Origin: Eremomyces bilateralis CBS 781.70
Lineage: Eukaryota
Assembly (NCBI GenBank): GCA_010015585.1
Contig: ML975167.1
DNA: 52,483 bases
Reading direction: 5' to 3' (one strand)
Below are positions 1 through 52,483 of the stretch, piece by piece (the first letter of the stretch is position 1; every line of letters begins with the position of its first letter). A program made the translations under genes and the position numbers. The notes under the pieces were generated by a model, which ran no database searches, was not told the DNA's origin, and saw only the letters and a list, made by a program, of their open reading frames with translations.

Positions 1-242
1 ACCGGGTTCTTCTACCTGTACCGTAACTGGGAAGACATCAGGCAAGGCAAAAGGAAGCTGGGGGTGGTGTTCAACATCGGAATCGTCATTATGGGTTTCT
101 TGATCGTGAGTCCATCAATCTTTGGGTCTGGCCCGCGCTAACAGTTGCCCAGTGCATTCTCGGTCTTTATGCATCCATAACAACTCTGAGCCAAGGCGAG
201 GGTGGATCGCCTTTCTCCTGTGCGGACAACGCTGATGAATAG
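1..242 (+). CDS. 3' end of Mtr-type neutral amino acid permease (Aa_trans family), partial
   Basis: Exons 1-105 and 153-242 (intron GTGAGT..GCTAAC..CAG) translate to ...GFFYLYRNW...VFNIGIVIMGFLI/CILGLYASITTLSQGEGGSPFSCADNADE*. The hydrophobic helices and terminal FSCADN motif are typical of fungal Mtr-like permeases. Confidence 0.75.
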
Positions 243-741
243 GGGGCCTAAGAGGGGTCCTCGTCGCCACGAGAGGCGTGGGAGCTGACTGCTCGATTCC
301 GATTTGCTTTGATGCAGCGTTTAGCGATGATACCCTATGTGTCGATTAGGAATGGCTCGTCCTGTGATCCGGGTGGTCACACGGGAGAAGCTCATGTACA
401 TCCGGCGAAGTAGATCTTCAATTTAGCCGATATGAAAGGGAAAATAGACAATCGTCGAGAGTATGTCAACGTCCGTGATCAGGTTCCTGCCCAACGATAT
501 CATTTCCTGGCTCTTATCACAAACTCGTGTCTTCTCAATGGTCCTTGACGACCGCAGAAGATGGCCGTGGGTAGGGAATGACAATCTGTTCGAGACTTAA
601 GGATACATAATTACACGGGTCATGTCTCTAAAGGGATGGTAAGAATTCCCAAGATATTGAAGCCGAGGTCTGGTACCTGGAGCAATGCAAGGTTCGAGTA
701 AAAGGTAGATACGGAAGATCTTGCTGCAGGGGAGATAGATC

Positions 742-750
742 ATTGGTGGG
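742..750 (-). promoter_or_regulatory. GARE-like element (CCCACCAAT) upstream of gaaX-like gene
   Basis: ATTGGTGGG at 742-750 is the reverse complement of YCCNCCAAT, the galacturonic-acid responsive element bound by GaaR. It lies ~670 bp upstream of ATG 1422. A core CCGCCAA also occurs at 1396-1402. Confidence 0.5.
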
Positions 751-1421
751 TTAAATATTGCGCGGTACAGGCCGGCGGCGGACGAGCCAACAGCGGGGCC
801 ATCTCTCCGAATTCTGTGAGAATCCAAGCATTGTCGTCTTTGTTCATCATGTCAAAGCGAAGCAGAGTCCTTTGGCCTCGTCATGATTGGAGCAAGCGGG
901 TTTCAGTAGCCCTTTCATGCTCCAGGCGCGAAATCCTGAAGTTCTGCCGCCCAAAATGGCTCCCAGGCCCCCTTGGAAATGGCCGGCTGTATCATTGCCC
1001 ATCCCACTGTTAGGGTAACATTGTCTGCAATCATTGCCTTTGAATGAGACAGGATGCGGATCAATTCTGCCATTTACACCCCTTGCTCTGCTTATTTGCT
1101 TTGCCATTGCTATCAATCACGCCGTTGAGCCCTTGGAAGCGGTGATTGGTGCCTTGCACACTCCATACCCGGGCCATCTCATCCCTCCTGCGGTACCTTT
1201 GCTCTGCGACAACTCTTCGAACACTACGATTTTGGCAAATTTCTCGACGGGAACTATAGACCTACCAGAAGAAAGCTTCGAATTGGTACCGAAGAGAAGG
1301 ACCGACGCTGCGTTGGCGATGCACCAACCCAGACCAGACTCGTACTTCATCAAGACCGTCTTATCACCTCCCTCGACCTATAGGCCTGTATAGTGCCGCC
1401 AAATCCGAAGTATTCGAAACC

Positions 1422-3587
1422 ATGGTCACGATCGCCGAACCGCCTATGATGACCAGTATCGTACCTCCCGAACCCTCCGAACCCGTCGGACCCGATAGCA
1501 TCACAAACCGCAAAACCAATGGGGTTATTGAGGTTCAGGAAATCGATGTTCCTGAGAAGCCGTCGCTGTTAGTCTTGATAGAGGACGGGCAAGACGAAAT
1601 TCTCAGTATAGTGGCTGATGTGCTCGGGCAGCCATGTTGTCTGGTCTCATCGTGTGATACGGTCCAGCAGGAACCATATCATACAGTCCTCGGTCTTCAT
1701 AGCAAACTCGTCGCAGCGGATGTCCGAAGCTTAGCACCGAGCAGGACGGTCATCCATACTCATTGCGTGGATAATCCAGTCGAAAGTGACCCGGCTCTCT
1801 CACAGATATGTGATTATGAGTATTTGTACTCTATGACCCCGTATCTGAGGAGAGATGTAGCACGATTCCTCGGATTTATCCTCGGCCAGATAGGCCACCA
1901 TCGAGATTTGACGAAGAAGAAACGAACCACTCTGATTTCAACCACATTTCCAGACGTCCATGCTGCTCTTCCCAACCTGGACATCCTTTCTGTCGGAGCG
2001 GACGCTGTCGAACTAAGAGTGGATCTCCTCAAAGAACCACTTCCGGATGGGACCTTCCGAGATGTCCCAAGCCTCAAGTTCGTCGGGGAGCAGCTTATGA
2101 CGCTACGGCAACGTACCGAACTGCCCATTATATATACGACTAGGTGTACGAAAGAAAACGGCCGTTTCCCTATGGATGAGCCGAACCTGTTCCTGACATA
2201 TCTATACCGAGCGATACAGTGGGGTTGCGAATACATCGATGTCGAGTTGTGGCTACCAGAAGACATTCGACGCACTCTGTCCGAGAGGAAGGGAAACAGC
2301 AAGATCATCTCGGCATTCCACGACTTTTCGGGGACCTTTAGATGGACTGCACCCGAAGCAGAAGAACTATTTCGCCACGGAGCTGTGTATGGAGACGTGG
2401 TGAAAATGATCGCCCTCACCAACACGGTGCAGGAGAACTACGAGCTGGAGTACTTCCGGTCCACCATACAATCGAGATACCCGCATCCTCCTCTTTCAGC
2501 GCTCAACATGGGTTCCACCGGCCAGCTTTCTCGAACATTGAACAAAGTCTTCACTCCGATCACCCACCCCCTCCTTCCCATGATTGCCGCACCCGGCCAG
2601 CTTTCGGCAGCGGAAATCAATGCGGCACTTCACACCATGGGACAACTGCCACGACGCGATATCTATGGTATCGTGTCAGCACGAGCTGCAACAAGAGCTG
2701 TCTTTTTTGAGAAGTGCTTCAATGAGCTCGGTCTTCCTCACGTTTTCACCTTTGTTGAACGCGGTCCGATAACTAGACATGCTGTCAATATCTCCTCGGT
2801 AGTTCACCGTCCCTTGTTTGGCGGGGCATACCTTAATCCACCGTTAGCTGTATCACATGCCTCATATCTGCCGCAACTCTCTCCGGCTGCCAGAGCAATC
2901 GGCCAGGTGGACACGGTCGTCCTATCAAAGACGCTTTTGGCCACAACTTCACTCGCAGTCGGACAACCTGGGATGGAAGGAAGCTCCTTTGTTGGCGACA
3001 ACTGCACCTGGAAGGGGATTCGAGCGACTCTAACCCACGACTTTGTCCCCAGCGCATACCGCGGCCGCGCTGCTCTGCTCCTCGCTTCGGACGAGTCGTC
3101 CGCGACCCCCGCCATATTCGCCCTGAAGTCCTTGGCTATTGGCCCCATCTACACCGTCGGCTTCACCATCAAGGCCACACAGACTCAGGGGCAGGAAGTC
3201 CTTGGCGTCGGACTAGGTGCTGGTTTGCAGCCTGTCCGCTCGGTCGAGGATGTCAAACGACTTGAGCGACCATTCGCTATCATCAGTGCCTTGCCTGGAG
3301 ATAAAGGTGCCTTGGTTGCACCATTGCTGCGGCATTACGGGCCTGTCAAGACGGATGAGAGCTCAAGAGGCACGGCAGGCAAAGTGTTTGTCGACTTGGT
3401 AGGTGGGACAGGGAGCCGCAGGGAGCGGGATAAGGACCCCGTGGCCGTGGCAGCAAGCCTTGGCTGGTCTGCATATGGGGTTGCGGATGTGGCTGCTTGG
3501 ACAACGGTTGAGACGTTGCGGCTACTTGTGGGACAGAATGTGCCGTTTGATTTTGTGAGGTTCGCCAGTGGACGAGGGGTGTACTGA
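1422..3587 (+). CDS. gaaX: AROM-derived transcriptional repressor (GaaX/QutR class): degenerate shikimate-kinase-like region, type I DHQase domain, degenerate shikimate dehydrogenase domain
   Basis: Intronless 721 aa ORF. DHQase I motifs GADAVELRVDLL, PIIYTTR, YIDVEL, SAFHDF, DVVKMI, ALNMGSTGQLSR and APGQLS are present. SDH motifs are eroded (GGAYLNPPL, IGQVDT, GDNCTWKG). It lacks the DHQ synthase and EPSP synthase domains and lies next to a Zn2Cys6 gene. The class call is strong; gaaX versus another QutR paralogue is inferred. Confidence 0.75.
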   Translation: MVTIAEPPMMTSIVPPEPSEPVGPDSITNRKTNGVIEVQEIDVPEKPSLLVLIEDGQDEILSIVADVLGQPCCLVSSCDTVQQEPYHTVLGLHSKLVAADVRSLAPSRTVIHTHCVDNPVESDPALSQICDYEYLYSMTPYLRRDVARFLGFILGQIGHHRDLTKKKRTTLISTTFPDVHAALPNLDILSVGADAVELRVDLLKEPLPDGTFRDVPSLKFVGEQLMTLRQRTELPIIYTTRCTKENGRFPMDEPNLFLTYLYRAIQWGCEYIDVELWLPEDIRRTLSERKGNSKIISAFHDFSGTFRWTAPEAEELFRHGAVYGDVVKMIALTNTVQENYELEYFRSTIQSRYPHPPLSALNMGSTGQLSRTLNKVFTPITHPLLPMIAAPGQLSAAEINAALHTMGQLPRRDIYGIVSARAATRAVFFEKCFNELGLPHVFTFVERGPITRHAVNISSVVHRPLFGGAYLNPPLAVSHASYLPQLSPAARAIGQVDTVVLSKTLLATTSLAVGQPGMEGSSFVGDNCTWKGIRATLTHDFVPSAYRGRAALLLASDESSATPAIFALKSLAIGPIYTVGFTIKATQTQGQEVLGVGLGAGLQPVRSVEDVKRLERPFAIISALPGDKGALVAPLLRHYGPVKTDESSRGTAGKVFVDLVGGTGSRRERDKDPVAVAASLGWSAYGVADVAAWTTVETLRLLVGQNVPFDFVRFASGRGVY

Positions 3588-6030
3588 TTGATTGACCCTT
3601 GTGGTACCTCTTATATGTATTTCCGGGTGCTTACATCTCGCGTGAACGGCATGCTACGGCTGGGTTTTGCTGGATTAGGAAGATCGAGGTGTCGAGGGGG
3701 CTTACCACATAGATTCCCGGCTCATTCACAGGGAGTTGTTCGTATTCAAGTGTTGTACTCGTCCAGGAGGATGGAGTCATGGCGACGTAATGCTATATGA
3801 ACCATGACATGAATGTGTACAACGACATGCAATTTGATAGCTTGTAAAGTCTCCGGTTAAGTTAGGAGCATCACCACTAGTTAATTGAAACTGAAATCCG
3901 GCAAACGATATTCTGCTCACTGAAGTTCGGCCTCCAACATCAGTGTCCTGATCTCACCCGCACCCATTCCACCCTTCCTGTAGAAGCCGCAAGTCCAGGT
4001 ATCCCGTCCGCAGTTTGAGTTCGTGTGACAATATCAGGCCCAGCTGACAGATGATGGTGCTTCTCAAGCTTCATATATAAATATGTACCTTACCCTTTTA
4101 CGGTTGTCTCATGATTCCACTTTCCAGGCATCGCTTGACACGTTCCCGCCGCGATTTGAATCGGATCGCCCGATCACTGCCGCTTATGATGGAAGCTTTC
4201 ATTTGTCCACTGCACATTAGGCCTTGCCGGATACGCCACTGGATGGTTGAAACCAGGCTATTGTTTGGCAGAGACGTTGTGTATCCACCAGGCAAGAAAC
4301 GCCTTACGAGCACCCATCAACAATTCAACATTTATTCGCTCGGTTATGCAAGATTCCCTTCCTCGATCATATTGTTTGGATGAAATTATCGATATCTAAA
4401 ATACCTTTTCATTCCTGTCTTGTGGATGTACGTACGTTGCAGGGAAGCTGGAGGAATGAGGCCTGATTGTCAATAAATAGTGTCTCTGCTATCATAGGCT
4501 TGACGCAGCGGTGACCCGTAGATCATCAGATACTAGCGACCATTGACCATTCGAAGGCTATTGAGCAAGTGCCCCATATCAAAGGTATTATATCTTGCCG
4601 TCAAGGATGCTAGGCTGTGTACTTCGCTGTATAATTAAGGACAAATGACTGACTAACTCGCAATCTAGTGAAGCGAATGAATGCACTCCTTGCATACGGT
4701 ACGTAACTCTTCCTGCGAGATATAAACGAGTCTCTCAATTCAAGAAAGGTCCTGGGGGGAACCTGTTCACAGGTCAGCAGTTTCCCAGTTTCACCATCGA
4801 CGGGCACCAAGTATCGACCTAACGGTTGAAAGCTGTTGCTCCCGTTCCCAGCATCGTCCCCATTGGACTGTCATCTGCCCGATTGAACTAGTATTGCGGA
4901 GTGCAGACGGAGAGCCCCCAACCCGCTTGACATGGAGCCTCCAGCCTTCGGGTCTCCAGGACCCAGGTGCACCTTTACTCTGCACGAAATCCTGTTCTAC
5001 CAGCGCCACCAGAACGAGGAACGGTTCCTGGCAGGCATCACGCGTTTCGAACATCGTACCCAGGATACGAGCGCCGTGGTGCCTTTTTCGGGTAATCATC
5101 GTCTATTCATTTCAATATCGAATTGGTGGCATGAGACTTGACTAGGAACCCAGGTTAACCTGGCATCTCCTTGATGTCTGTGACACCCGAGCACTTGTGG
5201 GAGAGTGAGGTTTGTATAAGATAGATGCAAAGAAATTACGGGAGGGTGCTGGGGCGTGCTACAAAAATGCGAGGCAGCATGTAGGTGAACGCCCAAGTTC
5301 CTGTTGGTTCTTTCAGGAGCCTTTTGTATGCAGGATACTCTACGATACCTGGCATTTCATCTCCACCTCCCGTCTGATGTTTACTCGACAGGATGGGCAT
5401 CTACGGTAGCGTGCCGCAGGCATGACCATGGACCAGAGAAATGGTTATTAAATTGAACGTCGACATTAGTCGACAGTGCATGGCTTGGTCAAGAAGCTTG
5501 ATCGGAGAGGGGGTCCCTCGTCTCCTCGACCGATGACCGAAATCGTCATGGCGCCTGTGAACGTCCCGATGAAAGCCACTAGGGAACCGGGGAGTCCCTA
5601 GTTTCCGCATCTCTGCTTCGGCTTCATTCCTCTGCTCCAATGTCAACCCAGTCAACTGGTCGCCTGCTCTTTTCCTTGCACCTTGCCAGTACGCACGACA
5701 GGCCTGTCCAGCCCTCTCCGCATGGCTATGCCGAGTCTCCACTGCCTCCGGGAACCTGTCTTCAAACTTCAATTCTTAGATCTGTCTACGATAATCTAAA
5801 CGTCCGCCGGCTCATTTTGGCTGGTTGACTCGTTCACCTTGGAACTAGAATCATGGCGATTAATGCCCGTATCACTTGAGGAGCTCGAATGCAGCACCCT
5901 GACCATGTAGTAGATCTACATTTCGAAGCAGTTGTCGTCAAATGACACCCTCGGCTTCAGACTATCATCACGAATTGTCGCAAGCTGTGTGCCAGAACCA
6001 GCGTTATCGATCCCCTAAAGCTCTTCAATC

Positions 6031-8966
6031 ATGTCGCGACCCCAGGTTGGAATCGATCGCCTACCAGCGAGACGGATGAGCAACGAACCGAGGGAGTCCA
6101 TGAATTGCAAGAGTTGTCGGAAGAGAAAAGTAAGCATATTGTCCACAGAGACGATGCGACTGGCATCAGAGGGGGTCGAGTGGATTGGGATTTATGTGCT
6201 GACTTTAAAACGGTGAAAGATAAAATGCAACCGAATGCGCCCGACTTGTGAAGCGTGCCAGATATTCGCATGCCAGTGTGTCTATGGTGAGATCTACATT
6301 ATCCATGGTAAGGTCCATTCGTACCAGAAGGTGCTGACTGTGGTCAAAGACGCTATCCCAAAGAAACGTGGGCCCAAAACCGATGTTCTCGAGGCATTGC
6401 TCAAGCGTGTCGACGGCCTTGAAAAGAGACTACAAACCGAAGAATCCGAGAAACAAGAAGAAGAGCCGGTGTCGTCAAACGAAAGTGCAGTCGACAATGT
6501 CGTACAAGACTCAAGTCACGGTGCCGCGAACGATCAAGCCGGAGCGACTGCAAATCACAAATCTTCCGAACCAGAGCAACCCCATTCGAACAACATACCA
6601 CCGCTCATCCCCCCGGAAGGCAACTCGTACGTGGATCCAACACCCAGAATAATGGTACAGTACTGACAATACACAGCCAACCCCCTCCCAGTATATACCC
6701 GGAGGTGCTCGTCGATGCATACTTTGCTCAACTTCATGGCAAACCCTACTATATCCTTGATGAATTGTCCACTCGCCAGAAGATACAACTTAAGCAACTT
6801 CCGAACCCGCTTGCTTATGCTATATATGCTGTTAGCGCAAGGTGAGAACGGATCCCCCTCGAAGCCTTATGACATCCACAGACTAACTGGAATTCGAGAT
6901 ATGCTTCTCATGTCGGAGGCTATGCAAATGCTGTACGCGTGTCGATAGATTTCGCTAAGAAGGCTCGGCTTGAGCTCGACGTAGACGAGCCCTCTATCGA
7001 ATCGTTACAGGCACTCCTGCTACTGTCGTTAGCAAGCTATCAAAATGGACGAGGAAAGAAGGCGTACATGCTTTTATGTGAGTTCACGTTCAAATTGATC
7101 CCGCCATGTCTGACACTAGGTATAGCCTCTGCTATTACCATGGCTCTAGCTCTAGGTCTCCATAGGGAACTCCCCTCAACAATGAGGATCCCCGCCACTG
7201 AACGAGAAGGTCGAAGACGATTGTTCTGGGCGTGCTATCTCCTCGATCGATTTGGAGCTTGCGGTTCGAGACGGCCATCCCTGATTGCCGACGAATCCAT
7301 CGTCCTCCGGCTGCCCTCATGGCAGCTTCATCCAAGCGGCATGACCATCGAAGGCGATTACTTCTCGACCGGTTCGAATCTCCAATATCTAAGAAGTGGG
7401 AAGCAAAGTCATGGAGGGAGTGGCATGCTTATTGGTATCACTCGAATACTAGGAGTGACGAATCGATACCTAGCAAATGGAGGTGTGAAAGGGGACTCGC
7501 ACTTCCCTTGGCACTCACTTTCTAATTTGTCCAAAATCCGACAAGACCTGGACATGTGGGCATCAGAGACGCAGGACGTCTTTGCATCCTTGGAGACGCT
7601 TTTCGGCCAACCAGACAGTACGATTCTCGTATTAAGCAAGCTGGTCTACCACCTTATTCATTGTCTAATCTACCGCCCATTCCTTCCCATCGACCTCACC
7701 GAGCTCTCCGGTAATAGTCAGCATCAATCCTGGCAAATCGAAGCGACGAACATGTGTTTTCTCCACGCCAACGCAATTTCTGAGCTCGTCGAGATCGGGA
7801 AGGCATCTACCCTTATTGAATGGCCGGAATTTATCGGCTACTGTGTCAGCACTGCTGGAATGATCCATGTTCATGGGACACATTATCGAGGCGGCGAAGG
7901 AGGGGATCGAACCGTCTTCGCGGGAAGCCCAGAGTTCCTATCCCGAGAGATGCAGCAGCTCTCCGAACTGCGGTCCATATGGGCAGGAGTTCAACATCAG
8001 TGTGATATGCTGCAGGCAATTTACAATTGTCATATTGAACTCGTCAAATCGCTTGCTTCAAATCCTCTTCGTTTCTCATCTGTCTTTCACCTCGAAGGGT
8101 TCTTCGATCGGTACCCTGGTCGGATGTTCGACGGGTCGCATCTGTCGTTCGTCGAAATACAAGTCGACCCAATGGCATTTGAGAGCACCATGTCTCCATA
8201 CGGACTCAATAATCAAGGGTTTGTGAATATGGCCCTCGGGTCAAATGGATCTATGATTCATCAGCAACAGCAATACTTCCCACCGCAACGGCAGGTGTCC
8301 GCATCAGTGCCTCAAGGGGGGCGAAAGAGAAGACGCACGACGACATCGAATCCTACCAAACCCTCACCCCCTCTCAGTGCGGCTGCTATTCCCTCAAACA
8401 GCAAAAAGCAGCCTCAGGACACTTCTGGTACTCAACCCTTTATGTCCGAGCTTCCACCACCGAACCAAACACTCTCTTCTTCTGAGACCAAGCCTCCACC
8501 CTCTCAGCAGCCTAACCCTTCGGGTCCAATCTTCTCTCCCAACTTCTCTTTCTCTCCTCTCCAACCTACGAATTTCCCGAATCCCACAAACAACGCCACA
8601 AATCCCTCGCAGCCTTCCTCTACTAATAACTATAACAATAACGGCCCATCCTACCGTTTCCCTGACCAGCTGCTCTCCCTTCCCTTCGACGGATCAACAA
8701 GCACGGATCCATCCGGCCAACCGATTTTGGGATACGAAGCGTCCGGCACGAATACGATGTCCAATTCGGCGTTTGTGAGCATGCCCGGCCCATCCGACAT
8801 GCAGACACCCGGATCAAGTTCGGCGGTGAGCGGAGGCGGGACGAGTGGAAGCGCGGAAGGGGAGAAGGATCCTTTCTTGAGCTTACTTGAACAGCTTGCG
8901 GAGAGCGAAGGACCGGATGGAGGAGGTCTCGATTTGGATTTCTTCCTGGCTGGTGGGAACGCCTAA
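6031..8966 (+). CDS. gaaR: Zn(II)2Cys6 transcription factor with fungal-specific TF middle domain, GaaR-like (~875 aa)
   Basis: Exons 6031-6129, 6220-6286, 6350-6626, 6677-6841, 6899-7077 and 7126-8966 sum to 2628 nt in frame. Spliced cluster [46 protein letters not shown] motif; acidic C-terminus [10 protein letters not shown]...LDLDFFL. The symbol rests on recalled GaaR similarity plus adjacency to the AROM-derived repressor. Confidence 0.75.
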
Positions 8967-10539
8967 AACATCTGTATTTGTCTGGATGGTTGCGTGGGTC
9001 GGAGCTTTTGACAGGTTCATATGAATCTGGGTTATCTGGTCAAACAGGAAGGTCAGGGCCATGAATGTCTATATGATAGTTTTTATTATTGTAAATTTAA
9101 CGTTTTGATGAATCGTGACGATATATGCTCGATTTCTGTTTAGTTGCCGTGGCTTGACATGTGAAAGAGAGAGAGAGTGAGAGATTCATACGCCCGTCAG
9201 GCCTCTCTGCGAGGCCCATGTGGGGAACTAGCTAGGATGACTAATTACATTATGGTTGCCTTGTGTCCTTATGGCCTTGTCAATATATCATATCAGTATT
9301 TCTTTCCTGCCGCTTTCCATTTTCCGCGTCGCTTGACATGTGCGGTCGTCTGTGGTCTTGCCATAATATCGTGAAGACTGAATTATATCCACGTGATGAT
9401 CGACAATCCGGCAATCTAGTCCAGATTTTCAACCTTCGTTCCTTTCCATCAACCAAATATTCCGTACACGTACCGTATCGCATATCAACCGCGGCGTATT
9501 GCCGCTCTCAAGAACGATATGTATCGTCATTTGGTCGCATAAAAGTTCCCTACCCCCGCATTCGCATTTTGCCCTCGAGGGATGCTGTGTGCAGCATCCC
9601 ATGGTAGCCCACTTTGTCGGCTCCAGGTTACAAGATGCAGTCTAGAACTCCAGAGGGTCCCAATCTCTCAGATAGGCCTCGTTGGATCATTAGGCGTCTG
9701 CCGTGTGCCCTTCACTGGAGTGTGCAAGACAAAAAGACTGTCTCGGTTTCACTCAATACCGGTAGCAAGCATTGAAAGGTGCTGAGAGGTCAATGGAGGG
9801 CTTGGATACCAATGACCGGAGCCAGAATGGTGCTATGATCCCGTCCTTCGTATTATACGACGACTGACGGCATTGTTGCTGCGGCTCATATCACGATCCT
9901 GCAGACGTCAATCCATAAGTACTTATTTTTCGCTATTCATTCTACTTCATTATATATTAATACAGAGCCACTAACGGGGCTCCGCCTTGAACATGTCAGA
10001 TTGTACACATAATATTCGTCATTGGTCAGGTTCGCGGCAGCATCCGAACCAGACGTTGTCCCAGGAGCTGGATACTGTGGAGATGTCTGTCCCAAGCTTT
10101 AGACGACCGAAGAGATGGTCATGCGGGAGTCTCGGTTTCCTTGTTATATCTCTGGTTTATCTTCTCCTTGAAAGTCGAGACTTAGCTTGTCGAACATACC
10201 GCAACTCATCTACTCCGATTGTTCCGTTTTGCACTGTTCCGATGTTGACAGCTGGGTATCGTACAACCGGACTTTATAAGCTATCTTCGGCATAGACCCT
10301 TCCACGATCCATATGGTTCCTCGTTCAAATGATTCCACACTTCTGACGCCAGACGCAGTCTCACCACTCATCGCCTATAGAATCATACCTATTAGCTAGC
10401 TATCTCGTATCTTGCTCTCGATATACAAACCTCATGTCGAACAACCTAGTCGCTCAAGTCGAGGTCTAGGGAATCCTTATACGATGCATATTCGCATCAC
10501 ACGGTTCATGAAAGCCTGCTAGGTTCCATTCTATCCACC

Positions 10540-13435
10540 ATGGAGCCCATGGAGCCGTCGCTGCTGATACCAGCTCATGAGGAGTACGTAGGAGGGGTCT
10601 TCCCGGATCGCTCTCTATCAGTACTCGCAGTAACAGCGATTATGATAACGTTGGCGGCAGTGTTTGTCCTCTTCCGCATGGCTTCTAGAGTTGGCATAGT
10701 CAAAAAGTTGGGATGGGACGACTACTTCATGATACTAGCCTTGGTAAGCCTTTGCATCACTCCCTTCGGCTATGGATCGGCGGTGCTAACGGAAAACCAC
10801 CATAATAGGTCATCGCATTTGGCATGTCCTTTTCAATATGCTATGCGACGAGATGGGGGCTCGGGCGGCACGACATCAATATTCCGTTCGAATGGTTTTC
10901 GCTGTTAAAAACCCTTGAGTATATCTTTACGGTGCTTTATGTGGGCCTACCTTGTATGAGTTCAAAAGCGCACATCGCTGACTTGCTTTACAGCAACCAG
11001 CGTTAATGGCCTCGAAGACGTCAATCCTGATATTCTACCTGCACCTATCGAAAGGCAACAGTCTCATCTGGTGGCTTACCATTGTGACAATGGTCGTAGT
11101 CAACACCGTCGGGTTTGCATTGACTATGCTCAGCGTCTTTCAATGCCGCCCATTGAAATCTATATTCGACCCGCGTATAACCGCATCGACGTGCATCGAC
11201 ATTTTATCACTTTATCTCTCATCATCACCACTAAACCTGATCACGGATCTCGCGATGCTCTTTCTTCCGATGCCGCTCCTGACGGGCATGCGGCTACCAA
11301 GGAAACAGAAGATCATCCTGATCATCACCTTTGGTTTTGGCCTTTTTGTGACGGCCATAGATGTCGTGCGCGTGGCGTATCTCCAGCAGGCGTTGGAAAC
11401 TCGACTCCAAGAAGCACACGACCACCCTGAAGATCAGAGTCCCAACAACTATCTCAACTTCCACTGGTATGCCGCACTCTCATACATGTGGAGTGCTGTT
11501 GAAGTGAATGTGGGAATAATGTGCGGATGCGTGCCAGCACTAAAGCCGCTTGCGTCGAGGTTTTTGCCGCGCGTCCTTCGTGATGATCGCTCTCCATCCA
11601 CTGAGGTTCCTGGTCTCACATTGCAGACTGCACGCAAGGCATCCGAGCAGAACGATTTGCAACCAATGGTGTCGGAGCCGGAGCAAGTACTCAATGCTGA
11701 GAGGGCAGTAGACGAGCCAATGGGGATGATGGACTTCATCGATACTCCTAATCTGAACCAACTCCCTTCGGGGGTGAGGCCGTCGATAGCATCAAACGCA
11801 TATCATCGACCCGAGGCGGCGACGCCAAGGGCGAGCGTCGCTGATGATACATTTTACGGCTTCATCGACATACAGCAGAGACGAAAGCTTGTTAACTTGA
11901 CGGCCCGCCAGTCGCTATTCCCAATAACCATGGTTACGATCTTGTTCTTTTTGTGGGGTTTCGAGTACGGACTCATAGATGTTCTTAACCGCCAGTTTCA
12001 ACAGGCAGTAGACATGTCTGATGGGCAGCTCGTCGCCCTTCATTCTGCCTATTTCTCCGGCTATTTCGTCGCTCCCCTGACGTTCGGTCGAATAATTTTG
12101 AAGCGGTTGGGTTTCAAACCGTGCTTTCTGGCTGGACTTTTCATCTATGCCTGTGGGATCCTCGTGTTCTGGCCCTCTGCGGTGCTCACATCATTTCCAG
12201 CTCTAATTATCTCGAACATCATCGTCGGTATGGGGCTTGCGACATTGGAGGTTGGGGCAAACCCATTCATCGCACTTTGCGGGCCGTCTGCATATGCGGA
12301 GGTAAGACTCAGCATCTCGCAGGGAATTCAAGCAATCGGCAGCCTTGTCAGTCCTCTCCTCGCCGAGCGAGCTCTCTACAAAGTCGTGGCAGACAAGCCA
12401 TCTCTTATCGACGCTCAATGGGCCTATCTCGGTATTGCACTGTTTACCGTCCTCCTTGCCGTCGTCTACTACTACCTCCCGCTTCCGGATGGCACCGACG
12501 AGGACTTCGAAACGGCTCCACCCTCTCGAAACGCCGCCTTTCCTGACCATACAGAAGTACGCATCCCATTCCTCGACCGATGGACCTGTATTGGGCGCAT
12601 ACAAATCGTGACTCTAACCGCTATTCTCGGCGTCGGGTCCCTGTTCTTCTACTGCGGTGGCCAAGAAGCGGTCTCCACGTCCATCGTCACATACATTAAT
12701 CTGCTCCATCCCTTCCGAACCCTCACCATTTCAGGCTACCAATCCATATGCCATGGCATATTTGCGTTTGGTCGCTTCCTCGCCGCAGGCCTCATCTACT
12801 TCATCAAGCCGCGCCGCATCCTCCTCTCCTGCTTCCTAGGAGCATTGATTTTCTCCATCTGCGCTATGAACTTCCGTGACATCAATGACGGTGTCCCATC
12901 CGTAACTTTCATCGTCCTAATCAGCTTCTTTGAAGGCCCAATCTTCTCTATCATATACGCCATGGCAATCCGTGGAACCGGGAAACACGTCAAGATGACC
13001 AGTACGTTCCTCACGGCCGCTATCTCCGGGGGTGCTTGTTTGCGTCCGATCATGTTTGTCGCATTTCTTCGCCATGATGCGCTTTATAGCTACTGGGTTG
13101 TCGTCATGGCGTTCGCGTGTGGGACTGTGTTTCCCTTGTGGCTGTGGCTGGATCCTCGGCCGAAGAAGATCGTGGACCCTGGTCAGAGGCTGTGTGATTG
13201 CTCGGCGTTGAGGAAGCCGAAGGGACAGGACGAACGGAAGGGTAAGATGCGAGAGCAATGCGGAAGTGGGAACGTCAATGCCGCGAGGGGTCCCGAGCCG
13301 AGGGGACAGGAACCGAGTGAGAACATCTTTGAGAAGGACTGGGCTCTACCTTTCCGCCAGGGGCAGGAAGATGTAGAGCATAGTGGTGGATCGAGCAGGT
13401 CACGGGACCATGGCTCACATGAGCCATCGGAATGA
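10540..13435 (+). CDS. Fusion of PTH11-like (fungal rhodopsin-like 7-TM) domain and L-fucose:H+ symporter (FHS/FucP-type MFS) domain, ~925 aa
   Basis: Exons 10540-10743, 10809-10940 and 10994-13435. N-terminal PTH11 motifs: LGWDDYFMILA, GLGRH, KTSILIFY, FQCRP, NLITDLAMLFLPMP, WSAVEVNVGIMCGCVPALKP. C-terminal FucP motifs: LFFLWGF..GLIDVLN, LATLEVGANPF, RLSISQGIQAIG, FFYCGGQE, FFEGPIFSIIY. The domain junction lies inside one exon. Confidence 0.9.
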
Positions 13436-13745
13436 TTCGTTTGCTTTGGTTGCTTTGGCTGTTTTGGCGTATGTTTACTTTTTGGTATAACACACAGCGT
13501 TGGATGGAAGCGTTTTGTCTGCACTGAATACCCCCTCCTTGAATTTACTGATCGTTTACACATCTTTGTTTTAATCTTCACAACACCACACCAGTCTTCT
13601 TGTCTACTGTGCGTAGCTGTCTACCATTCTGGACACTACAATGAAAACAGTTCGCATTTAAGAGGCGCCCCTGGCTCCTTCGAAATTGAACAACCCCCAG
13701 TGAAAACTTCCTGGGAATCCATAATCCATATTGACCACGGTCAGA

Positions 13746-14749
13746 ATGGCTGACTCAGCAAGCTATCCCTGTTAATCACTCGACGGGCAATGCTGAATCC
13801 TCATTCAAAGCACTTGCACCCTCCTTTCGTCCTAAGCACCCTTCATATTCCGCAAACGATCGGCGTGTTGACTTCGGTTGCATCAACTTCCGTCACCGGG
13901 GTTACCCTGACTGCGAGAATATCCTGTTCTGTTTACCGCAACTGGACAGTGCAACGGGCGGCATCCATCATGAGACTGTGAGGATTTCATGCGCCATCGT
14001 GGCTGAATGTGCTTGGGACAGATACTTCACTGAAACGAGAGGTGAGCCGAGATCAGTTAGGATAGTTGCCTTAGAGCAAAGGGTTACTACTTCTATGTCC
14101 CATCAGACAGCATTTCGATTAAAGGTTAGTTCATACCCAACCAAGGATAGGTGGCAGTGTTGATTAAGGCAAAACAGGTGATACCTACCGCGTTGTTCCG
14201 TTATTCGAACAATTTGAGTTCCCCCACAACGATCTCCCCCCAAGTTGGGAAATCCTGAAACGGCAACCCAGATCGCCAGTAAACGCTCAGACAAAATTTC
14301 AAAGGCAATATGTGATATTAATGAACCGGACCTATGGGATTACTGCGGTTACCCTCATCCCGAAGTCTCGACAAACGTGGTACTTGACGCACAACATGAA
14401 CCAATACCACCGTTTGACAATGGCTGCACATTATTTCTCTGTGCAGATATCAATGAGCAATACCGTGAGAAGCGCATAGTGATCGTGCCAAAGGCGGGGA
14501 CATAGGTTGTTCATGTCTTCAAAACAGAATAGCAACTCGACATCATCCAGCAGTACCACAATGTCACCGCATATCCGCTTCAGTACATCAATATCGAGTA
14601 CTTGTTCGCTCGGTCCGCTTTCACTGGGCTGGACTATTGCCGATTCATTCGACAAGGCAGCAATCGAGATCTACTATTCGGACGGACACTGGATGTCGCA
14701 CGCCATATACAACGAGTCCCTGGTAGTGGAAGTTTGGGGATTGCTATGA
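13746..14749 (+). pseudogene. Decayed fungal HNH-nuclease-domain (HNH_2-like) gene
   Basis: Colinear family-like blocks occur across shifting frames: INFRHRGYPDCENILFCLPQLDSATGGIHHETVRISCAIVAECAWDRYFTETR / DSCLRAKGYYFYVP / (intron 14125-14177) DTYRVVPLFEQFEFPHNDLPPSW / TLIPKSRQTWYLTHNMNQY / LFLCADINEQYREKRIVIVPKAGT*VVHVFKTE*QLDIIQQYHNVTAYPLQYINIEYLFAR / WTI. There are several frameshifts and in-frame TAGs at 14503 and 14530. Confidence 0.7.
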
Positions 14750-15969
14750 AGTTGATAAATGCAATGTCGGAACAAGAGCTATAATTGGAACGCATCTACC
14801 TTGGTGAGCGGGTGCAAAGCCGCAAGAGGAAGAGGGAGCTGGAGGTGGTAGTGAAATCGGAGGAAGACAAAGAGAAAAACCGGAGGAAACTACCTGGGGA
14901 GAGGGATTTCTGATCCCTAGAGGCACTGATGGTTGGAAGGGAAGCATGGCACACAGTCGGATTCTCAGTTTTTGATCCAGAAAGAGTGGTTAGCACACGA
15001 ATTGTGTTTATGTTCAGTCAACCCTGGCATATCAGTACCTGTAAAATACCCTTACTCAGACCAGTCTTGTTTGATGATGTAGGAATAAAACGAAACGGAA
15101 ATCGATCACACCTAAGTTGTCCTCGCTCACTACTTACGGCATGGAAACATGATATCTGTACTTTAGTCAAACTGGCGCTTGGTGTTAACAACTTTAGTAC
15201 CATACCCGAACGTCCGCCAAATCACGAGCTGGAGTCGCCATATTCATTCACTGAATCTCGATCTTGCTGCTCGGTGGTCCGGTAGTGTCTTGAAGCTAAT
15301 AGACAGACAGTCCTAGCTGCATTATACTACTATAATAATTGATCTCTCTAGGCGAAGTGTGGGTTCTTGGAGCGCTGTGCTGAACAGGTCATGCAAAGGT
15401 GTATCAAAAAGGAAGTCAGGTCGGGTTGAGTACTCAACTCCGTGGTTGCCTGTCATGCTCTGCCTCATCTTAGATGAATATGTGCTGGTCTAAACTATAA
15501 ACGGTTTAGACACTGATACAAATCTGATGAATTCACTCAGCAGGCAACAGGAAGGCAATTATAAGTTCATTCAAGTCAATTTTAGTAACGAAGTGCATGC
15601 ATGGCTATTGGAGCTCAGGGTGGGGACTGGATAGAGCTGGTCATAACCCCTCCTTAATTGTTCTCTTACTGTATATGCCACACAATTTTTTCAGGTTCCG
15701 AGTGCGAATCCAGTTAACGACACTTTTTATTTTTACAAAAACTTAGGTTCTAAAGAAATCGAGGCAGTCAACTGACTAAAAGGGATCAAAAAGCTTAGTG
15801 CCGAGCGATGCGTAGAGTGCTTCAGAGGAAGATAACTAAGGTATCATTACGGTTTAGAAACGAAAAATAATAATCTATTGTCTAGCGGATTGGTCCCTCG
15901 AACGCTCAATGAAAAGATAGAAGCCGAAAAGATGTATGGCACACACAAGTCGTCAATGAAACTTGACGC

Positions 15970-17356
15970 TTAATCGTAACAGAAACAATAAGGGAAGCCA
16001 GACATGGTATCTAGAGCTGCTCGAATTGTCGTCGACTCGCCAACCAAGTCCGCGCCAATTACATCATCCAACATGGCGTTAGGACTCGGTGGCTCATTTT
16101 TCCGGGTCCTCGTGCCGTGAACGACGTTCAACCGGTTTGCATTGTCCAATTCTTGATTCTGCCATGTCCAAAACACTCGATCCAGCATGGTGTGGTGAAA
16201 CCAGAACGCCGGGTCGGCGGGAGAGGTATAAAAGTCCGAGCCGGGGTCGCCGCCGATGGTGAAGTGGCCGGCGCCGTGAATGCCGGGTATGTTTCGGCTT
16301 GCGATGCCGTTGAGAAACGCTTGGTAATCCTCGATTGTCTGGGGCTCGGAGATGGCGCGAGCAACGTCGCTGTCTTTCAGGGCAGCGGTGGAAACCGCGG
16401 GATTGAGGTCGCGACGGATGCAGCGAGGGTTGTAGGCGTAGCCGTCCTCGCGATCGTTCATCTTGATGTTGTCAAGTTTCGTGGAGACGGGCCCGAGGTT
16501 GACCTTCCAGCTGTTCACTGTGTTAGAGCAATTGGGCACAACTGGAGATCCGATATATGTTGCACGTACTCTTTGAATGGACCATTGGTGATGCAACCGC
16601 CACCTCCCTGGTTCGAGACTGTTAGAAGTGGTGGATCGCCAATTTCGTAGGCAGTGTAGTTGTCATATAAGCCAGTCCCACCAAGGCTTAAGTCGCTTCC
16701 GTCAAAGACAGGAGACTTTCTTGGGTCGTCGCTGTGCCTAGCCCAATTCCAATACTGAGTCCGGATTAGAAGGTGTAGGATAAGCTGATTAAGGGAAGAT
16801 TTACTGGTTGGTAGCCTTCATACCCGCATTCATTTCGAAGAGCTGACTCGAATAAGAAAATAAAATGCCGGTGCCATGTCAAGAAGTTGCCCTATTGCTC
16901 ATCAGATTATGAGGGTCCAGTAATACATCTCAGTCTAGCCTACAGTATCATGAATGGTCTGTGACTGGTCCATATGCGCAAAGACAAAGTCATCGTATCG
17001 AGTCCTGGCGCCTGGCACTTTGGCGGGATCTAAGGTAGTAGGAAGATTTCCCAAGCACTTGACCGCGTCGATGTAACTTTGCCTCTCCGTGGGCTCCAAG
17101 TATCCCCTATAGTCTTCGATCAGTCTGTGGCAACGGAGGAGGTTGAAGAAATATCTCACCATTCCCTTCGCCGAGCAGCGTTCTGAACTCCGCAACTATT
17201 ATTGGTCCCAACCGGTGAGACATCCCTCGCGAACACGTTCCCACGTGCACGCATAGCGAGCCTATCAGTCTCTAAAAATGAACTGGAAAAAACACCTTGA
17301 GCGAAAACAGTCTGGGCTGCAGAAAGCAGGGACAACGAAAGAAATAGTCGCACCAT
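15970..17356 (-). CDS. Secreted tyrosinase / di-copper centre protein
   Basis: Five exons. Signal peptide MVRLFLSLSLLSAAQTVFA; RRREW; YIDAVKCL; CuA site FVFAHMDQSQTIH..GNFLTWHR; PYWNW; GGGCITNGPF; NPRCIRRD; CuB site IHGAGH...SPADPAFWFHHTMLDRVFW. There is no C-terminal shielding domain. Confidence 0.92.
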
Positions 17357-18483
17357 CGTACCGACTAAAAGGGAATGAACTAAAACGCGAGAATTGATAC
17401 AAACCCGAGAACCGGCCCCGCGATAGAGAGAAAAAAAAGTCTACAGGAAAACTCTACATAATTGGGGATGAAAGCGCCATTAAATCTACTTCAAGGACGC
17501 CGAGAACGAAGCAACACGCTAAGCGGATGGATGAAGTCTCCAAGACGGAATCTGTAGATGTTGAAACGTCCATATACCCAGATTGGCTTGTCCCTTCACG
17601 ATGCGGATCCTTGGCCTTGTCGATCATCGGTAGATTTGGCGAATGGACACCACATGTACCTGAATAACCTCTCTCTAGTCCTGCATCATCTAAGCCACAA
17701 CAGCTGTCGCAATATAGGAACTCCCGTCTTTGTATCCGTACGCAGACGGTCGTTTATCGCCCACGTGGAAACAGAGAATCTAATACGCTAGGGAGGCGAA
17801 AACCTCCATGATGACTGCTAAGGCAATTGCAATCTCACTCTAACATTCCGAGAGAATAAATAGGCATCGGTACTCCGTACGGAGGTACAGAAAGGAATCA
17901 AGTCCCTGCGTCTCCGACTTTACAATACCCCGACAGACGACAGAAAAGCCATTAGGTCAGCGACAAAGTTGCAGCATTGAACCATCTTCCGTGCGCAAAA
18001 TGATGACATGCTTCTTCAAGACAGGGAATACCATGCCAGGTAGTTTGACTCCGTCAAGCGGCGCAAACTGTTTTTAAAATCCATAGGGACCGTTATTGGG
18101 CTCAAGTCTGTGTCTTGCTGGGGAGCGGAAGTTGTACTGAGCGTTGATCCACGCGTTCGAACTCCGAACAGGAGGCAAACCACCACGCGCTGCGCTGGAT
18201 CTGAAAGATAGAGACTATGTCCACCCTGTACTATAATAATTAAGCCTGTGTGAGATGAAATTGCGCGCCAATATCTGCGATGGATTCTCAACCATTTGAC
18301 AGAGTAAAAGTCGACGACGGCAAGGTGTGGCATCGTATTGATCATGATGCCGACGAGAGCTGCCACAGTGCCAAGACAACCTACAAGCCACTGCGGTGGC
18401 TGGACAGTTTCCGAATTCAGGGGCTTCTGCTCGGCTGGGTGTCAGGGGTTCCCCAATTTCTCCACGCCCCAACTTTAATGGCA

Positions 18484-18489
18484 CCTCGG
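18484..18489 (+). promoter_or_regulatory. CCTCGG (FarA/FarB-type core) upstream of SDR
   Basis: Exact CCTCGG ~175 bp upstream of ATG 18663. A hexamer, so weak on its own. Confidence 0.35.
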
Positions 18490-18662
18490 CTCCAGGTTTA
18501 CATTCTCGCAACAACACGGCAAGCCGTGAACCCCGCCGAAAGATGCCGTCCTATTGTACTTATTGATCTAGACGAGATCTTAACATTGTACTTTCTTCAG
18601 AGTTCAGTGGGTGTATTACGTGATAGCCATCGATCGACTAGACATTTCTTGAAATCCCCAAC

Positions 18663-19782
18663 ATGACCTCCCAAGCCAACCTCGGGGTTCCGAACCTCTT
18701 CAACGTTCGCAACCATGTCTGTCTCGTTACTGGTGGAGCGAGCGGCTTGGGCGAGATGGCCGCTCAGGCCTTCGTCCAGAACGGCGCACGAGTGATCATC
18801 GCCAGCCGGAAAGAGGCTGAGTTGAAAAAGGTAAACATGTTCCATCGCGAAGCGGTCCGCCCTGCTGATTTCCATCGAAAGGTCACCGCTCGATTAAATG
18901 GTCTTGGGCCAGGACGATGCGAATACATCGTTGCAGACCTCAAAGACAAGGCGGGATGCCTCGCTTTTTGTAGCGAAGTTGAGAAGAGGACCGATAGAGT
19001 AACTCTTCTCCTGAACAACTCTGGCGCTACGTGGGGCGCACCTTATGAAGACTTCCCGGAGAGCGGCTGGGACAAAATCATGGCCTTGAACGTCAAGGCG
19101 ATTTATTATAGTATGTTGTCCAACGGGATCTGTTCAAATAGAGTACTAACATAACCTCAGCTACTGTTGGGTACGCTAAGGCTTCCTATTTAGCTAAAGA
19201 AAAAATCTAACCCAGATTTAGCTTGGAGGCACTCCTTAAGAAGGGCGCAACTGCGCACAATCCGAGCGCGATCATCAACATTGCATCAATGGCTGGTGTC
19301 CAGACCACCGATGTCACCTCTACGGAAGAGGGCGGCCTCTCCGCTCCCGGTCACGGACCTTTCAGCTGTAAGTCTCTTTTAACCCGTCGAGTCTCATCTG
19401 CTCATCAAGATATAAGACGGCCCATCCAAGGCTGCCTGTATCCATCTGTCCAAGCTCCAGGCTTCGAAACTCGCTACGAGGCACATCAATGTGCATTGCG
19501 TCTGCCCGTAAGTCGCCCGTCCGCTTGATTCGTACCCTTAAGCTCACCATTCACAGCGGCGTTTTCCCATCGCGCATGTCCGCATTCGGCCTGGAGAAGG
19601 CAGGGGATGCCCTGCTCTCACGACAGCCGACGGGACGTGTTGGAAAGCCGGAAGATTTTGCTGGACTGATCCTCTTTTTGAGCAGTGTTGCCTCCGCCCA
19701 TATGACCGGTGGCGTGTATGAGATTGACGGCGGCAGCACGCTGTCCGGATGGCGTTCCAACAAGAAATCGACGAAGTTGTAA
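18663..19782 (+). CDS. Short-chain dehydrogenase/reductase (RhlG-like classical SDR), C-terminus -KKSTKL
   Basis: TGGASGLG, LLNNSG, INIASMAG, spliced YGPSK catalytic motif, CPGVFPSRM, PTGRVG and DGG. Six exons including a 10-nt microexon at 19161-19170. Confidence 0.9.
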
Positions 19783-20020
19783 ATAATATTCTGCACCACG
19801 TTGCGACATAACGTGCAATTAAGTTGGTTGTACCATACAAACGCATCCCCTATTGCCAGTGAGACGTCAGTACTATGTTGCAATTGGAAACCACGGTTTC
19901 AGGAACGAATTTTCAATTTGTTTGTACAATGAATTGAAATACGCAGACAGAGAGCTAATCCAGCAAGCCACAGCTGTCCTGGATTTTCTTACGCGCTACC
20001 CACTGCTGCTGCCCTTACTC

Positions 20021-21004
20021 CTAGGCGCCAGAAGGGGGAGCAAGGCCACCGAGACCACTGCCGCCGGAGAGACCACCGAGGCCACCAGAGAGGCCACCGA
20101 GTCCGCCGCTGAGGCCACCAAGTCCGCCGCTCAGGCCACCGAGTCCACTACCCCCGGAGAGACCTCCAAGGCCGCCGCTAAGTCCACTGAGTCCACCAAG
20201 TCCGCTGCCACCAGAGAGGCCACCGAGGCCACCACTGAGGCCACCGAGTCCACCGCTGAGGCCACCGAGTCCGCCGCTCAGGCCACCGAGTCCACTACCC
20301 CCGGAGAGACCTCCAAGGCCGCCGCTAAGTCCACTGAGTCCACCGAGTCCGCTGCCACCAGAGAGGCCACCGAGGCCACCACTGAGGCCACCGAGGCCAC
20401 CGCTGAGGCCACCGAGACCGCCGGAGAGACCGCCGAGGCCTAAATCGGTGAGTAGATGTGATATGACGGTAGGTATGGAAGAACAAACCACCCGAGAGAC
20501 CACCCAGGCCACCTCCACTCAAGCCTCCGAGCAAGTCCCCGATGCCACCTCCTGAGCCTCCAAGGCCCCCAAGCAAATCCCCGATGCCACCTCCTGACGA
20601 TAAGCCTCCAAGGCCGCCGCTGAGGCCACCTGAGTTTTGGGTCAGCACTGTGCGCATCATTATCGACTGGATGCGCCAACGTACCTAGACCGCCAGACGA
20701 CCCGCCGAGTCCTCCGCTAAGGCCACCTGAAGTTCCATTAGCGCCCATGCACATCAACTGTCGACAGAACATCATTTACCAAGCCCACCGGACAGTCCAC
20801 CTGGAATATTATCAGCAAATGGATATTAGTGAGCAAGAGATTGTTCAAATACCAAGGCCAGAAAGTCCATCTACTAGGAGGTCAGTACAAGCATCCCATG
20901 TATATTAAGGGTCAATGCATACCCAACTGCCTCTTCTCGTTCTCGATCGGCGCAGCGGAGCCAAGCGCCGCCAGCACGGTCAACAGTGCTACGGAGATCT
21001 GCAT
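20021..21004 (-). CDS. Secreted Gly/Leu/Ser-rich repeat protein (240 aa) with signal peptide and Kex2 site
   Basis: Exons 21004-20923, 20870-20853, 20800-20780, 20726-20685, 20629-20489 and 20439-20021 total 723 nt. All introns are GT-AG and phase 1. Product: MQISVALLTVLAALGSAAPIENEKR|QLDGLSGLGGLSGGL...(GGLSGGL)n...APPSGA*. Confidence 0.85.
20040..20439 (-). repeat. Coding tandem repeat: 21-nt GGLSGGL units organised in a 147-nt higher-order unit (~2.7 copies)
   Basis: Identical segment tccactacccccggagagacctccaaggccgccgctaagtccactgagtccacc at 20144 and 20291 (offset 147). Confidence 0.95.
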
Positions 21005-22904
21005 GGTTCACAAAGGTCGTTGGAAATAATATCGTCAAGACACGAAACGAAGTGCGTCAGGGTAAGGGAGAGACTTCTGCACCGGGCAATTATGGATGCA
21101 AATCAATCGGTGCAGGTATCAAAAGAGCGGGTCAACGTATGGCATTTATAACATGGCAGGTGAAGATCTGGGAAATTGCCGTCATGAGCCCAGGCATGAG
21201 GGTTCCCGTTTTCTCCGCCATCCATATGATCGTTTTGTGCAATCCATAGGGTGATTAGATGAACGCTAGCCCTAAGAATCATGAATGTTACGGATGGAGG
21301 CGAGTTAACGCAAGTTGGCTGAGAGGATATAAATTGAAACAGGTACGATTTCCCCGCATCCACAATATATGGTAATACTGAATAGCAAGGCCCGTGCCAA
21401 GATATATACAGTACCTGATGTCGCCTGACAGTAAATTAAGCAGGTCAAGCAATCCATAGGTCGTTGGTATTGCTCCCTAGGTATGAATTATCCTATCACC
21501 ACTCAATACGGCAAATGCTAGCCCGTGCTGGATCAGGAGGGTGGTTCCCAAGCTACTTTGAAATGCTTAACAGTTGCTTCGCCTTCTAGTTGCCTTGGCA
21601 GCGAGAGAGACAAGGCGACATAAATCGACTTAGGTATTGTATCCGGTTTGAAGAAAGCCTCCAACACGTAGTCTGAGACATTGCATCCGGGCTAAAGAAA
21701 GTATCTAACGCGTCTGGATAGGCCTGAGATCGTACCTAGTCCCAATTTGTCCGAATCATGATAGATCATAATAGGGCAACAGGACGTGGACGAGGTTAAC
21801 TGCGAACGGAAATTTGCCGGATGGTTCATAAATTGAGTGCGATTCAATCAGAACCGTGGGGAATTGCGCGAGCGACCACGAAACACAATGAGGGTGCATA
21901 GGTCTAGAATTATGATGGCTAGGATGCGCTCACATGGAATACCTTGCTCTGGAGCAGGCACCTGGAGAGTGGAGAGGGTTTGATGTTGAATCCGATGGAA
22001 AGAGTGATGAGAGTTGTGAATTTGAAACAACACAGGTCAAGAGACACCCTAATCGAAACCCTGGATCAGAACAATACTTGGTCAGGACAATTCTTGGTCA
22101 CAGCAACGAAGTGTTTTACATCGAATTCTGGTATGCGTGATGAAAACGAAAGTCTCTACTACGTATTGACTGTTTAGAATAGAATTAGACCAAAATCCGA
22201 CGGCAACAACTCCATGGCCTCCACTGTACCGGTACTTCATCTCATCAAACCTGTTTTCCGTCCACTGAGCTGGCGTCACTCTACCTCGGAACTAGCCATA
22301 GTTGGAACTTAATTCTCCAAGGAAAAGGAATGTACGACCGCATGTCATGGAGCCATAGCTACTCGCAATCACGTCAACAGAATTGAAGTTCTTGGGTAAG
22401 AGCAAAGCTGGTTTTCTCATCGTAATGCCAACACGCCGTTGGCAGGAGGGAGGCCCTAAAGTAGATCAGGTCGGCAGATGGCTTCGGGATGAACCACGAT
22501 GCCCCACACAAAGTCATAGGGCATATAGCCCTAACATACAGCGGGAAATTCGGAACATTCCATGGCATATCGCCTCCACACTCATGGTAATCCAGGTTGC
22601 AGGTTGCGGAAATGTGGTTCCGTGAACGATGAGCACATGGTAACAAGAGCAAGGACCTCCCGAAGGATGATCCACGAATGGTCGATACCGAAATCCAGAA
22701 ACTGGTAACGGTTTCCCATAGATGCTATGAAGCCGAGGCCGAGAGATGATACAATTGAGCAATATGATTTAAACATCCTGCGAAAGCCAAGCGACATTGG
22801 AAAATATTATGGAAAACATCTGCGTTCGCTCGCGCCGCCGACGGTGAAGATGTCCGCCTTCAGGTTTGACATGGCAATTGACACAGACGCTGACTGTACA
22901 GAAA

Positions 22905-23788
22905 TCACAACTTATGCTTCTTCTCCCCCGAGGCGATCTTCCGGAACTCCTCTTGGGGAACCCCGCTCAAGAAGCGCTGCAGACCACCAAACACTTCATG
23001 GACGCCCTGCGCATCGTGCAGGTCGTTATACGGCCTCCGGATCAGCGCCTTCGTCTTCGTCATGCTGTCGGGGACCAGATGGGTCCCCATGCGGTCGTTG
23101 ACCTCCTCGATGACCTTCGCCAAGAATTTGTCCGAGTCCTTGTTGGTGTCGAACACCTTGTTCACAAAGCCGACATGCACCAGCTCGTCGATGGTGAGGC
23201 GCTTGCTCATGATGAGCGCCTCATTGGCCTTGCTGATCCCGAGGCGTTGCACGAACGCGAGACTGGCGTTGCCTTCGGCGACCAGGCCCAAGCTGCTAAA
23301 CGGGGTGAGGAGGAAGGCGTGAGGCGCAGCGTAGACGAAGTCGGCGTGCGCGACGATGGCGGCGGACAGGCCGACCGCAGGGCCGTTGAGGGCGAAGACC
23401 AGGATCTTCGGGTGGGAGTAGAAGGCGTGGGTGATGTGGAGGTTGTTGGAGACGAAGGACTTCAGCGAGGCGCGTCGGGGGTCCTCGTTGGGGTCATTGT
23501 CACGCGAGATGCCGACATCAGCACCGCTGTCGTTGTCGATTAGTCCATGTTCGATGGCATTGGACCTCGCGGCGGGTGGAGTTCGACTTACGCGCTGAAG
23601 TATCGTCCCTTGCCGGTGACGATGGTGATGAAGACCTCATCGTGGCTGGCAACCTCATGCATCAACTTGGCGAGCTGGAAATATCGGTCGGCATCGAGAG
23701 CATTGAGCTTGTGCTGTCGGTCCAAGGTGATGATGGCGATCCGCCCGCGGTATTCGACCGAAACATCCTGTTCTGGGGTAGTAGACAT
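22905..23788 (-). CDS. ECI1: Peroxisomal delta3,delta2-enoyl-CoA isomerase (crotonase family)
   Basis: Exons 23788-23592 and 23526-22905. KLNAL, TGKGRYFSAGADV, ALNGPAVGLSAA, LGLVAEGNAS; C-terminus GEKKHKL as in fungal Eci1. Confidence 0.9.
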
Positions 23789-23935
23789 GATGATAAATGT
23801 GTCTTAAGAGATGATTAAGAGATGCTCTATTTGACTTAGACTGAAGATATTGATTATGGAAAGATAGAGATACCTTTTCTATTATGGTTCTATATACCGA
23901 GTTTAGTATTCATCATGCTCAGCATGTTGATGTTA

Positions 23936-23941
23936 CCGAGG
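23936..23941 (-). promoter_or_regulatory. CCTCGG (FarA/FarB-type core) upstream of ECI1
   Basis: CCGAGG on + strand, ~150 bp upstream of the start codon of a beta-oxidation auxiliary gene. Confidence 0.45.
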
Positions 23942-24354
23942 TCCAGGTTACAAGGATGGTTTTCCTGTGAACTCTGGATATCCGTGAGATTCGGATGCGT
24001 TGGGGAGTCTTGCCGGTACGACTCTGACAGCGCAGCGAGTACGATGAGGCATCAAGGCAGTAAGGCAATTACACTGGTTCTGACCCGGCCATACCGAACA
24101 CTCCAGTCGCATGGGCTGACTTAAGACTTCGACATGATTCATGAAGTCCTTGATGTATGTCGTGATACTCTGCCAAACACTTCCAAGCTGTGCAACTGAG
24201 GTGCAAAGCCTAATGATATTTGGTTGAAGCAGGACAGCCAGGCATTGAACCGATCCTTCATAAACTAGACTCGCCAGGGGTTGCTGCGCGAAAAGAGCCT
24301 TGAATAGTTGTCTTCTGATATCTTCCTGCGAAGCCATTTACCATCGAAACGGAA

Positions 24355-24673
24355 ATGGGGGGCCCGAACCTTGAAGTTTTCAAAGTAAGCGCTTCTCATG
24401 AATGTCGCATAGCATTTCTAACAGTTGACTCAGTTTGGGTTTTACATCATGTTCCCCATTGGCATCATGTACTACTTCGGCACGAACCTCGACAGCAAGT
24501 TCTCCGTCGATGGCTTTTGGCCGTCGAAAGAGCAGAGCAACAAGATCCCAACCGAACCCGAGGACATCCGCGCCGAGCTAGAACGATTAAGGCGACGACG
24601 GCTGGAAAGAAGGGCAACGCGACTGGCGGAGGAAACACGCTCTCAGCAAGACATGGCAGGGGATGGGGCATAA
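24355..24673 (+). CDS. PET100: Mitochondrial cytochrome c oxidase assembly factor Pet100
   Basis: Exons 24355-24384 and 24434-24673: MGGPNLEVFK/FGFYIMFPIGIMYYFGTNL...FWP...EDIRAELERLRRRRLERR. Confidence 0.9.
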
Positions 24674-24873
24674 GATCGGCGAGGAACCGCTTCGACTGCA
24701 TGTGAGGCGTTTAATGGGTATCTAAAACGGAATCATTTCAAAGGCGTTGCGTTTGGAAATACCCACTTCAGGATGTACACCAGGACTTTCGGCATTGGCC
24801 TCTCTATGAGCACTTCCAAGACTGTCACGCCCTAACTTGTAACGTTATATTGTACAGTATAAAACACCAATAT

Positions 24874-25788
24874 CTACATTTCCAGCGTCGACTGAAAGGT
24901 CTTCCATGTCTCATTCCCAAGAGAGCCTTGCGCGACATTCATGTACACCGCTTGCACCCCTTGTACCTCCTCCAAGGCCTCTATAAAACTGCAGAGCTCT
25001 TCTGCCTTCCCATCGTCCAATGGAACCGTTGTATCTTCATTGGGATCCCAGATGATATTGGCGGCTTTGATTTCCAAACCCAACTGGTTGCCCATGCCCC
25101 TGGACACCAAGTTCACATCGCTGGGACTCGTGAAGACCCGAACTGTGTCTTCGTCGCCATCCGTAACATCAAGCGCGCCAGCGTCGATCGCCGCCTCGAG
25201 AATCGTTTCCGCGGATACTCCATCCCTAGTGTCGAAGATGATTCGGCCCTTCTTCTCAAAAAGATATTGTGTCGGCGTCGCATTCCCCTCAAACTTCTTC
25301 ACCACCTGCCGCAGCTCTGTAAGCGTTCGAATTCGGCTGTCGGTCTGACACTCGATGACCACCCCGACGGATTGCGGGAGCAGAGCTTCCAGATGAACAT
25401 TCTCGAGAGCTGCGCCGGTGGGCGATATGCCGCGACCACGAGCTATCGCGGCGGATATTGATGTTTTCGGGAAGCCTGCTTTCTTCGCAACGACAATTGC
25501 AGCAGCGAGTTGACCGTTCTCATCCGGATTGGGACCGTATACTGGGAGACAGTCAGACACTTGTCTCTTGTGACGATGAGGACTCAACGAACATTTAGAA
25601 GCCAATTCTATTTCCTTTGCAAACACGTTTCGCTGCTTGTTCTTCGCAGCATCATTCTTCCCCTTGTCATGACGGATGGTGGCCCATCGGCTATGACCAG
25701 AGTTAAACTGCGGCGAATAGCAGAAATAACGCTTGGTTAGTAACCTTATTATATAATGATGCTCAAAGGCAAGCCTGTAAGGTCTCAT
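24874..25788 (-). CDS. YebC/PmpR/TACO1 family mitochondrial protein
   Basis: SGHSRWATIRHDK, GPNPDEN..LAAAI..AKKAGFPK, VIECQTD..RT, YLFEKKG, DAGALD. 51-nt in-frame intron at 25592-25542. The start at 25788 (basic presequence) is preferred but uncertain; 25923 is an alternative. Confidence 0.88.
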   Translation of the reverse strand: MRPYRLAFEHHYIIRLLTKRYFCYSPQFNSGHSRWATIRHDKGKNDAAKNKQRNVFAKEIELASKCSLSPHRHKRQVSDCLPVYGPNPDENGQLAAAIVVAKKAGFPKTSISAAIARGRGISPTGAALENVHLEALLPQSVGVVIECQTDSRIRTLTELRQVVKKFEGNATPTQYLFEKKGRIIFDTRDGVSAETILEAAIDAGALDVTDGDEDTVRVFTSPSDVNLVSRGMGNQLGLEIKAANIIWDPNEDTTVPLDDGKAEELCSFIEALEEVQGVQAVYMNVAQGSLGNETWKTFQSTLEM

Positions 25789-26108
25789 TAGGTGCAATTG
25801 CAGAGCATGACCTTTACAAAAGTCGAAAGGAAGTATTTGAGCCTTAAGGTCAAGCTCCTGGTTAGTTATGGCACATTTCCTGGCAAGAATAGGCGAGTTC
25901 GTGACTCGGGAAAACTTGCCCATAGAACGCCATCGTTCACTTCATCATTCATCCTTATGAACATTTGTTCACCCTGCTTCGAGTTGGACAGCGCTCTACC
26001 ATGCCAATATCGCCAATATCCTTCTGTATATTTCACTCTGGCCCTAACATAATGATTTGAAATGTGGGATATGACTTGAAGGGAACTCCACAACAGTCAC
26101 GAGCTCCA

Positions 26109-29100
26109 ATGGCGTCGGAAGCGCCGACGCCCTCTGCCACCACGAACGGAGCGCAACCCGAGTATACTCTCGATGTCGAGAAGCTTCATTCACTTCCTTC
26201 GGAGCAACAAGAGCTATATTTGCTGACATTTGCATCCGACCTTGCGAACTACACGACCAATCTAAACGCCGATCAGGCAACCGCCTACCAAGCGTCCATC
26301 AAAAAGGAGGTCTTCCAGATCATCACCCTCTCCTCGCCGACCCCGACTCGAGTCATTCGAGACAGCTTGGGAAGAACACTCTCGGCGGTATTTACAAAGG
26401 GCGACCGAAAACCACTGTTCGAAAGCATCAACGACTTAATAGCGACGCTGGGAACCACTGGTAAAAGCGAGAAGGAACTGGCATCCAGACATGCGGCTGT
26501 TCATTGCCTGGGAGCCATATTCGAAGCTGCTGGAGATAGCGCGATTGGAACTTCTTCCTTGGCGTGTACTATTACACTGCGCCAATTGAAAGCTGCTCAG
26601 CATCATGTTGGATTCAAAGCATCCACCTTCAAAGCACTCGGGAAGATCGCTAAAGGGGTCGGCTACTCTTTGGATGAGCATGTGGCAAGAGACATTTGGA
26701 AACAAGCACGATCATCCGCTGCGGGGGACAAGTCATTCCAGGTCCAAATTGCTGCGTGCTGGTGTTTGGAGCACCTGATTCAACATACCCCGTACTTCGA
26801 CAACTCCAACGACTACGAGAAACTGCAAGCGGCATTGTTCAAGGCTCTCGATAGCCAGTCTCCTACCCTGCGGACGACAGCTGCGTCATGTCTCTCCGCA
26901 TGCCTAGTGAAGAGCTACTCCGAGAACCCGCATCCCGACATCGTCCCTCGACCGAAGAAGCAAAAAAAGCCGACAAAGCGACAGCCAGGCGACTTGGAAG
27001 ATGAGGAAGATACGATCGACAGGCCTGGGTCGCCTGCACCGGGCAAACCGGCTATGCAGCTGTCATATGGCTTTGCAGAGCTGTTGAGGCAGCTCTCGGC
27101 TCCATACTGTCGCCCTGCCACGAGCAATAGGACTAGAGCTGGTCTCGCGCTCTGCTACGTCTCTATTTGCCGAAGATTGCCTATCGACACCATACAGAAG
27201 CATTACCCCATCCTAGCGCGGAACTTGTTTGAGGACATTTTGTCGAACCCTGCCATCTACAATAACCGCTACCGTCTATTAATATCGCGGAAATTCGTCC
27301 GGATCATCCTTGAGAAGGTGGTTGGACGGGAGCTTCTTGGAGAATCCGCGCAATTGGATGCTGCCAAGTTTCTGCTGAACGGCATCATCAAAGACTATCC
27401 ACAGAGCCTAAAAGAGCGTCCGGAGCCAAGCAAACAAGTTCTGACCGGAGCACTAAGCGCTTTGGCAGCTTTATTGGGGTGCGTTCGGTCGGCATCCAAT
27501 GCAGTCGCGGAATCGTGCCGGGAAGGGCTTTTCCAAGTATTACAGCATCCGAGTTATACCGTTCAAGTCCATGCCTCCGCTTGTTTTCGGTCATTTGTCT
27601 CTGCATGCCCACAGCAGCTCCTGTCCGTAGTCACGATGTGCTCCAACAGTCTCAATCGGGAGCTTGGCCTATTAGGGGGCCATCGACAGTCATCTCGGCG
27701 CTGCGTGGGTCTTGCCAACGGGCTTGCTGCGCTTTTGAGCACGTCGACGGAAAATCCGCTGTACGGCTCGCTAGATGTTTATGCACGGGTTCTTTCTCAA
27801 GCCACCACCCTTCTCAAATCAAGCAGCAGCTCGAATTTGAGAATCTCAAGCACGCAAATCCAGGTTGCCTGGATCCTCCTCGGCGGTTTGATGTCTCTCG
27901 GACCGAACTTTGTGAAGATCCACATTACCCAACTGCTTCTGCTCTGGAAGAACGCTCTCCCGAAGCCCTTGAATAGAGAGACGATGCATGGTAGAGATAT
28001 GCTGGAGCTGAGCTTCTTGACTCATGTTAGAGAGTGCGCTTTGGGTTCGATTCTAACCTTCCTAGAGTACAACAAGCGACTACTTACCGCGGACGTTACG
28101 AAGAGGTTGGCGACCATGCTTCAGAACACATCTGTGTTCGTAACCAGCCTGCCGCGAAAGAAAGTGACAGATGATGCCGAGAGGAGGCTTTCCCCTTCCT
28201 TGGATCTCCATGATTTCGACCTGATGGTCCGACGGCGTGTATTTCAATGCTACACGAAACTTGTCATAGACAGCGCTCCCGCTGCCCGCGAAACTCTTCT
28301 GCAATCCAACCTTCTCCCATTGGCCGTCTCAGCTTTCGCTGATCCAGAGAATTACGCACCAAACTCATTGAGCGCTTCGATAGCGAGTTCGATCGGGAAC
28401 TTTGAGTCCATTTGGGAAGTTGGCGACAACAGTGGATTTGGAATCACAGGTCTGCTGAAGGGGTACGATGTTAGGCCCCTTCCGGGTGAAACGCTTCATA
28501 ATGGCAAACACCATTGGCTCACGCAGACGGAGCCGGATGGTCTCATCAACCAAACCGTACAGACACCCGTATGTGGAGCGCTGGAACATGATTCCGTTTT
28601 ACTATACCTGAGAAGCGACTCCTCCGAGGAATCAAGCAACCCCGAACCCTCGTCGACACAAGTCGTGGATCATGCGATCAACTTATTTGCCATCTCTTTG
28701 GCATTGCAAGGACCTCGAGTTCAAGAAAGTATTCTCGAACAGATCACCGCCTTCCTCACTGCCAGTTTGCTACAGAGAGACCCAGCAAGACACGCAGCTA
28801 TGACCGTAAATGTTGTGGTTGCTCTCCTAAATGCGTTAAAAGTTGCTGCAAAGGAGACAGTTCTCCCTCCAGGAAACATACGCAGGGATCCGGTTGAAAA
28901 GGCGCTTCAGGAGCTTTTACAATTGTTGATCGTCTACCACGATCCCTACGTTCGCAACGCCGCCGCACAAGCGTTTGGGCGGATGTGCAGCGCGGCAGGG
29001 ACACAATTTACCCAAAGTCAAGTCACTTGGTTAATTGATAAGATTGTGGCCAACCGGGAACCCAGTGCTCGAGCCGGGTGTGCCCTCGCTTTGGGTTGCA

Positions 29101-32100
29101 TTCATTCCCAGCTTGGAGGCATGGCAGCAGGATTCCATTTGAAGAATATCGTAGGCATCCTGATGTCGCTGAGCAATGACCCTCATCCCACAGTTCATTT
29201 CTGGGCATTGGAAAGCTTGTCAAAGGTTGCGGATTCGGCTGGTTTATCGTACTCTAGCTATGTGTCTGGTACGCTTGGAATATTGGCGCAACTGTATGCG
29301 TCAGATTCGCATAATGCCGAAACCAATTCCTTGGGCGGGTCAAACCTCGAAGTCGACCTTCCGACCCCTGCCGTTCTTGCTCGATGTACAGACAGCATCA
29401 TCAATGTGCTCGGCCCCGATCTTCAGGACATGACAAAGGCGCGAGAATTGATTCTGACGCTGGTACGAGCATTTGGCGTCGAGCAGCTGAATATAATCCG
29501 AATCGAAAGCGTTCGGTGCCTTGAACATCTATCCCTTTATGCTCCTGGACACCTTGACTTTGCTCTCTACGTTACGATGCTTCAAAAAGAGCTGAAGTCC
29601 GAATCAGCACGGCTTCGCTCGTTGGCGATTGATGGGCTGCATAATTTGATGAGGCGAGATGCTGATGATGTTATTAATGCCGCAGATCCAGGCTTGGGGG
29701 ATCAATTATGGCACGCGCTAGACAACGATCCGATGAACAATGTCCTCCGAAGCATCATGCAGAACTGGCTACATCAATCCGCATTGACCGACCCGGCGAG
29801 ATGGATCGAACGATGCAACACTGCGCTCCTCAAAGCTGTCAAGGTTGAGAAGTCGTCGCCGAAACCCGCACAGAAGAAATCCGTGGCTATCGATCTGAAA
29901 GATGATGAGGTCGCGGGATTCGCAGCGGCGGCCGGGGCTGGAGATGAGGCAGCTGCAGTTGCACCTAGACAGGAGTTTCTGCGATGGCAGGTTCGGGCCT
30001 TTGCAATGGATTGCCTCATCGAACTTCTCTCTATTGTTGCAAGAGATGTAGCGGCCAAGGAAGTGTCCCCCGCCGAGACAGCGCTTGTACAGGAGATTGG
30101 AGATATCATTAAGATTGCTTTTGCTGCCTCTACAGGAAGTGTCATCGAGCTTAGACTTCGCGGACTCCAAACGATCGACATGGTGTTGAAGATGTTCGGC
30201 AAGACACCCGATCCCGATTTTGCTGAAGCGTCTTTGTTAGAGCAGTACCAAGCTCAAATTGGATCTGCCGTAACGCCCTCCTTTGCTGCCGACTCGTCAC
30301 CCGAGCTGGCTGCACAGGCGATCAGTGTCTGCGCTTCGTTCATCGCGACTGGCATCGTAACAGATGTCGATAAGATGGGAAGGATATTGAAATTGCTCGT
30401 TTCCGCTCTCGAGAACCTATCCAAGGAAGATGAATTTGTCACGGTTGGCGATCTGAAGGGTCTGAGTTCGAATGCGTTGGTCATGGTCAAAATGGCCGTC
30501 TTCTCCGCCTGGGCCGAGCTTCAGATTGCAAGCGCCGAGCAGAAATACCTCGTCGATGTGCTTAAACCTCATCTCGCCAAGCTGGCACCCTTGTGGCTTG
30601 CTAGTCTTCGAGAATATGCGCAGTTGAGGTTTGAGCCGGACGTGTCTGGTGCATCTGGACCTGCAAGCATGTCAGGCAGTCTAGACACAGTCTACGCCGC
30701 CTTGAATAGGGACACCTTGCTCCACGTGAGTCTTTTCTAGCGACCTTCTGTTATTGTTTCTGACGAATTTCACCAGTTCTACCAATCTGCGTGGCTCAAC
30801 CTCGTCGATGCCATCGCTAGTTTGATCGACCAGGACAGTGAGTTTGTATTCGACGCACTTGACGAGAAACCGGAAGGAGAAAACTCGAGCGCAGTCAATG
30901 GCCGACCTAGTAACATCAATTATCGCGATGAACCTGTTGCATTCTTCTTCGTTCTCTATGGACTCGCTTTCGAAGCGTTGATCGGACAGACAGGGGAAGA
31001 CGTTGCCGCCAAAGAGCGAACAATCAGCATTCTGCAAGCCGTTCGAAAGATCCTGCGTCCATCAGTATCTGGACAAGCGATCTATAGAGACGATGTGTTT
31101 TCGGAAACCATGGACATGCTTGGCCGGTTGGTCTTGACCGAGCCTCTCAATGTGCAGCATGTCGTCGTTCAAATCGCGCGAAACTTGTGCCTGTCGCACC
31201 CCTCCGCACGGAAACCGACCGAGTACGTTCCCCAAACAAAGTGATTTTGATAGTGCTAACATCCTACAAGTAGAGCTGAGGATGACCGACTTTCGGAAGA
31301 CATTGATCAACTCTTTGAGTTGACGAGGCTGATTGTGCTCACACTCGCTGGACTTATCCCGAATGTCTCCGAAAATAAGCACCGTGCTCTTCATGCACTC
31401 AACGAAGAAGCCGTCGATGTCGTTACATTGGCTCTCTCCTCTCTTGTGGATGCGGCAGCTGTATTCCCGATCATCATCCGGACCGACTTGCATGCCTGTA
31501 TTCTCCACCTGTTCGTCACTATCCTCGGAACCGGTGCTTGTCAAGCCACCATCGTTCCCCAAGTCCTTCCAATATTCAAGCGTTTCATAACCAGTCTCGC
31601 GCTGGATCCATTATCAGATACGGCGACCCAACTGCGTGGAATGCTCGTTCGGTTCTTTCAAATCCTCAAATCCGCCCAATTGAGAGAATCCGAGGCTGCG
31701 TTACCGTGCGAAAGGAACACATTACTGGCTTTCACCATTTTCCTTAGCTCCGCAAGTAACTTACTCAATCCGGACGATCCGCTACTAGCCCGTTTTGTAT
31801 CAGAGCTGTCGGATGGCCTCGAAAACGGACTCACATGCAAGGTTGCGGCGAACTGTGCACGATCCATCCTGTCATTATCACGAAAAAATCCTGCTGAGGC
31901 CTCACTCGTTGTCCAACTTCTCCCCCGCGTACTCGGATTTATAACGATGCCTCCTGATCTGGAAGGGCTGGAAGAAGGGATCGCTATCCTCATCCAAGGC
32001 GTCATTGGGTTTGTCCAATCCCTAGCGCCTGACCAGGCGTTGTCTGCAATGTCTCTTGTTATCTCTGCACTGTTGGCTCGCGCGAACCAAGGCGGGCAAG

Positions 32101-32309
32101 AGTCTGAAAAGGAGGTTGGTACAAGGCTGCTTGAATTGGCTGCAACGAACCAAAGGTCGTTCAGATCCATCCTTGGTGCCATGGATCAGGATCAACGAGC
32201 TTTCCTTGAGCAGGTTATTAGGGCTTCTGGAATAAGCATGGGAAAGAAAGAAGAACGGAAAGTTGATACAGAGCCCACTATTGCACTGAAAATGGATTTC
32301 GGTGCTTGA
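26109..32309 (+). CDS. LAA1: HEAT-repeat AP-1 accessory protein Laa1/HEATR5
   Basis: Exons 26109-30725, 30777-31222 and 31274-32309 (~2030 aa). QVAWILLGGLMSLGPNFVK, LLLLWKNAL, RAGCALALGCIH..GGM, LLEQYQAQIGSA; ends PTIALKMDFGA. Confidence 0.9.
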
Positions 32310-32791
32310 GTAGGAATTGAAGCGTTTAGTACTAGGGATAGAAAGCTGCCAGGATGTACATTTTTGGCTTGTTTGCGGACCAGGCAGGGCCACCCTATAG
32401 CATTGTTATCAGCCGCCGTCCAATATTTTGAATAAATGCACTAGCCGTGACAGTGGCACAGCAGGCCTAGAATACTTATCGTCTTTTCGCTAGTTCACCC
32501 CCTTAGCTGAGCTGAGTGAGATGTATAGAGAGGGTATATACTATATACTATAGAAGTACACATCACGGATTCCACCGTCACAATAGTTGCCTGGTTTACA
32601 GCCTGGCTCCCTCCTCCGGCCCTACCCCTAATGCATGATTTTTTCTTTACCAGACGCGGCCTTGTTGCTCGTATCACTACTAAGAGCGGTCTTTGCTCAC
32701 TTATTATGAAATAAGAAGGTACCGGAACCAGTTGGTCACGGAAGCAATGCGTTAGTGAGAATCTTAGAGGGTGTAGAAAACAAGTAGAGTT

Positions 32792-33664
32792 TCATATTTT
32801 CCCTTTTCCGTATTGGTCAGCCAGGTAATGTAGGTTCGACACCTTTCCAGTGTTCGCTGTCACGTTCAACCCTAGCCACTCCCTCATCTGTGGACTGAGC
32901 GAAGACTGGACTTCCTGCGACAGGGCCGCAGTCCAATTGACCTGTTGCCGAAGGAACGGCGCCGTATAATATCCGAACAGTAATGCTCGATCTGGAAATT
33001 CGTTAGCACGGGCGACCAATGCGTATATTCTTGACAGACCAGCATCAACTGTGATATTAGCCCCTGAAGTATGCCAAACTCTTCCCTCCATGACGATGAT
33101 GGAACCAGCCTTTGCTTCAAATGGCCGAAGCAGCTGGTCCGCATTGTCAGGCACGTCGGATCGGTTCATCCACTTGTGGCTGCCGGGGATGAACAGGGTG
33201 GCGCCGTTCTCGAAGTAGACATCATTCAAACACCAGACGACGTTCAATGCCCACGGCTCCTTCCACGGATCCGGCACGACGAGACTTTGGTCCGAGTGAA
33301 GCCCCATGCTCTTACTCCCAGGCCGCGCGATATTCGCCGTGAAGTTGCTGATCAAGTAGTTCTCCCCCAATACCGATTTTACCATTTCCACAGCGGTGGG
33401 ATGCGCGATCAATTCGCGGAACAAGGCGTCCCGTTCCAAGAGATAGAAGACTCGGACGTTGCTGGCATTCGGATCGAGTTTCGGCATGAAGGTGTCCACG
33501 CCTTGCCGCTCGCTTTCCTTTGCAGCTTTCCATAACTTATCTAATGCGTCTTTCGTCCTGTCAGGATCCAAAACGTTTGGGATAGTACACCATCCCTCCT
33601 CTTTCAGTTTCGTCTTCGCGGCGTCGACCACTGATGAATTGATGGACTCAGAGGTAGCTGTCAT
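32792..33664 (-). CDS. Fe(II)/2-oxoglutarate dioxygenase, PhyH family
   Basis: HxD motif LHSDQ, WCLND...NGATLFIPGSH, AGS....GRVWHTSG and DRALL. 48-nt in-frame intron (GTCTGT..GCTAAC..CAG). Start taken at MTATSES; C-terminus -GKGKI. Confidence 0.9.
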   Translation of the reverse strand: MTATSESINSSVVDAAKTKLKEEGWCTIPNVLDPDRTKDALDKLWKAAKESERQGVDTFMPKLDPNASNVRVFYLLERDALFRELIAHPTAVEMVKSVLGENYLISNFTANIARPGSKSMGLHSDQSLVVPDPWKEPWALNVVWCLNDVYFENGATLFIPGSHKWMNRSDVPDNADQLLRPFEAKAGSIIVMEGRVWHTSGANITVDAGLSRIYALVARANEFPDRALLFGYYTAPFLRQQVNWTAALSQEVQSSLSPQMREWLGLNVTANTGKVSNLHYLADQYGKGKI

Positions 33665-33786
33665 ATTCGGACACGATAGGATTAAACAAACATATCGCGT
33701 ATATTTTGTCGCCAACGTGAGCCGCTGTACATACATATATTCGGATCCCCATGTACGATGATCGATCTAAAACCCCATGTGGGACT

Positions 33787-33814
33787 GCGGGGCCCCGCGG
33801 GGTTGTTGCCGAGG
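33787..33814. promoter_or_regulatory. Overlapping palindromic CreA-type sites (SYGGRG x3) plus CCTCGG upstream of PhyH gene
   Basis: GCGGGGCCCCGC (33787-33798) and CCCCGCGGGG (33793-33802) palindromes; CCGAGG at 33809-33814. Confidence 0.45.
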
Positions 33815-33920
33815 GCCCACTGCAGCCGAATGGGTCCATCCTGAATCCTGATAATATTGACATGAATATGCAAGTCCAGGCAGTCTCAGTGATTGGATGC
33901 CTGTAGGAAGATACCTGTTG

Positions 33921-35185
33921 TTATATTTTCGAGATTTCCTTCATCCAATCGGGGTTAAGCTCAGAGCTCCAAAACGTGTCCGCGCCCCTTTCCGCTTCAT
34001 ATTCTTGCTTCCACAACGGAGTCTCGTGCTCTAGCCACTGTGAAATTGCCTTCCCCAGTTCCCTAGGCTTTTCAAGAGGAACAGTATGGCCGGCACCATC
34101 GATTACTTCTTGTGTAACCCTCCTGGGGGCTGAATGCGCGTAAACACCCTTGTCTGTGCCCAGAGTTTTGTGAGCAAATTCGGCATACTTCGGGATTTTG
34201 TAGATGTCGGAGTTCGCGGCCCAGATGACATGGATAGAAGGCACAAGCTCTTTCATCCGCTTTTGGAGCGCAGCTAGTTCATAGAGGTGGAATCCCGGAA
34301 TGACCAATTCTGCTCCGAATGAGTTGCGGTCGGTTGAGACGCCCGCAAACTCTTTCACACTGTTCGCCGGCACGGGTCTGAACATAGATCCAACTTCTTG
34401 TGCCTTCGGAGTGACTAATGTCACATAGGTTTTGCCGTCCGGACTGGTGACTTCTCTTAGATCATGTTCCATGACCAGTTCGAAGACTTCAGGGTCAAAA
34501 GCAGCATAATAAGGGCTTTTAAGGAAGGCTTTCCGCGCCTCGTCCTTGCTGGCCCAACGGTCCCTTCTTCTCGCCATAAGGATAGCTCGATGGTATTTAA
34601 GAGGCCGCGGCGAATAGCCGGTTGCGTAGACCGGATCCACACACACAATCCCGGAGAAGAGTCGAGGATGCATCAGACTCGCCATCATAAGAACAGAGGA
34701 GCCAACAGAATGTGCCACACCAACAATGGGCGCCGGCATCTTCTCATGGAAGTAGTTGACGATCTGAAGGACATCCCTAGCATCATCATTCCAATGAGGA
34801 ATATCACCAATTACATCCTCATTCAGCAGATACGATTTTCCATGCCTGCCGACGTTAGATATGACCATTAGGCAACACAAGGCAGAAACTGCACTCACCA
34901 GGCAATATCATAGGACCATATTGCCCGGATATGGTTTGAATTCCTGAAGATAGAGGTAAACAATGGCTCGTAGGATTCCTTCGTGAATCCGACACCGTGA
35001 TGGAATAAGATGGTAATCGGTTCGGTGGAGCCATCCGGTGCAATGTTCGGGGCGTATTCATTTACGGACAGTCGAAGAGAACGACGATGTTTTCTCTCGT
35101 CTCGTACACCTCGCTCGAAGCCTCGTATGTGAGATGCTGGTATGACATGCTGGTGGCAGGTCCAGACGCCATTACTTTTGTCCAT
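33921..35185 (-). CDS. Alpha/beta hydrolase (Abhydrolase_6, Lpx1-like), C-terminus -SKI
   Basis: Exons 35185-34899 and 34845-33921. HVIPASHIR, FHHGVGFTKESYEPLF, DIAWHGKS, nucleophile GVAHSVG, GAGHTVPLE. Confidence 0.88.
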
Positions 35186-35254
35186 GGTCGACGGCTGGAT
35201 GAGACGTACGCTGGGTCCCAACGTTTTCGCGTCCCTGATCGACGATGACCCGAC

Positions 35255-35423
35255 CCGAGGGGGTCAGAACGGTTTCCAAAATCCCCGCAGCCTAGAAGCA
35301 ACCCCACTCTGTCAACGACGCGGAATCGGTAAGTCGCAGTCGTATGGTATCATAAAGTATATCGTTCTCGTGCATCGTAACAACGAATTCGGAAAGGTCG
35401 TGGCGCAGACCGGGCATCCGAGG
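35255..35423 (-). promoter_or_regulatory. Two CCTCGG cores in the hydrolase/DLH divergent intergenic region
   Basis: CCGAGG at 35255-35260 and 35418-35423. Confidence 0.35.
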
Positions 35424-36007
35424 CTGTCAAAGTCGGGTCAAACTCCTGCCGGTTCTTCGGGGTTAGGAGCAACATGTAGACGGAGATAACGCTAGCACAA
35501 CCTAAAGGAGTACCGTAAGGAATGGCAAGTGAATCCAAATCCCACAAACCTCCAACCTCCGACCTCCGGCGTCTTTGTAGGTTAAGATGACCAATGGTAA
35601 GATGGATGGCCAGTGCTTTGGCTGCAGTTGATCGGTATATATCTGGATGGTGAACGGATTTAACGATGGATTTAAAGAACGACTCGTTAAGGCGGTAAGT
35701 CTCGAGGAGTGATTTAATCTGACACAACCCGTGCAGTAGCGCATTCAAAGATAAGAAAGAAATTAAAAGACAGAAGATAAAGACTTACATTTCAACGAAG
35801 TTTGTCATCTTGTCGAGAAACAATTTGTTCCAGAAACACGGTCCCCCACCATTAAGATCCTGGAGCTAATTATGAGACTGTGAGCTTGACTGCTTGAGTG
35901 ACATCAAATATTAACTGAACAGCGCGGTCTTCCTTCCAATATCAGCTGCGATATCAACTTACTTTTTGCGTCGTCATCCCCTCCATTCCTGCTTCTCCCA
36001 TCGCGCA

Positions 36008-36885
36008 ATGGCGTGTCCGGCTTGCGTGTCCGGCACATTGCATGAAGGGACTCCGTCCGGCAAGGAGGAAACGCTGTACGGCCTACCCACCTACGTCGCC
36101 ACGCCTCCATCCGGCACCCCTCCCAAGGGCACCATCGTGATCATCCCCGACGCGTTCGGCTGGACGTTCAACAACAACCGCATCCTTGCCGACAGCTACG
36201 CGCAGAAAGGCCACTTCCGTGTGCTGCTCCCGGACTTCATGAACGGCTACGTCCTAAGTCCCGGCCTCCTGAAGAACGCGGACTACATCTTGGCGGAGCA
36301 TAAGAGCTTTGGGACGCATACCTTTTGGAAGGTCGTGTACGCCGTGCAGGCCGTGGCCATCTTCTTGCCGTGGGCGTTCGCCACGAAGCCGGCGAAGACG
36401 TATCCCGGCGTCGTGAAGTTCATGAAGGCGCTCCGGGCGGAAGACGAGGACCATTCGGTCGGCGTCGCGGGATTCTGCTGGGGCGGGAAGCACACTTTTC
36501 TCCTGGCGCGCGATACGGAGAAGACGGCCGGGGGGAAGAGCCTGCTCACGGCGGCATTCACCGCGCATCCGAGCTACATTGCGTTTCCGGCGGACGTGGA
36601 AGCGATCAAACTGCCGTTGAGCGTGGCATGTGCGGAGAAAGACAATCAGATATCGAAAGACAATATCCTGGTCCTCGAGGAGGCGTTGAGGCAAAACCCG
36701 GCGGGGGGTGAAGTAAAGGTATATGAGGGAGCTACTCATGGTACGGAACTCTCATTGCCATGAGGTACGAAATGCTGATATTCATAGGTTTCGCTGTGCG
36801 AGCCAATCCCCACGTTCCTAAGGAGAACGAGCAAGGGATTGAAGCGGAGGACCAGGCTATTTCTTGGTTTACACGATGGTTGTGA
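36008..36885 (+). CDS. Dienelactone hydrolase family protein (Aim2-like)
   Basis: Exons 36008-36740 and 36788-36885. MACPACVSG, PDAFGW, LADSYA, nucleophile GFCWGG, AHPS, AEKD, THGFAVR. Confidence 0.92.
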
Positions 36886-37196
36886 TGACGGCCGGTGCTG
36901 TTCGTATTGGAGGCGTTAGGTTCGGTTTCAAAACAGTGTGGGGTTTAGGATATCAAGGGATGCGCCACAGTCACGCAGGATTATTTGCTAGCTCGTATCG
37001 AATTGAACCCCAGATTGCATTATTTTGGAATGGTATCTGAAAGGTGGGCTAGTCGCTAAGACTGTTGAGGGATCAAGCTACGAAATGGTCATGGAGATGC
37101 GCGCCTGAGGTGAGCCGCGATGCTCGCGAAGCAGGCAATTGAACCGCCAACCTACTGGTCTGCGTACAGGGCGGTGCGGCTAGGCATCATCGAACA

Positions 37197-39187
37197 TCAT
37201 TCAGCACCAGCATGCCACTTTCGTTTCCCAAGGATAGGATCAGGCGTGCTTCTGGCAGTATTCGAGGCAGCTATATTACTTCCCCCGGCCCTCCCCCCGG
37301 CACCGCCAGCGCCCATTCCCGACGCTTTGCTCAACTCCGCGTAGCAGCTTGCGTGATAGATCCGCCCGCCAATGTGCATCGCGTCAAACCATACCGGTTG
37401 CTGCGTCTCTTCGTGCCATTGAGCATCGAACTTCTCTTGACAGATGGGACAGTGGGCGTTGGCCAGTGATGCATCTGTAGGGACTGGGACGTATTGGTCT
37501 TTGGGGTCGGGCTTCTTGGCTTTGGAGGAGCCGCTTCCTTTGTCGGATGATGTATCGTCAGATTCTCGATAGTCGATCCATTCCTATTTGACGTCAGCAT
37601 GTACTTCGGTTCAGCAAAGGGAGACGCGGACTCACCCTCTCGTCAATATACCAGCTTCGGCTAATGACGCTCTTAGAGGTGTCGGCGATGCGCATATTCG
37701 TCTTGAAGTGCCAGTCGAGATGCCTGGTCTTCCGCTTCTTGCCTTCTTCGGTGGCGGGAAACCGACGTGCGCATTCGCGGCATTGATCCGGCCTGGCAGA
37801 GTAGAGCAACCGGATGAGATTCGGGCGTGATCTAGGCGGGTTAGATGAGTTCGGATGAAGTTGACGGTACACTCACATCTTCAATGACACCGGGTCCAAT
37901 TTGACATCATTAAGGGGTGCAGTTTGGAGCTGCGGTTGGGCGCTGGGCTCCGGAGTTGCGCGGCCGCCCCCAAGAAGACCAGCAGCTCGGAGTGAAGCGA
38001 GCAGGTCATTGGCTGGTTGTGGTGGAGGGCGCGCCTGGGAAGGGGCGGAGGCAGGAGTGGGATTGAATTGTCGCAATAGTTGAGAAAGATCCATGGTCGG
38101 AGGCTGTGAGGGCTGTGGTGTTGCTCGCTGGGAACTGGCTGCTGCCGGAGGTGGAAAGGGAAAAGGTAGAGCAACCGGCGGCGCAGACTGCGTTGGAGCA
38201 GGGGCAGGGGCAAAATGTGTTGGGACAGATGGTGTCGATGTCCGTGGGAGAAGGGCGCCCGATATCCGTTGAATCTCGCCTTCAACCTGCCGGATTTGAT
38301 CAGGGGCGAGACTCCCCGACTCGAGGACTTTCTGGAGGCTCAGGAGAGTGGTGAGAAGTGATCTTGCGCGTTCATCGGCTGGTCTTTGGGACACTTCCAT
38401 GGTGGCGGATAGAATGATCTGCTTCAGTGTATCTTTGATGCGGCCGATATCAGGCGGCGGCGCAGTCGACGGAGGCAGATACGGCTGCCGAGACGCTGAT
38501 GGGATGCCCTGATGCGCAGGAGAGAGGTAACGTGGGACGGGCGATCTAGGCGGCTCGGTGGTTTTTTGTGGAGGTATGGGATAGCCATAAGGTCCTTGAG
38601 GGTTCGGAGTCGGAGACTCTCTGTATTGCGGCTGTTGGGGTGGTCTGGCAGGAAGCTGACCGTACGGCTGCCTCTGATTACGGGCTTGCTGCTGCTGATG
38701 TTGGATGGTGACGGTACGGAACTTGATCAACGCGTTCTCAATTTCGCGAGTGACCTCGGCGGAAAAGACCGGTCTGGTATCCAAGGACTCAGGAACCGGC
38801 AGCTTCCACGTCTTGAGTAATCCTTCCATGGCTTTTCTGGTTCCAGGATCAACGAGGGTATAGGCTTCCATAAATGTCCTGAAGAGGTTCCGGCCCAAGT
38901 ATACGGTGTATGGGGTTCCGACATTCTTCACGATCGAGTCGAGGACATACAAAGCTGGTAATTTCCATTCGGGTCGAGTCTTGGACGGTTAGTTGTAGCA
39001 CCATGAGCATCAGGAGGCCACTTACCAATCGGATATGGTTTTCCAGTTCTCTTGAGATAGCTTGCGCATGTTCGGTGTTCTCCTTGGCGATTACGGTCAA
39101 GTTGCTGATTTCTGGTCTGCTGTTGATCTTCAGATCTTGCAAGGCATCTCTAAAGTCAGCAGCGACCTCCGCTGAATGTGATGCCAT
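37197..39187 (-). CDS. PCF11: mRNA cleavage/termination factor Pcf11
   Basis: CID domain (NSRPEISNLT.IA.EN, KLPALYVLDSIVKNVG), zinc finger QCRECARRF...HLDWHF, RSWY, second finger CPICQEKF...W...YHASC; four exons. Confidence 0.93.
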
Positions 39188-39897
39188 GAGGAATCAGGAT
39201 TTATTTGGTTTGCTCAGGATTCAAGTTGTATCTAAGGAGTCACGGCCAGCGGAAGAGGTTCTTCTCGTTGAGATGTGGCAAGTGATTGTGCAACTGCAGC
39301 TGCGTATTGCGAAGGAAATGAGAATGCTGAGACCACCAGACAATCCCCCAAATGCCACAAGTGACAGCCTTCAATACAGCTCAATCGTTCAGGTGCCGCT
39401 AACTAAGACCTCCGAAGGCTCTGATCACTGGATCGCCTCGAGCCGACGATGTCTGCTCAAAGCAACTCCTCAATAGCCCGTTGAATTCCTCCCACCAATT
39501 CTCAACCTTCCATACTCTATAGAAGGTTAGATATGACAGACCGTCATATGAGGGACTATCCCGTGCCGTGTGAAGGCGAGAAGCAGGCAGGTATAGCCAA
39601 AGCTCAATGGCACGGGGACGTGAATCCTGAAGTGTGCGTTGTCTGCTCCAAGTGACTGGGTATGTGCATCAACGTGAAGAAACTTCCAGACCTGACTTAT
39701 ATGGGGCACGAAGTTCTGATCGAGTATGAAGGATGAAATGTATTTGGCGAAAGAGTGAATAGAATTAGATAGACAAGTTTGAAGTTGAATCACGATGAGG
39801 ACTCTGAAGAGTTGTCGTCGGAGTTTGTGTGGAGACGCGGAATGGAAGGAGTGGCGCCGCCCGGCCGCCGGAGGTGATCTGTGCACAAACCATTCAA

Positions 39898-39987
39898 GGT
39901 GAGTGAAGGTGACTGGTGATTGGTGAACTGGTGAAATGGTGAATGGTGAAGGGTGAATTGGTGAATTGGTGATTAGGTGAGCCGTGA
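39898..39987. repeat. Degenerate 7-8 nt tandem repeat of GGTGA (13 GTGA cores)
   Basis: ggtgagtgaaggtgactggtgattggtgaactggtgaaatggtgaatggtgaagggtgaattggtgaattggtgattaggtgagccgtga. Confidence 0.9.
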
Positions 39988-40227
39988 AGTCACATGCTAT
40001 ACCACATATCACGTGCAGTGCTTGTGACCTCCTTGGCTCCTTCCTTTGAGTCTTGAAGTCATGCCATCATATGCCATCACCTATTCCTTAGTAGCTCCCT
40101 TTCCAGCAAACATCACAGGTATTTACCCTTATCTTTCCAATTTCCTCCTTTTACCGCCATCTAAATCGTCTTTCAGAATCGATCAACGATTCCAGCTTTC
40201 AAATCGCCGTCGAAACAGCACACAACC

Positions 40228-40574
40228 ATGAAGTTTCCCCTCTTTTCCTTGCTCCTTGTCCTCCTCGCGGCGTTCGCTTTAGCCACCGCCCCTCAGAAGT
40301 CTGTCGTTATCAGCTATCCTGAGAGCACGCCGGACCATGTATTGCAGCAAGCCAAGGATGCAATCCAGGCAGCGGTAAGTACAAATTCCGAGCCACACGG
40401 ATATTTCTAACGATGGATCAGGGAGGTATCATCACACACGAGTACAACCTCATTAAAGGATTCGCCGCCAGAGTACCAGTGAAGGTCCTCGAGTCCATCC
40501 AAACATGGGGCGCCGAGTACAATGCGCTGATCGAAGAAGACCAAGTGGTCTACACCAACGAAGAGGTCAATTAG
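40228..40574 (+). CDS. Small secreted proteinase-inhibitor I9 (subtilase propeptide-like) protein, 99 aa
   Basis: Exons 40228-40374 and 40422-40574: signal peptide, then SVVISYP...AKDAIQAAGGIITHEYNLIKGFAA...IEEDQVV. Confidence 0.85.
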
Positions 40575-41382
40575 CTTCCGTTGTGCATGAACGACATAAC
40601 CGGGAATTGCCGCACGACAGCGGGGTGCATCATGAGAACATGGCTAGGGGTTTTTATTGGTTATGAAGGGGATTGATTCGGGAAGACTCGTCTTTGACTT
40701 GTATCAGTCAAAGAGGTGTACATCAGGCGTTGGGTAACACGGGCCAGGGACGCTTGGTGTTGCTGGACTGGCGTATTTCCGGGACAAATTAAACCATTCG
40801 TATACTGCGGAGGCGGGGATTTTACTACGCTTCAAGCATTCATCTACCAGACCGAGTTCCAAGCAGAGTTATCTTCATGATTCTTGACTTGAATCCAACA
40901 GTTCGGCCCTACGTCATCGCCGTGGGGTCCTTTACTCCCTTCTCGTATTCTCTCAGTGTAGGGAGCGCACGACAGTGACCAAGAACTGAATCTGAAAGAA
41001 ATAAGAACAATGAGGTTCAAAGAATTCTTAAAATCGAAGACCGAGTATTGTTGAGATGAGAGAAACAATGGATCATTGTCAAACAGTCTCATACAAATTA
41101 GCCAATCACGACAACACTAGTTCCAGGTTCAAGCACCATCGACGTGATAACCTCCAGATTCCAACAACACGACACACTATACGCAAGTCAAAGAGAGACC
41201 TATTGAACGATGGGTATTGATGCGACATTGTTCTCTTTGTTCCCCGACTCCAACATACTTAAATAAATGTCGTCCCGTTATCGTTTCGCGCTTGCGAGAC
41301 AATTAACTAGAACCTAATCGCTCCATAATCTACCGAGGAGTTTCATGCCTGGTGCATACGCGACTCCAAGGACACATCCACC

Positions 41383-44151
41383 ATGACGAGCGAACGGTCT
41401 GACCTGTTTGAGCTTGGGCAATCGCTACTCCAATGGGTAGGGAATCGCTTCCGAAGGATCTCAAAATCGCTAACCGACGCATCTCGCAGATCAAGACATT
41501 CGAAACCCCTGAACCCGTCCGGTCCTACGATGACCTTCAGACCGGACATCTCATATGGCACGTCCTGCGCGATGTCGACCCGAACTACTTCCGAGGCGAC
41601 CTTCCCGAGACCGATCTCACCGCTCGCGATAACTGGATTGCCCGATGGCAGAACCTCAAGCACGTCGACCGAGCGGTGACTACATATATCCGGGAGGAGT
41701 GCAAACAACTCCAGACCCTCAGCCACAAGATGACGCCCGACCTAAAGGCAATCGCTGCCGAGGCGTCACCGGGAGAGACTATCAAATTGCTCAAAGCCGT
41801 GTTCGTTGCGGCCCTCTTCTCGGAGATGTCGAACGAACGGATGGTTGGAATCATTGGCGAGCTCGGCCCTCGAGCGGGCAATCTGTTCATGAGCATGATC
41901 AATGACATGCAGGAGCTCGATCAGAGGCTGGCAGAATACGGGGTCGAGGCTGAGGAGATCGCGGATCCAACCGAGCCGAGTTCCGATCCGGTGGTCGCAC
42001 GGGATCCCGAACTTGAGAAAGAAGAAAACCTGATCCAGGCTTATGCTGAGAACCGCAGCCTTCAAGAGCGCATTGATACACTTAACAAAGAGGTCGCCAC
42101 GCTATATACGACGAAGGAGGACCTGCAACATGAGCTCGACACTGTCCAGGACCGCCTGGCGAACCAGAACAAGGCGTCGACTAGTGAAGCAATCGAGGTT
42201 CTTCGGATTCAGAACGAGAAAGACCGCGAATATATTGCCGACCTCGAGAATCAGCTATCCACAACCCAAGATCAACTTCAGCGCGATCAGCGCGAGCTGG
42301 AGCAACTCAAGGCCGACGCTGTCTCGAAGTACGATCTCCGGGATCAACTGCAGCTTATCCAAGCCGAACGCGACGAGCTGTCTCGGAGAGACAAAGCCAA
42401 CGAGAACCTGAAGAAGAAAATACAGACCCTCAAAGAAGACGCGAGGGATGCCGAGTTCCTGCGCAACGACTTCCGGGAAGCAACCGAAAAGATCAAGGAG
42501 CTGGAGAAGATCCGCGAGGCATGTGCACGACTGCAGAAGTCGAACGCCGAGCAGTTCGAGACAATTTCCAACGGCGAACGCGAGATCTTCGCGCAAAAGA
42601 CCGCCCGCAAGCATCTGGAGCACGAACTCACCACCATCTCTCAGCGCTACGAGCAGATCCTGGAGTTCAAGAATCGTAACGAGGAGAGGATAAAAGAGCT
42701 TCAGGATCAAGTCCTCGACCTGGAGGCCCGCTCCGGTGGGACGGGCTTGGCCGACGAGCTCGACGACGCTGCCACAACGACCACCGGAGACCCCGAGCCG
42801 ACGCAATCCCACAAGCTTCAGGCTTCGGTGGCATCGTTCGGATCCCCCGAGTTGGAGGTCCTCCGCACACAACTTGAGACCCTCCGAAAGCGGAACGACG
42901 AGCTCGAGGAGCAGTATCTGACCCTGTTCCAGGAGAACCTGGGCCTCAAGAGCGTCCTCGACAACTCTACGGACGAGAAGAACGAGGACACCTCGTACTA
43001 TCTCCGACAGAAACATCTCCTTGACTCCACCACTGACGAGCTCAAGGAGATCAAAGCCAAGCTCGTCGAATCACTAACCGAAGTCGCCCAGCTGAAGGAG
43101 GGTGCGTCCAACGATGCCGAAGGCGCCGCCACCGAAGCCGCCGAAGCCCAGCAAACCCTCATCGGCAAATTACAAGCCGAGCTCGAGCAAGAGCGCAGCC
43201 TCCTCAAGCACGCCCTCAACCGCAAGGATGCCCTCGCCACCGAATCCGAATCCGAACACCTCCTCCACTCCATCCAGCTCGCCCGCACCCAACTCCTCGA
43301 CCTCACCACCGGGCCCCCCACCGAGCTCGACCAGCGCATTGACCAGAAAGCCGACGAGCTCGGCCACCAGATACATTCCTACGCCATGAACTCCTGGCTG
43401 GACCGCGAGGTAAGACGCGACATTTTCTCTTCTATCAACGCCACCATCTACGGGAACCTCAACCACATCGCCGAGAAAGACGCCCGCCTTCTTCTCCCCC
43501 CCGCCGCCTGCGGAGCTCCGAGCGGCTGCGGGCGATGCGGAAGGAGTGCCAGTCGCCTGGCACGAAGCACAAGTCGGACTGGTCGTGGTTCTCGTGGACG
43601 AGCGGGCCCGCGACGGCGGACTGCATCACGCAGACGTAGCCGTCGTCGGTCTACCGTCTCGACTCGCCAAACAGCACGTTTTCTCTTATCTGCACGTTCC
43701 AGCGCTAACTGTTCTTTACAGAAACTCGCGACGCGCGACGCGGAAGTCGAAACGCTCCGGACGGAGCTCGTGGCCGCGCGGAATAGCACACCGGCCGACG
43801 GTGACGTACGTATCTTTTCGTTTGTAATACTAAATTGTTCCATACTCACAAGATGTTTTTATAGCCTGTGACACGACAAGAGCTTGAATATCTACGACGT
43901 GAAAATACCCTCCTCACCACCGCGTGGTACGACCTGGCAAGCCGCATGCAGAGCAACACGTTGATGCTGCAGCGGCGGAGCGAGGCACCGAAGAGTTGGT
44001 TGGGGAGGCAGCGGGTGTCCGTTAGTGGTGCGAGTACGGTACGTTTGTCCCTTTTCATCTTCCTCGCTTTTCATAGAAAGCAATTTCTGTTGCTTGCGTT
44101 CATTCCTATTCTGATTCTTGGGTGCTGACTGTTGATTTGAAGCGGAGGTGA
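41383..44151 (+). CDS. hookA: Hook-family dynein/early-endosome adaptor
   Basis: Exons 41383-41436, 41490-43409, 43722-43805, 43865-44038 and 44143-44151. Hook N-domain (LLQWI.TF...DDLQTG..IW.VL..VDP.YF...W..RWQNLK), long coiled coil, conserved C-terminus RENTLLTTAWYDL...QRRSEAPKSWLGRQR. Confidence 0.85.
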
Positions 44152-44609
44152 TGTTTCGGAGGTGATGCTTGCAAGGTGAGTGGACGTGGGAGGGAGTGAT
44201 GTGACGAGATATATGCGCGTCGGGTTTTGATATTGGCTGCATTCATGGTCTACTTAGATACCCCAGCATTAGCATGGCGTTTTTCTGGGCTGTCGCCCAA
44301 GTGTATAGCATAGAGTCTGGAAGTGCATGATCGGTTGCTCGCTTTTGGAAATTGGAGCCTCAAAGTGTCGCGCCAATCTCAACTGCTGTCCCACTCTCAC
44401 ATCTCATGGTGCGATAAATTGGAATTAATGTCGATCGTCCCTTGAACCCATGGACTTGCCCTTGCATTGTCTATGTAATCCGATCCCAAGCTCTAACAAC
44501 TAAAATTACAATTGCCTGTGATGATTTTCCCGTTTCCCACCCCCATGTGAACGCCGCGCTTTTCCAGTGAAGCTCCTTCCGCCGTGGATGAAAACAGTTG
44601 GGTCGACAT

Positions 44610-46221
<1,612 letters not shown>

Positions 46222-46481
46222 GATGGCTGGCGAGGAAGGAAGGTTGGTAAACGGTAGATGGAGAGGAGGTCGCGATACGGGATGTCAATGGTTCAAGATG
46301 GATTTGGTAGTGGTTGGAATTGTGGTTGTACCAGCATGTGGAAGGAAAACCTTGAAACGGAGATATGCAAGTTAAGTGGTGTCTGGTTGGTCACTTTGCA
46401 CATCGACGAGGAAGAAGCTAAATCACTGCCTGATTGCCTGGTGATAGTGGCCCAAGCTTCAGCAGGGCGGAGGCCCCATAG

Positions 46482-46612
46482 CCGTTCCTTCCTTCAACAA
46501 CGATCGAAACAGCAAGACCGTCTATGGCCAGTTAACCAACCGTTCAAAGACCGTTAGGAGACTGTTCAAGAAGAATCGGACCGTTAACCAAGTAATTGGC
46601 TGCTTAACCGTC
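46482..46612. promoter_or_regulatory. Cluster of CCGTY/CNGTT (Myb-type AACGG/YAACNG) motifs upstream of RVB2
   Basis: CCGTT at 46482, 46540, 46551 and 46581; CCGTC at 46518 and 46608; CAGTTA at 46529; CTGTT at 46562. All are in one orientation. Confidence 0.4.
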
Positions 46613-47557
46613 AAAAAACCCCTATTTTGCGCTCTGCTGTTCGTTCTAACCTCAGTGCATGTGTCCACAGTCCGCTCAGGGCCTCAGGCACTTACCACTG
46701 TTCTGTGCAGCGGTTGGTGGTTTGCTGGGGGAGGCGATGCATCATGCATCCATCCCATTTTGAATTCCTAATGGTCCTGTAATGACTCATAGGCTATGGA
46801 GGGCAGAGGGGGTTGATAAAGATATTTGACCACATCGACGACGATGGGACCCTGCATATTCCGTTTGTACGTGTGTATCAGAAAGACTGCAATGGATTAC
46901 TACAAGATCGGATGCAATGAAGACCAGCAGAGTTTACTTGCAGCTTCAATACCTATTACTAGTCCTGGTTTTCATTCCTACTACTTGATTGCTAATTCGC
47001 TCCGGTTATGACGACGTAATAGATACCCTCCTGCGAATAATAATATTATCCAGAATCCAGAAAGATTGCGGTCTGCCCAAGTGCTGATCCCCTTCCTCGA
47101 TCCCCTTCCCCGACGAATCAATACGAGATAAGATGTCCCAACCCCCAAGCAGCCAATCAAAAGCAACTCCTGCACGATGACTCGCAGACGGCAGTTGTCC
47201 TCACTCCTCGAAGGCAGTATTCTTTATGCGAGCTATCACTTTTCCTCCCTTTTCAAGCTGATTTTATGGTTTCAAGCTTGCATCATGGATGCAGCCGCCA
47301 GACTAGGGTTTAGGCGTTTCGTATCGTCGGCAGTAGGGCGAATAACTTGGCTTTGCAGTAAAAAAACAAACCATCGGCCCGTTGCTTGCTTACGGGTGGC
47401 GGCAGCCGCTGCGCCGGCATGAATTCTGATTTCCAACGGATCCCGCTGATACGAAAAATCGAGTAGGAGAGAGTTGGCGTCGGCTCTTGGTCTTCCTTGT
47501 AAGATGGAGATCAAGCTCCTCGACAGGTTCTTATCTTCTCCTCTCTAATCCCAACCT

Positions 47558-47575
47558 CTTCTTCTTCTTCTTCTT
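47558..47575. repeat. (CTT)6 microsatellite
   Basis: Six perfect CTT units in a pyrimidine-rich tract. Confidence 0.9.
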
Positions 47576-48487
47576 CCTCAAATTCAATCCCGCGTTTGAT
47601 TTGAATGCAGATCGGATCTGATTCATCATTGATTAATCATTGACCATCCCAAATCTGGATGCCCCCTGCCTCATCTCCACCATTTGGCACCCTTCAACGC
47701 GTTACTCACCACTTCACGTGAGCACGCGTTTCCCTCTATTACCAACTACCGTCGTCCTCAACCCTGCGGTTGATTCGACTTCACCATTCACGATTTCCCT
47801 GACACCTAAGTGAAACACTTCTGTTGTCATCTCTTGTTTCCGATAAAATCCATCTACTCTCATCAATCCAGTTCTTCCTGGTCCATCAGTTATGACCAAG
47901 CAAGGTCATCAAAAGTGAGTACAAGAATTCCCTAAGCGAGGGTATCCCTATCCCCTAAGACATGAACCGACCGTTGGGATCAAATCACTGCGTCTCACAA
48001 GATCAATAATTCCTGCTCACATTACAATCTCCTAAAATCGCCGTCATTTGGTGTTATTTGACCGCATTACCCATCATTCATGACTGCATATTTTATCTCG
48101 TGGATTCTGGTATACCTGAACAGTAATGATTTGGCGGTGTATGAATCTTCCCACGAATAGCGGAAGTGCTCGGCTGAGAGCAACACCCCACTGCGGACAG
48201 CATGACCCCTCCCGCGCCTTTTTTTTTTACCCCTATCTTTATTAACTAGTATTTACCTTTTTTCTTACTCTTCTCTACCTTTTATTTAAACCTTTCAAAA
48301 GACGCTTCTACCCTCAACCCCTATTTAGCTATGCTCCCTTCGTCATTCACCGTCGTATCACCGTCGTATTTGCCCGCACCAGGCAACCAATGTTTACTAA
48401 CATCGTGGTATTCAGTCACTTAGCTGGACGCATCGTCTACTCAACCGGATTGTGATGTCCCAGCCCTGTGGCTAGAGAGTCGTTTTA

Positions 48488-51400
48488 ATGAGCAACATGG
48501 TCGCAGCTGCGGGGACACCGCCGTCCAAAAAGCGGCCCCGGATGGAAGAGGAAGGCAAAAGGACGACGAAGAAGCCAAAGCCTGATTACAATGCCGGAGG
48601 CCTTGAGCACCGGCTGCCGTCCAATCCTCCGTCCATGCACAGAACCAATTCGGGCTTCAGTTTGACATCCGCGTCCAAAAAGCAGCCGCGAGTTGAAGCG
48701 GAAGTGAAAAAGGTGACAGAGAAGTCAAAGCTTGATGATGCTGGAGGTCTTGAGCCCCGAATACCCAAACCTCCGCCCCTGGACAGAACCAACCCGGGCT
48801 TCAGTTTGACCAAATCCCCGTCCGAAGCCGTAAGTGATATCAAGGGCCGACACCTTCCTTATTACCACTATTATTCCGCTTTTATCATCGCTCTTCCCCA
48901 GTGTTCCACCTTGATTCGCGCATCATTCAGGTGCAAGTTCATTCGTATGATTTAACTTCACTGTATCACATGTGATTCCTCGCGTTTGCACCACACACCT
49001 TGAAATTCAGTGGTCTAACCCATGGGCAGAGCATTTCTCGTTTCACTGCGGGAAGTGACCTGCATTCCGCAGGTCTGGGAACAAATTGTTCTTCCCCCGC
49101 ATCTTTAACTCCGAGGCTGGCAGGGGAAGGCGCGACCAGGTCGACGCTGAATTCCGACGGCACCGATGCTACTAATTTTCATCCCGCCTTTGAACTAATC
49201 CTACGCTCGGTATGCCAGGTAGCAGCGGATAGGCTTGCACACAAAAACATCGCCGAGATGGTAAAACAGCAACAAAAACGCACCTTGGGCGCCGAAGTAT
49301 TGCCGTATAACGAGTACTTCCGAGTTGAAGATGCCGAACTCAAAAAACTGAGAAACGGGCAGAGACAGATTTCTGCTCAGTTTAAGGAACATAGCCATGA
49401 GCTTTTCGAACACGGGCAACAATTCGTGCCCATCTTGAAGGAGTTCGTCCAGGGGACGGTCTGCGACAAGGAGTCTATCCTCCTTATTGTCCTAGAGATA
49501 GTCCGCGATGAGGAGAGCATGCGCCACCTCGTCCAGGAGATCGTCCGCGACAAGGAGTCCATCCGTCCCATCATCCAGGAGATTGTCCGCAAAACCCTCG
49601 AGAAAAGGCCGAATGAGCCCACCACCGCCGTCAAGGCCGAGAACGAGCGTCTCATCAACCTCGTGGGTTCCCTCCAAGCGGATTTGGCTCAAATGAATGA
49701 GCAGCTAGGGGGGATTGTGACGGTGGTGGGCCGAAAGAAGGCCGAAACTGACATCTTGTCGAAGAGGGTCCAGGAAATGGACCGACTGACCAAAGACATG
49801 CAGGGAGAGCGCAGCGCTATGGGCAGGCAGCTCAGAGACTTGGAAGACAAGCTCGGCCATACCAAAGCCGAGTATTCAATCTTGTCTCAGAGAGCAAACG
49901 ACATGGACGAAAAGCTTAACACGTCAAGAGCTGAGCAAATCTCATTGGCAGAGTCAGGAAGACAGATGAATGCCACGTTGACCAGGAGAGTCAACGATAT
50001 GGAACAAGAGCTTGAGACGGCAAGAGCTGAGAATGCCAAATTGACGCAAGAGAATGCGACGCTGACCAAGAAGTTCGGCGATCTGGAAACGGATACTGCG
50101 GAACGATTCGAGGCGTTCATGCGCAAATGGGAGCTGCAGCAGGCTACTTTCGATACTGCGGCTCAAAGCCGATCCTCCCCTCTTACCAAGCACTATTTTG
50201 CCGTAGAAGAGTCTAGGCACGCCCATCCCGCTTTACAGGTGGCTGTGCAGAAGTTAGAAAATGACGTTGCTGCCCAAGCGCTGGAGTCGGAGGTTAAGGC
50301 TCTAACGGTTGCCTCCGAGAGCTTGAACAGCCGCGTCGAGGCTGTCGAGGAAGGATTACAAGAAGCGAAGCTTACTACAACCGCAATAAACCAGAAAGTG
50401 GATACGGTTACCACTAAAGTAGTGAGCAGCGACGCTGCTCTGTTACCGGCTGTGCCTGAGTCCTCGAAACAAGAATCGCCAGCGCCACCGCAAAGTGGCA
50501 ATACAGGAGCTGTAGATCCGATTCAGCTGCTTATCCTAAAGGGCACGGTGAAAGACGAAATCGACAAGAGTTCCACGTTCACCGCGCGGCAGCTAGACAA
50601 GCTGGAGCGATTGATGGACGACCACGACAAGAATTCCAGGGCTACCGAGAAGCGGTTGGACAAGTTGGAGCGATCGGTGGAAGATCTCGAGAAGCGCCCG
50701 GTCCAGATTTCACGGCACGGGTCACCTGCACAACAGATGCAGGTTCTCGGGTCGAATGCCCCGCCTCAAGGGCTCTTCGCGGCTAATGGAGTTCCTACTA
50801 TGGCACGAAGCTCGCCGATGGCGACAGCTGAGCAAGGATATTTCCTGACCCAAGGGGGCATGCAGCAGCGACTTCAAAGCCAACCAGGCATGGTGCCCCA
50901 TCAGCCAGGACAACAACCGCAGATGCAACAACCGCAGATGCAACAACCGCAGATGCAACAACCGCAGATGCAACAACCGCCCCTTGTTGGCCACAGGGAA
51001 TTCATTACCTTCGTCGACAAAGTCAACGCGAAGCTCGAGCAAAGCACCAAATGCATCAACGACCTCAACGAGTTTAGCCGCACAATCGGGCCTCGCATGG
51101 AAGCCGTCGAGCATACCCAAGCCCAGACGAGCAACACCGGCAACGCGCTGGCGACCCGCGTGAAGTCCCTGGAAGATACCGTCGTCGTGCTCCATCACAC
51201 TACCGATCAGCACGAGAAGCGCCTGCAACACACTAATACTGAGAATATTGTCAACGCCGTGACCGCCGGCGTCCATGACAACATTGCGCAGAACTTCGAG
51301 GTGTGGTGGAAGAAGGGCATCGAGGCTCGAGCCCGGAGCCCCGACCGCCGTTCACAGGTCAGCCACAGCCCACAGGGGTCCTCCAGTCGCTTCGCGCCCG

Positions 51401-51501
51401 GTGGGCCGACGCTCAAAGTCAAGGGGCAAGCTAACGGGTTTAACGGTCGACATGACGGCACCAACGGACGACAGGATGACCGACAGAGCTCGACAGATTG
51501 A
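48488..51501 (+). CDS. Hypothetical coiled-coil protein with internal repeats (~937 aa)
   Basis: Exon 48488-48829 (donor GTAAGT) joins in frame to 49030-51501 (CTAAC..CAG acceptor). Heptad-rich coiled coils, basic NLS-like KKRPR, Q/P-rich region. No family recognised. Confidence 0.7.
50911..50980 (+). repeat. Perfect 15-nt coding tandem repeat (QQPQM) x4.7
   Basis: caacaaccgcagatg repeated four times plus a partial copy. Confidence 0.95.
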
Positions 51502-52483
51502 CGGCACCACGCGAATCCGCCGACTACAAATGTACAAGTTGTATGTTTAGCATAAAAGGCAGAAGAGAGGAAGGGCATGTTTAAAAATACCCTATTCGAC
51601 TCCGCTCTTTCATGGAGCTCGACGGCGTCCTGCTAGAATTGGTTTTTTTTTGTATTTTGATACCCCCTGGCCGACAGATGCGATCGCACGCTCTCCACGG
51701 GTACTTACCTGATGGGTGAGAATGCTTACTAGCGTGGGATTTTCCGGTATTATATTCCCTGCTCGAAACGAACAATCTTTTGAGATGGTCACCTATGTTG
51801 CGCAACGCGACGTGGGTCATACTCGATGAAGAGGGATCGTTCGGACACCATGAACAGGACGTATAACTACGATACCTTGGTGGGATCGATATGACTAGCT
51901 TCCATGCTGGTCGTAAAAAGGGCTTCGGGTATAACTAGAGTTCAGTGTTTAGGAGGGCTGAATATAGCTCACGTCTTATGACTATTCCTGTCTACCAACT
52001 GCTGTGATTATAAGCGTTCCAACGGCCTTCTCTATACAGTGATCCCGGTTATTATCCCTTGCGGGGTGCCTAATGCGACTCGTCTCTATTATGACTTTTG
52101 TTGGTGGCTTTATTAAAAGACCATGCCCGCGAAGTCCAACTGCACGCGTCCACGTCGCCGCGGGTGGAAACATTGATAGAGAAGAGTTCTCTATTAATGG
52201 CTAAGTGCAGTGGCGATGAGAGAGATGCACGCGTCGCGCGTGCAGGTCGCAGGCGTTGAGCGTGGTATCGCCATACCACCAACACCAGCACGACTGTGTC
52301 TACTGCCTCCGCTTAGACACGGTGTCCTTTCATCAAGGGAGGCCTCTTGAGGGATACAAAGGGATACGAAAACCATCCGATAGGGGTCTATCTAGCTCGC
52401 AGCTGGATCCGGAAGCCTGACTTATTATTAGGTGGATGAGGACGCGTCCTAGGCCTCTAACAGGACACCCTCAGGCTCGCCTA

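Follow-up and report, generated by a model that had tools for sequence, protein, structure and literature searches.

A Pth11-type seven-helix domain fused to an FHS-type permease in Eremomyces bilateralis: a candidate sensor-transporter

Eremomyces bilateralis CBS 781.70 possesses a transcribed gene whose product joins a Pth11-type seven-transmembrane (7TM) domain to a permease domain of the major facilitator superfamily (MFS). Judged by its sequence, this protein is most likely a permease that moves a sugar-like solute together with protons and that carries a cis-acting 7TM module of regulatory or sensory character. As far as sequence comparison can tell, the 7TM-MFS fusion is old and widespread, occurring in at least six classes of Pezizomycotina and in Tremellales, altogether in hundreds of fungi. 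The fusion architecture is conserved yet seemingly undescribed; in the literature its Neurospora crassa member NCU04310 figures only as an uncharacterised putative FHS sugar transporter.

Results

Gene structure and transcription

The gene occupies positions 10540-13435 on the plus strand of the window, by which we mean the whole stretch of 52,483 nucleotides of contig ML975167.1 (assembly GCA_010015585.1) that was analysed. It comprises three exons and two introns, and its spliced translation is identical, letter for letter, to the annotated E. bilateralis protein 'MFS general substrate transporter' of 925 amino acids. Exon 1 (10540..10743, +; 68 codons) begins with the ATG at 10540 and ends before a GTAAGC donor at 10744; it encodes an acidic N-terminus without a CFEM domain, helix 1 of the 7TM domain and the start of helix 2. 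Intron 1 (10744..10808, +; 65 nt, GTAAGC..TAG) is followed by exon 2 (10809..10940, +; 44 codons) with the remainder of helix 2 and the loop preceding helix 3. Intron 2 (10941..10993, +; 53 nt, GTGGGC..CAG) leads into exon 3 (10994..13435, +; 813 codons plus stop), which lies within a single stop-to-stop reading frame (10982-13435) and encodes helices 3-7, a linker, the entire MFS domain and a C-terminal tail. When the exons were searched separately against Pfam, exon 1 gave a weak match to profile positions 1-24 of the 7TM family PF20684, and exon 3 alone matched PF20684 positions 69-236 as well as the whole MFS domain. The junction between the two domains is therefore located inside one uninterrupted exon, as the preliminary description of this DNA had stated.

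A 3710-nt contig from run X1 spans positions 10300-13700, lacks both predicted GT..AG introns and shows no further joint. Its joints fall at 10742/10808 for intron 1, where a shift of the cut by +1 yields GT..AG ends, and at 10940 to 10994 for intron 2, likewise with GT..AG ends. We are thus dealing with a single genuine gene that is transcribed and encodes a 19-helix membrane protein; the splicing evidence consists of this one contig, from a run that is not catalogued as RNA and whose contig is of RNA type by virtue of the spliced joints. A single full-length contig leaves room for an additional internal start giving rise to an MFS-only transcript.

It is highly improbable that two adjacent genes were wrongly merged here by annotation or assembly. 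Merger errors do occur in this family, and some of its longer entries (e.g. 1619 aa and 1424 aa) may be merged models, but in E. bilateralis both domains share an exon, the spliced contig runs across the entire gene, and the identical architecture is found in hundreds of independent sources, genomes and metagenome contigs taken together. To the extent that sequences can tell, a merging artefact is refuted, in line with the earlier assertion to this effect.

The Pth11-type 7TM half

The N-terminal 7TM domain (10612..11557, +; residues about 25-300) is interrupted by both introns. Residues 45-300 match the Fung_rhodopsin family PF20684 at 3.3e-57, with 194 bits where the cut-off lies at 27; the match extends from position 1 to position 236 of the 237-position profile, and hydropathy reveals seven peaks. 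A complete PTH11-like domain had been claimed for this half, and lack of a PTH11-family match had been named as an observation that would count against the proposal; the match is present and covers nearly the full profile. CFEM (PF05730) gave no match in the 925-aa protein at E values up to 1 in the Pfam profile search. The N-terminus of the 7TM half is predicted to face the outside and its C-terminus the cytosol, because the distribution of Lys and Arg fits the positive-inside rule, with a cytosolic location being favoured for the loops that follow TM1 and TM5 and for the segment behind TM7.

The 7TM half contains an invariant cysteine pair (C163, C179) in the TM4-TM5 loop and strongly conserved polar residues within the membrane (R238, E282, D235, N149, K120), and seven of the 12 invariant columns of a 133-row alignment fall within it. 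An ESM Atlas model of the 7TM part superposes on models of proteins combining CFEM and PF20684 (TM 0.88). No relative was detected among the solved structures of the PDB, GPCRs included (best E 0.058 with the single sequence, E 2 with a profile). The PF20684 domain is modular: it is also fused to CFEM and GMC oxidoreductase domains (an Atlas cluster with 52 members) and is present in secondary-metabolite cluster proteins (a cluster that bears the name of satratoxin cluster protein 4).

The FHS-type permease half

The C-terminal half harbours a 12-TM MFS domain of the fucose:H+ symporter (FHS) type (11912..13162, +; residues about 419-835), within which MFS_1 matches residues 428-789 (1.6e-21). 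Family-averaged hydropathy displays 11 peaks here, TM4 with residue E531 being visible only in the single-sequence scan; over the whole protein hydropathy thus gives 7+12 helices, which is the topology that had been anticipated. The only PDB matches of this half are the entries 3O7Q and 3O7P for the L-fucose:H+ symporter FucP of Escherichia coli (E 8.1e-32 for 3O7Q, HMMER). Both halves of FucP align to it, the C-terminal one weakly (17.5 bits), and the best NCBIfam matches are fucP, gluP and NagP. The presence of a full FHS-type domain is thereby substantiated, and the MFS fold, the FHS proteins as closest relatives and a retained acidic pair (see below) place the protein, by sequence, in the FHS family (TC 2.A.1.7).

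The label 'FucP-type' given to this half earlier holds insofar as the domain is of the FHS type with FucP as its best solved relative, but the match to the fucP model TIGR00885 (4.3e-38) scores 131.6 against an equivalog cut-off of 280.4, and that to PRK10133 scores 107.5 against a cut-off of 427. 'L-fucose permease' is therefore not justified as a substrate assignment.

In FucP, the acidic residues D46 and E135 are needed for H+-coupled transport. In the HMMER alignment to 3O7Q, they correspond to D441 (codon 11978..11980, +; in GLIDVLN) and E531 (codon 12248..12250, +; in TLEVGANP), which agrees with their previously suspected retention. Further equivalences are W38 with W433, Q159 with Q555, and N162 with Q558. 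The E135 position is occupied by Glu in 119/119, 114/114 and 91/107 rows of three homologue sets, and the equivalents of E135, W38 and Q159 are near-universal in the family. The D46 position is Asp in 113 of the 119 closest relatives (mostly Dothideomycetes by name); among 114 Sordariomycete relatives it is Asn in 110, and many cluster representatives have Asn, Gly, Ser or Thr. Given these replacements in other clades, proton coupling is probably not a family-wide property; the Asn of the Sordariomycete clade in particular implies that the family would not consist uniformly of H+ symporters.

Linker and C-terminal tail

The two domains are connected by a hydrophilic, predicted cytosolic linker of ~120 residues (11558..11911, +; residues about 301-418) that lacks a hydropathy peak and whose mean identity to the window protein amounts to 28% among homologues. 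A hydrophilic linker of ~110 residues with the sequence MGMMDFIDTP had been noted before, and this sequence belongs to the first of two conserved motifs. Motif 1, PMGMMDFIDTP (11717..11749, +; residues 354-364), has a family consensus in which an acidic run precedes M-G-M-M-D-F-L-T-T-P. Across 133 rows from several classes, F360 is found in 114, L361 in 117, P364 in 116 and an acidic residue (D/E) at position 359 in 106; the motif is seen across classes and is missing from some Eurotiales members. Motif 2, TFYGFID (11849..11869, +), is located about 20 residues ahead of MFS helix 1 and has the consensus T-F-F-D-F-V-N (F400 in 121/133, F402 in 128/133 and V403 in 121/133 rows). Overall, the linker motifs are kept in about 86-96% of the 133 rows. 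Among unfused proteins, motif 2 is degenerate in Drechslerella (NFV) and absent in Mycena. The C-terminal tail (13163..13432, +; residues 836-925, ~90 aa) is hydrophilic, with a mean identity of 17%. Near its end it contains a short conserved V-E-H motif, with E904 being invariant in a 58-row alignment; the motif can be made out in members of several classes, but most rows of the wider 133-row alignment are gapped at this place.

Some animal transporters have accessory subunits, and the fused protein might similarly be a plain permease whose 7TM domain, as a covalently bound partner in the membrane, serves folding, membrane targeting, oligomerisation or turnover and has no receptor role. PF20684 domains in general may not be GPCRs. 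The modularity of PF20684 and the lack of a solved-structure relative of the 7TM half are compatible with such an accessory module, as is the fact that none of the Pth11-like proteins has a ligand known so far (PMC13308352). The acidic and hydrophobic linker motifs, too, could be sorting or adaptor-binding signals. However, the strong conservation of R238, E282, D235, N149 and K120 suggests more than a passive anchor, and unfused FHS permeases such as RhtA of Aspergillus niger function alone (PMC5161314). On balance we regard a purely accessory 7TM domain as possible but doubtful, and favour a module that acts on the permease in a regulatory or sensory manner.

Spread and conservation of the fusion

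Each of the 120 best database relatives of the E. bilateralis protein has both domains, which argues against a chance fusion. Of 150 sequences representing clusters at 50% identity, 85 matched both halves, and both domains were present in 37 out of 39 longer sequences related to the unfused Drechslerella protein. In a Sordariomycete search, PF20684 was present in all of the 120 best matches, 19 of which no longer attained the precomputed MFS_1 match. The order was invariably 7TM followed by MFS (119/119, 85/85 and 118/118 in three sets). The preliminary description had mentioned similar fusions in other moulds and proposed a survey of their conservation; the statement was right but understated the case, as the architecture extends across Pezizomycotina and into Tremellales. 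Predicted models of two related fused proteins in the ESM Atlas superpose across both domains at once (TM 0.81/0.86; 797 aligned residues), a hint that the 7TM and MFS domains keep a constant position relative to each other.

In 209 of 212 near-full homologues (79/79, 28/31 and 102/102), conservation is higher in the 7TM half than in the MFS half. Mean regional identity to the window protein amounts to 57% for the 7TM domain, 63% for the N-terminal and 42% for the C-terminal half of the MFS domain; in Sordariomycetes the means are 48.5% for the 7TM half and 33% for the MFS half.

A test for a single origin of the fusion, with a maximum-likelihood tree calculated from 84 MFS halves, was dropped because many of the 'unfused' rows turned out to be truncated gene calls. 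One of them falls in the same 90%-identity cluster as a 957-aa member, and a 'partial' Trichophaea protein begins inside helix 7 of the 7TM domain.

Genomic neighbourhood

No conserved catabolic neighbourhood for sugars or sugar acids was detected around 80 related metagenome loci or in the flanks of 26 loci. Five of the window's six neighbouring open reading frames were found by tblastn in none of the 80 loci, and the sixth, a QutR-like one, in two of them at a different position. A Pfam scan of 105 flanking open reading frames from the 26 loci returned a heterogeneous collection with no common catabolic cluster. An aldo/keto reductase gene is located directly downstream in three of these 26 loci.

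Discussion

Function of the fused protein

The E. bilateralis protein comprises, in this order, a 7TM domain with a predicted outside N-terminus and inside C-terminus, a predicted cytosolic linker of ~120 residues, a 12-helix FHS permease and a predicted cytosolic tail of ~90 residues. We propose that the MFS half moves, together with protons, a small solute resembling a sugar, most likely some (deoxy)hexose or a similar polar compound. The 7TM half would act in cis on this permease, as would the linker motifs. They may control its activity or its trafficking, by gating or by other regulation, and could possibly also inform the cell of substrate or surface cues. Taken as a whole, this explanation, i.e. 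one transcribed 19-helix protein in which an H+-coupled permease for a sugar-like solute is combined with a cis-acting 7TM domain and linker motifs, has in our estimate about an even chance (roughly 0.5) of being correct.

The coupled sensor-transporter (transceptor) that had been postulated from the letters of the sequence, with a sugar or a sugar acid as its solute, is plausible. It is favoured by the constraint on the 7TM half, which is at least equal to that on the transporter half, and by the conserved linker motifs; its scope is limited by the Asn at the D46 position in Sordariomycetes and by the lack of a conserved catabolic neighbourhood. Two proteins that occur fused in some species are usually functional partners, and as such a 'Rosetta stone' the fusion argues for a partnership between Pth11-type 7TM domains and membrane transport proteins.

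Snf3 and Rgt2 of yeast are glucose sensors with a transporter fold that bind their solute and do not transport it. By analogy, the fused protein might be a non-transporting nutrient sensor whose MFS half merely binds the solute and whose 7TM half hands the signal on to cAMP and heterotrimeric G proteins, the route suggested for Pth11; it would then be the fungal equivalent of LYCHOS (GPR155), a transporter-GPCR hybrid of humans. The better conservation of the 7TM half and the fast drift of the MFS half in Sordariomycetes are in agreement with this possibility, as are the replacements of the D46 equivalent and the 19 Sordariomycete-search proteins without a sufficient MFS_1 match. In addition, PMC13308352 lists class XIV (Pth11-like) among the receptor classes for which there is evidence of signalling by G proteins or cAMP, and LYCHOS shows that transporter-GPCR hybrids exist (PMC11525196). 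By contrast, retention of both FucP acidic residues in the window protein and in 113 of its 119 closest relatives, together with the near-universal equivalents of E135, W38 and Q159, fits an active carrier. The long signalling tail of Snf3 and Rgt2 has no counterpart in the short, poorly conserved tail found here, and the searchable literature holds no report of transport, ligand, signalling or G-protein coupling or contact for any fused member. We therefore consider a sensor devoid of transport unlikely and prefer an active permease under the influence of its 7TM domain.

It is tempting to speculate further that the fused family represents single-chain receptor-transporters in which either occupancy of the permease or transport is read by the 7TM domain and passed on to G proteins and cAMP, or the receptor gates uptake, even though we would give this extension a low chance. 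If it were true, orphan free-standing Pth11-like proteins would also partner membrane transporters or exo-enzymes and not be classical ligand-binding GPCRs, and small carbohydrate-type molecules would be indicated as their long-sought cues. Should the 7TM half instead be a regulatory subunit and not a receptor, this would bear on the practice of calling the whole of class XIV GPCRs.

Pth11-like proteins constitute the largest candidate GPCR class of filamentous ascomycetes and are important for the way in which pathogens of plants, insects and nematodes sense their hosts (PMC13308352). The slowly evolving PF20684 subfamily that is welded to a sugar-type permease offers a concrete, testable functional link for this orphan class.

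The fusion in the literature

No description of a PF20684-MFS fusion was found in a literature search that covered papers outside subscription journals and the supplements of PMC10774165; preprints on 'modular fungal rhodopsins' made no mention of MFS domains. NCU04310 is one of four FHS putative sugar transporters of N. crassa, next to NCU05897; PMC10774165 classes it under 2.A.1.7 as an uncharacterised 'fucose permease' that is induced on fructose. With 1050 aa it is the longest entry in a table ranging from 424 to 1050 aa (PMC10774165, Table S2), and these lengths suggest that the characterised fungal FHS transporters are unfused. Within reach of full-text search, no GPCR paper mentioned NCU04310. 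Published sugar-transporter inventories count fused proteins of ~900-1050 aa as ordinary 'fucose permeases', a routine annotation that can now be corrected, and GPCR inventories appear to omit them.

Comparison with known systems

CFEM is present N-terminally in Pth11 itself and is optional in Pth11-like proteins. The E. bilateralis protein shares with these proteins a PF20684 domain, here at full length; unlike Pth11 it lacks CFEM, and ~25 residues of acidic character precede its helix 1. Moreover, its 7TM domain runs C-terminally into a transporter and not into a free tail. The fused subfamily evolves slowly and is apparently single-copy in two genome regions, whereas Pth11-like genes at large are described as expanded and fast-evolving (PMC13308352).

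With FucP, the permease shares an N-domain that aligns without large gaps and keeps the equivalents of D46, E135, W38 and Q159. It differs by low identity in the C-domain, where the alignment reaches the 17.5 bits given above, and by Gln in place of N162; FucP itself is devoid of a 7TM domain, linker and tail. RhtA and NCU05897 belong to the same fungal MFS family (FHS) by family listing rather than by sequence alignment. RhtA carries L-rhamnose and was expressed alone in transporter-null yeast (PMC5161314). NCU05897 (sut-28) also carries L-rhamnose and was later named FRT-1, for fucose-rhamnose transporter (PMC7084071, PMC10774165).

As a concept, a transporter fold that senses its substrate and signals would be common to the fused protein and to Snf3/Rgt2, Gap1, Pho84 and Mep2. 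The latter signal through their tails or through conformational states that the transporter itself adopts, and none of them is known to carry a fused seven-helix domain. Closer in architecture is human LYCHOS (GPR155), a lysosomal protein in which the transporter comes first, the reverse of the order in the fungal fusion, and which also has a DEP domain. In the 925-aa protein, Pfam detected only PF20684 and MFS_1 and no PIN-like transporter, class-B-like GPCR or DEP domain of the LYCHOS type, which makes the resemblance one of analogy and not of homology. LYCHOS combines a PIN-like transporter with a GPCR-like domain (PMC11525196) and is called a 'transceptor' in one preprint (bioRxiv 10.1101/2024.09.24.614577). 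A transporter fold and a seven-helix receptor-like fold are united on a single chain in the human as well as in the fungal protein.

Results

The fused gene (10540–13435, + strand) consists of three exons (10540–10743, 10809–10940 and 10994–13435), the last lying within a single stop-to-stop frame (10982–13435), and its introns of 65 and 53 nt both have GT..AG ends. Its 925-aa database protein, named 'MFS general substrate transporter [Eremomyces bilateralis CBS 781.70]' by NCBI, is identical to the spliced translation computed by script from the window sequence. The sole public run containing this stretch is X1, a sequencing run whose type was guessed ('RNA?'). One of its contigs, 3710 nt long, spans 10300–13700 with zero mismatches; just the two predicted introns are removed, at their GT..AG ends, and there is no further joint. 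Spliced RNA of the fusion locus exists, and its coverage runs unbroken from the 7TM part through the linker into the MFS part; being an assembled contig, the evidence from X1 is also compatible with an additional internal start. The contig overhangs by about 300 nt past 10300 and about 127 nt past 13700 (10000–10539 and 13436–13827), which implies extended untranslated regions or read-through of adjacent transcription.

The N-terminal half matches PF20684 ('fungal rhodopsin') at residues 45–300, over profile positions 1–236 of 237 (3.3e-57; 194 bits versus a cut-off of 27), in agreement with the complete PTH11-like 7-TM domain of the preliminary description, and MFS_1 follows at residues 428–789 (1.6e-21). 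Neither a CFEM domain nor any third family was found in the Pfam scan of the protein. The same description had argued from a junction inside one exon against a gene-merging artefact, and the argument is sound because exon 3 alone holds PF20684 profile positions 69–236 and the entire MFS domain. Within the limits of sequence data, a merged gene can be excluded. Hydropathy analysis gave seven peaks ahead of residue 300 and, in the MFS part, 11 family-averaged peaks plus the E531-bearing TM4, the latter in the single-sequence scan only; the protein is therefore assigned the 7+12 helices that had been expected. The distribution of lysines and arginines is compatible with a predicted topology in which the N-terminus is outside and helix 7 ends in the cytosol, and this fits the orientation needed by an MFS domain whose N-terminus is cytosolic.

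A model of the exact protein exists in the ESM Atlas (pTM 0.65, mean pLDDT 0.68). Its 7TM part superimposes on proteins of the CFEM+PF20684 type with a TM score of 0.88, and the whole model on that of another fused cluster with TM scores of 0.81/0.86 over 797 aligned residues, so that both models must place the domains alike relative to each other. As both are predictions for related sequences, they hint only weakly at a defined 7TM/MFS arrangement. The 7TM–MFS architecture is shared by three clusters in the Atlas, with 60, 184 and 97 members. A further cluster (52 members, about 1015 aa) combines CFEM, a PF20684 7TM domain and a GMC oxidoreductase; it represents a second fusion type in which the receptor-like domain is linked to a module for catalysis or transport, and PF20684 is evidently a modular membrane domain.

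The only relatives of the MFS half with solved structures are two entries of E. coli FucP (3O7Q, 8.1e-32), to which the N-domain aligns with 102.6 bits and the C-domain with just 17.5 bits. The top NCBIfam match is likewise fucP (4.3e-38), with a score of 131.6 that is far under the equivalog cut-off of 280.4. Taken together, these relatives and the sub-cut-off score thus mark the transporter half, as judged from its sequence, as an FHS-family permease in which an L-fucose permease is not demonstrable. FucP residues W38, D46, E135, Q159 and N162 correspond to W433, D441 (11978–11980), E531, Q555 and Q558, respectively, and the supposed retention of the protonation sites D46 and E135 is thereby borne out. 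Our three homologue sets comprised close relatives of the E. bilateralis protein, 50%-identity cluster representatives and Sordariomycete matches to a Lasiosphaeria protein, the last including the 90%-identity cluster that contains Neurospora crassa NCU04310. The E135 equivalent is Glu in 119/119 rows of the close-relative set, 114/114 of the Sordariomycete set and 91/107 of the cluster-representative set. By contrast, at the D46 position 113 of 119 close relatives have Asp and 110 of 114 Sordariomycete relatives have Asn, and cluster representatives show Asn, Asp, Gly, Ser or Thr. The full acidic pair of FucP is thus present in the E. bilateralis protein and is not family-wide, and energy coupling may vary between clades, the Asp46 equivalent changing while the Glu135 equivalent stays Glu.

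Conservation relative to the E. bilateralis protein is higher in the 7TM half than in the MFS half for 79/79, 28/31 and 102/102 of the near-full homologues in the three sets. Among 58 close relatives, mostly named Dothideomycetes, the 7TM domain averages 57% identity to this reference, the linker 28%, the N- and C-halves of the MFS part 63% and 42%, and the tail 17%. In a cross-class alignment of 133 rows, seven of the 12 invariant columns fall in the 7TM half (G87, C163, P165, F225, R238, A245, E282), and the linker holds two conserved islands. The first has the consensus of an acidic run followed by M-G-M-M-D-F-L-T-T-P (F360 in 114, L361 in 117 and P364 in 116 of 133 rows); the second, T-F-F-D-F-V-N, lies about 20 residues upstream of MFS helix 1 (F402 in 128/133). 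A short conserved V-E-H motif lies near the C-terminus (residues ~898–908, region 13235–13260); all 58 close relatives in alignment A1 share its E904, and V-E-H-x-E-like strings occur in Leotiomycete and Sordariomycete members.

The preliminary description had called for a survey of fusion conservation, and this places fused members across Pezizomycotina classes and in Tremellales. All of the best 120 relatives carry both Pfam domains (44–51% identity, 722–1015 aa), the named ones being Dothideomycetes of many orders. An exhaustive search of cluster representatives (E ≤ 1e-30) gave 260 proteins; both halves were matched in 85 of the best 150, whose remaining rows are mostly fragments such as exon-3 ORF calls beginning at M117, and one of these rows shares a 90%-identity cluster with a 957-aa member. 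Fused proteins occur in Leotiomycetes (Pseudogymnoascus), Onygenales (Microsporum), Eurotiales (Talaromyces, Penicillium), Sordariomycetes (Berkeleyomyces, Lasiosphaeria, N. crassa NCU04310, Podospora anserina, Fusarium oxysporum, Colletotrichum), Lecanoromycetes and relatives (Bacidia, Candelina, Endocarpon), Chaetothyriales, and the basidiomycete yeast Kwoniella shandongensis, whose protein (P0509) shows 35% identity along 840 residues that span the two halves, with both linker motifs in recognisable form. A second fused protein from Basidiomycota is P0138 of Tremellales sp.; these basidiomycete copies may reflect either an ancient origin or gene transfer. The 'partial' Trichophaea (Pezizomycetes) protein starts within 7TM helix 7 and is therefore a truncated fused form. 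Clearly unfused close relatives were found only in Mycena (32% identity over the MFS half) and Drechslerella. The order 7TM–MFS is without exception (119/119, 85/85 and 118/118 in the three sets), and a tree of 84 MFS halves, truncated rows included, contains at least two deep fused clades. Two over-long entries, from Cudoniella acicularis (P0506, 1424 aa, with glycoside hydrolase family 13 domains N-terminal of the 7TM–MFS part) and Podospora conica (P0326, 1619 aa), may be merged gene models or additional fusions.

Upstream of the fused gene lie an ORF similar to the dehydroquinase and shikimate-dehydrogenase region of AROM (1260–3587, +), which is the architecture of the quinate-pathway repressor QutR/QA-1S, and a Zn2Cys6 transcription factor gene (6217–8966, +); no quinate catabolic enzymes were seen within the window. 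Downstream are genes for a tyrosinase (15970–16662, −), a short-chain dehydrogenase (18642–19782, +) and an enoyl-CoA hydratase-like protein (22905–23636, −), none of which was found adjoining relatives of the fused gene, and also unrelated housekeeping genes. Five of six neighbour ORFs sought at 80 related loci were present in 0/80, and the QutR-like ORF in 2/80, at a different position. Neighbours differ among the 26 loci with long flanks, five of which have assorted Zn2Cys6 factors nearby. In three of the 26, all from metagenomes, an aldo/keto reductase gene lies directly downstream on the same strand, at most about 1.1 kb away (L013:7514–8371, L019:13585–14451, L053:10171–11421); two more metagenome loci, L069 and L075, have one about 8 kb upstream, and the window has none. 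Since the neighbourhood is unconserved, context yields no substrate.

Discussion

With a probability of roughly one half, we read the fused protein as an FHS permease that carries a small sugar-like solute, is proton-coupled in E. bilateralis and is controlled in cis by the 7TM domain and the linker motifs. The permease half would move the solute, with proton coupling in this species, and an indispensable Pth11-type 7TM module would, together with the conserved linker motifs, control permease activity, trafficking or signalling in cis. A pure sensor and a non-signalling accessory role of the 7TM domain are less probable alternatives, the latter being slightly the likelier of the two. Since public databases already list the protein and it belongs to a large family, it is no new sequence, but rather a variant of two familiar kinds that has been overlooked. 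As a Rosetta-stone link the fusion connects an orphan receptor class with sugar transport, and N. crassa and yeast allow this link to be tested directly.

NCU04310 is one of four FHS putative sugar transporters of N. crassa in supplementary Table S2 of PMC10774165, where it is entered as an uncharacterised, fructose-induced 'fucose permease' of 1050 aa, and a table in PMC4015282 gives modest expression on glucose, xylose and arabinose. The passages on NCU04310 in these two papers make no mention of its 7TM half, and our literature searches for the fusion and for NCU04310 found no description of the fusion.

Pth11 is described as working via MagB and cAMP-PKA, and the Pth11-like receptors that the same paper considers in F. 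graminearum, A. oligospora and M. robertsii have no known ligand (PMC13308352). According to one survey, Pth11-related receptors are confined to Pezizomycotina (PMC12842992), a statement with which the Kwoniella fused protein is at odds. Fungal FHS transporters of known function are RhtA of A. niger for L-rhamnose (PMC5161314) and N. crassa NCU05897, also called sut-28 or FRT-1 (PMC7084071, PMC10774165). For the fusion as a whole, the closest architectural analogue that we found in print is human LYCHOS/GPR155, in which a PIN-like transporter is combined with a GPCR-like domain.
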